Origin: an uncultured Peptoniphilaceae bacterium
GTDB taxonomy: Bacteria > Bacillota > Clostridia > Tissierellales > Peptoniphilaceae
Reading direction: 5' to 3'
DNA: 64,000 nt
Assembly: GCA_964346535.1 (NCBI GenBank)
Contig: CAYFUN010000001.1
Coordinates: forward strand, 7,593-71,592
Both the position numbers and the translations under genes were made by a program. The notes under the pieces are model-generated. The model made no database searches and was not told the origin of the DNA. It was given only the letters and a program-made list of their open reading frames with translations. Positions 1 to 64,000 of this stretch are shown here, in pieces; the stretch's first letter is position 1; each line of letters starts with the position of its first letter.

Positions 1-549
1 CATGGAAGTGGAGAAATTTTAGACAAGCCATGTAAAGACTGTAATGGAACAGGTAGGGAAAATGTTCAAAAGACAATAAAGGTAAGTATTCCTAAGGGAG
101 TAGATACTGGCTCAGTTATATCCCTAAGTGGCCAAGGTAACCAAGGTATTAATGGAGGCCCAGCAGGAGATCTATTAATTTATATAGAAGTAGAAGAAGA
201 CCAAGTCTTTAAAAGAAGAGGGGCAGACCTTTTTGTAGAAGTGCCAATTGCCTACTCCCAAGCAGTTCTTGGAGGAACAGTAAAAGTACCAACAATATCT
301 GAAATGATAGAAGAAAAGGTACCAAAGGGAACTGAATCAGGAGATATAATTAAAATTAAAGGCAAGGGAGCTCCTTATTTAAGAAGACCTGGCTCAGGTG
401 ATCTTTATGTTTCTTATAAAATTCATGTACCAAAAAAGGTTACAGATGAAGAAGAAAAACTTTTAAAGGACCTATTAGTTGCCCAAGGCGGCCAGCTAGA
501 AAAGAACGAAAAAGGATTTTTTGAAAAGATAAAGGATTTTTTTGATTAA
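1..549 (+). CDS. dnaJ: Chaperone DnaJ, C-terminal part (5' end lies outside the window)
   Basis: Frame 1 is open from the window edge to TAA 547-549. Translation HGSGEILDKPCKDCNGTGRE... gives the last CxxCxGxG zinc-finger repeat, then the DnaJ C-terminal domain. Synteny with prmA downstream. Confidence 0.9.
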   Translation, partial: HGSGEILDKPCKDCNGTGRENVQKTIKVSIPKGVDTGSVISLSGQGNQGINGGPAGDLLIYIEVEEDQVFKRRGADLFVEVPIAYSQAVLGGTVKVPTISEMIEEKVPKGTESGDIIKIKGKGAPYLRRPGSGDLYVSYKIHVPKKVTDEEEKLLKDLLVAQGGQLEKNEKGFFEKIKDFFD

Positions 550-1463
550 TGGAAAATAAATGGAATGAACTAACAATAATGTGCCAATATGATCTTTGGC
601 CAAGGCTAGAAGAATTTTTATATGAAAAGGACTTATATTCTTTTGAAATAATTGACCCAAGAATGGAAAATATTGAAAACGACTCTAAGCGTTGGGACTT
701 TATAGAAGAGGATATATTTAAAGACGCCTTTGATGGTATCACTGTAAAATTATATTCTTCAGATGATGAAGCCCTTGACCTAAAAGATATTGCCAAAGAA
801 ATTGAAGCTAAGAACTTAGGCAAGGCTCGTTTAGAATTAATTGATGACCAAGACTGGAGAAACAACTGGAAGGCCTTTTACGAAGTTCAAGAAATTGGCC
901 CCAAAATTGTAATAAAACCTTCTTGGGAGTCTTATGACAATAAAGACGACAAGGTAGTTATTGAATTAGACCCTGGCATGGCCTTTGGAACAGGCGGCCA
1001 TGAAACTACAAGAATGTGCCTGGAACTTTTACAAAAGTATTTAAAAGCAGATGACAAGATATTAGATATTGGTTGTGGGTCGGGAATTTTATCAGTAGCT
1101 GGAAAACTTTTAGGCGCTTCTAAAGTTATTGGAGCTGACTTGGATGAAAAGGCTGTTGAAATTTCTAGGAAAAATGCCGACCACAACAAGGCTGATGTTG
1201 ACTTTAAAACTTCAAATTTATTTTCAGAAGTTGACTCTAAGGGAGACCTTATAATTGCAAATATTGTTGCAGAAATTATTGTCGTTCTTATAGACCAAGT
1301 AAGAGACTATCTAGAACCAGGTGGAACAATAATTTGTTCAGGGATCATTGAAGAAAAGTCAGCCCTAGTAGAAGAGGCCTTAGAAAAAAATGGCTTTGAA
1401 CTTGTAGAGAAGATGACAGAAAATGAATGGGTTGCCTTAGTAGCGAGGGATAAGCATGCATAG
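549..1463 (+). CDS. prmA: Ribosomal protein L11 methyltransferase
   Basis: GTGGHETTRMCLELL and SAM-binding DIGCGSGILS motifs. dnaJ-prmA-rsmE-mtaB order as in B. subtilis (yqeT-yqeU-yqeV). Confidence 0.9.
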   Translation: MENKWNELTIMCQYDLWPRLEEFLYEKDLYSFEIIDPRMENIENDSKRWDFIEEDIFKDAFDGITVKLYSSDDEALDLKDIAKEIEAKNLGKARLELIDDQDWRNNWKAFYEVQEIGPKIVIKPSWESYDNKDDKVVIELDPGMAFGTGGHETTRMCLELLQKYLKADDKILDIGCGSGILSVAGKLLGASKVIGADLDEKAVEISRKNADHNKADVDFKTSNLFSEVDSKGDLIIANIVAEIIVVLIDQVRDYLEPGGTIICSGIIEEKSALVEEALEKNGFELVEKMTENEWVALVARDKHA

Positions 1464-2169
1464 GATTTTTGCTGAGACCACTAACATTGATGGGGATATT
1501 TTTATTATTCCAGAAACTGACCAATTTCATATGGAAAGAGTCTTAAGGTTTAAAGAAGGGGAGAGCTTTGAAGCTGTTGTTGGTGATACCTTATATGAAC
1601 TAATTTATTTGGAAACTGACAAGGCAAAAATTATCTCTTTTGAAAAACTCGACCTAATAAAAAAGCCAAATATAAATTTATTCTTTTCGATTTTAAAGGG
1701 AGACAAGACAGACTTTGTCCTACAAAAATGTACAGAAATTGGAGTGACCAATTTTTATCCAATGATTACAATGAGAACAGTTGTAGACATTAGAGGCAAG
1801 GAAAAAAATAGACAGGACAGGTGGCAGAGAATTGTAAACGACGCCAGCAAACAATCCAAGTCGACTTTTATTCCAACTGTTCACTATCCAATAGAGATAA
1901 CAGGTGTTTTTGATAAAATTTATAAAAATGATTTTTCTATAGTTCCTTACGAAGGTGAAAAGAGAACTACAATAAAACAAGCCCTAGACCACTATAATGG
2001 AGGAGATATTAATATATTTATCGGTCCAGAAGGTGGCTTTGATGATATAGAAATAAAGGCGTTAACCAGGGCAGGAATAAGGTCTGTCTCCCTAGGAGAA
2101 AAAATTTTAAGGGCCGAAACTGCATCTATGGTTACATTGGTGAATATAATATATGAACTCGACTTATAA
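1456..2169 (+). CDS. rsmE: 16S rRNA (uracil1498-N3)-methyltransferase RsmE
   Basis: MHRIF N-terminus and C-terminal IGPEGGF...E motif of the RsmE SPOUT family. Overlaps prmA by 8 nt. Confidence 0.85.
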   Translation: MHRIFAETTNIDGDIFIIPETDQFHMERVLRFKEGESFEAVVGDTLYELIYLETDKAKIISFEKLDLIKKPNINLFFSILKGDKTDFVLQKCTEIGVTNFYPMITMRTVVDIRGKEKNRQDRWQRIVNDASKQSKSTFIPTVHYPIEITGVFDKIYKNDFSIVPYEGEKRTTIKQALDHYNGGDINIFIGPEGGFDDIEIKALTRAGIRSVSLGEKILRAETASMVTLVNIIYELDL

Positions 2170-3475
2170 AAACAAAGTAAAATTTCATACTCTAGGTTGT
2201 AAGGTCAACCAATACGAAACAGAAGCAGCTAGCGAACTTTTTGAAAAAGCTGGCTATGAAGTCCTTGAAGGAGACTTTCCAGCTGATGTTTATGTTATAA
2301 ATACCTGTACAGTCACTTCCTTGTCTGATAGCAAGTCTAGACAGATTATCAGAAGGTCTAAGAGAGAAAATCCCAATTCAATTATGGTTGTAATGGGTTG
2401 TTACTCTCAAGTATCTGCTGAAGAAGTTGCTGACATTGAAGGAGTAGATATAGTAATTGGCACAACCGAGAGAAATGAAATAGTTGACCTTGTTGAAAAA
2501 TTTAAAAACAACAAAGAACAAATTAATATTGTTAGAGATATAAAAAAGGACAAGACCTTCCAGCCCTTAGACATCAAGGCCATTAAAAATATGACCAGGG
2601 CCTATTTAAAAGTCCAAGACGGCTGTAATAGATATTGTTCCTACTGTATAATTCCCTATGCCAGAGGAAATATTAGGTCTAGAGATCCAAAAGACGTAAT
2701 AGCTGAAGTAGAAAAACTTAGCCAAAATGGCTACAAAGAAGTTGTTCTAACTGGAATTCATGTAGCATCTTATGGCAAGGACTTAGATAACTTTGATCTC
2801 TTAAAGCTAATTGAAGTTATTCACCCAATTGAGGGTATAGAGAGAATAAGACTTTCATCCCTAGAGCCAAGGCTGATAACAGAAGAATTTTTACAAGGAG
2901 TTTCAAAACTTCCAAAATTCTGCGACCACTTCCATTTATCTTTACAAAGTGGATCAAATACTGTTTTGCAGAGAATGAACAGGAAGTACACTAGAGAAGA
3001 TTATTTGGAAACTGTTGAAAGAATAAGACGCTACTATCCTCAGGCTGGAATTACAACAGACATAATAGTTGGCTTTCCAGGAGAGACAGAAGAAGAGTTT
3101 CAAGAGACTCTTGACCTAGTAAAAAAAGTTGCCTTTTCAAGAGTCCACGTTTTTAAGTATTCTATTAGAAAGGGAACTCCAGCAGCAACTATGAAGGGAC
3201 AAGTTGATGGCAAGATAAAAAACTTTAGGTCCCAGGACCTAATTGCCCTAACAGAAGCTTTAAGGGCTGACTTTGAAAGGTCTTTTATTGGAAAAGATAT
3301 GGAAGTTTTAGTTGAGAGAAAAACTGAAGGCCTTTATCATGGCCACAGCACCAACTATGTTGAAGTATTTTTTACAGGCCAGGGAGATTATTTTAATAAG
3401 CTGGTGGAAGTAGAAATTACAGATTTTATTGATGGCAAATTAAGAGGAAGGGCCAAAGGAGGAAAAAATGACTGA
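2153..3475 (+). CDS. mtaB: tRNA t6A37 methylthiotransferase (MiaB-like, MtaB type)
   Basis: UPF0004 N-domain (HTLGCKVNQYE), radical-SAM CNRYCSYC motif and a C-terminal TRAM-like domain. Position after rsmE matches yqeV/mtaB. Confidence 0.85.
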   Translation: MNSTYKNKVKFHTLGCKVNQYETEAASELFEKAGYEVLEGDFPADVYVINTCTVTSLSDSKSRQIIRRSKRENPNSIMVVMGCYSQVSAEEVADIEGVDIVIGTTERNEIVDLVEKFKNNKEQINIVRDIKKDKTFQPLDIKAIKNMTRAYLKVQDGCNRYCSYCIIPYARGNIRSRDPKDVIAEVEKLSQNGYKEVVLTGIHVASYGKDLDNFDLLKLIEVIHPIEGIERIRLSSLEPRLITEEFLQGVSKLPKFCDHFHLSLQSGSNTVLQRMNRKYTREDYLETVERIRRYYPQAGITTDIIVGFPGETEEEFQETLDLVKKVAFSRVHVFKYSIRKGTPAATMKGQVDGKIKNFRSQDLIALTEALRADFERSFIGKDMEVLVERKTEGLYHGHSTNYVEVFFTGQGDYFNKLVEVEITDFIDGKLRGRAKGGKND

Positions 3476-3809
3476 TTGTATATTTTGTAAAATTGTAGGA
3501 GGAGAGATTCCTTCGAAAAAAGTTTATGAAGACGAATTTGTTTATGCCTTTAATGACTTGGAACCACAGGCACCAGTCCACGTACTTGTAATTCCAAAAA
3601 AACACATTTCAAATGTAGACGAAATTGCAGAAGAAGACAAGGAACTAATTGGCCATATTTATTTATCAATTAGCAAAATCGCCAAGGACCTTGGCCTTGA
3701 AAAAGGATATAGGGTTGTAGTTAACAACAAAGAACATGGCGGCCAATCTGTAAATCATTTACACTTCCATCTTCTAGGTGGCAGACAAATGACTTGGCCA
3801 GCAGGTTAA
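3468..3809 (+). CDS. HIT-family (histidine triad) nucleotide-binding protein
   Basis: CIFCKI N-terminus and histidine triad HLHFHLLGG. Confidence 0.85.
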   Translation: MTDCIFCKIVGGEIPSKKVYEDEFVYAFNDLEPQAPVHVLVIPKKHISNVDEIAEEDKELIGHIYLSISKIAKDLGLEKGYRVVVNNKEHGGQSVNHLHFHLLGGRQMTWPAG

Positions 3810-3818
3810 TAAGTTTTT

Positions 3819-3851
3819 AAAATGACTGAGATTTAATCTTGGTCATTTTTT
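3819..3851 (+). terminator. Rho-independent terminator after the HIT gene
   Basis: AAAATGAC...GTCATTTTTT stem with inner pairing, followed by a T-run. Confidence 0.6.
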
Positions 3852-3928
3852 GTAAGAAAAATCTTTTCGGGTATAAGTGTCTATATAAAGTTGTGAAATC
3901 TTGTGATATACTTTTGTTAGGTGAAAGC

Positions 3929-4537
3929 ATGGAAAGAAAAAATATTAAATCAGACTTTATAAATATAAATACAGAAGAAAAATCTTATTTTGGCGGGACA
4001 GCTGATCTTTTAGATTTTGATTTAGCCTTAAAAGATTTTTCTAAGACCCAGTCATCAGGATTTTTTGCTCTGACAGATTTATTACTTTATGAATTTGCAA
4101 AATATTCTGAAACCAAGGGAACTAATGGAGACCTTAATTTTGATTTTGATTCTTATAGTAAGTTTTTAAGAAACTACATAGATTCAAAAGCCTATAGGTA
4201 TTTTGGATTTTTAAGTCTAAGGTCTATAGAAGCTTATATAAAAAGACTTGCAGCCAAGAGACGAATTGAAATAAAAACTAGCTACCATGCTAATTTTATT
4301 TCGCAAAATATTTTTATAAAAATTATAGACCAGGCCCTTGAAAAAGACCATCCTCTTTTAATGGAGCTTGGAATAAGGCAAGGCTTTGACTATCCAAAGT
4401 ATTCCTTAGTTATAGGAAGAGAAGATGACAGTTTAATACTTGCATCTAGGGGAGAGAAGAAAGTAGAAAAAATTTCAAACATTTTTTCCTACTCTGATTA
4501 TCGCCTAGGCTTACTTTATATTGAAGCGTATTTATAA
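3929..4537 (+). CDS. Hypothetical protein (no family recognised)
   Basis: The ORF-track frame starts at 3839. I prefer ATG 3929 (MERKNIK...), which is preceded by AGGTGA. No motif recognised. Confidence 0.5.
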   Translation: MERKNIKSDFININTEEKSYFGGTADLLDFDLALKDFSKTQSSGFFALTDLLLYEFAKYSETKGTNGDLNFDFDSYSKFLRNYIDSKAYRYFGFLSLRSIEAYIKRLAAKRRIEIKTSYHANFISQNIFIKIIDQALEKDHPLLMELGIRQGFDYPKYSLVIGREDDSLILASRGEKKVEKISNIFSYSDYRLGLLYIEAYL

Positions 4538-4557
4538 AAACTACAGGGAGGTTAAAG

Positions 4558-6243
4558 ATGGACTACAAAAAGACTTATGAAAAATGGTTAAATTCAGAAA
4601 CTATAGACCAAGCTACAAAAGATGAATTAAAAAGCTTAACAGACCAAGGAGAAATTGAAGACAGGTTTTATAAGAACCTAGAATTTGGAACAGCAGGCTT
4701 ACGCGGTATTATTGGAGCTGGAACAAATAGGATGAACAAGTACACAGTAGGTAAGGCCAGTCAAGCCCTAGCTGAAGTTATAAGAGACTATGGTAAGGAA
4801 GCTATGGACAAGGGTATTGCCATTGCCTATGACGTAAGAAATTATTCTGATGTATTTTCAAAACTTGCAGCAAGTATTTTAGCTGCCAATGGAGTTAAGG
4901 TTTATTTGTTTGAAGGAATTAGACCAACTCCAATGCTATCCTTTGCCATTAGACATTTAAAAACCCAATCAGGTATAGTTGTAACAGCCTCTCACAATCC
5001 AAAAAACTACAACGGCTACAAGGTTTATTGGGAAGAAGGAGCACAAATTCTAGATATTCACGCCAATCAAATTTCTGAAAAAATAAATAAGCTGAACTTT
5101 GAAGATATTAATTGGGGATCTTATGACGACCTAGTAAATCAAGGAAAAATAATTTTAATTGGCGAAGAAGTTGACGAGGCCTATTATAAGGAAGTTTTAT
5201 CAAGGGCAGTAAATGACGATGTCGATAAAAATGTTAATATAGTTTATTCACCATTAAATGGAACTGGAAATATTCCTGTTAGAACTGTTTTAGACAGACG
5301 AGGCTTTACAAATGTTAACTTAGTAAAAGAACAAACAGAACCAGATGGATCTTTCCCAACTATTGAATATCCAAATCCTGAAGATACTAAGGCCTTTGAA
5401 TATGGTTTAAGACTTGCAAAAAATATTGATGCAGATATAATTATTGCAACAGACCCTGACTGTGATAGAGTTGCAATGATGGGCAAGAAGCCAGATGGAT
5501 CTTATTATGCCTTTAATGGCAACCAAACTGGAGTTCTTTTAATAAACTATATTTTAAATGGTCTAAAAGCTAGTGATAAATTACCATCCAATGGTGCAAT
5601 TGTAAAATCAATTGTAACTGGGGAAATGGCCAAGGCTATTTGTGACGACTTTAATGTCAAGATGTTCTCAACCTTAACTGGATTTAAAAATATTTGCTCC
5701 CTAGCTAACACTTGGGACCAAACTAAAGAATATGAATTTATTTTTGGCTATGAAGAATCTATTGGCTACACCTATGGAGACTATGTAAGAGACAAAGACG
5801 CAGTAATTTCATCTATGCTTATAGCTGAAATGGCTGGCTACTATAAAAAACAAGGCAAGAGCCTTTATCAAGTTCTATATGACCTTTATGAAAAATATGG
5901 CTACTACAAGGAAAAATTAATTTCTCTAACCTTAAAGGGCATTGAAGGTTCAATGAGAATTAAAAAGATGATGGATGTAGTTAGAAAAGAACCATTTGAA
6001 ACTATTGGCGACCTAAAAGTTTCTAGTGTCAAAGATTATTTGACAGATGATCCAGTGGTTGGCAAGTCAAATGTATTAGAGTACAGATTAGAAGATGGCT
6101 CTTGGTTTTCTGTAAGGCCATCAGGAACTGAACCAAAAATTAAACTCTATATTTATTCTAAGGACAAGAAAGAAGCCAAGGCAGAAGAAAAAATATCTAT
6201 GATAGAAGAAGTGGTCCTTGGAAGATTAAATTCAATTGAATAA
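4558..6243 (+). CDS. pgcA: Phosphoglucomutase / phospho-sugar mutase
   Basis: N-terminus closely parallels B. subtilis PgcA (YKNLEFGTAGLRG.IGAGTNRMN.YTV). Active-site TASHNPKNYNGYKV and metal loop ATDPDCDR. Confidence 0.9.
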   Translation: MDYKKTYEKWLNSETIDQATKDELKSLTDQGEIEDRFYKNLEFGTAGLRGIIGAGTNRMNKYTVGKASQALAEVIRDYGKEAMDKGIAIAYDVRNYSDVFSKLAASILAANGVKVYLFEGIRPTPMLSFAIRHLKTQSGIVVTASHNPKNYNGYKVYWEEGAQILDIHANQISEKINKLNFEDINWGSYDDLVNQGKIILIGEEVDEAYYKEVLSRAVNDDVDKNVNIVYSPLNGTGNIPVRTVLDRRGFTNVNLVKEQTEPDGSFPTIEYPNPEDTKAFEYGLRLAKNIDADIIIATDPDCDRVAMMGKKPDGSYYAFNGNQTGVLLINYILNGLKASDKLPSNGAIVKSIVTGEMAKAICDDFNVKMFSTLTGFKNICSLANTWDQTKEYEFIFGYEESIGYTYGDYVRDKDAVISSMLIAEMAGYYKKQGKSLYQVLYDLYEKYGYYKEKLISLTLKGIEGSMRIKKMMDVVRKEPFETIGDLKVSSVKDYLTDDPVVGKSNVLEYRLEDGSWFSVRPSGTEPKIKLYIYSKDKKEAKAEEKISMIEEVVLGRLNSIE

Positions 6244-6250
6244 AAATTTT

Positions 6251-6280
6251 AGAACCTGACCTAGTGTTAGGTTCTTTTTT
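6251..6280 (+). terminator. Rho-independent terminator after pgcA
   Basis: AGAACCT(11-nt loop)AGGTTCT followed by TTTTTT. Confidence 0.8.
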
Positions 6281-6336
6281 AATATAGCAAAAGCTTGCTT
6301 TTTCTGCTATTATTTAATATATAAAGAGGTGATTTT

Positions 6337-7263
6337 ATGAATATAATTGTAGACATTGATCCATATTTAAAAAAAGCTTATAAGATTAAACAATTTTCCT
6401 CAGCAGATGACCTAGAGGCAGAAGAATTTTCTATAGAAATAAATACTAGGGCTATTAATTATTCGAGAATTTTTTCTATGTTTGATATTCCATCTGAGAT
6501 TTTCACTTATCTGGGAGGTTTTGTAGGAGACAACTACAGGGAACTTTTAAGAAGAGAAAACACCTTAGGCCAAGTTATAAATATTAAAGACTCCACTAGG
6601 GAAAAGCTTTTTATTTATGATGGAATAAGAGACTTAAAAATCTATTCAAAAACACCCCGTATTACTAATGACGAAAGAAATAATATTTACGAAGGTTATT
6701 TGTCAACTATTAAGGAAAGTGATTTTATAATTCTTCCAGAGACTAATGGTTCTATTTATGAAGAAGAGTTTTATATAAACTTTATAAATGTAGCCTTTAA
6801 GGCTGGAAAAAAATTGGCCTTATCTACTAACAAGGATAACATTAACAAATTAATTTCCTATAGGCCTCATACAATTCTTGTAGACAAAAAGGCCTTAGAA
6901 TCTTATGCCAAGAAAGAATTAAATTTCAACTGGGAAATCAACAATGTAATCAAAGACCTAATTGATCTTGGAATAAAATATGTTGTCTATTATTCTGACA
7001 AGGCTACAGTTCAAATCCAAGACAAAGACAATATTATTACAAGTTTTGGACAAGGCTTTGACTTTGATAGAAAAAACAAGGACAAGGTCCTAGCAGGTTT
7101 TATTGTTTCAATAAATAAAAACTACGACCTAGAAATGGCAGCAAAAATTGCCCTGGCTGCAAGTAACTTAGACCTAAAGAGAGAAGAACTAAATAGAGAT
7201 GCTGGAACAATAAAGGCCAGCATTAACAATATAGAAATTGAGCAAGCAAATGTTAGAAAATAA
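6337..7263 (+). CDS. PfkB-family (1-phosphofructokinase/tagatose-6-P kinase fold) protein with degenerate catalytic motifs
   Basis: By-eye colinearity with FruK/LacC: MNIIVDIDPYL ~ MI.T.TLNPS.D; LGGFVGDNY ~ GG..G; LVDKKALESY ~ IKPN..EL. The GGKG lid is replaced by NTRA, and the GAGD/GSGD anion hole by KNKDKVLAGF. Confidence 0.55.
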   Translation: MNIIVDIDPYLKKAYKIKQFSSADDLEAEEFSIEINTRAINYSRIFSMFDIPSEIFTYLGGFVGDNYRELLRRENTLGQVINIKDSTREKLFIYDGIRDLKIYSKTPRITNDERNNIYEGYLSTIKESDFIILPETNGSIYEEEFYINFINVAFKAGKKLALSTNKDNINKLISYRPHTILVDKKALESYAKKELNFNWEINNVIKDLIDLGIKYVVYYSDKATVQIQDKDNIITSFGQGFDFDRKNKDKVLAGFIVSINKNYDLEMAAKIALAASNLDLKREELNRDAGTIKASINNIEIEQANVRK

Positions 7264-8338
7264 AATAAAGATTCTTCACATAGCTGATGTTCATCTAGGA
7301 AGAGACTTTAATTTTTCTAGCAAAAAGGCTAATGAATCCCAGGTTCGTAAAGAAGAAATCTGGGATTCTTTTGAGAAAGCCTTAGTCTTTGCAGAAGATC
7401 AGGGAGTTGAAATAGTTTTAATTCCAGGTGACCTTTATGACAATGACAAAATTACTAAGTCAAACCTAGATAGGTTAGCCTTTATCTTTGCAAAATTTTC
7501 TAAACTAAGATTTTATATTAGCCTAGGCAACCACGACCACCTAAGTCCTAAGTCTGACTATTTAAAAAAGATTTGCTCTAAAAACGTTCATATATTTTCT
7601 AACTTTCTAGAATATAGAGAATATAAAAATATAAGGATTTATGGTTTTTCTTGGGACAGAGTTGAATATCAAAAAAGTCCTATAAATTTTGTCGACTTAG
7701 ATGGATCTTATACAAATATTTTATCCATTCACGGAACAGATACTAGCATTTCTGATTACTTACCCTTGGATATAAAATATTTAGAAGACATAGGCTTTGA
7801 TTATATAGCCCTAGGCCATATTCATCAGCCAAAAAAAGCAGGAAAACTTTCTTATTATCCAGGATGCCTAGAGCCATTATCATTTAATAACCTTGGTCCC
7901 CATGGCGGACTATTATTAGAATTTTATGGTAGGGAAGTCAAGGTTGACTTTATAAAAATGGCCCAAAGGTCCTATTACGATTTAGACTTTGATGTATCAG
8001 AGATCTCTGCCAACAAGGATTTGTTTAAGGGCTTAATGAAAATATTTGCAGACATAAAGAGAACAGACCTTATAAGATTAAATCTCTTAGGAAGAAAATC
8101 TAAAAATCTAGACTTTGAAGAGCTAGAAACAATTTTAAAAAGAGACTACAGTCTTATTTATATAATTGATAAAACTAGCCCGAAAATTAATTTCCAAAGA
8201 CTTTTAGCAGAAAACAAGGACAACATTATAGGCAGGTACTTTGACTATGTCTTTAATAATTATGACGAAAAGGACCAAAGGCAGCTAGTTAAAATTGGCC
8301 TTGAATCCTTTGACCTAGGTGATAGCTATGAAGATTAA
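7250..8338 (+). CDS. Mre11/SbcD-like DNA repair exonuclease (YhaO/SbcF-like metallophosphoesterase)
   Basis: All calcineurin-like nuclease motifs are present: HIADVHLG, IPGDLYD, LGNHDH, SIHG, LGHIHQ. Start moved to ATG 7250 (MLENKIKILHIAD), which overlaps the upstream stop by 14 nt. Confidence 0.8.
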   Translation: MLENKIKILHIADVHLGRDFNFSSKKANESQVRKEEIWDSFEKALVFAEDQGVEIVLIPGDLYDNDKITKSNLDRLAFIFAKFSKLRFYISLGNHDHLSPKSDYLKKICSKNVHIFSNFLEYREYKNIRIYGFSWDRVEYQKSPINFVDLDGSYTNILSIHGTDTSISDYLPLDIKYLEDIGFDYIALGHIHQPKKAGKLSYYPGCLEPLSFNNLGPHGGLLLEFYGREVKVDFIKMAQRSYYDLDFDVSEISANKDLFKGLMKIFADIKRTDLIRLNLLGRKSKNLDFEELETILKRDYSLIYIIDKTSPKINFQRLLAENKDNIIGRYFDYVFNNYDEKDQRQLVKIGLESFDLGDSYED

Positions 8339-10082
8339 AAAACTAAATATTTCATCTTATGGCCAACTAATAGACAAGGACCTTACTTTTAAAAAAGGCT
8401 TAAATGTAGTCATCGGTCCTAACGAGTCAGGCAAGTCCACTATTAGGTCCTTTATATTTAATTTATTTTTTGGTGGAACTCTTCCAGGATCAACTCGAGC
8501 AGTTTATACAAAGGACTATGACAGGTATGTTCCTTGGAATTCAAACCGCTATGAAGGATCTGCCCTAGTAGAAGATGGAGGAAAAACCTATCACATTTAT
8601 AGAAACTTTAATAAGGGCTTTGAAAAATTTTCAGTTTTTGATGCAGAAACAGGAAGCGACTCCAAAGACCACTTTAATATTGACACAAGTAGAAAGGTCC
8701 AAGCCTTTGATGAAAATTATTTTGGCATTAACGAGTCCAGCTTAAGAGATATTTTTGAAATAACTGACGACCATCAAATGAAAAACAGATTGTCTTATGA
8801 TTTGAAAGATAGAATTGTCAACCACTTTTCTAGCCAGTCTGAAGATATATCTATTGGCCAAGTTATAGAAAATATTGAGACCAAGGCCTATACAAAAGAA
8901 GACAAAAAAGAACTTAAATATCTGACCAGGTCTCTAGAAGATATTAATAGACAAATAAGTTTATCCTATGACAGTGCAGATACTGATGAAATTTTACTAA
9001 AGTCCATGGACCTAGACAGGGAAATAAACAAGCTAAAGGAAGACTTGGAAATTCTAGAAGAAGACCTTGACCAAAGTCTGAGACAAAGACCAGACAAGGA
9101 AAATAGAGCAGAAGAGAGAAGACTTTTATTAGAAAAAATTAATACTGAGGATGAGATTAAAGACCTAGAAGATTCTCTTTCCAGTAAAAGTTTTTTGCAA
9201 ATAATAAATTTTTCTTTTATTTTGCCAGCTTTAATATTTTTTATTTATTTCTTTAAAGCTAAAAGTTTGCAGCTTTTAATAACTGGTCTTGCCTTAACTT
9301 TAATCCTTGGTCTTTTGAGAATATTTTATGGATATTTTAAAAGCAAAAGCCAGGAGAAGACTAAGGCCAAACTTCGAATTCTCTATAACGACTTAGATGG
9401 TCTTATTGAAGCCTTAAAAATTCAAGAAGGATCTAATCTTAATATTGAAGAAGACTCCTTGGCTTTAATTGAAAAAATAAATAAGCTTAAAGACCAAATT
9501 AATGACAAGGCCATTCAAAGGGAAGTATTTTATAGTCAAGTAAAAGAAAGAGACAAGGACTTAGAAAATCTTAGGCTTTTAGACCAAGAGAAAGAAGACA
9601 TTTTAGATAAAATTGCAGACCTAAACTTTAAAAGTCAGATGAAAGACACTGCCATTGAAATTATTTCAAAGCTATCTAAGGTAAAATTTGAAACAGTTTC
9701 TACAAACCTCATTGAAGACTGCTCAGATTTTATTAAAATAATTACTAACAACAAATACAGCAAACTTTTAATAAACGATGACTTAGACCTTTTACTTTTT
9801 GATAACAGCTTACAGAAATTTGTCTATATAGAAGACTTAAGTAAGGCCACAATTGGCCAAGTTTATCTGGCTTATAGGTTGGGATTAATTGTAAACTCAG
9901 GAGTAGATTTTCCAATAATTATTGATGATGGCTTTTCTCTATATGATATGGATAGAAATGAGGCTAGTTTAAAACTTTTGGAAAAACTTTCTGAAGACTA
10001 TCAAATTATTTTGTTTACAAGTAATACAAGGGATTTAATTTTAGATCCAGCAAATATAAATATTATAAAATTATGGAGTTAA
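8328..10082 (+). CDS. Rad50/SbcC-like (YhaN/SbcE-like) AAA ATPase with coiled coils and a central two-helix membrane hairpin
   Basis: Walker A GPNESGKST; signature-like LSKATIGQVYLAYRL; Walker B PIIIDDGFS. Charged heptad-rich arms flank two hydrophobic stretches. AGGTGA SD before ATG 8328, which overlaps the upstream gene by 11 nt. Confidence 0.75.
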   Translation: MKIKKLNISSYGQLIDKDLTFKKGLNVVIGPNESGKSTIRSFIFNLFFGGTLPGSTRAVYTKDYDRYVPWNSNRYEGSALVEDGGKTYHIYRNFNKGFEKFSVFDAETGSDSKDHFNIDTSRKVQAFDENYFGINESSLRDIFEITDDHQMKNRLSYDLKDRIVNHFSSQSEDISIGQVIENIETKAYTKEDKKELKYLTRSLEDINRQISLSYDSADTDEILLKSMDLDREINKLKEDLEILEEDLDQSLRQRPDKENRAEERRLLLEKINTEDEIKDLEDSLSSKSFLQIINFSFILPALIFFIYFFKAKSLQLLITGLALTLILGLLRIFYGYFKSKSQEKTKAKLRILYNDLDGLIEALKIQEGSNLNIEEDSLALIEKINKLKDQINDKAIQREVFYSQVKERDKDLENLRLLDQEKEDILDKIADLNFKSQMKDTAIEIISKLSKVKFETVSTNLIEDCSDFIKIITNNKYSKLLINDDLDLLLFDNSLQKFVYIEDLSKATIGQVYLAYRLGLIVNSGVDFPIIIDDGFSLYDMDRNEASLKLLEKLSEDYQIILFTSNTRDLILDPANINIIKLWS

Positions 10083-10084
10083 AT

Positions 10085-10771
10085 ATGATTTGGGCAATTG
10101 GAGACACTCACTTTGACCATACTAAAGACAAGTCCATGGATATTTTTGGTGACAACTGGAAGGATCACGACCAAAAGATAATAGATTTTTGGAAGGAAAA
10201 TGTAAAAGAAGACGATTTAGTCCTTTTAGTTGGGGACATATCTTGGGCTTTAAAACTTGAAGAGGCCCTTGTTGACCTAAAGATGATTGATGATCTGCCA
10301 GGTATTAAGTGCATAATAAAAGGCAACCACGACTATTGGTGGTCAACAAAAAACAAACTAGAGGGACTGGGACTTAAGACCATTCACTTTCTACACAACG
10401 ACGCCTTTGTCTATAAGGACTATGTCATTGCAGGCTCAAGAGGCTGGATGGCAAGAGACAGTGAAGACTTTTCTACAGAAGATGAAAAAATTTTTAACAG
10501 AGAATTAGGAAGATTAGATTTATCTTTAAAGGCAGCAAGGGGCCAAGAGGGCAAAAAGAGAATTTGTCTGATCCACTATCCACCCTTTAATTCAAAAAAA
10601 GAGCCTAATGAGTTTTTGAACTTAATGACTAAACACGATATTTCCCTTTGCCTCTATGGCCACCTTCATGGTCCAGGTCATGTTATGGTTAGCGAAGGAA
10701 ATTTTTTAGGCGTAGATGTAAAATGTGTTTCAAGTGACTATGTAGACTTTAAATTGCAAAAGATAGACTAA
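10085..10771 (+). CDS. Calcineurin-like metallophosphoesterase (about 230 aa, predicted phosphohydrolase)
   Basis: Motifs IGDTHF, VGDISW, KGNHDYWW, LIHYPP, YGHLHG. GGAG SD before ATG 10085. The ORF-track start at 10073 overlaps the ATPase gene. Confidence 0.75.
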   Translation: MIWAIGDTHFDHTKDKSMDIFGDNWKDHDQKIIDFWKENVKEDDLVLLVGDISWALKLEEALVDLKMIDDLPGIKCIIKGNHDYWWSTKNKLEGLGLKTIHFLHNDAFVYKDYVIAGSRGWMARDSEDFSTEDEKIFNRELGRLDLSLKAARGQEGKKRICLIHYPPFNSKKEPNEFLNLMTKHDISLCLYGHLHGPGHVMVSEGNFLGVDVKCVSSDYVDFKLQKID

Positions 10772-10790
10772 CATTAAATTTTTCAAAATC

Positions 10791-10819
10791 TCACTAATAA
10801 TGGTTTTTTGTGATATAAT
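10791..10819 (+). promoter_or_regulatory. Candidate extended -10 promoter for ppsA
   Basis: TGaTATAAT at 10811-10819, about 30 nt upstream of the GAAAGGAGA SD and ATG. The -35 (TCACTA) is weak. Confidence 0.5.
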
Positions 10820-10849
10820 TTTTTTAGAGGACTATGAAAGGAGACTAGC

Positions 10850-13186
10850 ATGTCAAAGTATAGGTATATTAGAAAATTTAATGAAGTAGGTAAAGATGAT
10901 ATAGGCCTAGTTGGAGGCAAGGGTGCAAATTTAGGAGAAATGACCCAAATGGGTTTAGATGTTCCACCAGGATTTTGTGTTACATCAAATGCATACAATT
11001 ATTTTATTGAATATACTAATTTAGATGAAACTGTAAAAGTCTTGTTAGAAAGATTAGATGTAGACAATCCAGATTCATTAACCCAAGTTAGTGAAAAACT
11101 ACAGGCTAAACTTAATGAAAGTAGAATTCCAGAAGACTTAGAGGCAGAAATTAGAGCTGCCTATAGTGAATTTTCTAAAGATGTAAACTTAGAAAATCCA
11201 CAAGTTGCAGTTAGATCGTCTGCCACAGCTGAAGACCTTCCAGATGCGTCTTTTGCTGGCCAACAAGACACTTACTTACACATAGCAGGAGAAGAAGAGC
11301 TACTAAAGCATATTAGAATGTGCTGGGCATCTCTTTGGACTGCAAGGGCAATCTATTATAGGGAAAAACAAAAATTCGACCACTTTGACGTAGCTCTAAG
11401 TGTAGTAGTTCAAAAAATGGTCAACAGTGAAAAATCTGGAGTTATGTTTACTGCAAATCCTATTTCTCAAAACATTGATGAGATGATGATTAACGCATCT
11501 TATGGTTTAGGCGAAGCGGTTGTATCAGGCATGGTTACACCAGACGAATATATAATAAATAAAAATACCAAAGAAATTATAGAAACCACAATTTCTGAAA
11601 AAAATGTAATGGTAATTAAGGCTGATGATGGCATAGGAACAAGAACTGTAAATGTAGCAGATTATTTAGGCAATGACGCTGTTAAAAATGAATGTCTAAG
11701 CACAAATGAATTAAATAAATTAATTGACTATGGCCTAAAAATTGAAAAAGCCTACAACAATATCCAAGACATTGAGTGGGGAATTGATGAAGATACCAAT
11801 GACCTTTATATCCTTCAATCTAGACCAATAACTACAATTAAGCCAGATGAAAAAGAAGAGCTTATTGTACTGGCCAAAGGTCTAGCAGCATCACCAGGAC
11901 TTGGCAGAGGCAAGGTTAGAATAGTAGAGGACCTAAATAATATTAACCAAGTTAAAGACGGCGATGTACTAATAACAGGAATGACAAATCCTGACATGGT
12001 TCCAGCAATGAGAAAGTGTGCAGCAGTTGTTACTGAAGAAGGCGGAAGAACCTGCCACGCTGCTATAGTTTCTCGTGAGCTAGGTATTCCATGTATAGTT
12101 GGAGCAAAGAACGCCATGAAAAACCTTAAAGAAGGTCAATTTGTAACAGTTGACTCAACTAGGGGAGTTGTTTATGACGGCAATGTTCTAAATAAAAAAG
12201 TTGAAGACCATAAAAAAGAAGAAGGCTCTGCTAACTTAGTTATGACCCAAGAACTAAAAACACTTTTGGCTCCAGTTACTGCAACAAAAATCTATATGAA
12301 CCTAGGTCAACCAGACCTAATTGAAAAACACAAACACCTACCATTTGATGGAATTGGCCTAATGAGAACAGAATTTATTTTTACAAACATGATTGGCGTT
12401 CATCCAATGTATCTTGTAAAAACTGGCCAAACTGACCTAATGGTTGACAAGTTAGTTGAAGGAATTTATCAAGTAGCATCAGCTATTTATCCAAAACAAC
12501 TTACAGTTAGACTTTCTGACTTTAGAACCAATGAATACAGGGGCCTAAAAGGTGGAGAAGAAGTAGAACCAATTGAACAAAACCCAATGATAGGTTGGAG
12601 GGGCGTTTCTAGATATATTTCTCCAGAATACGAACAAGGCTTTAGACTAGAATGTCAAGCAATTAGAAAAGTTCGTGAAGAACACGGCCTAAAAAATGTT
12701 GTAGTAATGCTACCATTTGTTAGAACTCCAGAAGAACTTATTCATGCTAAGAGCATAATGGCTGAAGAAGGTCTAGTTCAAGGTGTAGACTTTAAACTTT
12801 GGATTATGGCAGAAGTTCCATCAGTTGTAATGCAAGCTGAAGAATTCGCCCAACTTGTTGACGGCTTTTCAATAGGATCTAACGATCTTACCCAATTAAT
12901 TATGGGCTCAGATAGAGACTCAGAAAAGCTTAATAACATGGGCTACTTTGATGAGAGAAATGAAGCTGTAAAAAGAGCTGTAAAGATTTTAATTAATGCA
13001 GCAAAAAAATATGGCAAGACTTGTTCAATTTGTGGCCAAGGCCCATCTCAATATCCAGAGTTTGCAGAATTTTTAGTAGAAAATGGAATTACTTCAATTT
13101 CTGTAAATCCAGATACTGTTGAATACACTAGAAGAGTTGTTGCCCAAGTAGAACAAAAATTAATTTTAAATTCAATTAAAAAATAA
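10850..13186 (+). CDS. ppsA: Phosphoenolpyruvate synthase (pyruvate, water dikinase)
   Basis: N-terminal GLVGGKGANLGEM, phospho-histidine loop GGRTCHAAIVSRELGIPCIVG and a C-terminal PEP-utilising TIM domain. The 778-aa length fits PpsA rather than PPDK. Confidence 0.85.
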   Translation: MSKYRYIRKFNEVGKDDIGLVGGKGANLGEMTQMGLDVPPGFCVTSNAYNYFIEYTNLDETVKVLLERLDVDNPDSLTQVSEKLQAKLNESRIPEDLEAEIRAAYSEFSKDVNLENPQVAVRSSATAEDLPDASFAGQQDTYLHIAGEEELLKHIRMCWASLWTARAIYYREKQKFDHFDVALSVVVQKMVNSEKSGVMFTANPISQNIDEMMINASYGLGEAVVSGMVTPDEYIINKNTKEIIETTISEKNVMVIKADDGIGTRTVNVADYLGNDAVKNECLSTNELNKLIDYGLKIEKAYNNIQDIEWGIDEDTNDLYILQSRPITTIKPDEKEELIVLAKGLAASPGLGRGKVRIVEDLNNINQVKDGDVLITGMTNPDMVPAMRKCAAVVTEEGGRTCHAAIVSRELGIPCIVGAKNAMKNLKEGQFVTVDSTRGVVYDGNVLNKKVEDHKKEEGSANLVMTQELKTLLAPVTATKIYMNLGQPDLIEKHKHLPFDGIGLMRTEFIFTNMIGVHPMYLVKTGQTDLMVDKLVEGIYQVASAIYPKQLTVRLSDFRTNEYRGLKGGEEVEPIEQNPMIGWRGVSRYISPEYEQGFRLECQAIRKVREEHGLKNVVVMLPFVRTPEELIHAKSIMAEEGLVQGVDFKLWIMAEVPSVVMQAEEFAQLVDGFSIGSNDLTQLIMGSDRDSEKLNNMGYFDERNEAVKRAVKILINAAKKYGKTCSICGQGPSQYPEFAEFLVENGITSISVNPDTVEYTRRVVAQVEQKLILNSIKK

Positions 13187-13193
13187 ATGAACT

Positions 13194-13226
13194 TTAGGCT
13201 GTCTTTATAGATGGCCTAATTTTTTT
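13194..13226 (+). terminator. Rho-independent terminator after ppsA
   Basis: TTAGGC...GCCTAA stem followed by TTTTTTT. Confidence 0.75.
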
Positions 13227-13286
13227 GAAAAATTTTAGATGATAAAAACAAATTTAAATTTATTGGAAGATATTTTTAGCTTATAA

Positions 13287-13324
13287 AATAAAAAATGGCC
13301 TAGGTCATAATTGATCTAGTCCAT
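13287..13324 (-). terminator. Rho-independent terminator after the alaX-like gene
   Basis: Imperfect 12-bp stem (ATGGACTAGATC / GACCTAGGCCAT on the - strand) followed by a T-run on the - strand. Confidence 0.65.
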
Positions 13325-13330
13325 TTTTCT

Positions 13331-14521
13331 TTAAAGCAATTTTTCTAATTCTTCGTTAAAGAATTTTAAAACTCCGTCTTTATCCTTGCTTATAATTAAA
13401 CCTTGTAAAAACTTTTCTGATCCGCCAGCTTTGACAGTAAATTTTTCGTCTAATCTTTCTTTAATCTTTTTCAAGTCTGACTTTAGCTTTCCATTTACAC
13501 TTATAGAAAAGTTACAAATTTCATTTTCATATTTATATAGGGCCAAGATAATATTTTCATTTTCAAGTTTTTTCACCAGCAAATTCACTTGAGAAAAATC
13601 AAGGTCATCAAAGATTCCAGAATAAAAGTTTTTTGGGTTTGTACCTGCTTGCTTAAGTAATTTAGCAGCATACAAGTCTAAGTAAGAAGACTTTAATCTG
13701 CCAAAGGCCTCTTCCAGACTTTGATTTTTTTCTTTAAAGCTTGTATATTTTTCTAGAAGATTGTTTGTATTTGCAGATAGGTCCTTAGAAATATTTTTAT
13801 AGATTTTATCCTTAACCCTATAATCTTCTAGGGCATCTCTTCCAACTTTGACAAAAACTCTTAGCTTGCCATTTTGTTTGGCCCAGTCTACTATTTTTAT
13901 AAGTCCTAATTCTCCGGTTCTTGACACATGGGTTCCTCCACAAGGGGAGTAGTCAAAGCCGTCAATTTCTATTATCCTTAAATCTTTTTCAACCTTAGGT
14001 TCTCGTCTAAGAGGAAGATTTTCTAGTTCTTTATCACTAGGGAAGTAGGCCTTCACTTCAAGGTTATTTTGTATTATAAAATTTGCCAGGTCTTCAACTT
14101 CCTTAATTTGTCTTTCTTCTATATCTTCTGTATCAAAATCAATAGTGATATGGTCATCAGATGCATGAAAGCTAAGGGTGTCTATGGCATAGAGCCTATA
14201 AAAACATGCAGATACTAAGTGCTGGCAAGTGTGTTCTTGCATAATGTGAAGTCTATTTTCCCAATTGATTTTCAAAAGTACAGAGTCCGAATCAATTCTA
14301 TTTTTTACTACATGATAAATCCTAGAATTTTTTTCATAGGATTTTATAAGGTCCTTGCCATTTATTGTTCCTATATCACCTTTTTGGCCACCAAGGCCTG
14401 CAGGATAAAAAATTGTCTTGTCTAATAAAATATGGTAGTTGTCGTCAATTTTTTCAGCTGAAATAATATTAGCTTGGATTTCTGTTAGATATTGGTTAAA
14501 AATATATAGTCTGTCTTTCAT
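13331..14521 (-). CDS. Alanyl-tRNA editing protein, AlaX-L type (AlaRS editing domain plus C-terminal DHHA1-like domain)
   Basis: Zinc/editing motifs HTCQHL and SPCGGTH. The N-terminal region resembles the AlaRS second additional domain. Confidence 0.8.
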   Translation of the reverse strand: MKDRLYIFNQYLTEIQANIISAEKIDDNYHILLDKTIFYPAGLGGQKGDIGTINGKDLIKSYEKNSRIYHVVKNRIDSDSVLLKINWENRLHIMQEHTCQHLVSACFYRLYAIDTLSFHASDDHITIDFDTEDIEERQIKEVEDLANFIIQNNLEVKAYFPSDKELENLPLRREPKVEKDLRIIEIDGFDYSPCGGTHVSRTGELGLIKIVDWAKQNGKLRVFVKVGRDALEDYRVKDKIYKNISKDLSANTNNLLEKYTSFKEKNQSLEEAFGRLKSSYLDLYAAKLLKQAGTNPKNFYSGIFDDLDFSQVNLLVKKLENENIILALYKYENEICNFSISVNGKLKSDLKKIKERLDEKFTVKAGGSEKFLQGLIISKDKDGVLKFFNEELEKLL

Positions 14522-14556
14522 AGTATCACCAAGATAATTTTACCATAAAAGACTTA

Positions 14557-14585
14557 TATTAGCAGCCAAATAAATATGATATAAT
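14557..14585 (+). promoter_or_regulatory. Candidate extended -10 promoter abutting the comEC start codon (possible leaderless mRNA)
   Basis: TGaTATAAT at 14577-14585. ATG 14592 lies only 6 nt downstream, and no SD is present. Confidence 0.4.
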
Positions 14586-14591
14586 TTAGCT

Positions 14592-16907
14592 ATGGAGAGA
14601 AATATATTTTTTACTTTACTAGGTCTTATTTTGGCCACAGTAATTTATAATCTTTTTAACATAAACATCTTATTTTTATATATTTTGCTAATAAGCATTT
14701 TTACTTTTACTAGCTTTGACAAGAGCAGCAAGTTTTTATTATTAGCTGGCTTTGTAATTCTTATTAATATTTTCTTAGGCAGGGCAGGAGCCAAGTTTTA
14801 TGAGCCTGGGACTATTTTGTCTGTTGATGGCCAAGTTGTAGACCTTAAAGACTATGACCAAGGCTATAAGAGAATTTTAGTCAAAGACAAGTCTAAGAAA
14901 AAGTTTTATATTGGCGGCAAAAACCTAGAGGATATAAGTAAGGGAGATTATGTTAGAGCTGAAATTGAAATTACAGAGATTAGTGAAAACAAAAATTTTA
15001 ATCTGCCATCTATAAGGTCTTATTACCAAAGAGAAAATATTTGGGGATCTGCAAAGGCCCTGGCACTTACAAAATATGAAAACACAAAATTCTTATCATC
15101 AAGTAAATATAGATTACTTAAAAAAATAGACCAGTCAATTGAAGAAAACTTATCTGCTGACAACTCTCCTATAATTAAAAAACTAGTCTTAGCTGACTCA
15201 AGTTCCTTAGGCAAAGATACCCGCCAGGCTTATTCAGATGCAGGCCTAGCACACTTACTGGCAATTTCTGGTCTTCACATATACATAATAATATTCTGCC
15301 TAGACTTGCTGTTAAAGAAAGTAAATTTATCCTATAATCTTAGGTTTTCTTTTATTATTGTAGTCTTAACTTTTTATGCCTATATTTTAGATTTTACCCC
15401 TTCTGTTTCAAGAGCTATTTTAATGTATGCCTTAAAGGGGGTTTTTGAAATTAGCAATAGAAAAGTTTCTAATCTTTCGGTAGTTTTTATTTCTCTAATA
15501 ATAATTTTAAGTCTAAAACCTATGGCGATTTTCGACCTAGGCCTTCAGCTTTCGTATTTGTCTGTCCTTGGAATTTTAATATTAAATCCTAGATTAAATC
15601 CAAAAAGACAAGAGGGCATTTATGGTTTATTCACTCTTTATGCCAGTGTAAATATAATGATTTTACCCCTACTAATTTATAATTTTAATAACTTTAACAT
15701 TTTTTCCTTTTTTATAAACTTACTTATAAGTCCAGTAATTATTTTTATTTTAATTTTATCCTACCTGGCTATTCTTTTAGATTTGATTTTTTCTTTGAAC
15801 TTTCTTTATCTATTTATCGATCAAATACTTACAGCTAGCAACTTTTACTTGCAGGTATTTTTAGAAAAATTTGATTTCTATTTGAGGCTTTATCAACCAA
15901 GTCTAGGCCAAGTATTTTTATACTACCTATCCTTGTTTCTTCTTCTAAAAAAATCTCTGCATAAAAAAATTTACCAGTACAGGGTCATAGGCTATTGTAT
16001 TTTCACCCTAGGTCTTTGTATAAATTTTTATAACTTACTAAATCCAAAATTGCTTGTTGGATTTTTTGACGTTGGCCAAGGGGACTCGGCTTACTTGTCC
16101 TATAAAAATACTTATATTCAAATTGATACAGGCGGATCAACTTATTCATCATACAATCCAGGTATTGAAGTTACGAGGAAGGCCATAAAAAAACGTGGCA
16201 TTAGAAAAATTGACCTTCTTATCCTAAGTCACTTTGATGCTGACCATGTTCTTGGGACTAAAAGTTTAATAGAAGATGGCCTAGTCAAGGCACTTTTAAT
16301 AAATGGGCCAGAAGAAGACAATGTCATTTATAAAGACATTATGGCAACTGGTGTAAAACCTTTTTATCCTAAAGAAAAATTATTTATTGACAAGGACTTT
16401 TACTTGGAGTTTTTAAATACTGATATAGAAAATATTAGAGAATCAAATGACAGGTCGCTAGTAGTCCTTGCTAACTACAAGGGGAAGAGAATACTTTTTA
16501 CTGGAGATATTGGCGAAAATGTAGAGAGAAAACTAAAAGGTAGCTTTGGACCAGTTGATATTCTAAAAGTTTCCCACCACGGGTCAAAGTATTCTTCAAC
16601 AAGAGATTTTTTAAAAGAGACTAGGCCAGCTTATGCAATAATTTCTGTTGGCGCAAAAAACTCATATGGGCATCCTGATCCAGATGTTTTGAAAAATCTA
16701 TCTTATGTAAAGGCAAAAATTTTAAGGACAGACCAAGTAGGGGAGATTGTCTTTGAAATAGGTAATGAAATTAGCTACACTACAGCAGGATCTAAGAAGA
16801 TTAGCATATTTGCTTATGAAAGATTGGGAATTTTTGTTATAATATTTCTAGGCAGTCTTTATTATATAAAAGAAAAAGAGGCAGACAATGATTTACAAAG
16901 ATTTTAA
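14592..16907 (+). CDS. comEC: DNA internalisation competence protein ComEC/Rec2
   Basis: Polytopic membrane core (AGLAHLLAISGLHI) plus a C-terminal metallo-beta-lactamase domain (FFDVGQGDS, HFDADH, SHHGS). comEC-holA synteny. Confidence 0.9.
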   Translation: MERNIFFTLLGLILATVIYNLFNINILFLYILLISIFTFTSFDKSSKFLLLAGFVILINIFLGRAGAKFYEPGTILSVDGQVVDLKDYDQGYKRILVKDKSKKKFYIGGKNLEDISKGDYVRAEIEITEISENKNFNLPSIRSYYQRENIWGSAKALALTKYENTKFLSSSKYRLLKKIDQSIEENLSADNSPIIKKLVLADSSSLGKDTRQAYSDAGLAHLLAISGLHIYIIIFCLDLLLKKVNLSYNLRFSFIIVVLTFYAYILDFTPSVSRAILMYALKGVFEISNRKVSNLSVVFISLIIILSLKPMAIFDLGLQLSYLSVLGILILNPRLNPKRQEGIYGLFTLYASVNIMILPLLIYNFNNFNIFSFFINLLISPVIIFILILSYLAILLDLIFSLNFLYLFIDQILTASNFYLQVFLEKFDFYLRLYQPSLGQVFLYYLSLFLLLKKSLHKKIYQYRVIGYCIFTLGLCINFYNLLNPKLLVGFFDVGQGDSAYLSYKNTYIQIDTGGSTYSSYNPGIEVTRKAIKKRGIRKIDLLILSHFDADHVLGTKSLIEDGLVKALLINGPEEDNVIYKDIMATGVKPFYPKEKLFIDKDFYLEFLNTDIENIRESNDRSLVVLANYKGKRILFTGDIGENVERKLKGSFGPVDILKVSHHGSKYSSTRDFLKETRPAYAIISVGAKNSYGHPDPDVLKNLSYVKAKILRTDQVGEIVFEIGNEISYTTAGSKKISIFAYERLGIFVIIFLGSLYYIKEKEADNDLQRF

Positions 16908-17907
16908 AAATATATTGACAAGTAAAAAGCTAGGAGGAGCCTATTTATTTTTAGGCTATGAAGCCCTAGCTATAGAGAGAACTATTGATTACATTATAAA
17001 AACCTATATTGATGGGCCCTTTAAGGACCTAAACTTCACCCACGTTCACGGTTCAACTATTGATATAAAAAATTTTTATGCCTATATAGAAACTCTTCCC
17101 TTTATGGCAGATAAAAGGCTGGTATTAATTGATGAGCTAGGACCAATGCTACAAAAAATTGACCTTAGCCAAGACCTTTTAGACAGCTTAGAAAATTTAA
17201 GCGAAGATACTATAGTAATTTTTCACGACTCAGACCAAGAACTAAAAAAGACAACTAAGTTTTATAAGTTTTTTAAAAAGATAAATCGAGTAGTTGAATT
17301 TGAAAAGTTTTCTAATATTGAAGTTAGAAATTTTATAAAAAAAGAATTTAACTCTAAGGGCAAGAAAATAAGAGATGACGACTTGTCTTATTTTTTAATG
17401 CTAACAGGTTATTTAAATAAAAAAATTGAAAAAAATCTCTATGACCTAGTAAGCGAAATTGACAAGGTAGTTTTTTATAGCGATGGAAGCCAAATTACAA
17501 GGGCAGACATAGACAAGATAGTTGAAAAGTCTAAGGATTCAAATATATTTAATCTCTTAGATTCACTGGCAGACAAAAATTCGAAAGCAGCAATAAATTA
17601 CTTACATGACTTGTATGAAAAAAACGAGTCTATGCCAGGCATTCTCTATATGATTCAAAGAAGGTATAGCCATTTTTATCAATATGTATCCCTATTTGAA
17701 ATGAAAAAATCAGATGCATTTATAAGGGCAACTATAGGGATTTCTGATTTTGAATACAAGGTAATTCAAAGGTCTTCAAGAAGTTTTACAACTTGCAAAC
17801 TTCGAGAGAACTTAGACCTTATTTTACAAACAGACAAGAGGTTAAAGTCAACTTCTTATTCTGACTTATTTTTAATGGAATATCTTTTAGTAAGTCTTTG
17901 TAAGTAG
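16888..17907 (+). CDS. holA: DNA polymerase III subunit delta
   Basis: Size, the conserved comEC-holA-(rpsT)-lepA position, and a delta-like N-terminus (YLFLGYE). Sequence-level motifs are weak. Confidence 0.7.
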   Translation: MIYKDFKNILTSKKLGGAYLFLGYEALAIERTIDYIIKTYIDGPFKDLNFTHVHGSTIDIKNFYAYIETLPFMADKRLVLIDELGPMLQKIDLSQDLLDSLENLSEDTIVIFHDSDQELKKTTKFYKFFKKINRVVEFEKFSNIEVRNFIKKEFNSKGKKIRDDDLSYFLMLTGYLNKKIEKNLYDLVSEIDKVVFYSDGSQITRADIDKIVEKSKDSNIFNLLDSLADKNSKAAINYLHDLYEKNESMPGILYMIQRRYSHFYQYVSLFEMKKSDAFIRATIGISDFEYKVIQRSSRSFTTCKLRENLDLILQTDKRLKSTSYSDLFLMEYLLVSLCK

Positions 17908-17911
17908 CAAT

Positions 17912-17942
17912 AAAAAAATCCCCTAGCTTAGGGGATTTAATT
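17912..17942. terminator. Bidirectional terminator between holA and rpsT
   Basis: AAATCCCCT-AGCTT-AGGGGATTT, flanked by an A-run and a T-run. Confidence 0.85.
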
Positions 17943-18207
17943 AATTAGACATTGCGTTAAACTTGTTTGTAAGTTGTCCAATTTTTCTAGAAATATTATT
18001 TTTATGCATTACATTTTTTGCTTCAGCTTGTCTGTATTTCTTTTCAGCTAAGTCAAGATATTTTTTTGCATCTTCAACTGAATTTTCAGCAACAGCTTTT
18101 TCAAACTTTTTAACATAAGTTTTAATTTCTGATTTAATTGCTCTATTTCTAGCTTCATTTCTTTTAGCTATTTCAACTCTTTTAATAGATGATTTAATGT
18201 TTGCCAT
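17941..18207 (-). CDS. rpsT: 30S ribosomal protein S20
   Basis: MANIKSSIKRVEIAKRNEARN... is a canonical S20 N-terminus. Confidence 0.95.
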   Translation of the reverse strand: MANIKSSIKRVEIAKRNEARNRAIKSEIKTYVKKFEKAVAENSVEDAKKYLDLAEKKYRQAEAKNVMHKNNISRKIGQLTNKFNAMSN

Positions 18208-18244
18208 AGTCCACCTCCAAGATAAAAATTATTTCGCATACTTT

Positions 18245-18273
18245 ATTATATGTTACTTGCCCCATAATTTCAA
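18245..18273 (-). promoter_or_regulatory. Sigma-A type promoter for rpsT
   Basis: On the - strand: TTGAAA, 17 nt spacer, TATAAT. Confidence 0.7.
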
Positions 18274-18493
18274 GAAAAATAAATATTTTTTCAAAAATAA
18301 TGACTAGAACACAAGATTAAAGACTCAAAAATGAGCTTTTATTAGCAGGCACTTTATAATTTTTCACTTTTCTGATAAAATGTATAAGTATTAAACTAGT
18401 ATTTAACAGCTAGCTCTGCTTAAATATAATTTTTACAAAAACTTTGTTTGATTAATATAAATATGAAGATTTAATAAGAGGAGTTAAAAATTT

Positions 18494-20293
18494 ATGGACA
18501 AAAACATTAGAAATTTTTCTATAATAGCCCATATTGACCACGGAAAGTCAACACTTGCTGATAGACTAATTGAAAACACAGGAACAATGGCCGCGAGAGA
18601 TATTTCTGACCAGGTTCTTGATAGCATGGACCTAGAAAGAGAACGTGGCATTACAATTAAATTAAAAGCAGTTCGACTAAACTATAAGGCCAAAGACGGC
18701 AAGGATTATATTTTTAATCTTATAGACACTCCAGGTCATGTTGACTTTAACTACGAAGTTTCAAGATCTTTAGCTGCATGTGAAGGCGCTATTTTAGTTG
18801 TTGATGCAGCCCAAGGCATAGAGGCCCAAACTTTGGCTAATGTATATCTTGCCCTAGACCAAGACCTTGAAATTATTCCTGTTATTAATAAAATCGACCT
18901 GCCATCTGCAGAACCTGAAAGAGTAAAACATGAGATCGAAGACATAATTGGCTTAGATGCTTCTGACGCTCCATTAATTTCTGCAAAAACAGGACTAAAT
19001 ATAGATGATGTTCTAGAAGCAATAGTTGAAAAGGTTCCAGCTCCATCAGGCCAAGATGACGGACCTCTAAAGGCCCTTTTATTTGATTCAATTTATGACC
19101 CATACAGGGGAGTAATTTGTTTTATTAGAGTCTTTGATGGAAATATTAAACCAGGATCAATGATTAAATTTATGGCCAATGGTGCAGAATTTGAAGTTGA
19201 TGAAGTAGGCTATGTTTCTGATGGACAAATTCTAGCCAAAGAACTTAAGGCAGGTGAAGTAGGATTTTTCACTGCCTCAATAAAAGATGTAAAATACGCT
19301 AGAGTTGGGGACACGATTACTGATGCAAATAATCCAACAACTCAGGCCCTTCCTGGTTATAAGGAAGCTGTGTCTATGGTTTATTGTGGAATTTATCCTG
19401 CAGAGGGAGAAGAATTTACAAATATTAGAGATGCCCTAGAAAAACTTCAAGTAAACGACGCCTCACTTTCTTTTGAACAAGAAACATCTCAGGCCCTAGG
19501 TTTTGGATACAGGTGTGGCTTCTTGGGACTTTTGCACATGGAAATTATCCAAGAAAGACTTGAAAGAGAATTTAATTTAGATATTATTACAACAGCTCCA
19601 TCGGTAATCTATAAGGTTCATAAAACAGACGGAAGTGTTCTTGAAATTCAAAATCCATCAAACCTTCCGCCGCTAACTGAAATTAAAAAGATGGAAGAAC
19701 CAATAGTAAATGCAACTATTATGGCCCCATCTGACTATGTAGGAACAATAATGGAGCTTTGCCAAGGAAAGAGGGGAGTTTTCCAAAACATAGAATACTT
19801 AGACACTACAAGAGTTGCTGTCCACTACCAGCTTCCTCTTAATGAAGTTGTCTATGACTTTTTTGACGCCTTAAAATCAAAAACTTCAGGTTATGCCTCT
19901 TTAGACTATGAAATGGCAGGCTATGAAGAAAGCGACTTAGTCAAGTTAGATATTTTAATTAATGGCGAACTAGTTGACGCCTTATCTTTAATAGTTCATA
20001 GGGACAAGGCCTATGATAGAGGAAGAAATATTTGCGAAAGACTAGTAGACGAAATTCCAAGACACCAATTTGCTATTCCTATCCAAGCAGCAGTTGGAAA
20101 TAAAATTATTGCTAGAGAAACTATTAGGGCCTTAAGAAAAGATGTTTTATCTAAGTGTTACGGTGGAGATATTTCTAGAAAGAAAAAACTTCTTGAAAAA
20201 CAAAAAGAAGGTAAGAAGAGAATGAGACAAATTGGCTCAGTTGAAGTTCCTCAAAATGCCTTCTTAGCTGTTTTGAAATACGATGAAAACTAA
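18494..20293 (+). CDS. lepA: Elongation factor 4 (LepA)
   Basis: [20 protein letters not shown] and DTPGHVDF GTPase motifs. LepA-specific C-terminal domain. Confidence 0.95.
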
Positions 20294-21428
20294 GCTAGGA
20301 CTTTATATCCACATACCTTTTTGCCAGCAAAAATGTTCTTACTGTGATTTTAATTCTTTTAAATCATCAGCAGACCAAAGAAGTAATTATATAAATGCTT
20401 TAATAAAAGAAATTTCTTTGCAGGGACCAGTTTATAAAGACTATGTAGTTGATAGTATTTTTATAGGCGGAGGAACGCCATCGATTTTAGATGGACAAGA
20501 AATTAAAAAAGTTTCCAAGGCCTTGAGAGAAAAATTCTCTATAGCTGAAGACCTTGAATTTACTATTGAACTTAATCCAAACTCTGTTGACCTTGAAAAA
20601 TTTAAAGCCTACAAGGAAGCAGGAATTAATAGGCTAAGCTTTGGCGGCCAGTCTTTTAACAATAAGGAACTAAAAGACCTAGGCAGGATCCATAAGGCTT
20701 CTGATATTTTTACAGCTATTGATTTAGCTAAATCTAAAGGCTTTAAAAATATTAGCTTAGACCTAATGTTAGGTATTCCTGGCCAGACTTTAGAATCCTT
20801 AGAGGATTCCTTAGAAAAAGCTGTATCTTTAGACCTAAAGCACTTGTCAGTTTATTCTTTGATTTTAGAAGAGGGAACAAGACTTTATGACCTGGCAACA
20901 AAGACCAGTAAAATAAATTTGCCAGATGAGGCCTTAGAAAGGGACATGTATCATTTTACAAAAAACTTTTTAAGTACTTCTGGTTTTTATCAATATGAAA
21001 TTTCAAACTTTTCAAAAGAGGGCTTTGAGTCTAGGCACAATTTAAAGTACTGGTCCTATGAAGATTATTTAGGCCTAGGTCTATCAAGCTCTTCTAAGAT
21101 CGGCAATAAAAGATTTGCAAACGTAGATGGCTTTTCTTCTTATATAGAAGCCTTAGAAAATAATTTATTGCCAGTAAAAGAAAGAGAAGTTTTAACTAAA
21201 CAAGATCAAATTAACGAATATATATTTATGGGCCTTAGAAAAACTGAAGGATTTTCTTACGAGAAATTAGAAGAGATTTTTTCTTTGGATTTTCTAAGTG
21301 CATATAAAAATGAAATAGAAAAGAACTTAAATTTAGGCTTAATTATCTTAGACAATGAAAACCTAAGGCTAACAGAAAAAGGTTTAGACTTAGCCAACCA
21401 AGTAGAATTAGATTTTTATAGATTATAG
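20283..21428 (+). CDS. hemW: Radical SAM heme chaperone HemW (HemN-like, oxygen-independent coproporphyrinogen oxidase family)
   Basis: [14 protein letters not shown] motif and conserved lepA-hemW synteny. Confidence 0.85.
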
Positions 21429-21438
21429 GAAGGATTTT

Positions 21439-22464
21439 ATGCTTACAAGCAATTTTGTAAATAAGAGAAATAATTTTGAGATAAAAGAAATATGGAACTA
21501 CCTGCAGACCCATGGAGTGGTCTATGACAATCCTGAAGTTAGTGTAGTTGTTAGAGACCAGGGAAAAATAATTGGAACCGGGTCACTTGACGGCAAGGTT
21601 ATGAAATATTTCTTTTTAGAAGACGATTATAAGGGGCAGGGGATCTTAGCTCAAATTTATAATATGCTTTTAACCTATCTCCTAGACCAAGGTATTACTG
21701 AACATTTTATATTTACAAAACCTGAAAATTATTATATCTTTAAGGGAATTGGTTTAAAAAAAGTAATTGAAACCGATAAAGTTCTTTTGTTAGAAGGTGG
21801 CTTTACCACTTATAAAAAGTGGGTAAAATCTATTAAAGACCAGTTAAATCCTAATGCTTCTACTAGGGGAGCCATTGTCGCTAATTGCAATCCAATGACA
21901 AAGGGCCATAAGTTTCTCATGGAATATGCAAAGTCTAAAGTCGATGAGCTAATAATTTTTGTTGTTGAAGAAAATAAGTCAGTTTTTCCTACAGAAGTTA
22001 GGTATAATATAGTGAAGAATGAATATAAAAATGACCCAAAGGTCCTAGTTGTCAAAGGCGGCAACTATATTATTTCTCAAGGCACCTTTCCAACTTACTT
22101 CTTAAAAAAAATTGACGACTCTTTAGATATTTATACTGAATTAGATGCAAAAATATTCTCTGAAAGAATTGCCAAAGATTTAGACATAGATTACAGGTTT
22201 GTTGGAGATGAGCCAATAGACAGACTTACTGCCAAGTACAATGAAAAACTATACAAGTCTACCCTAGGCGTGAAACTAAGGCTAGAAAAAATTGATAGAA
22301 AAATTGAACTAGGCAGCCCCATATCTGCATCAAGAGTTAGAAGGCTTATTAAAGAAGGGAAGACCGAAAAGGCTTATCCACTCCTAGTAGATAGCACTAT
22401 AGAGTTTTTACAAAGCCCTGAAGGGGAGAAAATTATAAAAAAAATCCAAGAGAGTGAGAATTAA
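21439..22464 (+). CDS. citC: [Citrate (pro-3S)-lyase] ligase homologue (GNAT N-domain plus cytidylyltransferase-like domain)
   Basis: Strong by-eye match to E. coli CitC: ANCNPMTKGHKFL ~ NANPFTLGHRYL; YIISQGTFPTYF ~ YIISRATFPCYF; FVGDEP, ISASRVR. Confidence 0.75.
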   Translation: MLTSNFVNKRNNFEIKEIWNYLQTHGVVYDNPEVSVVVRDQGKIIGTGSLDGKVMKYFFLEDDYKGQGILAQIYNMLLTYLLDQGITEHFIFTKPENYYIFKGIGLKKVIETDKVLLLEGGFTTYKKWVKSIKDQLNPNASTRGAIVANCNPMTKGHKFLMEYAKSKVDELIIFVVEENKSVFPTEVRYNIVKNEYKNDPKVLVVKGGNYIISQGTFPTYFLKKIDDSLDIYTELDAKIFSERIAKDLDIDYRFVGDEPIDRLTAKYNEKLYKSTLGVKLRLEKIDRKIELGSPISASRVRRLIKEGKTEKAYPLLVDSTIEFLQSPEGEKIIKKIQESEN

Positions 22465-22466
22465 CT

Positions 22467-24107
22467 ATGAAAAAATTAATTGTATTTTTACTTATTCTTC
22501 TGTTGATGTTTGGCGGAGTGTATGTATTCTTTTTTAGAAACGGTGAATCAGATGATACATCTACACTTTACACAGACAACAGATTAATTTATGAAGGTGA
22601 CCTTCAAGATGAATCCTACCTAAAGGTAATTGATGGCCAAGTTTATATTGCCCTAAACTTTATTAAAGAAAAAATAGATGAAACTGTTTTTTATGATAGC
22701 AATGAACAAACAGTTGTCTTTACTAATGACAAGTCTGTTAGAAGATATAAACTAAATGAACTTACAGGAACTAGTAATGATGTAGAAATTTCCTTAAGAG
22801 CTCCATTAACAGAAATAGATGGGGAAGTGATGGTTCCTATTGAAGCCTTTGTCTATGACTATCCAATAGATTTAAAATATAACTCTGAAGAAAAAGTAGT
22901 TACTATTGACAGGACTGATAGAGAATATATGACTGCCAAGGTAACAGTAAACACTTCTTATCTAAGAGAAGAAGCCAGTTCAAAATCTCCAATAGTAAAA
23001 ATAATGTCAAAAGATGATCAAGTTTATGTCTATGGAGAAACAGCAGAATGGTATAAGGTAAGACAGCTAGAAGGCAAAACTGGTTATATGAGAAAGAGAC
23101 ACCTAGAGCTTTCCTATGACCTAAAAGAATTTTCTAGAGCCAAAGATCCTGTAGAAACAGCCAAAGAAGAAAGAAAAGAAAAAATAAATCTTCTTTGGGA
23201 TTATACATCAATAAAAACTCCAAATGGCGATTCAGTTGAAAACTTAGTAGGCGTTAATGTTTTATCGCCTACTTGGTTTTCTTTAAATGAAGATTTTTCA
23301 ATAGATGACAGGTCAAATCTTGAATATGTAAAAAAGGCCCAAGGCTATGGGATGGAAATTTGGCCAATGTTTGACAATTCTTTCAAAGAAGGACTAACAG
23401 AACTTGCTTTAAAATCAACTAGCAGGAGGCAAGAAATAATAGCCGACGTTTTTAAAAAATGCCAGGCTCTTGGAGTTGATGGAATCAATATAGACTTTGA
23501 ACATATTAACGTAGAGACAAGGGATAATTTTTCTCAATTTGTAAGAGAGCTTTATCCTATTTTTTCTGAAGCGGGAATGACTGTAAGTGTTGATGTTATT
23601 CCTAGAATTTTTTCTGAAATTGAAAAAGAACCCTATGACAGAAAGGCTTTAGCTGAAACAGCAGATTATATTATGCTAATGGCCTATGACCAACACTGGT
23701 CTTCTAGCCAAACAGCAGGATCAGTTGCTGAATACTCTTGGGTTGAAGCCAATACCAACGTTTTGTTTAGGTCAATTCCAATGGAAAAGTTTGTACTTTG
23801 CCTGCCTTTATACACAAGAATTTGGTTTGACAAGGGAGGAAAAGTTACTTCTCAATCTGTCTCTATGGAAGTTGCCAATGAATTTATAAGTAATAACAAT
23901 ATTGAAATGGAATGGGATTCAAAGGCCAAGCAAAAAGTTGGCCACAAGCAAATAGGCGATTCACTTGTTTCAATTTGGCTAGAAGATGGCCAATCTATAA
24001 AGGCAAAATCATCTCTAGTTGAAAAATATGGCTTAGCTGGGGTTGCTTCTTGGAGAAAGGGCTTTGAAACCTTGGATATTTGGAGTATAATAGATGAAAA
24101 CATTTAG
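22467..24107 (+). CDS. Membrane-anchored glycoside hydrolase family 18 protein with stalk and SH3-like domains
   Basis: N-terminal TM segment, SH3b-like segment (YVYGETAEWYKVRQLEGKTGYMRKRHL) and GH18 catalytic DGINIDFE motif. Confidence 0.75.
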   Translation: MKKLIVFLLILLLMFGGVYVFFFRNGESDDTSTLYTDNRLIYEGDLQDESYLKVIDGQVYIALNFIKEKIDETVFYDSNEQTVVFTNDKSVRRYKLNELTGTSNDVEISLRAPLTEIDGEVMVPIEAFVYDYPIDLKYNSEEKVVTIDRTDREYMTAKVTVNTSYLREEASSKSPIVKIMSKDDQVYVYGETAEWYKVRQLEGKTGYMRKRHLELSYDLKEFSRAKDPVETAKEERKEKINLLWDYTSIKTPNGDSVENLVGVNVLSPTWFSLNEDFSIDDRSNLEYVKKAQGYGMEIWPMFDNSFKEGLTELALKSTSRRQEIIADVFKKCQALGVDGINIDFEHINVETRDNFSQFVRELYPIFSEAGMTVSVDVIPRIFSEIEKEPYDRKALAETADYIMLMAYDQHWSSSQTAGSVAEYSWVEANTNVLFRSIPMEKFVLCLPLYTRIWFDKGGKVTSQSVSMEVANEFISNNNIEMEWDSKAKQKVGHKQIGDSLVSIWLEDGQSIKAKSSLVEKYGLAGVASWRKGFETLDIWSIIDENI

Positions 24108-24197
24108 AAATTTCACAAAGATTTAACAAAACATTCTCAAATGCTTATAGATAATTTAGTAATATTATATTGAAAAAATTAAAAAGGGGTGGTTCCA

Positions 24198-24833
24198 ATG
24201 CACGCACAAACCCACAAACTTATAAGCCAAAACTTATATGAATTTGTATTAGAAAACTACGACATTGAACTAAACAAGAAAATGCTAGACTGGGGGTCTG
24301 TAGCTCCAGATATTTTACCAAAATACAAATTATACAGACACTACTATGACAACAGCATTGATTATATAATATACAAGATAGCAAAAATTATATTTTTAAA
24401 TAGGTTTTTAGATTTTACAAATGGATCTTATATAATCCTAAAGGCTTTTTCTAGAGACTTAGGTATTATTTCTCATTATCTATCAGACTTTACCTGTAGG
24501 GCTCATGCTGACAGATGGGAATTTCCAAAGTCCTTAGTAAAGCATGTTAAGTATGAAATAGATTTAAATGACAAGTCTAAAAGCCATGAGTTTTCTCATA
24601 TTGACATAGAATTCGAACCATTTGAATCAGGTGCTGCTTCTAGCCTAGAAGAGCTTGTTATAATTAAGAAAAATATTGAAAAGGTAGTTAATTCTTATTT
24701 AGAAGAAGAGCCTAATTTCCAAACAGATTTAGACTATGCTCTTGCCCTAAACAAGGCTGTTTATCAATTTATAATTGAAAGCATTTTAGCCTACAACTAC
24801 AAAGAATCTACAGACCTTGCATTTGGATATTAA
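24198..24833 (+). CDS. Hypothetical protein, possibly zinc-dependent phospholipase C-like
   Basis: Start moved to ATG 24198 (GGGGTG SD). His-rich N-terminus (MHAQTHK) and scattered H/D residues resemble small Zn-PLC-domain proteins. The assignment is weak. Confidence 0.35.
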   Translation: MHAQTHKLISQNLYEFVLENYDIELNKKMLDWGSVAPDILPKYKLYRHYYDNSIDYIIYKIAKIIFLNRFLDFTNGSYIILKAFSRDLGIISHYLSDFTCRAHADRWEFPKSLVKHVKYEIDLNDKSKSHEFSHIDIEFEPFESGAASSLEELVIIKKNIEKVVNSYLEEEPNFQTDLDYALALNKAVYQFIIESILAYNYKESTDLAFGY

Positions 24834-24859
24834 AAAGTTTCCTTCGGGGAACTTTTTTT
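24832..24859 (+). terminator. Rho-independent terminator (TTCG tetraloop)
   Basis: AAAAGTTTCC-TTCG-GGGAACTTTTTTT. Confidence 0.85.
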
Positions 24860-24977
24860 ATGAAATTAATTACTTGTCTAAAAAATTATTTTAAAATAAA
24901 TAATTTGTAAAGACTTGATTAAGACTAAGTTATAAAGGTGTAATAGAAACTTAATATAGAAATTTCTTCACTTTTTT

Positions 24978-25006
24978 CTCACAAAGTGCAAAAAATATAG
25001 TATAAT
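24978..25006 (+). promoter_or_regulatory. Candidate sigma-A promoter for the 25030 ORF
   Basis: CTCACA, 17 nt spacer, TATAAT, located 24 nt upstream of the GTG start with a TAGGAGG SD. Confidence 0.5.
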
Positions 25007-25029
25007 ATTTCTACTATAGGAGGCAAATT

Positions 25030-25761
25030 GTGTTAGCAAATAGTAATAGAGAAGTTTCTAACAGTCTAAAGAGAAAGTTCTTGTATGATAAAGATTTAAA
25101 TAGCATACATTTATTAATAGATATTTTAAAAACTGAAGATTCTATTGGCAGCATAAGCCCAAGCTATACTTCTTTAAGAGATTTTAAAAAGTACATTAAA
25201 AGATCTCTTAGAGGAAGAGAAGGAAGAGATCTTGCTGCAAAAAATATTGCAGAATTAATTCATGATGATATTAACAGGCTAGAACTTTTACTTTATTTAG
25301 AAGGTTACAAGGCTGGATACAGGTCTACTAAATATGTAAATCTAATAGAAAAAAGTTTTTTAAACAATTTTGAAATAGTTTGGCTTTATTCTAAAGACCA
25401 TATTTATAAAGAACTAAATAGAAATCCAGACTTAATAAACTTAAAAACAAAATTACAAAACAATTTTAAAATAGAAATGAAAATGAGTCTTGGCTTAGAT
25501 AAGCTTATAAAATCTTATAGCAGACGAGTTATTAAGCCAAAGTTATTTTCAATAAATAAAAACCTTGATAGACAGGTTAAGATGTATGAAGGTTCTGACG
25601 GCAAAGCCATACTTAAATACGAAAATAGACTTTTTAAAAAGTCTGAAATTACAAGTTTATATAGGAGTATAATTAAATTTATTTCAGAAGATAGTATTAG
25701 AATTTTGGCAGATGCTTATTGGAATGGATTAATTGAAAAAGTATTAAGGAGATATAGATAG
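25030..25761 (+). CDS. Hypothetical protein (Lys-rich, no family recognised)
   Basis: GTG start 6 nt after TAGGAGG. Bracketed by its own promoter and a terminator-like hairpin. Confidence 0.55.
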   Translation: MLANSNREVSNSLKRKFLYDKDLNSIHLLIDILKTEDSIGSISPSYTSLRDFKKYIKRSLRGREGRDLAAKNIAELIHDDINRLELLLYLEGYKAGYRSTKYVNLIEKSFLNNFEIVWLYSKDHIYKELNRNPDLINLKTKLQNNFKIEMKMSLGLDKLIKSYSRRVIKPKLFSINKNLDRQVKMYEGSDGKAILKYENRLFKKSEITSLYRSIIKFISEDSIRILADAYWNGLIEKVLRRYR

Positions 25762-25786
25762 GCTAAGTTTTGTACTTAGCCTTTTC
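25761..25786 (+). terminator. Hairpin plus short T-run immediately upstream of ruvC
   Basis: GGCTAAGT-(5 nt)-ACTTAGCC then TTTTC. It overlaps the stop codon of the upstream ORF. Confidence 0.55.
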
Positions 25787-25790
25787 ATTT

Positions 25791-26285
25791 ATGAGAATTT
25801 TAGGTATAGACCCAGGACTTGCCTTAGTAGGCTTTGGGCTAATTGATATAAAGGGAAATTCATATAAGTTAGTAGACTATGGAGTCATTGAAACAAAAGC
25901 AGGCCTACCTCTGCCTTCTAGATTGGAAAAGATTTATAAACTAATGGACAAGCTTATTGAAACTTATAAGCCTGATGAAGTTGCCTTTGAAGAATTATTT
26001 TTCAATAAAAATGTCAAGACGGCAATTTCTGTTGGCCACGCTAGGGGCGTAGAAATTTTAGCTTGTAAGAACAAGGGCCTAGATATTTTTGAATACACTC
26101 CCTTACAAATTAAACAGGCCATTACAGGTTATGGCCGGGCAGATAAAAAACAAATTCAAGAAATGGTAAAGCTTTTACTTAATATGGAAAAGATTCCAAA
26201 ACCAGATGACGCTGCAGACGGCCTAGCTGTTGCAATAACCCATGCAAGTTCGCTTAATTTTAAAGATATGTTTAGGATGAGATAA
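25791..26285 (+). CDS. ruvC: Crossover junction endodeoxyribonuclease RuvC
   Basis: Canonical MRILGIDPGLA N-terminus with the catalytic Asp. The ORF-track TTG at 25770 adds 7 non-conserved residues. No SD lies before ATG 25791. Confidence 0.85.
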   Translation: MRILGIDPGLALVGFGLIDIKGNSYKLVDYGVIETKAGLPLPSRLEKIYKLMDKLIETYKPDEVAFEELFFNKNVKTAISVGHARGVEILACKNKGLDIFEYTPLQIKQAITGYGRADKKQIQEMVKLLLNMEKIPKPDDAADGLAVAITHASSLNFKDMFRMR

Positions 26286-26286
26286 G

Positions 26287-26862
26287 ATGATTGAGTTTAT
26301 TTATGGACAAGTTGAATACAAGGAAGATGGCTATGTAGTCATAAACAATGCCAACATTGGCTATAAGCTTCTGGCATCTTTAAATACTCTAGCAGCCTTA
26401 GAAATTGGCAGCCATGTAAAAGTTTATACTGACATGGTTGTAAGAGAAGATGATATTTCTCTTTATGGCTTTGCTACTAGAGATGAAAGAGAAGTTTATA
26501 GACTTTTAACTACAGTTAAGGGCATTGGACCTAGAATTGCAATTGGAGCCTTGTCTGGCCTAAGTGCAGATACTATTATTGCTGCAATAAGGTCCCAGGA
26601 TGTAGGCGTTTTAACTAAGGCGCCAGGCATTGGCAAGAAAACAGCAGAAAGAGTTATTTTAGAGCTTAAAGACAGGACCGACCATATGAGTATAGAAACA
26701 AGTGTTGAAGCTCTTAATTCGCCAATTTCAGAAGCAGAAGAAGCTTTAATTCAATTAGGCTATACTTCCTACGAGGTATCTGACATGCTTAAGTCTATTT
26801 ATAAAGAGGGAATGACAGTAGAAGATTTAATTAGGCTTGGCCTAAAGGAAATGATGAGGTAG
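26287..26862 (+). CDS. ruvA: Holliday junction branch migration complex subunit RuvA
   Basis: MIEFIYGQV N-terminus and HhH motifs (VKGIGPRIA, APGIGKKTAERV). Confidence 0.95.
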   Translation: MIEFIYGQVEYKEDGYVVINNANIGYKLLASLNTLAALEIGSHVKVYTDMVVREDDISLYGFATRDEREVYRLLTTVKGIGPRIAIGALSGLSADTIIAAIRSQDVGVLTKAPGIGKKTAERVILELKDRTDHMSIETSVEALNSPISEAEEALIQLGYTSYEVSDMLKSIYKEGMTVEDLIRLGLKEMMR

Positions 26863-26871
26863 GTTATTAAT

Positions 26872-27888
26872 TTGGACATAGAAAATAGAATTGTCTCATC
26901 AGTTGAAAGAGACGAAGATTTAGAAATAGAAAAAGACCTTAGGCCCAAGTGGATCCAAGATTATATTGGACAAAACAAGGTAAAAGACCAACTTGGTGTT
27001 TTTATAAAGGCTGCAAAGTTAAGACAAGAATCTTTAGACCACACTCTTTTATATGGACCGCCAGGACTGGGAAAGACAACACTTGCAAATATTATAGCCA
27101 ATGAAATGGGCGTTAACATAAAGGTTACATCAGGTCCTGCTATTGAAAGACAAGGAGACCTGGCTTCTATTTTAACTAACTTAGTTGAAGGTGACGTTCT
27201 CTTCATTGACGAAATACACAGGCTAAACAAGTCTATAGAGGAAATTTTATATCCTGCTATGGAAGACAATGCCTTGGATATAATTATAGGTAAGGGTCCA
27301 ACTGCAAGGTCTGTTAGACTAGACCTGCCTAATTTTACCTTAGTTGGTGCAACTACTAGGGCTGGACTTTTAACATCTCCACTTAGAGACAGGTTTGGAG
27401 TAATTTTAAACTTAGAACTTTATAACATTGAAGACCTGGTTAAAATTGTAAAAAGATCTGCTAGTATTTTAAATATACAAATCGACCAAGAAGGAGCAGA
27501 AGAAATTGCCAGAAGGTCAAGAGGGACTCCAAGAATAGCCAACAGACTTTTAAAAAGAGTTAGAGACTATGCTGATGTAATTGGCAATGGTTATATAAAT
27601 TTAAGTCTTGCCAAAAAAGCCTTAGACCTAATGGAAATTGACAACCTAGGTTTAGATAGAACAGACAGGAAAATAATTCAAACAATGATAGAATCTTTTC
27701 CAAACCGTCCAGTAGGTATAGACACTTTAGCAGTTGCTACAGGGGAAGACAAAACAACCCTAGAAGATGTTTATGAGCCATATTTAATAAGAATTGGTTT
27801 TATGTCAAGGACCCATAGAGGAAGAATTGTAACAAAAAAAGCCTATGACCACTTAGGCTTAGAATATTTAGTAGATGATAATGATTAG
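26872..27888 (+). CDS. ruvB: Holliday junction DNA helicase RuvB
   Basis: Walker [12 protein letters not shown], Walker B LFIDEIHR, and [18 protein letters not shown] start. Confidence 0.95.
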
Positions 27889-27898
27889 AGGTTAAATA

Positions 27899-30041
<2,143 letters not shown>

Positions 30042-30059
30042 TATAATAGGAGGGATAGT

Positions 30060-30323
30060 ATGCCACAACAATATTCAGGAATAATTATGATGTTAGTAAT
30101 GTTGGTATTTTTTTACTTATTCTTAATTAGGCCACAGAAAAAGAAAGAAAAAGAATTTGAACAAATGAGAAATTCTCTAGCTGTAGGCGACAATATCATT
30201 ACTATCGGAGGTATAGTTGGTAAGGTAGTTATTGTAAAAGACGACTATATTACGATAGAAACTAGCGGTATGAACACTAGGTTAGAAATTACCAAATGGG
30301 GCGTAAGCGCTGTAATTAAATAG
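30060..30323 (+). CDS. yajC: Preprotein translocase subunit YajC
   Basis: Single TM segment followed by RPQKKKEKE and a GD.I.T.GG..G motif. Confidence 0.9.
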   Translation: MPQQYSGIIMMLVMLVFFYLFLIRPQKKKEKEFEQMRNSLAVGDNIITIGGIVGKVVIVKDDYITIETSGMNTRLEITKWGVSAVIK

Positions 30324-30334
30324 TGGAGGAAATT

Positions 30335-30484
30335 ATGGAACACATTAAAACATTAACTGGAAAATCTTTAAAAGAAACAGCTTCATATGCAGGCTGTGGC
30401 GAATGCCAAACTTCATGCCAATCAGCATGTAAAACTTCTTGCACAGTTGGTAATCAAAAGTGCGAAAATGAAAAAAACAACTAA
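30335..30484 (+). CDS. scfA: SCIFF six-cysteine peptide (ranthipeptide precursor); not in the supplied ORF track
   Basis: GGAGG SD 5 nt before ATG 30335. Translation MEHIKTLTGKSLKETASYAGCGECQTSCQSACKTSCTVGNQKCENEKNN carries the family hallmark GCGECQTSCQSACKTSCTVGNQxCE. The maturase gene lies directly downstream. Confidence 0.9.
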   Translation: MEHIKTLTGKSLKETASYAGCGECQTSCQSACKTSCTVGNQKCENEKNN

Positions 30485-30487
30485 TTT

Positions 30488-30510
30488 GAAGTGGTTTACC
30501 ACTTCTTTTT
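30488..30510 (+). terminator. Intercistronic hairpin/attenuator between the SCIFF precursor and its maturase
   Basis: GAAGTGG-TTTA-CCACTTC followed by TTTTT, 18 nt upstream of the maturase ATG. Confidence 0.65.
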
Positions 30511-30527
30511 AGTTAAGGGAGAAATTA

Positions 30528-31874
30528 ATGATTCATAAATACTTTTTAAATGACAAATATATAGTTCTAGACGTTGCAAGTGGATCAGTCCATCTGGTTG
30601 ATGAATTAACCTATGACTTACTAGATGACTATCAAACAATGTCCAAGGAAGAATTAATAGATAAATATAAAAATAAATATGAAGAAAAAAATATAGAAAC
30701 AGCCTTGGGAGAAATAAAAAGTTTAGTTGATCAAGAACTTTTATTTACAGAAGATGACAACTCCCTAGCTGATGTAGAATATAACCCTACAAATATTATT
30801 AAAGCCATGTGCCTACACGTTGCGCATGACTGTAATTTAAAATGCAAGTATTGCTTTGCAGCCCAAGGAAACTTTAAAGGGCAAAGGTCACTAATGGACT
30901 TAGAAACAGGTAAAAAAGCCTTGAAGTTCTTATGCGAAAACTCTGGAAATAGAAAAAACTTAGAAGTCGACTTTTTTGGCGGCGAGCCACTAATGAACTT
31001 TGAAGTAGTTAAAGACCTAGTGAAATATGGCAGAGAAATAGAAAAAGACTACAACAAACACTTTAGATTTACTATAACAACAAATGGTATCTTACTTACA
31101 GATGATAAAATTGACTTTATTAACGAAAATATGGACAATGTTGTTTTGAGTTTAGATGGTAGAAAAGAAATAAACGATCCTATTAGGCCAACTTTAAATG
31201 ACAAGGGCAGCTATGACATTATAGTTCCAAAATTTAAAAAACTAATAGAATCTAGAGGAGACAAGGACTATTATATAAGAGGGACCTTTACATCTTTTAA
31301 CAAGGATTTTAGAAAGGACCTTTTAGATTATTATGAAAATGGCTTTAAAAAAGTTTCTATTGAACCAGTAGTTACAGATCCAAATGAGCCTTATGCAATT
31401 ACAGAAGAGGACTTAGATGAAATCCTAAAGGAATACGAAGAATTTTCTAAAGACTATCTTGCAATTAGAAAATACGATAAAGACTTTTTATTCTTCCACT
31501 ATATGATAGACCTAAACCAAGGGCCATGTGTTGTAAAGAGAATGGTTGGCTGTGGAGCAGGTAGTGAATATATTGCAGTAACGCCAGAAGGTGATATTTA
31601 TCCTTGCCACCAATTTGTTGGAGAAAAAGAATTTCTACTTGGCAATCTCGACACAGGAATAGTTAGAGAAGACCTAAGAGATGAATTTAAATGCGCCAAT
31701 GTAATGAACAAGGATGAATGCAACTCTTGCTTTGCCAAATATTATTGTTCAGGTGGATGTCATGCAAATGCATATTTCAACAATGGAGATATTTTGAAAC
31801 CCTATGAAATTGGCTGTGAAATGGAAAGAAAAAGAGTTGAATGTGCTATTTCAATTTTAGCCAATGAAATTTAA
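30528..31874 (+). CDS. scfB: SCIFF radical SAM/SPASM maturase
   Basis: Radical SAM CNLKCKYC cluster motif. C-terminal SPASM cysteines (CGAGSEYIAVTPEGDIYPC; CNSCFAKYYCSGGC = Cx2Cx5Cx3C). Adjacent to the precursor. Confidence 0.9.
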   Translation: MIHKYFLNDKYIVLDVASGSVHLVDELTYDLLDDYQTMSKEELIDKYKNKYEEKNIETALGEIKSLVDQELLFTEDDNSLADVEYNPTNIIKAMCLHVAHDCNLKCKYCFAAQGNFKGQRSLMDLETGKKALKFLCENSGNRKNLEVDFFGGEPLMNFEVVKDLVKYGREIEKDYNKHFRFTITTNGILLTDDKIDFINENMDNVVLSLDGRKEINDPIRPTLNDKGSYDIIVPKFKKLIESRGDKDYYIRGTFTSFNKDFRKDLLDYYENGFKKVSIEPVVTDPNEPYAITEEDLDEILKEYEEFSKDYLAIRKYDKDFLFFHYMIDLNQGPCVVKRMVGCGAGSEYIAVTPEGDIYPCHQFVGEKEFLLGNLDTGIVREDLRDEFKCANVMNKDECNSCFAKYYCSGGCHANAYFNNGDILKPYEIGCEMERKRVECAISILANEI

Positions 31875-31892
31875 AAATAAATTCAAAAAATG

Positions 31893-31921
31893 TTGACATT
31901 TTGCTAATGAAATGCTAACAT
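31893..31921 (+). promoter_or_regulatory. Sigma-A promoter for the rplU operon
   Basis: TTGACA, 17 nt spacer, TAACAT. Confidence 0.6.
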
Positions 31922-31927
31922 TAATTG

Positions 31928-32005
31928 GTATGAGCCGCTCTGACAAGGTTTAAAAACTATTTAGTACCTTCGAAGGCGAGACTGGATAAGAGGAGGTGTC
32001 CGTTA
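31928..32005 (+). promoter_or_regulatory. Candidate L21 ribosomal-protein leader (5' UTR of rplU-prp-rpmA)
   Basis: An untranslated leader of about 78 nt between the promoter and the AGGAGG SD, containing small hairpins (for example CCTTCGAAGG). Its position matches the Bacillota L21 leader, but the structure was not verified. Confidence 0.4.
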
Positions 32006-32314
32006 ATGTATGCAGTAATTGAAACTGGCGGTAAGCAATATAAAGTTGAAAAAGGCGATATATTAAGAGTTGAAAAACTTGATGCTGAAGTTGGCGATAA
32101 GGTAGTTATTGATAAAGTATTTTTAGTTGCTAATGGCGACGACCTAAAAATTGGTGCTCCATATGTAGAAGGATCAAAGGTTGAAGCTGTTGTGAAAAAA
32201 CACGACAAGGCTAAAAAGATTATAGTTTACAAATACAGAGCTAAGAAAAACTATCGTAAAAAACAAGGTCACAGACAACCTTATACTGAAATTGAAATCG
32301 AAAGTATTAACTAA
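32006..32314 (+). CDS. rplU: 50S ribosomal protein L21
   Basis: [18 protein letters not shown] canonical N-terminus. Confidence 0.97.
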
Positions 32315-32661
32315 TGATAGAAGTAAAGCTAATTAAAGAAAATGAGAAATTTAAATCTGTGCTCGTTACAGGTCATGCAGGCTATGCAGACTCTGGCTAC
32401 GATCTAGTATGTGCTTCTGTAAGTTCACTGGCCATGGGCCTAAGTAATTACTTATTAGAAGTAGAAAAAATATCCATGGACGACTTAAATTTTCATGCCA
32501 TAGAAAATGAAGAATCTTCTTTACTTTCTATAAATATTGAAAATCCATCTATTTTTAATAGACCAGGAGTTCAAAGTGGCTTTAAATTTTTTGAAATTTC
32601 CATTCTTTCTTTAATTCAAGATTACAAGGATTATTTAAAACTAGTTTACCGGGAGGTGTAG
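32314..32661 (+). CDS. prp: Ribosomal-processing cysteine protease Prp (YsxB family)
   Basis: GHAGYA...DLVCASVS motif (catalytic His/Cys). Located between rplU and rpmA. Confidence 0.9.
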
Positions 32662-32663
32662 TG

Positions 32664-32942
32664 ATGATAAAATTAAATTTACAGTTTTTTGCCTCTAAAA
32701 AAGGTGTTGGTAGCTCTAGAAATGGTAGAGATAGTGAAGCTAAAAGATTAGGCGTTAAAAGATCTGACGGCCAATTTGTTAATGCTGGAAGTATTCTAGT
32801 TAGACAAAGAGGAACTAAAATTCACCCAGGTACAAATGTTGGACGTGGTGGAGACGACACTTTATTTGCCCTAGTTAGCGGAGTTGTTAAATTCGAAAGA
32901 AAAGGCAAGAAACATAAACAAGTAAGCGTATATGATGCTTAA
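32664..32942 (+). CDS. rpmA: 50S ribosomal protein L27 with N-terminal propeptide
   Basis: [24 protein letters not shown]: the Firmicute L27 N-terminal extension followed by the mature ASKKG... sequence. GGAGGTG SD before ATG 32664. Confidence 0.95.
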
Positions 32943-32957
32943 GTAAAAATAACTATT

Positions 32958-32990
32958 AAACCAGGCTTATAGCTTGGTTTTTTTATTTTT
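32958..32990 (+). terminator. Rho-independent terminator after rpmA
   Basis: AAACCAGGC-(5 nt)-GCTTGGTTT stem (one G-U pair) followed by a T-run. Confidence 0.75.
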
Positions 32991-32992
32991 AT

Positions 32993-33021
32993 TTGTTAGC
33001 AATAAATTTTCGTGGTATTAT
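32993..33021 (+). promoter_or_regulatory. Candidate promoter for the obg operon
   Basis: TTGTTA, 17 nt spacer ending in TGg, then TATTAT (extended -10). Confidence 0.55.
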
Positions 33022-33041
33022 AAAAATAAAAAGGTGATTTT

Positions 33042-34313
33042 ATGTTTATAGATGAAGCAAAAATTACAGTCACTGCAGGCAATGGAGGCAATGGAGCTGT
33101 TGCTTGGAGAAGAGAAAAATTTGAACCAGCAGGAGGACCAGCAGGTGGTGATGGAGGCGACGGCGGCTCTATTATTTTACTTGCCTCAGATAATATTCAC
33201 ACTCTAATGGACTTTAGATATAAAAGAGTTTATAAGGGTAACAATGGAGAACAAGGAAGAAATAAAAAACAATTTGGCAAGACTGGAGAAGATATAACTC
33301 TAAAGGTTCCTGTAGGCACCCTAGTAAAAGATCCTGTTAGTGGCAATGTAATTGTAGACTTAAAGGAAAATGGCCAGCAATATACCATTGCCAAAGGTGG
33401 CAAAGGCGGCAAGGGCAATGCAAGATTTAAAACCCCAACTAGGAGGGCACCAAATTTTGCCCAGCCAGGTAGGTCTGGAGAATCCAGAGAAATAGTTTTA
33501 GAATTAAAACTACTAGCTGATGTTGGCCTAATAGGTTTCCCAAATGTAGGAAAATCTTCTTTACTTTCAGTTATTTCTGCTGCCAAACCAAAAATTTCTA
33601 ACTATCACTTCACAACCCTTGAACCAAATCTTGGAGTTGTAAGATTAGAAGAAGAAAAATCTTTTGTAGTGGCAGATGTTCCAGGCCTTATTGAAGGTGC
33701 AGCAGATGGTGTTGGTCTAGGTCATGAATTTTTAAAACACATTGAAAGGACCAATGTATTGATTCATGTTTTAGATATTTCTGGCTCTGAGGCTAGAGAC
33801 CCACTAAATGACTTTGACTTAATAAATGCAGAGCTAGCATCTTACAATAGCAACTTGGAAAAAAAGACTCAAGTTGTCTATGCCAATAAAATGGACCTGC
33901 CAGGAGCAGAAGAAAATTTAAAAAGATTAGAAGAAAAGTTAAAAGATACAGACATAAAAATATTTTCAGGATCAGTAATTAAACATGAAAATTTACAAAG
34001 TATGATTTACTATGTTTGGGATCTAATAAGCAAGGTTGATAGATCTTATAAGACTTATGATGAAGCCTATGTTGAACTAAAAACAACAGATGAAGAAGAA
34101 ATAAATGTAGAAGTAGTAGGAAATAACTATATTGTAAGTGGAGGAGACATTGAAAGGCTAATAGCTTCAATAAACTTCCAAGATAATGAATCAATAAAAT
34201 ATTTCCAAAATATGCTTATAAATAAGGGAATAATAAAGTTACTTGAAGATGCTGGCATATCTGAAGGTGACAATGTATTTATAGGCGACATAGAATTTGA
34301 ATATATACCATAG
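33042..34313 (+). CDS. obg: GTPase Obg/CgtA
   Basis: MFIDEAKI...GNGGNG Obg fold, G1 GFPNVGKSS, G3 DVPGLIEGA, and a C-terminal TGS-like OCT domain. Confidence 0.95.
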   Translation: MFIDEAKITVTAGNGGNGAVAWRREKFEPAGGPAGGDGGDGGSIILLASDNIHTLMDFRYKRVYKGNNGEQGRNKKQFGKTGEDITLKVPVGTLVKDPVSGNVIVDLKENGQQYTIAKGGKGGKGNARFKTPTRRAPNFAQPGRSGESREIVLELKLLADVGLIGFPNVGKSSLLSVISAAKPKISNYHFTTLEPNLGVVRLEEEKSFVVADVPGLIEGAADGVGLGHEFLKHIERTNVLIHVLDISGSEARDPLNDFDLINAELASYNSNLEKKTQVVYANKMDLPGAEENLKRLEEKLKDTDIKIFSGSVIKHENLQSMIYYVWDLISKVDRSYKTYDEAYVELKTTDEEEINVEVVGNNYIVSGGDIERLIASINFQDNESIKYFQNMLINKGIIKLLEDAGISEGDNVFIGDIEFEYIP

Positions 34314-34321
34314 GAGGTAAG

Positions 34322-34609
34322 ATGATTAACAGTAAACAAAGAGCCTATTTAAAAGGCCTAGCAAATAAATTAAATCCTTCTTTACAAATTGGCAAGGAAG
34401 GACTTACTGAAAACATTTTAAAAGAATTAGATATCCAACTAGAACAAAAAGAATTAATAAAAATTAGCGTATTAGAAAACAGCCCTGTCTTAGTTGACGA
34501 AATAGTTGAAGACATTCTATCTGCAACTGAAGCTGAATTTGTTCAAAAAATTGGCAGTAAGTTAGTAATTTATAGAGAATCTAAAGAAAATAAAAAGATT
34601 CAACTGTAA
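34322..34609 (+). CDS. yhbY: Ribosome assembly RNA-binding protein YhbY (CRM domain)
   Basis: KQRAYLKGLANKLNPSLQIGKEGLTENI motif. Confidence 0.9.
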   Translation: MINSKQRAYLKGLANKLNPSLQIGKEGLTENILKELDIQLEQKELIKISVLENSPVLVDEIVEDILSATEAEFVQKIGSKLVIYRESKENKKIQL

Positions 34610-34610
34610 A

Positions 34611-35213
34611 ATGAAAATAGGAATAATTGGAGGGTCATTTGATCCAATACACTTAGGCCACTTGGCTATGGCCGAGTATTTAAGGGAGATAAAAAACTTA
34701 GACAAAATTCTCTTTATCCCAACAGGCAATGCACCTCACAAAACTTATGAAAGCCTAGCAGAGCAAAGATTAGAAATGGTAAAACTTGCAATAGAGGACA
34801 ACGAGTATTTTTCCTTTTGTCAAATAGAGGTTTTGAAAGAGACTACCTCATATACAGCTGAAACCTTAAAAGAACTTAAAGAAAAATGGCCTGAAGCCGA
34901 GTTTAATTTTATAATTGGAACTGATAACTTATTTTCTATTGAAAAGTGGTACAAGATAGAAGAACTTGGAAAATTAACAAAGATTTTAGTTTCTAATAGA
35001 ATTTATAACGAAGGATTATCCATAGAAGAAGTTATGGAAAAATGCAAATTTTTAGAAAATCAATTTAACTTGAAAATTGATATAGTGGACTCACCAGTTT
35101 TTGAAATATCGTCTTCAGATATAAGACGAAGAATAAAAAATCACATGAGTATAAAATATTTATTGCCAAAAAAAGTAGAGGACTATATAAGAGACAATGG
35201 ATTGTATAAGTAA
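34611..35213 (+). CDS. nadD: Nicotinate-nucleotide adenylyltransferase
   Basis: GGSFDPIHLGH motif and a C-terminal ISSSDIR motif. Confidence 0.95.
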   Translation: MKIGIIGGSFDPIHLGHLAMAEYLREIKNLDKILFIPTGNAPHKTYESLAEQRLEMVKLAIEDNEYFSFCQIEVLKETTSYTAETLKELKEKWPEAEFNFIIGTDNLFSIEKWYKIEELGKLTKILVSNRIYNEGLSIEEVMEKCKFLENQFNLKIDIVDSPVFEISSSDIRRRIKNHMSIKYLLPKKVEDYIRDNGLYK

Positions 35214-35772
35214 GGACAAGTTAGAAAAATTAGAAGAACTAATTGGCGAGTACAGATTTAACCACTCTTTAGGAGTTATGGAAACAGCTGAAAAATTTTG
35301 CAAGGACTTTGGAGAAGATCCTGAAAAAGGTAAAATTGCAGGACTTTTTCACGACTGTGGAAAGTTTTTAAATAAAAAGCAAGCCTTTGAATTTATTAAA
35401 GAAAATAACTTAGTTTATCCTGATGAATATTTAGAAAACTTTCAGCTCCTTCATCCTCATTTGGGTGCAGATGTAGCGAGAATAGTTTTTGATATTACAG
35501 ATGAATATATTTTAGATGCAATTAGGTATCACACTACACTTAGAGAAAACCCTAGTCTTCTGGATAAAATTATCTTTATAACTGATGCTATTGAACCAGG
35601 CAGAGACTTTGAAGGCGTAGACCATCTTAGAGAGCTTGCAAATGAAAACATTGATCAAGCAATTTTGTTTTCTCTAGATGACACAATTAAAGCTCTTATA
35701 AGCAAGAAAAAATATTTAGGTTTAGATACAATAAAAGCGAGAAATTATTTTTTAAATTCTGTAGAAAGCTAA
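35197..35772 (+). CDS. yqeK: HD-domain bis(5'-nucleosyl)-tetraphosphatase YqeK
   Basis: HSLGV...GLFHDCGK HD motif and nadD-yqeK-rsfS synteny. Confidence 0.85.
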   Translation: MDCISKDKLEKLEELIGEYRFNHSLGVMETAEKFCKDFGEDPEKGKIAGLFHDCGKFLNKKQAFEFIKENNLVYPDEYLENFQLLHPHLGADVARIVFDITDEYILDAIRYHTTLRENPSLLDKIIFITDAIEPGRDFEGVDHLRELANENIDQAILFSLDDTIKALISKKKYLGLDTIKARNYFLNSVES

Positions 35773-35782
35773 TATTGATTTT

Positions 35783-35811
35783 TTGACTTATTGGCCTAAT
35801 TTTAATATAAT
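35783..35811 (+). promoter_or_regulatory. Internal sigma-A promoter upstream of rsfS
   Basis: TTGACT, 17 nt spacer, TATAAT. Confidence 0.65.
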
Positions 35812-35847
35812 AATAATACGATATTGTCATTTACAAAGGAGGAAAAT

Positions 35848-36207
35848 TTGAAAGATACTTTAGATTATGTAAAAATAATTGAAGATGTTATTGATGACAA
35901 AAAAGGTTACGACACAGTGACTTTAAATGTCAGCGAGCAAACATCCATTGCTGATTATTTTATTATTACATCAGCAGATTCATCACCTCAGGTTTCAGCT
36001 ATTGCAGATGAAGTCGACAAGAGGTTAGATGAAGAAGGACTTAAGCAAATAAACCGCTCTGGTCAACAAAGCGCTAGATGGGTTTTACTAGACTATGGTA
36101 ATATTATTGTTCATATTTTCCATAAGGAAGAAAGACAATATTATGATTTAGAAAGACTATGGGAACAAGTTGAAGAGAATTTTGAAAACAATTTAGGAGA
36201 TGATTAA
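35848..36207 (+). CDS. rsfS: Ribosome silencing factor RsfS
   Basis: [11 protein letters not shown] and [14 protein letters not shown] motifs. I prefer TTG 35848, 5 nt after AGGAGG. The ORF-track TTG at 35824 has no SD. Confidence 0.85.
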
Positions 36208-36208
36208 G

Positions 36209-36583
36209 ATGAAAATTTTACACACAGATAAGGCACCAGCAGCAGTAGGACCATACTGCCAAGCAGTTCAAGTTGGAGATATGATTTTTACATCAGGCCA
36301 ACTTGCTATTGATCCAGCAAATGGAAACTTAATTAATGACGATATTGAAAAAGCAACTAGAAGAAGTCTTGACAATGTTAAGGCTATCTTAGAAGAAGCT
36401 GGCTCAAGTCTTGAAAAAGTTGTTAAAACTACTATATTCTTAGATGACATGAACAACTTTGCAAAGGTTAACGAAGTATACGGAGAATATTTCTCAAACC
36501 ACAAACCAGCAAGATCTTGTGTCCAAGTAGCCAGACTTCCTAAAGATGCTATTGTAGAAATTGAAGTAATAGCTCTAGCTTAA
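36209..36583 (+). CDS. ridA: RidA family (YjgF/TdcF) enamine/imine deaminase
   Basis: [12 protein letters not shown] and [18 protein letters not shown] motifs. ATG 36209 is preferred on SD spacing. Confidence 0.9.
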
Positions 36584-36590
36584 TATTTAT

Positions 36591-36623
36591 AGAGCAGGCA
36601 AAGGAATTTGCTTGCTCTATTTT
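36591..36623 (+). terminator. Rho-independent terminator after ridA
   Basis: 12-bp stem AGAGCAGGCAAA-GGAA-TTTGCTTGCTCT followed by ATTTT. Confidence 0.8.
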
Positions 36624-36644
36624 AAAATTTACTTGAGGTGACTT

Positions 36645-37238
36645 ATGTTTAAGGATAAGGGAAAGAGCTTAATAATTATTTTATTCTATCTACTTTTATT
36701 TTTAGCCTTTTTTCTTATAAAAAATAAAGACCAAAAAGATAATCAATTAGTTAATCAATTAAGTCTTAGTCAAACTTTAGAAGAAAATCCTAGCGTTGAA
36801 GAAAATTATCAAGCAAACAGTCAAGAAGATGAAGAAATTTATATACATCTTTCCGGAAAGGTAAATTATCCTGGTCTAGTTAAAATGAAAGCTGGCCAGA
36901 GGCTTTTTGATGCCATAGAACTTGCTGGAGGAATGACTGAAGATGCTGATATAGACCAAATAAATCTATCACTTATCTTAAATGACCAAGACAAAATATA
37001 CATTCCTGCTAAGGGAGAAATTGCAAGCTTTATTCAAGGCACAGCATCTTCTTTAGTAAATATTAATACAGCTAGCAAGGAAGAACTTACCAGCCTATCA
37101 GGCATAGGTGATAAAACTGCTGAAAAAATTATAAATTACAGGCAGAAGACACCATTTTCTAAAAAAGAAGATCTAATGAATGTGCCTGGAATAGGAGAAA
37201 ACAAATATAAAGAAATAGAAGACAATATTACTATTTAA
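36645..37238 (+). CDS. comEA: Competence protein ComEA (DNA receptor, SLBB plus HhH domains)
   Basis: N-terminal TM segment, GKVNYPGLV SLBB-like region, and C-terminal INTASKEEL..L.GIG...A..I..YR. Confidence 0.85.
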   Translation: MFKDKGKSLIIILFYLLLFLAFFLIKNKDQKDNQLVNQLSLSQTLEENPSVEENYQANSQEDEEIYIHLSGKVNYPGLVKMKAGQRLFDAIELAGGMTEDADIDQINLSLILNDQDKIYIPAKGEIASFIQGTASSLVNINTASKEELTSLSGIGDKTAEKIINYRQKTPFSKKEDLMNVPGIGENKYKEIEDNITI

Positions 37239-37249
37239 AAGGAGAGACA

Positions 37250-39619
37250 ATGACAAACAAAGAAAACTTTATAAGTACTTTTAAACTTGCCTTAAGATTA
37301 AAATTTGGCAAAAATTTAGAAGAGGCTAGTGATTTAGAAAAATATACAGCTCTTTCTGAAACGATAATGGAATTAATTGCAGACAAGTGGAAGGAAACTG
37401 GCGAAGCTTATAGGGACAAAAGGCAAGCATATTATTTTTCTGCCGAATTTTTAGTTGGCAGGTCCTTATATAACAACTTAGTCAACTTACTTTTAGAAGA
37501 AGATGTAAGAGAAATTTTAGAATCTTTAAATATGGACTTAGATGAAATCGCAGACCAAGAAGAAGATGCAGCTTTAGGTAACGGTGGCTTGGGAAGATTA
37601 GCAGCTTGTTTTATGGAATCAGCTGCAACTTTAAACTTGCCTCTAACAGGTTATGGGGTTAGATATAGGGAAGGACTTTTAAAACAATCTATAGTTAATG
37701 GCTTCCAAGTTGAGTCTGGAGACTCTTGGACTAAAAATGGCGACCCTTGGTCTATTAGAAAGTTCTCAGATTCTCAAATTGTTGAATTTAAAGACATGAA
37801 AGTAAGGGCCGTTCCTTATGACATGCCAATAATTGGCTATGAAGGAAAGAGCATTAATACCCTAAGACTTTGGCAGTCTGAAGCACTTTTAGACTTTGAC
37901 TTTTCAAAATTTAATGACTTTAAATATGACGAAGCCTTAGTGGGAAAAAATAGGGCAGAAGATATAACTAGAGTTCTATATCCAAACGATGACCAAAGGT
38001 CAGGAAAAGTTTTAAGACTTAGACAACAATACTTTTTCTGCTCAGCTTCTATAAAGGATATAATAAAGAAACATTTAGAAAAATATGAAAATTTAGATAA
38101 CATTGACGACTTAGTTAGAATCCAATTAAATGACACCCATCCAGTAATTGGAATTTCTGAGTTTGTTAGAATTTTAGTTGACGACTATGCTTATGATTTT
38201 TTACAAGCCCTTGAAAAAGCTCAAAGAATTTTTTCTTATACCAACCACACAATTTTACAAGAGGCTATGGAAAAATGGGAAGAGTCAATAGTAGAAGACA
38301 CTAATCCTAGAAACTTAGAAATAATAAAGGAAATTGATGAAGTTCTTCTAGGTAAATTAAAGGACAAAAATGCTACCGAAGAAGAAATTCAAATAATGCA
38401 AATTTGTAAAGACGACCATATTAATATGGCTAATTTGGGAATATTTTTATCTCACACAGTTAATGGAGTTGCCCAGCTTCATACTGATATTTTAAAAGCA
38501 GATGTTTTAAAAGAATGGTACAAGTACTATCCAGAAAAGTTTCAAAATAAAACCAATGGAATAACACCTAGAAGATGGTTATTAATGTCAAACCCTGAAC
38601 TATCAGCACTAATTACAAGACTTCTAGGGTCCAAAGATTGGGTTAGAGATCTTTCTCAACTTAAAAAATTAGAAGAATTTGTAGAAGATGATAAAGTTTT
38701 AGATGAACTAATGGAAATTAAATTCCAAAAGAAAAAACAACTTGCTGACTATATATATAAGCATGAAGGGGTTAAAGTTGATCCTACATCAATTTTTGAT
38801 ATTCAAATAAAAAGAATTCATGAATATAAAAGACAACTAATGAATATTTTCCAAGTTATTTATCTTTATCAAAGACTTAAAGAAAATCCTAACTTAGACA
38901 TACTACCTAGAACCTTTATCTTTGGTGGAAAATCAGCTCCAGGTTATTTTAGAGCCAAGGCAATAATTAAACTAATAAATGAAGTTGCTAGAGTTGTAAA
39001 CAATGATTTAGAAATCAAAGGAAAGATTAAAGTTATCTTTGTAGAAAATTATAGGGTAAGTTACGGAGAAAAACTTTTCCCAGCTGCCGATATTTCTGAA
39101 CAAATTTCTACAGCAGGAAAAGAAGCATCAGGTACAGGAAATATGAAGTTTATGCTAAATGCTACTCCAACAATTGGAACCTATGACGGAGCTAATATAG
39201 AAATTGTTGAAGAAGCAGGCTTTGAAAACAACTTTATCTTTGGAGCTAGAGTTGAAGAACTTAGAGAAATAGAATCATCATATCAGCCTATGGAAATTTA
39301 TTTAAATGACTACCAAATAAAACAAGTAGTAGATACACTTTCAGATGGAACATTTGTTGATAATGATAGCTATATGTTCTTAGATATTTATAATGGACTT
39401 TTTAAAGAAGATTGGTCTAGACCTGATTCATATTTTATATTAAAAGACTTAAGATCCTATATTGAAGCTCAAAAAGAAGTTGACAAGGCCTATAGAGACC
39501 AAAGATCCTGGGCTCAAAAATGTCTAATGAATCTAGCCAACGCAGGCAAGTTCTCTTCTGACAGAACTATAAAAGATTATGCAGATAATATTTGGAACAT
39601 AGAGCCAAGCTTGCTTTAA
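37250..39619 (+). CDS. glgP: Glycogen/maltodextrin phosphorylase
   Basis: LGNGGLGRLAACF and the PLP-lysine motif EASGTGNMKFMLN. Confidence 0.95.
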   Translation: MTNKENFISTFKLALRLKFGKNLEEASDLEKYTALSETIMELIADKWKETGEAYRDKRQAYYFSAEFLVGRSLYNNLVNLLLEEDVREILESLNMDLDEIADQEEDAALGNGGLGRLAACFMESAATLNLPLTGYGVRYREGLLKQSIVNGFQVESGDSWTKNGDPWSIRKFSDSQIVEFKDMKVRAVPYDMPIIGYEGKSINTLRLWQSEALLDFDFSKFNDFKYDEALVGKNRAEDITRVLYPNDDQRSGKVLRLRQQYFFCSASIKDIIKKHLEKYENLDNIDDLVRIQLNDTHPVIGISEFVRILVDDYAYDFLQALEKAQRIFSYTNHTILQEAMEKWEESIVEDTNPRNLEIIKEIDEVLLGKLKDKNATEEEIQIMQICKDDHINMANLGIFLSHTVNGVAQLHTDILKADVLKEWYKYYPEKFQNKTNGITPRRWLLMSNPELSALITRLLGSKDWVRDLSQLKKLEEFVEDDKVLDELMEIKFQKKKQLADYIYKHEGVKVDPTSIFDIQIKRIHEYKRQLMNIFQVIYLYQRLKENPNLDILPRTFIFGGKSAPGYFRAKAIIKLINEVARVVNNDLEIKGKIKVIFVENYRVSYGEKLFPAADISEQISTAGKEASGTGNMKFMLNATPTIGTYDGANIEIVEEAGFENNFIFGARVEELREIESSYQPMEIYLNDYQIKQVVDTLSDGTFVDNDSYMFLDIYNGLFKEDWSRPDSYFILKDLRSYIEAQKEVDKAYRDQRSWAQKCLMNLANAGKFSSDRTIKDYADNIWNIEPSLL

Positions 39620-39625
39620 AAAAAG

Positions 39626-39660
39626 GAAAAAAGCCACTTATAGACAAGAGTGGTTTTTTT
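39626..39660 (+). terminator. Rho-independent terminator after glgP
   Basis: AAGCCACT-(10 nt)-AGTGGTTT stem followed by a T-run. Confidence 0.8.
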
Positions 39661-39669
39661 CTTTATAAT
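39641..39669 (+). promoter_or_regulatory. Sigma-A promoter for trpS-valS, partly embedded in the glgP terminator
   Basis: TAGACA, 17 nt spacer, TATAAT. The start codon is about 60 nt downstream. Confidence 0.6.
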
Positions 39670-39730
39670 AGTAAGAAGTAATTAGAAATGTTTTTATAAA
39701 AGAACCTTAATTATAAAGGAGAGATTATTT

Positions 39731-40720
39731 TTGAAAGAAAGAGTATTTAGTGGCATCCAACCTTCAGGAAATTTGACTATAGGAAATTATTTGGGAGCCT
39801 TAAAAAACTTTTCTGTCCAACAAGATTTATATGATTGTATATATTGTGTAGTTGATATGCACGCTCTTACAGCTGGAACTAAAGCCGATGACTTAAACAA
39901 ATATTCTTATGAGATTCTATCCCTGTATTTAGCAGCAGACTTAGACCCTGAAAAATCTATTATTTATTTTCAGTCTCATGTCCCAGCTCACACAGAGCTT
40001 CAGTGGATTTTAAACTCTATAACTCCACTTGGCCAATTATCTAGAATGACCCAATACAAGGCCAAGGCAGAAAAGCATGCAGATAATATTTGTGCAGGTC
40101 TATTAAACTATCCAATTTTAATGGCAGCAGATATAATGCTTTTTGATGCCAAATATGTTCCAGTAGGCGACGACCAGAGACAACACTTAGAATTTACTAG
40201 AGACCTAGTTGAAAAGTTTAATTCTATTTATGGAGAAACTTTTGTTATGCCAGAAATGTTAGCAACAAAAACTGGAACTAGAATTATGAGCTTGCAAAAT
40301 CCAGCTGCTAAAATGAGCAAATCAGATGAAGATGTAAATGGAGCAATTTATATTTTAGACTCTGAAAAAGATATTAAGAAAAAAATAATGAGAGCAGTAA
40401 CTGATTCTGTTGGCGTTATTGCCTATAACAAAAACCAAGCAGGCCTAAAAAATCTTATAGATATTTACTCTTCATTTACTGACCTAAGTCCAGATGAAAT
40501 TGTAAAAAAATTTGACAACCAAGGCTATGGAACCTTTAAAAAAGAATTAGTCGAAGTTGTAGTAGATGGCCTAAGACCAATTCAAAATAGATACAATGAA
40601 TATATGGCAAACAAAGACCAGTTAGAAGAAATTTATAGGTCTGGCGCAAAGAAAGCTAGGAAATTAGCCAATGCAAAAATCAAAGAAGTTTGTGATAAAA
40701 TAGGACTTATTGAATTATAA
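39731..40720 (+). CDS. trpS: Tryptophan--tRNA ligase
   Basis: FSGIQPSGNLTIGNYLG (HIGH-like region) and KMSKS (AAKMSKSDE). TTG start after AAAGGAGA. Confidence 0.95.
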   Translation: MKERVFSGIQPSGNLTIGNYLGALKNFSVQQDLYDCIYCVVDMHALTAGTKADDLNKYSYEILSLYLAADLDPEKSIIYFQSHVPAHTELQWILNSITPLGQLSRMTQYKAKAEKHADNICAGLLNYPILMAADIMLFDAKYVPVGDDQRQHLEFTRDLVEKFNSIYGETFVMPEMLATKTGTRIMSLQNPAAKMSKSDEDVNGAIYILDSEKDIKKKIMRAVTDSVGVIAYNKNQAGLKNLIDIYSSFTDLSPDEIVKKFDNQGYGTFKKELVEVVVDGLRPIQNRYNEYMANKDQLEEIYRSGAKKARKLANAKIKEVCDKIGLIEL

Positions 40721-40730
40721 AGGGGGACCA

Positions 40731-43364
40731 ATGAAAGAATTAGCAAAAACCTATAATCCTAAGGATTTTGAAAATAGGTTATATGACTTTTGGATGGAAA
40801 ATAAATACTTCCATGCAGAAGTTGACGAAAATAAAAAGCCATTTACAATAACAATGCCACCACCAAATGTTACTGGAAACTTACATCTGGGCCATGCCAT
40901 GTATGTCTTACAAGATATATTAATTAGATGGAAGAGAATGGATGGTTATTCAGCCCTTTGGGTTCCAGGAACAGACCATGCTAGTATTTCCACTGAAGCT
41001 AGAGTTGTAAATAAAATTCGTAGCCAAGGAAAAACCAAAGAAGAACTAGGTAGAGAAAAGTTCTTAGAAGAAGCCTGGGATTGGACAGAAAAATATGGCG
41101 GCAATATTAAAAATCAACTTATGAAAATGGGCTTTTCTTGTGACTGGGATAGGGAGAGATTTACCTTAGACCACGATCTTTCAGATGCAGTCCTTGATGT
41201 TTTTGTTAAGCTGTATGAAAAAGGCTACATCTACAGAGGCGATAGAATTATAAACTGGTGCCCAGATTGTAAAACTTCAATTTCTGATGCAGAAGTAGAC
41301 CACGAAGAAACTCAAAGCAAGATTTGGTACTTTAAATATCCATTAGTTGATGGAGATGGTTTTGTTACAGTTGCAACAACTAGACCTGAAACTATTTTAG
41401 GAGACTTGGCAGTAGCAGTTAATCCAGAAGACGATAGATATACAGATATAGTTGGAAAGAAAGTTTTGCTGCCACTAATGAATAGGGAAATACCAATAAT
41501 TGCTGACGACTATGTTGAAATGGATTTTGGTACAGGTGTAGTTAAGATCACTCCTTCCCACGACCCTAATGATTTTGAGGTAGGAGCCAGACATAATTTA
41601 GGTCAACTAATTATTTTAGATGAAAATGCAAAAATCAACGAAAACGGTGGCGCTTATTGTGGCCTAGATAGATATGAAGCTAGAAAGAAAATCATTGAAG
41701 ACTTTAAAGACCTAGGTTTATTTGTTAAAGAAGAAGTTAGAGAAAATTCTGTAGGCCATTGTGAAAGATGTAATACTGTAGTAGAACCAATAATTTCTAA
41801 GCAATGGTTTGTTAAAATGAAAGAAATGGCAGAGGCTACTTTAAAAGAATTTAAAGAAAACAATTCGCCAGAATTTGTGCCATCAAGATTTTCAAAAATC
41901 TATGAACAGTGGCTAGAAAACATTAGAGACTGGAATATTTCCAGACAACTTTGGTGGGGCCACAGACTTCCTGTTTATTATATTAATGGAACAGATGAAT
42001 ATGTTGTTTCAAAAACTAAACCAGCAGACACAGATGATATTAAATACATTCAAGATGAAGACACCTTAGACACTTGGTTCTCATCAGCCCTATGGCCTTT
42101 CTCAGTTTTAGGTTGGCCAAATGAAACAGAAGACTTTAAATACTTCTATCCAACAGATGTATTAGTAACAGGCTATGATATTATCTTCTTCTGGGTAATA
42201 AGAATGGTATTTTCAGCTATAGAACATACTGGTCAAGTACCTTTTAAACATGTTTTAATAACAGGTATAGTTAGAGACGAACAAGGCAGAAAGATGTCTA
42301 AGTCTCTTGACAATGGTGTTGATCCACTAGACGTAATTGACCACTATGGAGCAGATGCCTTGAGATTTTTCCTAGTAAACGGCAACAGCCCAGGTAATGA
42401 CTTGAGATATTTTGAATCTAGAGTTGAAGCATCTAGAAACTTTGCCAACAAGTTATGGAATGCATCTAGACTTGTTTTAATGAATGTTGATGATAACTTT
42501 GTCGAAAAGAACGTAGAAGACATAAACTTAAGACCAGAAGACAAGTGGATTCTTCACAAGCTTAACCAAACTATTCTTTCAATTGACAAACAACTTGATA
42601 AGTTTGAAATTGGTCTGTATTCAAATGAAATTTATGAATTTATCTGGTATGAATTCTGCGACTGGTATTTAGAAATGGTTAAGTATCGTCTATATGATGA
42701 AGATGCTGGTGTAAAAAATGATGCAGTAAATGTATTGGTATATACTTTAGATAAGATTTTAAAATTACTTCATCCAATAATGCCATTTATTACTGAAGAA
42801 ATCTACCAACACCTACCAGTAAAAGATGAAGCTTTAATAATTGCATCTTGGCCAAAATACCAAGAAGCATTTGACTTTAAAGAAACCTATGATGAAATTG
42901 AATTTACAAAAGAAATTGTAAAATCTATTAGAAATCTAAGGGCAGAAATGAATCTTCCTAATAAGAAAAAGACTAACATGCTTTACTACACAGAAGATGA
43001 CTTTGAAAAATCTGCTATAGAAAATAACAGCCAACAAATTCTTACTTTAGCAAATTGTCAAACAGTAAAGTTTGAAGACAAGGCAAAGATAAACCCAGAT
43101 GAACATTCAGTCTTACTAGTAGGCAAGGCAGAAGTATTTCTTCCACTAAAAGAATTAATAGATAGAGAAAAGGAAATAGAAAGACTTACTAAAGAAAAAG
43201 AAAAAGCTATTTTTGAAATTGAAAGAGTTAATTCAAAGCTAGCCAACCAAGGTTTTGTAAGCAAGGCTCCAGAAAAATTAATTAATGAAGAGAGAGCAAA
43301 AAAAGAAACTTACGAAACTATGTTAAAGAACATTAATTTACAGCTTGAAAAATTAAATAAATAA
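40731..43364 (+). CDS. valS: Valine--tRNA ligase
   Basis: PPPNVTGNLHLGHA, KMSKSLDN and a C-terminal coiled coil. Start moved to ATG 40731 (AGGGGG SD). The ORF-track TTG at 40710 overlaps trpS. Confidence 0.95.
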   Translation: MKELAKTYNPKDFENRLYDFWMENKYFHAEVDENKKPFTITMPPPNVTGNLHLGHAMYVLQDILIRWKRMDGYSALWVPGTDHASISTEARVVNKIRSQGKTKEELGREKFLEEAWDWTEKYGGNIKNQLMKMGFSCDWDRERFTLDHDLSDAVLDVFVKLYEKGYIYRGDRIINWCPDCKTSISDAEVDHEETQSKIWYFKYPLVDGDGFVTVATTRPETILGDLAVAVNPEDDRYTDIVGKKVLLPLMNREIPIIADDYVEMDFGTGVVKITPSHDPNDFEVGARHNLGQLIILDENAKINENGGAYCGLDRYEARKKIIEDFKDLGLFVKEEVRENSVGHCERCNTVVEPIISKQWFVKMKEMAEATLKEFKENNSPEFVPSRFSKIYEQWLENIRDWNISRQLWWGHRLPVYYINGTDEYVVSKTKPADTDDIKYIQDEDTLDTWFSSALWPFSVLGWPNETEDFKYFYPTDVLVTGYDIIFFWVIRMVFSAIEHTGQVPFKHVLITGIVRDEQGRKMSKSLDNGVDPLDVIDHYGADALRFFLVNGNSPGNDLRYFESRVEASRNFANKLWNASRLVLMNVDDNFVEKNVEDINLRPEDKWILHKLNQTILSIDKQLDKFEIGLYSNEIYEFIWYEFCDWYLEMVKYRLYDEDAGVKNDAVNVLVYTLDKILKLLHPIMPFITEEIYQHLPVKDEALIIASWPKYQEAFDFKETYDEIEFTKEIVKSIRNLRAEMNLPNKKKTNMLYYTEDDFEKSAIENNSQQILTLANCQTVKFEDKAKINPDEHSVLLVGKAEVFLPLKELIDREKEIERLTKEKEKAIFEIERVNSKLANQGFVSKAPEKLINEERAKKETYETMLKNINLQLEKLNK

Positions 43365-43367
43365 AAT

Positions 43368-43419
43368 AAAATCGACTGAGTCTTTTTAAGAAAATCTTAA
43401 AGAGATCAGTCGATTTTTA
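43368..43419. terminator. Bidirectional terminator between valS and the DUF4364 gene
   Basis: ATCGACTGA...TCAGTCGAT long imperfect hairpin, flanked by an A-run and a T-run. Confidence 0.75.
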
Positions 43420-43425
43420 TTTATC

Positions 43426-43938
43426 TTAGTTGTCTAATATGACTTTTAAAAGTTCGTGATAGAAAGATTTATTTTTATTAAGCCAGTTTTCTTTTAGCCT
43501 TTCAAAATCTTTGTCATTATCTAAAGTAAAGGTCATAGAAAAGTTTTCGTCTAAGGATCCTTTTATTGCAAGTTTTACAATAGTCTTATCTTTATTAAGT
43601 GGAATTAGTTCAAACTCTGGATTTTCAATATCCATAGCTTGAGGGGAGAAGATATTGTCTACCTTTTCCTTTAAAATAATATCTATGTTGTCTTCTAAAA
43701 GCTCTAAAATTTGAATTGAGAAGTCAGAAAGAATTAAAATTCTTCCATCATATGAATTAAAAAACTTTGAATTTTTCAGTTCATTAAAATATTCTACAAA
43801 GGTAAAGTAGTCCATTAATTCATTTTCAAGGATTAAACTGGACAGTTGCTCAAAGCTCAGCTTGCATTTAGATTTTTTTATTATATAGAGAATAAGCAGT
43901 TTGTCATTGGCTACTTTTAAATTTAAATTATTATCCAT
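43426..43938 (-). CDS. DUF4364-family protein (winged-helix-like N-terminus)
   Basis: NDKLLILYIIKKSK..LSFEQLSSLILENELMDYFTFVEYFNEL resembles DUF4364 N-termini. Start moved to the second ATG, 4 nt after GGAGGT on the - strand. Confidence 0.6.
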   Translation of the reverse strand: MDNNLNLKVANDKLLILYIIKKSKCKLSFEQLSSLILENELMDYFTFVEYFNELKNSKFFNSYDGRILILSDFSIQILELLEDNIDIILKEKVDNIFSPQAMDIENPEFELIPLNKDKTIVKLAIKGSLDENFSMTFTLDNDKDFERLKENWLNKNKSFYHELLKVILDN

Positions 43939-43949
43939 AGTTACCTCCA

Positions 43950-43978
43950 TTGCAATTATAACACAAATAACTGATAAT
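43950..43978 (+). promoter_or_regulatory. Candidate promoter for the methyltransferase-hslO unit
   Basis: TTGCAA, 17 nt spacer, GATAAT. Confidence 0.45.
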
Positions 43979-43995
43979 ATAAGAAGGTGATGACA

Positions 43996-44739
43996 ATGAA
44001 TTATTTAAAATTTGCAAAAATTTATGACAAGTTAATATATGATGTGGACTATGATAAAATAGTTAATTTTATAAATTCAGAAAAAGAGAAATATAATATT
44101 CAAGGGACCAGCCTTTTAGAATTAGGCTGTGGAACTGGAAATATTACCAGCAAATTAAATGGGTATAATATCATAGCCATGGACAATTCTGATGAAATGC
44201 TTTCCTTGGCTAGGGAAAAAATATTTGGAAGGAGAAATATTAGATTTCTTCAAGCTGATATTAGAGATTTTTCTTTAAACAAAGACTTTAATATGGCAAT
44301 AGCCGTCTTAGATGTATTTAATTATATTACCGACTATAAAGACCTATTAAAGGTTTTTGCTTTGGTGTATAAACATTTAAAAAGTGACGGACTTTTTATT
44401 TTTGACATTAACTCGGCCTATAAAATTAGCGAATTTATTGGCAACAATGTTTTTTCAGATGAAGTTGATGACGCCCTATATGTCTGGCAAGGATCCTTTG
44501 ACGAAGAAACAAGGATCAATGAGTATTTGCTGACATTTTTTCAAAAAGTCTCAGGCAATACCTATGAAAGATTTGATGAAGCTCATAGGGAAAGGGCCTA
44601 TAGTATGGAAGAGATTTATAAGGGCTTAGACCAGGTAGGATTTTCTCAAATTGCGGTCTATGACTCTTATGCTTATAAAGAAGTGACCGATAAAACATTA
44701 AGATTAACATTTGTAGCAAGAAAGGATAAAGATGAATAG
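43996..44739 (+). CDS. Class I SAM-dependent methyltransferase
   Basis: SAM motif LLELGCGTGNIT and post-I acidic residue (AMDNSDEM). The start is uncertain among 43987, 43990 and 43996. Confidence 0.8.
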   Translation: MNYLKFAKIYDKLIYDVDYDKIVNFINSEKEKYNIQGTSLLELGCGTGNITSKLNGYNIIAMDNSDEMLSLAREKIFGRRNIRFLQADIRDFSLNKDFNMAIAVLDVFNYITDYKDLLKVFALVYKHLKSDGLFIFDINSAYKISEFIGNNVFSDEVDDALYVWQGSFDEETRINEYLLTFFQKVSGNTYERFDEAHRERAYSMEEIYKGLDQVGFSQIAVYDSYAYKEVTDKTLRLTFVARKDKDE

Positions 44740-45616
44740 AGATTATTTAATTAGAGGAATTGAAAAAGAAGGAAAGTTTAAATTTGTAGCAGTTAATACT
44801 ACTGGCATAGTAAATATTGCCAGAGACAAGCACCAAACATCAAAAACTGCTTCAGCAGCTTTAGGAAGGACAATTTCTGCAGCAGCATTAATGTCAACTA
44901 TGTTAAAGAATAAAAATGACTCTCTGACTTTAATAATTGCAGGAAATGGAATAGCAGGAAATATTTTAGTTTCTGCAAACAATAAAGGTGAGATAAAGGG
45001 CTATATAGAAAACCCAGCAGCAGACCTGCCCTTAAACGATTTAGGCAAGTTAGATGTAGCTGGTATAGTTGGCAGGTCAGGCTATGTTAAGACTATAATG
45101 GACCTAGGCATGAAAGAAGCCTATGTCGGCCAGTCAGAAATTATTTCAGGGGAAATTGCAGAAGACATTGCCTATTATTTTTTACAATCTGAACAAACAA
45201 ACACTGCTGTTGCCCTAGGAGTTTTAGTGGACAAGGACCTTTCTATAAAACATTCTGGCGGCTACATGATTCAACTTTTACCAGGTTGCACAGAAGAAGA
45301 TATAAGTAAATTAGAAAAATCAATTGGCAACAAAAAGTCTATGACAGAGCTTATGGACGAAAAAGAATCCCTAGAAGATATTATTGCTTATATACTAGAA
45401 GACTTTGAAATTGAAATCTTAGAAGAAAAAGACTTAGAGTGGAAGTGCCTATGCTCTAGAGAAAGAACAATCCAAACCTTAAAGGCCTTAGGCAAAGACC
45501 AATTAAGTGAAATTATAGATGAAGATGGTCAGGCAGAAGTTGTTTGTCATTTTTGCAATGAAAAATATAATTTTGACAAAGACCAGCTTGTTGAAATATT
45601 AAATGAGCTTTCTTAA
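44732..45616 (+). CDS. hslO: Redox-regulated chaperone Hsp33
   Basis: C-terminal zinc centre CLCSRER...CHFCNEKY. Confidence 0.92.
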   Translation: MNRDYLIRGIEKEGKFKFVAVNTTGIVNIARDKHQTSKTASAALGRTISAAALMSTMLKNKNDSLTLIIAGNGIAGNILVSANNKGEIKGYIENPAADLPLNDLGKLDVAGIVGRSGYVKTIMDLGMKEAYVGQSEIISGEIAEDIAYYFLQSEQTNTAVALGVLVDKDLSIKHSGGYMIQLLPGCTEEDISKLEKSIGNKKSMTELMDEKESLEDIIAYILEDFEIEILEEKDLEWKCLCSRERTIQTLKALGKDQLSEIIDEDGQAEVVCHFCNEKYNFDKDQLVEILNELS

Positions 45617-45696
45617 AAACTGAGACTTTAACATTAAAAACTTTGGATTTAATTTTTTATTAGTTATATATAGTATAATGTAACTAAGGAGGCCTT

Positions 45697-46932
45697 ATGA
45701 AGATTTTAATAACTACAGACCTATACAAACCTTCTATTAATGGAGTGGTGACCTCAGTTTTAAATTTATCTGAAGAATTGATTAAAATGGGTCACGATGT
45801 AAAAATCATGACCCTATCTAGAACTATTCACTCTCACAAAAGTGACAATGTCTATTATATAAAAAGTATTCCAGTAAATGTCTATCCAGATATTAGGGCA
45901 ACTGTATTACTTTACGACCAATTAATTAATGAATTAATATCTTGGAAGCCAGATATAATTCACAGCCAGTGTGAGTTTTTTACCTACACCTATGGCAAGT
46001 ATATATCTAAAAAAACAAAGGCGCCAATAGTTCACACCTATCACACCATGTACGAAGACTATATTTCCTACTTGAAAATAAATAAAAAATATAGCAGGCA
46101 AGTAGTTTCTTTTATGTCAAAAAACAGGCTCAAGGACGCAACTGTAATTATTGCACCGACAAACAAAGTGAAAAAAACCTTACTTACCTATGATATTACC
46201 AAGGACATAAAAGTAATTCCAACAGGATTAAATATAGTCTCTTTTGAAATTAACTTTGATGAAAAAGACAAGGAAAAACTTAGAGACAAATATTTTATCC
46301 CAAATGATGCCGACATGCTTTTATATTTAGGTAGAATTGGTGAAGAAAAAAATATTAAAGAGCTCTTAGTTAATTTTAAATCCTTGCAAGCAAAGAGAGA
46401 CAATATATATTTACTTGTTGTTGGCGGCGGCCCCTATGAAAAGTCCCTTGCCCAAGAAATAAAAGACTTATCTTTAGATACTAAGGTTATAATGACAGGC
46501 ATGGTAGAGCCTAAGTTAGTTCCCTTATTTTATAAGGCGGCAGATATTTTTGTCTCTGCATCTCAAAGTGAAACCCAGGGCCTAACTTATATTGAAGCCT
46601 TGGCTAGCGGCCTGCCTTTAGTATGTAGGTATGATGAGTGCTTAGATAAAGTATTAATTGATGGTTACAATGGTTTTTATTATAAAGATGAAGAAACCTT
46701 TATAAATAACATAGAAAAAATATTAGACAGTCCAGCCTTAATGGAAACTATGAAGAAAAATTCTTTAGAGACATCTAAATACTATTCAAAATCTTATTTT
46801 GCAAAATCAGTAGAAAAGGTATATAAACTTGCCCTTAGTATAAGTAAGGCAAGACCAAGGTCTAGAAGAATTATGAGAAGTAATCTTCCAGCGTTTTTAG
46901 ACTTTAATCCTTATATGAAAATAAAAAAATAA
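45697..46932 (+). CDS. Glycosyltransferase family 4 (GT-B, likely glycolipid synthase)
   Basis: N-terminal TDLYKPSINGV and an E-x7-E-like region SQSETQGLTYIEALASGLPLV. Confidence 0.8.
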   Translation: MKILITTDLYKPSINGVVTSVLNLSEELIKMGHDVKIMTLSRTIHSHKSDNVYYIKSIPVNVYPDIRATVLLYDQLINELISWKPDIIHSQCEFFTYTYGKYISKKTKAPIVHTYHTMYEDYISYLKINKKYSRQVVSFMSKNRLKDATVIIAPTNKVKKTLLTYDITKDIKVIPTGLNIVSFEINFDEKDKEKLRDKYFIPNDADMLLYLGRIGEEKNIKELLVNFKSLQAKRDNIYLLVVGGGPYEKSLAQEIKDLSLDTKVIMTGMVEPKLVPLFYKAADIFVSASQSETQGLTYIEALASGLPLVCRYDECLDKVLIDGYNGFYYKDEETFINNIEKILDSPALMETMKKNSLETSKYYSKSYFAKSVEKVYKLALSISKARPRSRRIMRSNLPAFLDFNPYMKIKK

Positions 46933-46957
46933 AAAAACTTAATGGAGGTAAAGACGA

Positions 46958-48196
46958 GTGGAAAATTTTGAAAGAAAACTTGACGAGTATGCAAATTTAA
47001 TTGTATCCTTTGGAGCTAATGTACAAAAGGGCAAGCCTGTAAAAATAAAGGCACCAGTTGAAGCCATAGACTTTGTAAGATTACTGGCCAAACACGCCTA
47101 TGAAAGAGGAGTAAGTGAAGTTGTCCTTGCTTGGTCAGATGATATTCTAACCAAAGAAAAATACTTACATGCAGATGAAGAGGTTTTAAAAACCTTTCAT
47201 GACTTCAAAGTCGAAGAAATGGAATATTATTTAAAAAACGACGTTACTAATATTTCTATCTATGCTGAAGATCCAGAATTATTAAAGGACGTTGACCCTG
47301 AAAGAATAAAAATGGCAACAGCAGCTAGACAAAAGAAGACCAAACACCTAATGAAATATACTATGAACGACATGGTTTCCTGGTTGGTAGTTTCAATTCC
47401 TACACCAGGCTGGGCAGCAAAAGTTTATCCAGATCTTCCTCTTGACCAAGCTGTTGAAAAACTTTGGGACGATATTTTTACCTTCTGTAGAATAACTGGA
47501 GATGGCAAAGCCATAGAAAAATGGGAAGACCACATTGAAACCCTAAACAGAAGAGGAAAACTTTTAAATGAAAAACAATTTAAAGAATTAAGATACAAGT
47601 CTGACAACGGAACAGATTTAAAAGTTGGCCTATGCAAAAATCATATTTGGATGACTGCAGCATCTTATAACGACAATAAGGTCCGCTTTGTTCCTAATAT
47701 GCCAACAGAAGAAATCTTTACAGCTCCTGATAGAAACAAAATAAATGGCAGATTAAAATCTACTAAGCCACTTTCTTATAATGGAGTTTTAATTGATGGA
47801 ATGGATTTAACTTTTAAAGACGGCAAGGTTGTAGAATTTTCTGCAGAAAAAGGCGAGGAAGCCTTGGCCATGCTTTTAAAAATGGATGATGGAGCATCTT
47901 ATCTTGGAGAAGTTGCCCTAGTTCCATTTGATTCTCCAATTTCAAATTCAAATACAATATTTTATAATACCTTATTTGATGAAAATGCATCTTGTCACTT
48001 TGCCTTTGGTAAAGCCTATCCAACAAATGTAGTCGGAGGAGAAAAAATGTCTGATGAAGAACTACTAGCCAATGGAATTAATGACTCTGCAGTTCACGAA
48101 GACTTTATGGTTGGTTCATCATCACTTTCAATTATAGGCGTTGGAGAAGATGGAAGTGAGTTCGAAATATTTAAAAATGGAAATTTTACTTTTTAA
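46958..48196 (+). CDS. Aminopeptidase, M29 family (AmpS/PepS-like)
   Basis: KLDEYANLIVSFGANVQKGKPV N-terminus and C-terminal HFAFGKAY / VHEDFM metal-ligand motifs. GTG start. Confidence 0.85.
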   Translation: MENFERKLDEYANLIVSFGANVQKGKPVKIKAPVEAIDFVRLLAKHAYERGVSEVVLAWSDDILTKEKYLHADEEVLKTFHDFKVEEMEYYLKNDVTNISIYAEDPELLKDVDPERIKMATAARQKKTKHLMKYTMNDMVSWLVVSIPTPGWAAKVYPDLPLDQAVEKLWDDIFTFCRITGDGKAIEKWEDHIETLNRRGKLLNEKQFKELRYKSDNGTDLKVGLCKNHIWMTAASYNDNKVRFVPNMPTEEIFTAPDRNKINGRLKSTKPLSYNGVLIDGMDLTFKDGKVVEFSAEKGEEALAMLLKMDDGASYLGEVALVPFDSPISNSNTIFYNTLFDENASCHFAFGKAYPTNVVGGEKMSDEELLANGINDSAVHEDFMVGSSSLSIIGVGEDGSEFEIFKNGNFTF

Positions 48197-48214
48197 AAAT
48201 GTAATAGAAGTTAA

Positions 48215-48250
48215 CAAAAAAAGTGCTTGTACTTTACAGGCACTTTCTTT
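48215..48250. terminator. Bidirectional terminator between the convergent aminopeptidase and glutaredoxin-like genes
   Basis: 10-bp stem AAGTGCTTGT-(5 nt)-ACAGGCACTT, flanked by an A-run and a T-run. Confidence 0.75.
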
Positions 48251-48297
48251 AATGTGGGGACGTTCTATCTGAGCTTTATTAATTTAAAAAATAATTT

Positions 48298-48567
48298 TTA
48301 GTCTTTTAATATTTTAAAATCTTCAATTTCATAGGGATCATAATAATTTTCTCCATCAACTACAATAGTTGGAATACCAACCATATTTTCTTTTCTTATT
48401 TGATTAAAATACGGATCAGTATCTCTTAGTTTCAAAAATTCTTTTAATTCAGCCATGGAGTTAGTAATGTTTACTTTTCTATATGCTATATTTTCCTCCT
48501 CTAATCTTTTAACAATTGGCGGACAATCTGGACATAGTGGCGACATAAATAAAACTATTTCTTTCAT
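48298..48567 (-). CDS. Glutaredoxin/thioredoxin-fold protein (CPDC active site)
   Basis: LFMSPLCPDCPP near the N-terminus and cis-Pro region GIPTIVVDGE. Confidence 0.65.
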   Translation of the reverse strand: MKEIVLFMSPLCPDCPPIVKRLEEENIAYRKVNITNSMAELKEFLKLRDTDPYFNQIRKENMVGIPTIVVDGENYYDPYEIEDFKILKD

Positions 48568-48659
48568 AAGTCTTCTCCTTCTCTAATATTCTTTTTGTCT
48601 TAACTATATTTTCATTCTCTATATAGCCATTTTATGTTATTATTATTCTAGGAGGGCCC

Positions 48660-48908
48660 ATGAATTATATTTTTTTATTTTTATTAATCTTAGCTATTTT
48701 TAGTGCTTTGGGAAAAATTTTTAAATTATCTTTAAAGCTTATGGCTAAGTTATTTTTAAATGCTATTGGCGGTTTTATTTTATTATATATTTTAAATTAC
48801 TTTGGAAGTTTTATAGGATTAAATATAGAAATAAATATTTTTTCAACTATTTTTGTTGGAATATTTGGAATTTTTGGAATTATAGTTTTATTAATTTTAG
48901 GTAGGTGA
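48660..48908 (+). CDS. BofA-family small membrane protein (pro-sigmaK processing inhibitor family)
   Basis: By-eye alignment with B. subtilis BofA: KLFLNAIGGFILLYILNYFGSFIGLNIEINIFSTIFVGIFGIFGI ~ KFVAGALLLVCVNMFGGSFGLHVPINLVTTAISGILGIPGI. Confidence 0.65.
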   Translation: MNYIFLFLLILAIFSALGKIFKLSLKLMAKLFLNAIGGFILLYILNYFGSFIGLNIEINIFSTIFVGIFGIFGIIVLLILGR

Positions 48909-48912
48909 TTAG

Positions 48913-49392
48913 ATGAAAGACAAGAAGCAAATTAAAATTTTACAATTTATATTAGTAGTTTTAGGTCTAGCAATGCTATATGCAGCTATAGCAATTTTGC
49001 CCCAGCTAGTAGATTTTTCTATTGAAACATACAGGGAGATTGCCTACCTAGCGAAACCTGTAAATATTTTAGTTTTAATTTCTGCCTTGCCATTTTTTGT
49101 GGTCTTAATAGAATCTTTTATCTTGACAACTTATATTCTATCAGATGATATCTATACAGCTAAGCCACTAAAATCATTAAATATTGTAGCTATTTCAAGT
49201 ATTACAATTTTGTTCTTATTTATTGTCATTAGCATATTATTTTTATCTAATGATTATTTTACACCCTTACTGGCAGTTATTCTTTTTTTAGTTATTATTT
49301 CATCTTTAGTTATAGCAGTTTTTTCTAGAATTTTATTTATTTTAGTTAAAAAGGCAACTATTCTCAAAGAAGATAATGACCTAACAATATGA
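48913..49392 (+). CDS. Four-TM membrane protein, DUF2975-like
   Basis: Four hydrophobic segments in about 160 aa. Sits immediately upstream of a YozG-type HTH gene, the usual DUF2975 context. Called mainly on context. Confidence 0.5.
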   Translation: MKDKKQIKILQFILVVLGLAMLYAAIAILPQLVDFSIETYREIAYLAKPVNILVLISALPFFVVLIESFILTTYILSDDIYTAKPLKSLNIVAISSITILFLFIVISILFLSNDYFTPLLAVILFLVIISSLVIAVFSRILFILVKKATILKEDNDLTI

Positions 49393-49402
49393 GGTGGCCA
49401 AA

Positions 49403-49618
49403 TTGATTATTGTTAATTTAGATGAGATGCTAGAAAAGAGAAATATGACTGTAACAGAATTAAGCGAAAGAGTAGGAATCACTATGGCAAATATTTCTAT
49501 TTTAAAAAACAACAAGGCCAAAGCCATTAGGTTTACAACCTTAGAGGCTATATGCAAGGTCCTTGAATGCCAGCCAGGTGATATTTTAGAATTTTTAGAT
49601 GATGATGAGGAGGAATAG
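49403..49618 (+). CDS. Small HTH transcriptional regulator (YozG/COG3655-like, Cro/C1 type)
   Basis: IIVNLDEMLEKRNMTVTELSERVGITMANISILKNNKAKAIRFTTLEAICKVLECQPGDILEF matches the family pattern. I prefer TTG 49403 (GAGGTGG SD); GTG 49394 is the alternative. Confidence 0.8.
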   Translation: MIIVNLDEMLEKRNMTVTELSERVGITMANISILKNNKAKAIRFTTLEAICKVLECQPGDILEFLDDDEEE

Positions 49619-49621
49619 ACT

Positions 49622-50371
49622 ATGAAAATAATATTTTTATGTATAATGGGTTTTGTTGCAGCAATTGTCGATGCTATTGCAGGTGGAAGTGGTCTAATAA
49701 CTATACCTGCCTATATGATTGCAGGACTTGATCCTCACGTCTTATTAGGAACAAATAAATTTGCATCAGTTGCTGGCACATCAATGTCAACTTATACCTA
49801 TGCAAGGTCTGACAAAATTGATTGGTCTTTAATGTTAAAGCTGGCTCCATTTTCTTTAATAGGGGCAAGTTTAGGCGTATATACTGTTTTAAAAGTTGAT
49901 TCAACTATTTTAGAGCCAATTATTTTAGTTATTTTAATTCTTGTAGGAATTTATACAATGATGAAAAAAGATATTGGCCTTATTAATAATTACCAGGGTT
50001 TTGATTCAACTAGTTTAAAAAAAGGAATTATTGTAGCCTTAGTCTTAGGATTTTATGATGGATTTTTTGGACCAGGAACTGGAACCTTTATTATTTTTTC
50101 CCTAATAAAAGTCTTTGGCTTTTCTTTTGTAATGGCCAGTGCCAATTCTAAGGTTTTAAATTTGTCATCTAACTTTATGAGTTTGATTTTATTTGCAATA
50201 AATAAAAAAATAAACTACTCTATAGGAATACCTGTTGCTATTTCTATGATGCTTGGAGCCTTTGTTGGTTCAAGGCTAGTTGTAGACAAGGGAGATAAGT
50301 TTGTAAAACCAATTTTTATTATTATGGCCCTAGCAGCAGCAGTGAAAGTATTATATGGGATGGTATTTTAA
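49622..50371 (+). CDS. TauE/SafE family anion (sulfite-type) exporter
   Basis: About 8 TM segments with the duplicated GGSGLI / GPGTGTF motif pattern of the TauE family. Confidence 0.75.
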   Translation: MKIIFLCIMGFVAAIVDAIAGGSGLITIPAYMIAGLDPHVLLGTNKFASVAGTSMSTYTYARSDKIDWSLMLKLAPFSLIGASLGVYTVLKVDSTILEPIILVILILVGIYTMMKKDIGLINNYQGFDSTSLKKGIIVALVLGFYDGFFGPGTGTFIIFSLIKVFGFSFVMASANSKVLNLSSNFMSLILFAINKKINYSIGIPVAISMMLGAFVGSRLVVDKGDKFVKPIFIIMALAAAVKVLYGMVF

Positions 50372-50375
50372 TTTT

Positions 50376-51470
50376 ATGAAAAGAATTATTTTAATTTTAC
50401 TTTGTGCTTTGACTTTAACATCTTGCCAAGAAAAGGAAGTAATCCAGGATAAGTATACCTATAACTTTTTTGGCACTTTTGATACAGTAGTTTATACAGT
50501 TATGTATGCAGAAAACGAAGACAAGGCCAAGGAATACAATGATTATATAGAAAAAAGATTTAACGACTTGCACAAAAAATTTGACAAGTACAACAACTAT
50601 GAAGGAATAAATAATTGCAAGACCATTAATGACCTAGCAGGCAAAGAAGCTGTAAAGGTTTCTGATGAACTTTTTGATCTTATTGAAAAATCTCTTGATT
50701 ATTATAAGAAATACTCAGACGAAGCAGACATATCACTAGGAGCTTTATTAAATGTTTGGTCTGACTATAGAGACTTAAATCAAAACTTAGACCCAAGTGA
50801 AGATATAAAAAATGAAGATCTTTTACCTACTAGGGAAGAATTAGAAAAAGCTAATTCTTTTACAGGTATCAGCCACATCCAACTTGATTCAAAAAATAAA
50901 ACAGTCTATATAGACAATGAAAACACACAAATAGACCTAGGTGCTATTGCCAAAGGCTATGCAGTTGAACTAGTTTGCAAGGAAGTAGAAGAGCTTGGTT
51001 GTGACTCACTATTAATTAGTGCTGGCGGCAATGTAAAGTCTATTGGCCACCCTAATGATGGAATTAGAGCTAGATGGGGAGTGGGAATTCAAAATCCAGA
51101 CATATTATTTCCTAAAGAAGGAGAATCTAATATACTTGAGACCATATTTGTATCTGGGCAAAGTGTTGTTACCAGTGGTGACTACCAAAGATATTTTGTA
51201 GTAGATGGAAAAGTTTACCATCATTTAATTGACAAGGATACCCTATACCCTGGAGATTATTTTAGGGCAGTAACTGTTGTAACAGAAGACTCGGCTTTGG
51301 CAGACTTTTTATCTACAGTAATTTATTTAATGCCATATGAAGAGGGCAGGGCCTTGGTAGATAATAATAAAAATGTTGATGCTCTTTGGATAATGAAAGA
51401 TGGATCAGTTGTAGCCAGTGATGGAATGAAGGCCATTATGCTTTCAGAAGGGGCAACAGGTGCGAAATAG
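50376..51470 (+). CDS. apbE: FAD:protein FMN transferase ApbE, lipoprotein
   Basis: Lipobox LTLTSC after a signal peptide. ApbE motifs GAIAKGYA and SGDYQRYF. Start moved to ATG 50376. Confidence 0.85.
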   Translation: MKRIILILLCALTLTSCQEKEVIQDKYTYNFFGTFDTVVYTVMYAENEDKAKEYNDYIEKRFNDLHKKFDKYNNYEGINNCKTINDLAGKEAVKVSDELFDLIEKSLDYYKKYSDEADISLGALLNVWSDYRDLNQNLDPSEDIKNEDLLPTREELEKANSFTGISHIQLDSKNKTVYIDNENTQIDLGAIAKGYAVELVCKEVEELGCDSLLISAGGNVKSIGHPNDGIRARWGVGIQNPDILFPKEGESNILETIFVSGQSVVTSGDYQRYFVVDGKVYHHLIDKDTLYPGDYFRAVTVVTEDSALADFLSTVIYLMPYEEGRALVDNNKNVDALWIMKDGSVVASDGMKAIMLSEGATGAK

Positions 51471-51471
51471 A

Positions 51472-51942
51472 ATGTTTAAAAACAATATAAGAGTTTTCTT
51501 TTCATATTTTTTAATTATTCTCCTAAGCTTTGTCTTATTATTTTTTCTAAATAGGCTATTTGTAAATTCATTGATTAGGTTAGATAATTTTTTGATAAAA
51601 GGATTTTTTCTTTTAATATATTTTTTACTATTTTATTTTTTAGGCAAGACAGCAAGTATAAAAGAAAATCCTAGAACTGACTTTTTTTCATTTATTTTTG
51701 TTTTTATATTTGGCCTTATTGTTTTAACTTTAGCTAGTTTATCTGGTGGTCTTGATATGGCCGACAATTTAAATATAATTATTTTACCAGCCCAAGTTTT
51801 TTTAAGCCCCTATATTTTTATTTTAACAATTATTGGCAAAAAGATTGGCTTTATAAGTTATTTAATTTTGTCCGTAATATTTTCAATTTTAATAGGATTT
51901 TCAACTAAGAGAAAAAGAGTTGTTTATAGATATAAGAGATAA
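51472..51942 (+). CDS. Hypothetical polytopic membrane protein
   Basis: Five hydrophobic segments. No family recognised. The start is uncertain (51460 GTG or 51472 ATG). Confidence 0.5.
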   Translation: MFKNNIRVFFSYFLIILLSFVLLFFLNRLFVNSLIRLDNFLIKGFFLLIYFLLFYFLGKTASIKENPRTDFFSFIFVFIFGLIVLTLASLSGGLDMADNLNIIILPAQVFLSPYIFILTIIGKKIGFISYLILSVIFSILIGFSTKRKRVVYRYKR

Positions 51943-51976
51943 AAAAATCCCAGCTTAAACTGGGATTTTATTTTTT
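51941..51976. terminator. Bidirectional terminator between convergent genes
   Basis: AAAATCCCAG-(6 nt)-CTGGGATTTT, flanked by an A-run and a T-run. Confidence 0.85.
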
Positions 51977-53159
51977 ATTCACTTGCAAAATTATCAAAAT
52001 ATCCTTGGACTAAGACAACTGGTGTGCCCTTGTCTCCAGAACCAGACATTAGGTCACATAAGGATCCTAAAAGGTCTGTTATTTGTCTAGGAGTAGTTCC
52101 TAAAGACTCTGCTCTTGAAAATAGGTCTTGGTCTTTGGCATAAATTTTTTGCTTAATCATATTAACTGCGTCTTCTCCATAAACATTTTCAAGTTCAGTA
52201 TCTGCAATGTATTTGATTTTAATTTCATTTGGAATTCCCTTTAGGCCTTCAGTATAGGCAGGGGATACAACTGGGTCAGCTAGTTCCCAAATTTTTCCTA
52301 CAGGATCTCTAAAGGCCCCGTCGCCATAAATCATAACTTCTACCTTAACTCCATAGAAGTCTAAAAATTTCTTTTGAATGGCTTCTACATATTGTTGGCC
52401 ATCTCTAGGAAATAACTTTAGTTCATTATCAGATGCTAGGTTAGATCCTAGAACTCCATATTGAGGATTATAACCAGATCCATTTACTGGATTATTTAAA
52501 ATATCATCTAGAGTATAAACTTTTTTTGCTCCAGCTTCTTCTAAAAGTCTTTTTGTTCTCTTTCTGGTGTGAATATCTGCAGCTAGTACTTGGTCTGTAT
52601 AGTCAAGGATTACTCTTGGGTCATTGGCAAAAATAATTTCTAAGTTATCTCCTCCAATGTCCTTGTACATTCTTACATAGTCTATGCCAGTAAATTCGTG
52701 GTAAACTTCTTTGCCGAAAAGATCTCTATATTCTTTTTCAGTTAAAATTCTGTCATAAGGATTTATCTTTAATTCATCTAACTTATCTAGGCTCATTAAA
52801 TGGTTACCAACTTCATCTGATGGATAACTTAGTAAGAGGGTAACTTTTTTCCCACTTTCAACAATTCCCTTTAAAATAAGTGAAAATCTATTTCTAGAAA
52901 GAATTGGGAAGACTACACCTATATGGTCATCAAACATATCGTCAATATCTTTAGCTATATCAGAAGTTGTGCAATAATTTCCTTGGGCCCTAGCAACTAG
53001 AGATTCAGTAATGCCAATAACATCTTTGTCCTTAAGCTTTAATTTTTCAGCTTCAGCTGCTAATGAAACTGAGTGAAAAACAATATCAACAACATTGTCT
53101 CCTTCTCTAACTATAGGAGTTCTTATACCTCTTGCAACAGTTCCTTGAGTTCTACTCAT
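51975..53159 (-). CDS. CofE-like protein (F420-0:gamma-glutamyl ligase fold, long form of about 394 aa)
   Basis: By-eye alignment to archaeal CofE: PIVREGDNVVDIV...VIGITESLVARAQG ~ PLIKEGDDLAELI...VLVVCSTVISKAEG; C-terminal LMSGSGDKGTPVVLVQGY ~ LMGEGGDGIPAVVVRGL. Contains a central insertion of about 150 aa. Confidence 0.65.
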   Translation of the reverse strand: MSRTQGTVARGIRTPIVREGDNVVDIVFHSVSLAAEAEKLKLKDKDVIGITESLVARAQGNYCTTSDIAKDIDDMFDDHIGVVFPILSRNRFSLILKGIVESGKKVTLLLSYPSDEVGNHLMSLDKLDELKINPYDRILTEKEYRDLFGKEVYHEFTGIDYVRMYKDIGGDNLEIIFANDPRVILDYTDQVLAADIHTRKRTKRLLEEAGAKKVYTLDDILNNPVNGSGYNPQYGVLGSNLASDNELKLFPRDGQQYVEAIQKKFLDFYGVKVEVMIYGDGAFRDPVGKIWELADPVVSPAYTEGLKGIPNEIKIKYIADTELENVYGEDAVNMIKQKIYAKDQDLFSRAESLGTTPRQITDLLGSLCDLMSGSGDKGTPVVLVQGYFDNFASE

Positions 53160-53161
53160 AA

Positions 53162-53731
53162 TTATTTCCTTTCTTTTGTTCTCACATCTGTTATAATTTC
53201 ATCTAAACTAACATCGTGAGGTTCAAAATCAACATGTTCAACTAATTGAAAATCAAAACATATTCCAATTTTTTTAGCGGCTACACCTTCTTGACTTAAA
53301 AACTTGTCATAATAGCCACCGCCATAACCAATTCTATAAAAATTTTCTCCAAAAATCAATCCTGGCACTAAAACTAAATCTAATATTTTTGGATTCACAA
53401 CATTAATTTTATCAACAGGTTGGGCAAGAATATTATAATAACCTAGTTCTAAATCGTCAAATGAATTTAATTTGCTGGCATACATTATATTTTTTTCTTC
53501 ATCTATAAAGGGAATATAAATATTTTTACCTGATGAAATTGAATTTTTGATGAAATCATGGGTAAATAATTCTGTTCCAAAACTTACAAAGACAAAAATA
53601 TTTTCAGAATTTTTATAGTCCTCGCTAGCTATAAGCTTTGCAAGAACTTGCTTAGACAGTTCTTTTCTCTTTTTCACATCCAAGGACTTTCTTTTTTCTT
53701 TCATTTCTTTTCTTAACACATTCTTATTCAT
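53162..53731 (-). CDS. 5-formyltetrahydrofolate cyclo-ligase
   Basis: N-terminal LRKEMKEKRKSL and C-terminal VPGLIF...RIGYGGGYYDKFL motifs. Confidence 0.9.
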   Translation of the reverse strand: MNKNVLRKEMKEKRKSLDVKKRKELSKQVLAKLIASEDYKNSENIFVFVSFGTELFTHDFIKNSISSGKNIYIPFIDEEKNIMYASKLNSFDDLELGYYNILAQPVDKINVVNPKILDLVLVPGLIFGENFYRIGYGGGYYDKFLSQEGVAAKKIGICFDFQLVEHVDFEPHDVSLDEIITDVRTKERK

Positions 53732-53804
53732 TTATTATCACCACTTTAAATTTTGCCTATATTATACTATAATATTGAGTGGATGACTAATATGAAGGGA
53801 AATT

Positions 53805-54491
53805 ATGATTAGATTAGAAAATGTTTTAAAAAAATATGACAATGGTGTCATAGCCTTAAACAATATAAATTTAAATATAAAGCTTGGAGAGTTTGTATTT
53901 TTAATTGGCCCAAGTGGAGCAGGGAAGTCAACACTCTTAAAGCTTTTGTCAAATGAAGAACTACCAACTAAGGGCAGCATTTTTATTGACAATGTAAATA
54001 TAACTAAACTTTCCAGAAGGCAGGTACCATTTCACAGAAGAAAACTAGGCATAGTCTTTCAAGACTTTAAATTACTAGCCAATAAAACTGTTTATGAAAA
54101 TGTGGCCTACGCTTTAGAAATTGTTGGAGCCAGTGGAGCTGATATAAAAAGACAAGTTCCAAATGTCTTAGCCTTAGTAAACTTATATGACAGGGCTAAG
54201 TCTTATCCAAATCAACTATCAGGTGGCGAACTTCAAAGGGTTGCTATAGCAAGAGCAGTTGTAAATAAACCACAACTTTTATTAGCAGATGAACCTACAG
54301 GAAATCTAGACGAAGATACTGCCTACGAAATTATGGAAATACTTGACAACATTAACAAAAATGGGACAACAGTTCTTATGGCAACCCATGCAAAAAATAT
54401 TGTTGACCAATATCAAAAAAGAGTTATAAGAATTGATAATGGCGTTATAGCAAGAGATGATGTAGGAGGCTACTATTATGAGGAGCCTTAG
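53805..54491 (+). CDS. ftsE: Cell division ATP-binding protein FtsE
   Basis: Walker A GPSGAGKST, ABC signature LSGGELQRVAIARA, Walker B LLLADEPTGNLD. ftsX lies downstream. Confidence 0.92.
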   Translation: MIRLENVLKKYDNGVIALNNINLNIKLGEFVFLIGPSGAGKSTLLKLLSNEELPTKGSIFIDNVNITKLSRRQVPFHRRKLGIVFQDFKLLANKTVYENVAYALEIVGASGADIKRQVPNVLALVNLYDRAKSYPNQLSGGELQRVAIARAVVNKPQLLLADEPTGNLDEDTAYEIMEILDNINKNGTTVLMATHAKNIVDQYQKRVIRIDNGVIARDDVGGYYYEEP

Positions 54492-55377
54492 ATCATTTAA
54501 GTCAATGCTAGTTAACGGCTTTACAAGTATTTGGAGAAATAAGGCTATGGGCTTTATTTCTATTTTGACTATTTTTGCCGTAATGTTAATTATGGGAATC
54601 TTGCTATTAGGTGTTTTAAATATTAACAACTATGTCAACAACATTAACCAAAGCTTAGACAAGATAGTTGTTTACTTTAACGATGATGCCAGTTTTAAAC
54701 AAATTGATAACTTAATGGAAAAGCTTAGCAAGAGAGAAGAGGTAAAAGAAATTGTTTATATTTCTAAAGACCAAGCCATGGTTGATGCCAAGGAAATGTT
54801 TAAAGACAAGGGCTTTGTTTTGAATGGCATTGAAAAAAATCCTCTTCCATCATCAATGGAAATAAAAGTATCTGACATTGCCTATGCAGAAGAGCTAGTT
54901 AAAGAACTTGAAAATAATAAGCTAGTTGAAGACAGTAGATATTTTCAAGATTGGATTAACAGGTTTATTAAAATAGACAGGGCTATAAAAATCGGATCCT
55001 TTGTAAGTTTTATAATAATTGTTAGCTTATGTGTTTTTGTAATATCAAATATTATTAAAGTTGCAATTTCATCTAGGGGAACTGAGATTGAAATTATGAA
55101 AATAGTTGGAGCAAGTGAATCTTATATAAAGGGCCCATTTATTATGGAGGGACTTTTCTATTCGTTACTAGGAGCAGTTCTTGCTTTACTTGCTATTTTT
55201 AAACTTTATGAAATGTTTATTGGCCAATATGGGACTAGTATTTATGAATATCTGTCTTTTACTTTAGTAGACATGGCAGATATAAAAAGTGATTTAATCA
55301 GCATATTTATTGCAATTTCACTTGGTATTGGAACAATTGGAAGTATAGCTTCCCTAAGAAAATATTTAAAGGTGTAA
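54478..55377 (+). CDS. ftsX: Cell division permease-like protein FtsX
   Basis: TM1, large extracellular loop, then three C-terminal TM segments with EIEIMKIVGAS. Overlaps ftsE by 14 nt. Confidence 0.9.
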   Translation: MRSLRSFKSMLVNGFTSIWRNKAMGFISILTIFAVMLIMGILLLGVLNINNYVNNINQSLDKIVVYFNDDASFKQIDNLMEKLSKREEVKEIVYISKDQAMVDAKEMFKDKGFVLNGIEKNPLPSSMEIKVSDIAYAEELVKELENNKLVEDSRYFQDWINRFIKIDRAIKIGSFVSFIIIVSLCVFVISNIIKVAISSRGTEIEIMKIVGASESYIKGPFIMEGLFYSLLGAVLALLAIFKLYEMFIGQYGTSIYEYLSFTLVDMADIKSDLISIFIAISLGIGTIGSIASLRKYLKV

Positions 55378-55381
55378 ATTT

Positions 55382-56578
55382 ATGAAGAATGTAAAAAAGT
55401 TAATTTTATTTGTACTTGTCTTGGTGTTATTTACTAGCAATATAGTATTTGCTGATGCTAAACTTGATTCTCTTAAGGACAAGAAAAAGCAAATGGACGA
55501 AAAAGTTCAAGATCAAGAGAGTCAAATCCAAGGGCTCAACCTTCAACTAGACCAAGTCCACCAAGAAATTAGAGACTTAGACTTTAAAATAATGACCTCC
55601 CAAGATGAACTAGATAAAATTAACCAACAACTTTTAGAATTAGAAGAGTCAATTGCAAAAAATGAAGAAAACTTAGCCAAGGCCAAGGAAAAATTATCTT
55701 CAAAAGAAGATGACCTTAATACTAGGCTTAGAGAAGAATACAAAAACGGGTCTTATGTATTTTTAGAAATAATAATGGACTCATCAAGTATTTCAGATAT
55801 GTTAAAAAGGCTTGATGTTGTTACAAACATTTTAAATCAAGATAGAGAGCTTTTAAGATTTACCAACAAACAAATTGCTTATATACGAGATACTGAAAAT
55901 AAATTAAAAGAACAAAAAGCTGAATACAAGGAAAAACTTGCAGCTGAAGAAAGTAAGAAAGCTGAACTTGAAGAGAATAATAAAAAGAAATTAGAATTTA
56001 TGGCAATCCTTCAAGAAGACAAGGTTCAAGCTGAAGCTGAATATAACGAATTTGTAAAGCTAACTCAGTCTTTAGATGCTGAAATAGTAAAACTCGAAAA
56101 GGAACTAGAAGAAAAGAGGAAGGCTGAAGAAGCCAGAAGAAAAGCTGAAGAAGAAAGAAGAAAGGCAGCTGGTGAAGTTGTCCAAGGAAACGGCCAACTA
56201 TCATGGCCAGTTCCAGGCTATTCTAGCATATCTTCTTATTATGGATATAGGATCCACCCTATATTTAATACAAAAAAATTCCATGCAGGCATTGATATTC
56301 CTGCTCCTATGGGCACACCAGTAAAAGCAGCTATGAGTGGCATAGTAATTTTTTCAGGCTGGCAAGGTGGCTACGGCAATGTTGTAATGATATCTCACGG
56401 AGGAGACCTTGTAACTGTTTATGCCCACAATTCTTCAAACAAGGTTAGTGTTGGCGATTATGTTGACAGGGGACAAACTATTGCTCTTATGGGTTCAACT
56501 GGATTTTCAACAGGTTCTCATAGTCACTTTGAAGTTAGAATTAATGGATCTACTGTAAATCCATTAGCTTATTTGTAA
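55382..56578 (+). CDS. Secreted coiled-coil M23 (LytM-type) peptidoglycan endopeptidase, EnvC/PcsB-like partner of FtsEX
   Basis: Signal peptide, a coiled coil of about 240 aa, and an M23 domain with intact metal ligands HAGID (HxxxD) and SHSHFE (HxH). Confidence 0.85.
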   Translation: MKNVKKLILFVLVLVLFTSNIVFADAKLDSLKDKKKQMDEKVQDQESQIQGLNLQLDQVHQEIRDLDFKIMTSQDELDKINQQLLELEESIAKNEENLAKAKEKLSSKEDDLNTRLREEYKNGSYVFLEIIMDSSSISDMLKRLDVVTNILNQDRELLRFTNKQIAYIRDTENKLKEQKAEYKEKLAAEESKKAELEENNKKKLEFMAILQEDKVQAEAEYNEFVKLTQSLDAEIVKLEKELEEKRKAEEARRKAEEERRKAAGEVVQGNGQLSWPVPGYSSISSYYGYRIHPIFNTKKFHAGIDIPAPMGTPVKAAMSGIVIFSGWQGGYGNVVMISHGGDLVTVYAHNSSNKVSVGDYVDRGQTIALMGSTGFSTGSHSHFEVRINGSTVNPLAYL

Positions 56579-56587
56579 GGAGTAATT

Positions 56588-57790
56588 ATGAAAAAGAAAA
56601 ATAAAATTCTTTTAGTGGTATTACTAATAGTTTTTAGCAACCTTATAACTTTTAATTTGGGAAGAAATTTAAATTCTTATGCTTTGTCAGCCAATAAAGG
56701 AACTGTAGATAAAATAGAAAGTGATCAAGTTAATAAGCTAATTTACTTAGAAAACTATATTAATAGTTATTATTTGAGAAATGTAGAAAAAGAAGACCTA
56801 TATACAGGTCAACTTAAGGGAATGGTTGCAGCTTTAAATGATCCCTACTCACAATATTTAACAGAAGAAGAGTTTGATGAATTAATGGAAGATACTACTG
56901 GAACATTTTTTGGAATAGGAGTTTATATAAGCTCTTCTGATGGCTACGTAACTGTAGTAAGTCCAATTAGAAATACACCTGCTGAAGAAGCTGGCCTTTT
57001 ACCAGGAGATATTATTTTAAAGGTAGATGGGGTAGAAGTAACAGGAGAAGATGTTTCTAAAGCATCAAAACTTATCAAGGGAAAAAAGGGAACTGATGTT
57101 TTACTAACTATAGTAAGAAAAGATGAAAATGAAAAGCCAACCACCTTTGATTTAAAAGTTAGAAGAGATGAAATAGAAGTTATTACAGTAAACTCAAAAA
57201 CTCTTGATAACAACATGCTCTATATAAGCATTTCTCAATTTAACGACAATACTTATAAAGAGTTTGCCCAAGCTCTAGAAGAAATAACTCCTGATACCAA
57301 GGGAATAATTTTAGATTTAAGATCAAATCCAGGTGGACTTTTAGATGCCTGTAGAAATGTTGCAGACACCTTGTTGCCTGAAGGATTGATTTATTACACC
57401 AAAGACAGACAAGGACAAATTGTAGATGAAGGCATTTCAGATGCTAAGATGGTAGACTTACCAATGGTAACCTTAATTAACGGTGGATCTGCATCTGCTT
57501 CTGAAATTTTATCAGGAGCCTTAAGAGACCACAAGAGATCTATACTAATAGGAGAAAAATCTTTTGGCAAGGGAGTAGTCCAAACAATAAATAGATTCTC
57601 CACAAGAGATGGAATTAAACTAACTATATCCGAATACTTTACACCAAATGGAATATCTATTCACGAAAAGGGTATAGTACCAGATGTAGAGGTTAAACTA
57701 GATGATAAAACTACAAAGATTGGTGTAGACAATCTAGAAAATGACAACCAACTACAGAAGGCTATTGAAGAATTAAAAAAGATTATTTAA
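56588..57790 (+). CDS. S41 family C-terminal processing peptidase with PDZ domain
   Basis: PDZ GLLPGDIILKVDG, catalytic region GGSASASEIL and GEKSFGKG. Confidence 0.88.
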   Translation: MKKKNKILLVVLLIVFSNLITFNLGRNLNSYALSANKGTVDKIESDQVNKLIYLENYINSYYLRNVEKEDLYTGQLKGMVAALNDPYSQYLTEEEFDELMEDTTGTFFGIGVYISSSDGYVTVVSPIRNTPAEEAGLLPGDIILKVDGVEVTGEDVSKASKLIKGKKGTDVLLTIVRKDENEKPTTFDLKVRRDEIEVITVNSKTLDNNMLYISISQFNDNTYKEFAQALEEITPDTKGIILDLRSNPGGLLDACRNVADTLLPEGLIYYTKDRQGQIVDEGISDAKMVDLPMVTLINGGSASASEILSGALRDHKRSILIGEKSFGKGVVQTINRFSTRDGIKLTISEYFTPNGISIHEKGIVPDVEVKLDDKTTKIGVDNLENDNQLQKAIEELKKII

Positions 57791-57817
57791 GTCGGCAGCT
57801 TTGTCGACTTTCTTTAT
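57790..57817 (+). terminator. Rho-independent terminator after the S41 peptidase gene
   Basis: AGTCGGCA-(4 nt)-TTGTCGACT stem followed by a TTCTTTATT tail. Confidence 0.65.
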
Positions 57818-57846
57818 TGTTAGATAATATTTTAAGACGATTAATG

Positions 57847-57875
57847 TTGACAAAGTTTTTATAGTTAACTACAAT
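57847..57875 (+). promoter_or_regulatory. Sigma-A promoter for uvrBA
   Basis: TTGACA, 17 nt spacer, TACAAT. Confidence 0.7.
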
Positions 57876-57876
57876 A

Positions 57877-57888
57877 AAACAAACGTTC
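57877..57888. promoter_or_regulatory. Possible degenerate LexA (Cheo-type) operator
   Basis: AAACAAACGTTC compared with GAAC-N4-GTTC: the right half-site is perfect and the left is 3 of 4. It lies immediately downstream of the -10 of the SOS gene uvrB. Confidence 0.3.
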
Positions 57889-57906
57889 TAAAAAAGGAGG
57901 CAGGAT

Positions 57907-59910
57907 ATGAACAAATTTATTTTACACTCAGATTTTGAGCCAACAGGGGACCAACCTCAGGCTATTGATTATCTTGCTAATTCTATAAATAATGGAAACA
58001 GAGATCAAATACTTTTAGGAGTAACAGGATCAGGAAAAACTTATACTATGGCTAATGTAATAGAAAAAGTTCAAAAGCCAACTTTAGTAATAGCTCACAA
58101 TAAAACTCTTGCCTATCAATTAGCTAGTGAGTTTAAAGAATTTTTCCCAGAAAATGCTGTAGAGTATTTTGTTTCTTACTATGACTACTATCAACCAGAG
58201 GCTTATGTACCTCAATCTGATACCTTTATTGAAAAAGATTCATCTATTAATGATGAAATTGATAAGCTTAGACACTCGGCAACCTTGTCTCTATTTGAAA
58301 GAAGAGATGTAATAATTGTCGCATCTGTATCTTGTATTTATGGCCTTGGAGACCCAATTGACTACAAGCAGCTTGTCTTATCTTTAAGACCAGGAATGAT
58401 AAAAGATAGAAATGAAGTTATTAATAAGCTAGTGGAAATTCAATATGATAGAAACGACTATGACTTTAAGAGAGGAACCTTTAGAGTAAAAGGGGACACC
58501 CTAGAAATATTTCCAGCTTCATCGTCTGACAATGTATATAGGGTAGAGTTTTTTGGAGATGAAGTTGATAGAATTACAGAAATCAATTACTTGACTGGAG
58601 AAATTATTGGTTTTAGAAAACATATTTCAGTTTTTCCAGCATCTCACTATGCCACTACCCAAGAAAAAGTAGATAAGGCAATAATCACCATTGAAGATGA
58701 ATTAGAAGATAGGATTAAGTATTTTGAAGACAATAATAAGCTACTTGAGGCCCAAAGAATTGAGCAGAGAACGAGATATGACTTAGAAATGTTAAGGGAA
58801 GTTGGCTTTTGTTCTGGAATTGAAAATTATTCAAGACATTTAAGCCAAAGGGCTCCAGGCTCAAGGCCATATACTTTAATTGATTATTTTCCAAAGGACT
58901 TTCTAACAATAATAGATGAGTCCCATGTTACAGTGCCCCAAATTCGAGGTATGTACGCAGGGGATAGGTCTAGAAAAGAAACTCTAGTTGAATACGGCTT
59001 TAGACTTCCATCAGCCCTAGACAATAGGCCTTTACAATTTAATGAGTTTGAGTCTTTAATGAATCAGACTATTTATGTTTCTGCAACTCCTGGGCCTTAT
59101 GAAAAAGAAAAAACAAATTTAATAGCTGAACAAATTATAAGACCAACAGGCCTACTTGATCCTATAATAGAAGTAAGACCAAGTAAAAATCAAATTGATG
59201 ATTTAATAAATGAAATTAATACTAGGGTAGAAAACAAAGAGAGAACCCTGGTAACAACTTTAACTAAAAAAATGGCTGAAGACCTGACAAAATATTTAAA
59301 AGAAATGGGTCTTAAGGTTACCTATATGCACTCTGATATTGATACCATTGAAAGAATGGAAATAATAAGAGATTTAAGACTTGGAGAATATGATGTCCTA
59401 GTTGGCATAAATCTTTTGAGAGAAGGCTTGGACTTACCTGAAGTATCTTTAATAGTAATACTTGATGCAGACAAGGAAGGGTTTTTAAGAAGTGAAACTT
59501 CCTTAATCCAAACTGCAGGACGTGCAGCTAGAAATGTTAATGGAAAAGTAATTATGTATGCAGATGGTCTTACAAATTCTATGGAAAAAACTATTTCTGA
59601 AACAAATAGAAGAAGGAAAATCCAAGATGCCTACAATAAAAAACACAATATTATTCCAAGGTCAGTATCAAAGTCAATAAGAGAAATAATTGATTCTACC
59701 TTAGTTGCCGATTCAAGTGAAACTTACAGGTCTCAAGAAAGCCTTGATGACCTAGCAGCTATGATAGAAGCTGCAGAAGTTAATATGTTAGAGGCAGCAG
59801 AAAAATTAGACTTTGAAAGAGCTGCTGAATACAGGGACAGAGGAAAAGAGTTAAAGAAATTATACAACAAGGCGAAGAAAAAATATGACAGAGAAAAAAA
59901 TAAAAATTAG
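57907..59910 (+). CDS. uvrB: Excinuclease ABC subunit B
   Basis: [12 protein letters not shown] Walker A, DESH box (IIDESHVT), and a C-terminal UVR domain (FERAAEYRD). Confidence 0.97.
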
Positions 59911-62707
59911 AGGGGCAAAAGTCCACAATTTAAAAAATATAGATTTAGAATTACCTAGAGACAAGTTTATTGTCTTTACAGGTCTTTCTGGTTCAGGCAA
60001 ATCATCCTTGGCCTTTGATACCATTTATGCTGAAGGCCAAAGAAGATATGTAGAAAGTTTATCTTCTTATGCCAGACAGTTTTTAGGCCAAATGGACAAG
60101 CCTGACGTAGAAAGCATAGATGGTCTTAGCCCATCTATTTCCATTGACCAAAAGACAACTAGCAAAAATCCAAGGTCAACTGTAGGAACAACTACAGAAA
60201 TTTATGACTATCTAAGACTACTATACGCAAACATTGGCATACCTTATTGTCCAAAGTGTGGCAAACCAATAAAAAACATGACAGTTGATCAAATGGCTGA
60301 CTATATTCATTCACTTGAAGAAGGCAGCAGAATTATGATTTTAGCTCCTGTTGTCAAAGATAAAAAAGGGCAACACAAAACTGTTTTAGAAAGAATAAAG
60401 AAAAATGGTTTTTCAAGGGTAATTGTAGACGGAGAAGTTTATACCTTTGACGAAGACCTTGACTTAGACAAAAACAAAAAACACAATATTGATATTGTTG
60501 TTGACAGACTAATAGTTAGAGAAGACATGGGAGCAAGACTAGTTGATTCAATTGAACTTGCTTTAAAAGAAGGAGATGGAATTTTAGTTGTAGACAAGAT
60601 GAATGGAGAAAGGGTAACCTTAAATACTTCAATGTCTTGTGTAGAGTGTGGAATTTCCTATGACGAAATTACTCCAAGACTATTTTCTTTTAACGCTCCT
60701 TTTGGGGCCTGCCCAACTTGTAACGGTATAGGTTTTTCAAAAAGACCTGACATTAGAAAAATTATTCCAGACCAAAATAAAAGTATCTCCCAAGGAGCCA
60801 TAGCTTGTTATTCAAATCAAAAGGGAACTTACTATCTAACAATGATAGAAGAATTAGCAAAAGCCTATGGCTTTGATACTAAAAAACCAATTAAAGATGC
60901 CCCTGAAGATTTTATGGATGCACTTTTAAATGGAACTAATAAGAGTATCTCCTTTAACTTTAATTCATTTTATTCTGGCGATAAAAAATATAAGGGGGAC
61001 TTTGAAGGAGTTTTCAACAACCTTTTAAGAAGATATAACACAGGGTCAAGTGACTTTGCTCACGACAGAATAGATGAGTTTATGACTGAAGTTAAATGTC
61101 CCCATTGTCATGGCAAGAGATTAAAAGAAGGAGTTCTTGCAATAAAAATTAATGGCAAGTCTATAATTGACTTTACTGATATGAATATTCAAGACGAACT
61201 AGACTTTATAAATTCTCTTGTTCTAACAGAAAAGGAAGCAATAATTGCTGAACAAATTGTAAGAGAAATAAAAGCCAGACTTGAATTTTTATTAGATGTT
61301 GGCCTAGGATATTTAAACTTGTCTAGGATGACTGGAACCTTATCAGGAGGCGAGGCTCAAAGAATTAGACTTGCTACACAAATTGGCTCTAAACTAGTTG
61401 GCGTAACCTATGTTTTAGACGAACCAAGTATAGGCCTCCACCAAAGAGACAATCATTTATTAATTGGAACCTTGAGAGAGCTAACAGAACTAGGTAACAC
61501 TTTAATTGTAGTTGAACACGATGAAGATACAATGAGAGCTAGTGACCTAATAGTAGATATAGGTCCTGGTGCAGGAGTTCATGGTGGAGAAATTATTGAA
61601 GTTGGCAGCATTGAAGATCTTGAGAAAAACCCGAGATCTATTACTGGCCAATATTTATCTGGAAAAAAACAAATTCCAATACCTGAAGAAAGAAGAGAGG
61701 GCAATGGAAAAAGTATAATTATTAAAGGCGCCAGAGAGAATAATTTAAAAAACATTGATGTTGAAATTCCACTGGGGAAATTTGTTGTAGTAACAGGAGT
61801 TTCAGGATCAGGCAAGTCTTCTTTAATAAACGAAATTCTTTCAAAGAAACTATGGCAAGACTTTAATAATCCTTCAATTATTCCAGGAGAATTTGATTCT
61901 ATTGAAGGTGAAGAAAATATAGACAAAATTGTCACTATAGACCAAAGTCCAATAGGAAAAACACCGAGGTCAAATCCAGCAACTTATACAGGAGCCTTTG
62001 ATATAGTTAGAGATATTTTTGCTTCAACAAACGAAGCCAAGGCTAGAGGCTATAAAAAAGGCAGGTTCTCCTTTAATGTAAAGGGAGGAAGGTGCGAAGC
62101 TTGTAAGGGAGATGGGATTATAAAAGTTGAAATGCACTTTCTTTCTGACGTCTATGTGCCTTGTGAAGTTTGTTCTGGCAAAAGATATAATAGAGAAACT
62201 CTACAAGTTAAATACAAGGGAAAAACTATTAGCGAAGTCTTAGATATGACTGTAGACGAGGCCATAGAATTTTTCTCAGTCCACCAAAGATTGAAAAAGA
62301 AATTACAAACTCTGCACGATGTTGGCTTGGGCTATATTAAAATAGGCCAACCTTCAACTCAGTTATCAGGTGGAGAAGCTCAAAGAATAAAGCTTGCAAC
62401 TGAATTAAGTAAAATTTCTACAGGCAAAACACTTTATGTTTTAGATGAACCTACAACTGGACTTCATTCAGCAGACATCCACAAACTTGTAGATGTATTA
62501 AATAGACTAGTAGAACTTGGAAATACTGTTTTAGTAATTGAACACAACTTAGATGTTATTAAAACAGCTGACTATATTATTGACCTAGGCCCAGAAGGTG
62601 GAGATGGAGGAGGAAGAGTTATTGCCAAGGGCACTCCTGAAGAAGTTGCAAAGACAAAAGGATCTTATACTGGTGAGTTTCTAAAAGATATTTTAAAGAA
62701 AAAGTAG
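59885..62707 (+). CDS. uvrA: Excinuclease ABC subunit A
   Basis: Two ABC modules ([14 protein letters not shown]; [13 protein letters not shown]), two LSGGE(A)QRI signatures and zinc modules ([14 protein letters not shown]). Overlaps uvrB by 26 nt. Confidence 0.97.
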
Positions 62708-62809
62708 GTCTTTGAGTTTTTTTAGATTTATTATATAATAGAATAGAGAAGTTGATAGAGCATTTGAGTTTATACTTAAGTGCTCTCTTTAATATGAATA
62801 GGAGAAATT

Positions 62810-64000
62810 ATGAAAAATTATTTGATTGTAGATGGAAGTTCAATTTTATTTAGATCTTTTTATGCCCTGCCACCAATGAATACTACTGATGGAAAGGCAA
62901 CAAATGCCCTTGTAGGTTTTATGAATATTTTGCTAAAGGCCATTGAAATGATTGAGCCTGATAATATTGCAGTGTGTTTTGATTTAAAGGGAAAAACATT
63001 TAGATCAGATATTTTTTCATCCTATAAGGCCAACAGGTCACCAGCACCTGAAGAACTTTCAGAACAATTTATCTACATTAAAGAAATTCTAAATGCCTTT
63101 TCAATAAAGTATTTTGAACTTGAAGGCTATGAAGCAGATGACTTGGCTGGAACTCTTTCTAAGGATGCCGAAGATAAGGGCTATAAGGTTTATCTATTAT
63201 CAGGTGACAAGGACTATCTTCAACTAGTAGATAAAAACACCAGCTTGTTATATACAAAAACAGGAATTTCAGATTTTGATGAGTATACAGTTGAAAAAAT
63301 TTATGAAGACATGAAAATAAGCCCAAGTCAAATTATAGATTTAAAGGCCCTAATGGGTGATAAGTCTGATAACATTCCTGGAGTCGATGGAGTTGGAGAA
63401 AAAACAGCTTTAAAACTCTTATACGAGTTTGACAACATAGAAAATCTTTATGCAAATACTGACAAATTAAAAAAGAACAAAACCAACGAAAAAATTATTT
63501 CTAGCAAGGACATAGCGTTTTTAAGTAAAGAATTAGCCACAATAAACACCAAGTCTCCTATTGATTTAGATGATTCAAAAACTGCTTATGGAAATTATAA
63601 CAAAGAAGACCTTGCAGATGCTTTAAATAAATATCAGCTAAATGCATTAATAAATAGATTAAATCTTTCATCTGATAGCTCAGAAGAGATTAAAGAAGAA
63701 GAGATAAAAGCAGAAAAGAATAAAAGTCTTATAGATATAATTACTGAGATAAAAAAAGATAAAATTTTCGCCTTTAAAATTTTTGCCAGTGACAAGGCTT
63801 ATTTAGGTGGAAAAGTATTTAAAATTGGCATAAAAACCAAGAATAATTATTACATTAATGACATCAACAGCCTGGAAGATTTCAAAGAGCTATTTGAAGA
63901 CGAATCTATAGAAAAAATAGGCTATGAATTAAAAGAGGATATCCTTCATCTTATTCACAATGGCATTGATCTAAAAAATTATACTGCTGACATAAGCCTT
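62810..64000 (+). CDS. polA: DNA polymerase I, N-terminal part (5'-3' exonuclease domain onward; 3' end outside the window)
   Basis: ATG 62810 follows a GGAG SD. MKNYLIVDGSSILFRSFYALPP...GYEADD...GDKSDNIPGV are 5'-nuclease motifs. The frame stays open to the window end. Not in the ORF track because no stop is reached. Confidence 0.93.
   Translation, partial: MKNYLIVDGSSILFRSFYALPPMNTTDGKATNALVGFMNILLKAIEMIEPDNIAVCFDLKGKTFRSDIFSSYKANRSPAPEELSEQFIYIKEILNAFSIKYFELEGYEADDLAGTLSKDAEDKGYKVYLLSGDKDYLQLVDKNTSLLYTKTGISDFDEYTVEKIYEDMKISPSQIIDLKALMGDKSDNIPGVDGVGEKTALKLLYEFDNIENLYANTDKLKKNKTNEKIISSKDIAFLSKELATINTKSPIDLDDSKTAYGNYNKEDLADALNKYQLNALINRLNLSSDSSEEIKEEEIKAEKNKSLIDIITEIKKDKIFAFKIFASDKAYLGGKVFKIGIKTKNNYYINDINSLEDFKELFEDESIEKIGYELKEDILHLIHNGIDLKNYTADISL

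What the first reader, a model, noticed from the sequence alone, without database searches (positions are those of the whole stretch)
30335..30484. Unlisted 49-aa six-cysteine SCIFF (ranthipeptide) precursor embedded in the tgt-yajC housekeeping operon
A 150-nt ORF below the ORF-track size cutoff has a GGAGG SD and encodes MEHIKTLTGKSLKETASYAGCGECQTSCQSACKTSCTVGNQKCENEKNN. Six Cys fall in the last 29 residues. The GCGECQTSCQSACKTSCTVGNQxCE core is the hallmark of the SCIFF family (six cysteines in forty-five residues), defined bioinformatically by Haft and Basu. These peptides are substrates for radical-SAM thioether (ranthipeptide) formation. The family is known, but its biological role remains unresolved. 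Here it lies 11 nt after yajC, with no protease or exporter gene nearby. That argues for a housekeeping or intracellular role rather than a secreted bacteriocin.
Basis: partly seen in the sequence, partly recalled or inferred. Interest (0 to 1): 0.75.

Follow-up and report, generated by a model that had tools for sequence, protein, structure and literature searches.

The report
Ordinary SCIFF peptide and its maturase
The small gene is real and encodes a textbook member of the SCIFF family of six-cysteine peptides, followed by the enzyme that cross-links it; this pair is already catalogued in thousands of Clostridia, and its position beside yajC is a common inherited arrangement rather than a new clue to function.

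Summary
Window 30335..30484 (+) encodes a 49-aa peptide with a GGAGG Shine-Dalgarno and starts 11 nt after the yajC stop. It scores 80.1 bits on TIGR03973 (cutoff 50) and 82.5 bits on PF13165.

The next gene, 30528..31874, is the maturase ScfB. It scores 694 bits on TIGR03974 (cutoff 425). It is 54% identical, without gaps, to the crystallised CteB, and all cluster-binding cysteines are kept.

Across 81 loci the 24-codon core shows 38,180 synonymous codon differences against 3,065 non-synonymous ones. The peptide is therefore translated and under strong selection.

Only the scfA-scfB pairing is constant (73 of 74 loci). The usual wider order is tgt-yajC-(TIGR04086 membrane protein)-scfA-scfB-secDF-recJ. 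This window is a minority variant: it lacks TIGR04086 and secDF, and rplU follows scfB. The same two-gene cassette also occurs alone on Bacillus cereus-group plasmids, so the operon context says little about function.

A stable hairpin after scfA is present in most loci and probably limits read-through into scfB.

The argument against a bacteriocin role is already in the literature, and a quorum-sensing role has been reported. Verdict: already known, low interest.

The parts
30335..30484 (+). scfA: 49-aa SCIFF precursor. Leader is about residues 1-20. The Cys-rich core runs from C21 to E44, followed by a short polar tail.
   Evidence: Translation. TIGR03973 80.1 bits against 50. PF13165 82.5 bits. 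23 invariant columns among 32 homologues. Strong purifying selection on core codons. Residues 1-21 align to the CteA leader fragment of PDB 5WGG chain B, but only weakly (E 0.61).
30325..30329 (+). Shine-Dalgarno GGAGG, 5 nt upstream of the scfA ATG, inside the 11-nt yajC-scfA gap.
   Evidence: Read directly from the sequence.
30488..30510 (+). 7-bp hairpin GAAGTGG-TTTA-CCACTTC followed by TTTTT, lying between scfA and scfB. Proposed to be a leaky terminator or an mRNA 3'-stabilising element.
   Evidence: Terminator scan. Fold of -14.7 kcal/mol, z = -2.96. A stable hairpin is present at the same position in 67 of 78 related spacers. The 43-nt spacer leaves no room for a separate promoter, and none is predicted.
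30528..31874 (+). scfB: radical SAM/SPASM thioether-forming SCIFF maturase, 448 aa. Its own ribosome-binding site, AAGGGAG, lies 8 nt upstream.
   Evidence: TIGR03974 694 bits against 425. It falls below the cutoff of the 'not_ScfB' exception model (584 against 855). E 1.4e-167 to CteB, PDB 5WGG/5WHY. 54% identity without gaps, with CX3CX2C at C102/C106/C109 and nine further shared Cys. Radical_SAM, Fer4_12 and SPASM domains.
30060..30323 (+). yajC, the Sec translocon accessory subunit. It is the immediate upstream neighbour, same strand.
   Evidence: TIGR00739 78.2 bits against 44.2.
26872..30041 (+). ruvB-queA-tgt, the upstream part of the same tightly spaced gene string. Gaps are 10-18 nt or overlaps.
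   Evidence: NCBIfam equivalog hits. ORF coordinates. ruvC and ruvA lie just upstream.
31893..31983 (+). End of the unit: a promoter-like TTGACA-17-(TG)TAACAT, then a sub-threshold L21 leader ahead of rplU. No terminator is detected after scfB.
   Evidence: Promoter scan. Rfam RF00559 24.9 bits against a gathering score of 36, E 0.054. Sequence.

Best explanation
This is a canonical scfA-scfB (SCIFF ranthipeptide) cassette in the chromosome of a low-GC member of the Clostridia. Its closest peptide relatives are from Tissierellales and Neofamilia.

Proposed mechanism, with the basis for each step:

1. Transcription (inferred from spacing). scfA is transcribed as the tail of the ruv-queA-tgt-yajC string and translated from its own GGAGG.
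2. Attenuation (inferred; the structure is shown to be conserved). A modest hairpin plus T-run directly after scfA stops or stabilises most transcripts. The precursor mRNA would then outnumber the maturase mRNA. scfB has no room for a promoter of its own and is reached by read-through.
3. Modification (by homology to the biochemically characterised CteB and Tte1186; not tested here). The N-terminal domain of ScfB, which by homology to CteB is the RiPP recognition element (RRE), binds the peptide leader (MxHIKTL..LK.T..GG-like, residues 1-20). The radical SAM and SPASM clusters then make at least one non-alpha thioether from Cys32 to the gamma-carbon of Thr37 or Thr34. Both threonines are invariant in this family.
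4. Function (unresolved). The final role of the modified peptide is not known. The near-identical core across the whole class, one copy per genome, and the lack of immunity, export and protease genes fit a conserved physiological or signalling role rather than an antibiotic.
For: - Family membership of both genes is above curated cutoffs.
- ScfB is 54% identical without gaps to CteB, and all 13 aligned Cys are kept.
- The core CGECQTSCQSACKTSCTV(G/A)NQxCE is invariant apart from positions 25, 26, 39 and 42 in 81 loci. Synonymous codon differences number 38,180 against 3,065 non-synonymous. In the leader the figures are 21,141 against 23,682.
- scfB directly follows scfA in 73 of 74 loci that have room for it.
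- Hairpin. It is conserved as a structure with varying sequence. 67 of 78 spacers have z < -2. 28 of 78 pass a strict terminator rule, against 34 of 761 control windows inside the scfB coding sequence.
- No + strand promoter-like site is predicted between 30036 and 31110.
- Chemistry and state of knowledge come from reviews PMC8326336 and PMC8172795.
Against: - Nothing contradicts the identification.
- The operon structure, the attenuator role of the hairpin, and the cross-link position and number are inferred, not measured.
- Published work disagrees on Thr37 against Thr34 as the acceptor.
- The hairpin controls are simple: mononucleotide shuffles and coding-sequence windows.
- Leader removal and the fate of the product have no candidate gene in the window.
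Confidence: 0.9

Rival explanations
1. The modified peptide is an exported signal involved in quorum sensing or developmental regulation. Export and leader removal would be done by genes located elsewhere in the genome.
For: Reviews report that Chen et al. 2020 disrupted the precursor and radical SAM genes in Clostridium beijerinckii. Sporulation genes went down and the agr locus went up (PMC8102284; listed as 'quorum sensing' in PMC8326336). A pangenome preprint finds at most one such cluster per species, conserved across clostridial orders.
Against: - No exporter, leader protease or receptor kinase lies next to the cassette in this window.
- None is present on the Bacillus plasmids either.
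- The leader is hydrophilic and is not a Sec signal peptide (read from the sequence).
- A signal with an identical core in hundreds of species would carry no species specificity, unlike agr or RRNPP peptides.
- The knock-out phenotype is indirect.
Confidence: 0.3
2. The modified peptide acts inside the cell or at the membrane in a housekeeping role. One version has it working with the Sec accessory module (YajC, SecDF) and the TIGR04086 membrane protein. Another has it acting as a redox or metal-binding cofactor-like peptide.
For: - 56 of 62 loci with room on both sides keep the cassette within 5 kb of yajC, tgt or secDF.
- A TIGR04086 membrane protein lies directly upstream in 39 of 72 loci.
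- The cassette sits between yajC and secDF, which (from general knowledge, e.g. E. coli tgt-yajC-secDF) form an ancient operon.
- No export genes are present.
- The core is under extreme constraint.
Against: - Synteny within one class can be inheritance alone.
- Each link is dispensable. This window has no secDF, recJ or TIGR04086 anywhere in 64 kb, even at E <= 1.
- Lachnospiraceae often lack yajC upstream.
- Acetoanaerobium and the Bacillus plasmids carry the pair with none of these neighbours.
- No paper in the searchable library links SCIFF with yajC, secDF or tgt.
Confidence: 0.25
3. It is a bacteriocin, that is, an antimicrobial ranthipeptide.
For: Many radical-SAM thioether peptides (sactipeptides) are antimicrobial.
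Against: - There is no immunity, transporter or protease gene.
- The core is essentially identical across families of Clostridia, the opposite of the diversification seen in bacteriocins.
- The published view already argues against this role (PMC8326336).
Confidence: 0.03
4. The ORF is a chance open frame in the yajC-scfB spacer and is not expressed.
For: Only its small size.
Against: - HMM scores are far above cutoffs.
- It has a good ribosome-binding site.
- Homologues form 6013 clusters.
- The core shows a 12:1 synonymous to non-synonymous ratio.
- It is almost always (73 of 74 loci) followed directly by its enzyme.
Confidence: 0.005

Closest known systems
CteA/CteB (thermocellin system) of Clostridium (Acetivibrio) thermocellum; PDB 5WGG and 5WHY
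   Same: - The same two-gene system.
- The maturase is 54% identical over 447 residues without a gap, with all Fe-S cysteines kept.
- The leader residues 1-21 align to the crystallised leader fragment, though weakly (E 0.61).
- Cys32, Thr34 and Thr37, the residues named in the published cross-link, are present at the same numbers here.
   Different: The leader differs at about half of its positions, and the C-terminal tail differs. The flanking genes of the C. thermocellum locus were not examined here.
Tte1186a/Tte1186 of Caldanaerobacter subterraneus, the first SCIFF characterised in vitro
   Same: The same family and the same reported Cys32-Thr37 thioether.
   Different: It was not compared by sequence here. 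Knowledge of it comes only from the reviews.
PapA/PapB (freyrasin) of Paenibacillus polymyxa and QhpD
   Same: Related radical SAM/SPASM thioether-forming enzymes. The window's enzyme scores 264.8 bits on the PapB model and 277 on the QhpD model.
   Different: Both scores are below their curated cutoffs (340 and 453). PapA uses repeated Cys-X3-Asp motifs and beta-carbon links, and the peptide here has no such motif. The window's enzyme is not a member of either family.
Plasmid-borne scfA-scfB of the Bacillus cereus group
   Same: The same annotated gene pair. The peptide is 62.5% identical.
   Different: It is carried on 200-290 kb plasmids, many of them conjugative. It has no yajC, tgt or secDF nearby, and unrelated genes flank it.

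Membership tests
SCIFF precursor (TIGR03973 / PF13165) | Profile score above the curated cutoff | tested here: met
   80.1 bits against 50. 82.5 bits against 27.
SCIFF precursor (TIGR03973 / PF13165) | A peptide of about 45-50 residues with six Cys spaced C-x2-C-x3-C-x3-C-x3-C-x6-C, and the core CGECQTSCQSACKTSCTVxNQxCE | tested here: met
   Cys at 21, 24, 28, 32, 36 and 43. The core matches the invariant columns of 32 and of 81 homologues.
SCIFF precursor (TIGR03973 / PF13165) | Encoded directly upstream of a TIGR03974 radical SAM maturase | tested here: met
   scfB starts 43 nt downstream. The same arrangement is found in 73 of 74 related loci.
SCIFF precursor (TIGR03973 / PF13165) | Found in Clostridia | tested here: met
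   The best named relatives are Neofamilia, Tissierellales and Tissierellia at 85-91% identity. Window GC is about 33% with a Firmicute gene order. The organism itself is not identified.
ScfB maturase (TIGR03974) | Score above the curated cutoff, and not captured by the 'ScfB-related orphan' exception model | tested here: met
   694.1 bits against 425. NF040492 scores 584.2, below its cutoff of 855.
ScfB maturase (TIGR03974) | Radical SAM CX3CX2C motif plus the SPASM auxiliary-cluster cysteines | tested here: met
   C102/C106/C109, plus C334, 342, 360, 398, 401, 407, 411, 430 and 439, all aligned with CteB cysteines. Radical_SAM and SPASM Pfam hits.
ScfB maturase (TIGR03974) | N-terminal leader-binding (RRE) domain | tested here: inconclusive
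   Residues 1-90 align without gaps to the CteB N-terminus. No separate RRE model or structure was run.
Ranthipeptide (RiPP class) | Radical-SAM-installed thioether to a non-alpha carbon in the mature peptide | not testable with these tools
   Needs mass spectrometry and NMR of the co-expressed product. The acceptor residues Thr34 and Thr37 and the donor Cys32 are present.
Bacteriocin / antimicrobial RiPP cluster | Linked immunity, export (ABC or PCAT) and leader-protease genes | tested here: not met
   None in the 64-kb window. Prp (32314..32661) pairs with an N-terminally extended L27, and the only ABC system is FtsEX at 53805..55377.
Peptide quorum-sensing locus (agr- or RRNPP-like) | Precursor linked to a processing or export protein and a cognate receptor | tested here: not met
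   No such genes flank the cassette in the window or on the Bacillus plasmid. This lowers locus-type membership but does not exclude a signalling role.

The most novel reading that the evidence does not exclude
The SCIFF cassette may be functionally tied to the Sec accessory machinery. It was inserted between yajC and secDF of the ancient tgt-yajC-secDF operon, and it is usually preceded by a small TIGR04086 membrane protein. The cross-linked peptide would then act at the membrane, for example as a small partner or regulator of YajC/SecDF/TIGR04086, rather than as a diffusible natural product. This window would be a reduced variant that keeps only the yajC link.
Probability: 0.08. Interest if true: 0.65.

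Novelty: already known. Interest (0 to 1): 0.15.

Why it matters
For this window, the result simply adds a correct annotation (scfA) that an ORF-size cutoff had hidden.

More generally, SCIFF is among the most conserved peptide-modification systems of Clostridia, and its function is still unsettled. The comparative results obtained here are modest leads:

- Only the scfA-scfB pair is constant.
- A hairpin is conserved between the two genes.
- The core is under extreme purifying selection.
- A TIGR04086 membrane protein and secDF are frequent but dispensable neighbours.
- The bare cassette can travel on Bacillus plasmids.

None of these changes the picture of the family, and none is specific to this locus.

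Tried and rejected
- Rfam at gathering thresholds over the whole window found nothing. An E-value scan around the locus gave only a sub-threshold L21 leader and a spurious snoRNA hit. The hairpin is therefore not a described RNA family.
- The peptide's best PDB hit was the ferredoxin-type Cys motif of epoxyqueuosine reductase QueG (E 0.044; domain E 0.86). This is tempting because queA and tgt are neighbours, but the score is at chance level for a Cys-rich query and the cysteine spacing differs. Rejected.
- An exact-sequence look-up of the window's ScfB in public assemblies found no record, so the source organism was not identified.
- The primary papers (Haft and Basu 2011; Bruender 2016; Grove 2017; Hudson 2019) are not held in the library. 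Their content is cited only through reviews. I could not check whether Haft and Basu already described the yajC/secDF context.
- Full-text searches combining SCIFF with yajC, SecD/SecDF, tgt, TIGR04086, queuine or translocase gave no relevant paper.
- 'Phage' hits to the peptide are UNVERIFIED faecal contigs. The two examined carry bacterial scfB-secDF context, one with TIGR04086 upstream and one with recJ downstream. I rejected these two as evidence of phage carriage; the other eight were not examined.
- My first greedy ORF calling mislabelled antisense shadows of scfB in GC-rich loci. It was replaced by HMM searches on stop-to-stop frames.
- Structure prediction was not run, because a 54% identical crystal structure already exists.

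Full report
**1. The observation**

An ATG at 30335 opens a 49-codon frame that ends with TAA at 30482-30484. GGAGG lies at 30325-30329, 5 nt before the start. The TAG of the upstream gene ends at 30323, which leaves an 11-nt gap. The translation is MEHIKTLTGKSLKETASYAGCGECQTSCQSACKTSCTVGNQKCENEKNN, with Cys at 21, 24, 28, 32, 36 and 43.

The mechanical ORF list gives a 53-aa frame from a GTG at 30323. The family alignment fixes the start at the ATG, because the consensus begins MKHIKTL.

**2. Identity of the two genes**

The peptide scores 80.1 bits on NCBIfam TIGR03973, 'six-cysteine ranthipeptide SCIFF', against a cutoff of 50. It scores 82.5 bits on Pfam PF13165 against a cutoff of 27.

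The gene 43 nt downstream (30528..31874, 448 aa) scores 694 bits on TIGR03974, 'thioether cross-link-forming SCIFF peptide maturase', against a cutoff of 425. It stays below the cutoff of the 'ScfB-related orphan' exception model.

This enzyme matches the crystallised CteB (PDB 5WGG and 5WHY) at E 1.4e-167, over 447 residues without a single gap. Identity is 54%. Thirteen cysteines are shared, including the CX3CX2C motif at 102/106/109 and the SPASM cysteines.

Residues 1-21 of the peptide align to the CteA leader fragment co-crystallised with CteB, but the match is weak (E 0.61).

The identification stands.

**3. Is the small ORF really a gene?**

A database search returned 6013 homologous clusters, nearly all 45-52 aa long. 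The closest named ones come from Neofamilia, Tissierellales and Tissierellia, at 85-91% identity.

I fetched 80 loci from species-representative genomes and compared the 24 core codons (C21 to E44) across 81 sequences.
- 79 of the DNA sequences are distinct, yet the amino-acid core is nearly invariant.
- Synonymous codon-pair differences number 38,180, against 3,065 non-synonymous ones. The non-synonymous differences are almost all at positions 39 and 42.
- In the 20 leader codons the figures are 21,141 against 23,682.

This is direct evidence of translation and of very strong selection on the core peptide.

**4. Surroundings in the window**

The window is a low-GC (about 33%) stretch of chromosome, and nearly all its genes are on the + strand. 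It contains only housekeeping genes:
- prmA, rsmE, mtaB-like, comEC, holA, lepA and hemW-like;
- then ruvC, ruvA, ruvB, queA, tgt, yajC, scfA and scfB;
- then rplU, prp, rpmA, obg, yhbY, nadD, yqeK, rsfS, ridA, comEA, glgP, trpS, valS, and further on ftsEX.

Gaps from ruvB to scfA are 10-18 nt or overlaps, which fits co-transcription. That is an inference.

No terminator follows scfB. A promoter-like element (31893-31921) and a sub-threshold L21 leader (24.9 bits against 36) precede rplU.

There is no dedicated peptide exporter or leader protease. Prp (32314..32661) belongs with the N-terminally extended L27 next to it. The only ABC system is FtsEX, 23 kb away.

**5.

Four nucleotides after the scfA stop lies a 7-bp hairpin (30488-30505) followed by TTTTT. 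It folds at -14.7 kcal/mol with z = -2.96.

The whole scfA-scfB spacer is 43 nt. Once the hairpin, the T-run and the scfB ribosome-binding site are accounted for, no room is left for a promoter, and none is predicted. scfB must therefore be expressed by read-through.

In the related loci the spacer has a median length of 99 nt.
- It folds much better than shuffled versions in 67 of 78 cases (mean z = -3.6).
- 28 of 78 pass a strict terminator rule, against 34 of 761 equal-sized control windows inside scfB.
- The stems differ in sequence between lineages, so it is the structure that is kept.

I read this as a leaky terminator or a 3'-stabilising hairpin that gives more precursor mRNA than enzyme mRNA. 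From general knowledge, this is a common design in peptide-modification operons. The role is inferred, and the controls are simple.

**6. How general is the yajC context?**

I ran HMM searches with family profiles built from the loci themselves and counted the results.

| Feature | Loci with feature / loci with room |
|---|---|
| scfB directly follows scfA | 73 / 74 |
| secDF downstream within 5 kb | 53 / 67 |
| recJ downstream | 33 / 67 |
| yajC upstream within 5 kb | 18 / 72 |
| yajC directly abutting scfA, as in this window | 5 / 72 |
| TIGR04086-family membrane protein upstream | 43 / 72 |
| TIGR04086 immediately upstream | 39 / 72 |
| Any link to yajC, tgt or secDF | 56 / 62 |

The typical order is (ruvB-spoIID-queA-tgt-yajC)-(TIGR04086)-scfA-scfB-(gamma carbonic anhydrase)-secDF-recJ. 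In several Lachnospiraceae, tgt-yajC lies after secDF instead.

This window is a minority form. It has no TIGR04086, secDF or recJ anywhere in 64 kb, even at E <= 1, and the rplU operon follows scfB.

One caveat applies. The 80 loci are the best matches to this peptide and are dominated by Lachnospiraceae. The fractions describe this sample, not the whole class.

**7. The cassette outside that context**

A protein-level search of plasmids found scfA on 28 Bacillus cereus-group plasmids and one Brevibacillus plasmid. In the B. mycoides plasmid that I examined, scfA and scfB are annotated as such. They stand alone among unrelated genes, with no yajC, secDF, TIGR04086, exporter or protease.

An Acetoanaerobium noterae replicon also carries the pair without these neighbours.

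Ten 'phage' hits are UNVERIFIED faecal contigs. The two I examined carry the ordinary bacterial scfB-secDF context, one with TIGR04086 upstream and one with recJ downstream. They are most likely bacterial fragments.

The two genes therefore form a self-contained and transferable module. Their position in a housekeeping operon is weak evidence about function.

**8. What is known, and how this compares**

The following comes from the reviews held in the library.
- SCIFF peptides were defined by Haft and Basu (2011) and are widespread in Clostridia. This spread has already been taken to argue against an antimicrobial role (PMC8326336).
- Tte1186 and CteB form a thioether from Cys32 to Thr37 in vitro. 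Hudson et al. found Cys32 to Thr34 through the gamma-carbon in E. coli, which led to the class name ranthipeptide. Whether the other cysteines are cross-linked remains open.
- Chen et al. (2020) disrupted the genes in C. beijerinckii and saw sporulation genes fall and agr rise. They proposed a quorum-sensing role.
- A recent pangenome preprint finds these clusters conserved across clostridial orders, with at most one per species.

The locus here agrees with all of this, and Cys32, Thr34 and Thr37 are present. I found no paper in the library that discusses SCIFF together with yajC, secDF, tgt or TIGR04086. The primary papers were not available, so I cannot say the synteny is unreported.

**9. 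Mechanism and rivals**

- Shown here: gene identities, motif conservation, selection on the core, constancy of the scfA-scfB pair, and the conserved hairpin.
- Taken from homology to characterised enzymes: leader binding by the N-terminal domain, and radical-SAM thioether formation at Cys32.
- Inferred: co-transcription with yajC, attenuation at the hairpin, and read-through into scfB.
- Open: the function of the product.

My ranking of the functional readings is as follows.

| Reading | Probability |
|---|---|
| Exported signal | about 0.3 |
| Intracellular or membrane housekeeping role, including a Sec/TIGR04086 link | about 0.25 |
| Bacteriocin | about 0.03 |
| Spurious ORF | below 0.01 |

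**10. Verdict**

The interpretation adds nothing that is new for the family, and it over-reads the context.

This is an already known system in one of its usual locations. Standard pipelines annotate it automatically. Interest is low, at 0.15.

The most novel reading still open is a functional tie to the YajC/SecDF/TIGR04086 membrane module. I put its probability at about 0.08, and it would be moderately interesting if true.

Noticed in passing
window 30488-30510, and the scfA-scfB spacers of L001-L080: A stable hairpin, often followed by a T-run, follows scfA in most loci. 67 of 78 spacers have z < -2. Stem sequences differ between lineages, with GCAGC...GCTGC stems common in Lachnospiraceae. 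It matches no Rfam family.
   Followed up: partly
L003, L004, L009, L011, L014, L017 and others (for example L007:5840-6223): A small TIGR04086-family membrane protein of about 115-130 aa lies immediately upstream of scfA on the same strand in 39 of 72 loci. It stays with scfA even where yajC has moved away. It is absent from this whole window. Its function is unknown.
   Followed up: partly
L007 (uncultured Clostridia bacterium BRZ_RS__bin5), SCIFF at about 5001-5138: This is the only locus with room in which no scfB follows the SCIFF gene. A TIGR04086 gene lies downstream instead. It may be an orphan precursor or a rearranged or mis-assembled metagenome-assembled genome.
   Followed up: no
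L013 5255-6753 (Clostridium sp. OF09-36): scfB is split into two overlapping frames. This is either a frameshift, making it a possible pseudogene, or a sequencing error.
   Followed up: no
L081 (Bacillus mycoides plasmid p212, 7001-8633) and 27 other B. cereus-group plasmids: scfA-scfB occurs as a bare two-gene cassette on large plasmids, many of them conjugative, outside the Clostridia. An Rpn-family recombination-promoting nuclease/putative transposase gene lies nearby.
   Followed up: partly
L083 (MT835472.1) and L084 (MT835702.1): GenBank 'UNVERIFIED: Bacteriophage sp.' faecal contigs carry bacterial chromosomal context around scfA: TIGR04086-scfA-scfB-secDF in L083 and scfA-scfB-secDF-recJ in L084. 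They are probably bacterial fragments in a phage collection.
   Followed up: partly
L082 (NZ_CP154629.1, Acetoanaerobium noterae 'plasmid pTPELB2', 2.63 Mb): A 2.6-Mb circular record is listed as a plasmid and has only 4 annotated features in PLSDB. It looks like a chromosome. Its scfA-scfB has no yajC, tgt or secDF within 7 kb.
   Followed up: no
window 31936-31983 (+): A sub-threshold match to the ribosomal protein L21 leader (RF00559, 24.9 bits against 36, E 0.054). It lies just upstream of rplU and after a promoter-like TTGACA-17-TAACAT.
   Followed up: no
window 32314-32942 (+): The Prp cysteine protease lies between rplU and an L27 gene. The L27 family match starts at residue 10, which indicates the N-terminal extension that Prp removes. 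This accounts for the only protease gene near the SCIFF cassette.
   Followed up: partly
window 30392-30457 (peptide residues 19-41): The SCIFF core gives a weak hit (E 0.044; domain E 0.86) to the ferredoxin-type Cys motif of epoxyqueuosine reductase QueG (PDB 5D6S). This is curious because queA and tgt are neighbours. I judged it to be chance similarity between Cys-rich sequences.
   Followed up: yes
window 27888-27899: Related loci with the ruvB-queA string carry a SpoIID/LytB-domain gene between ruvB and queA (L002, L008, L015, L022, L071). This window has only a 10-nt gap there, and no SpoIID homologue anywhere in 64 kb.
   Followed up: no
window 25030-25761, 3839-4537 and 6337-7263 (+): Three ORFs of 232-308 aa have no Pfam hit. 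25030-25761 was also run against NCBIfam, with no hit there either. One of them lies directly upstream of ruvC.
   Followed up: no
window 28854-28935: The longest tgt frame overlaps queA by 65 nt, and the Tgt model matches only from residue 28. The true tgt start is probably downstream of the queA stop.
   Followed up: no
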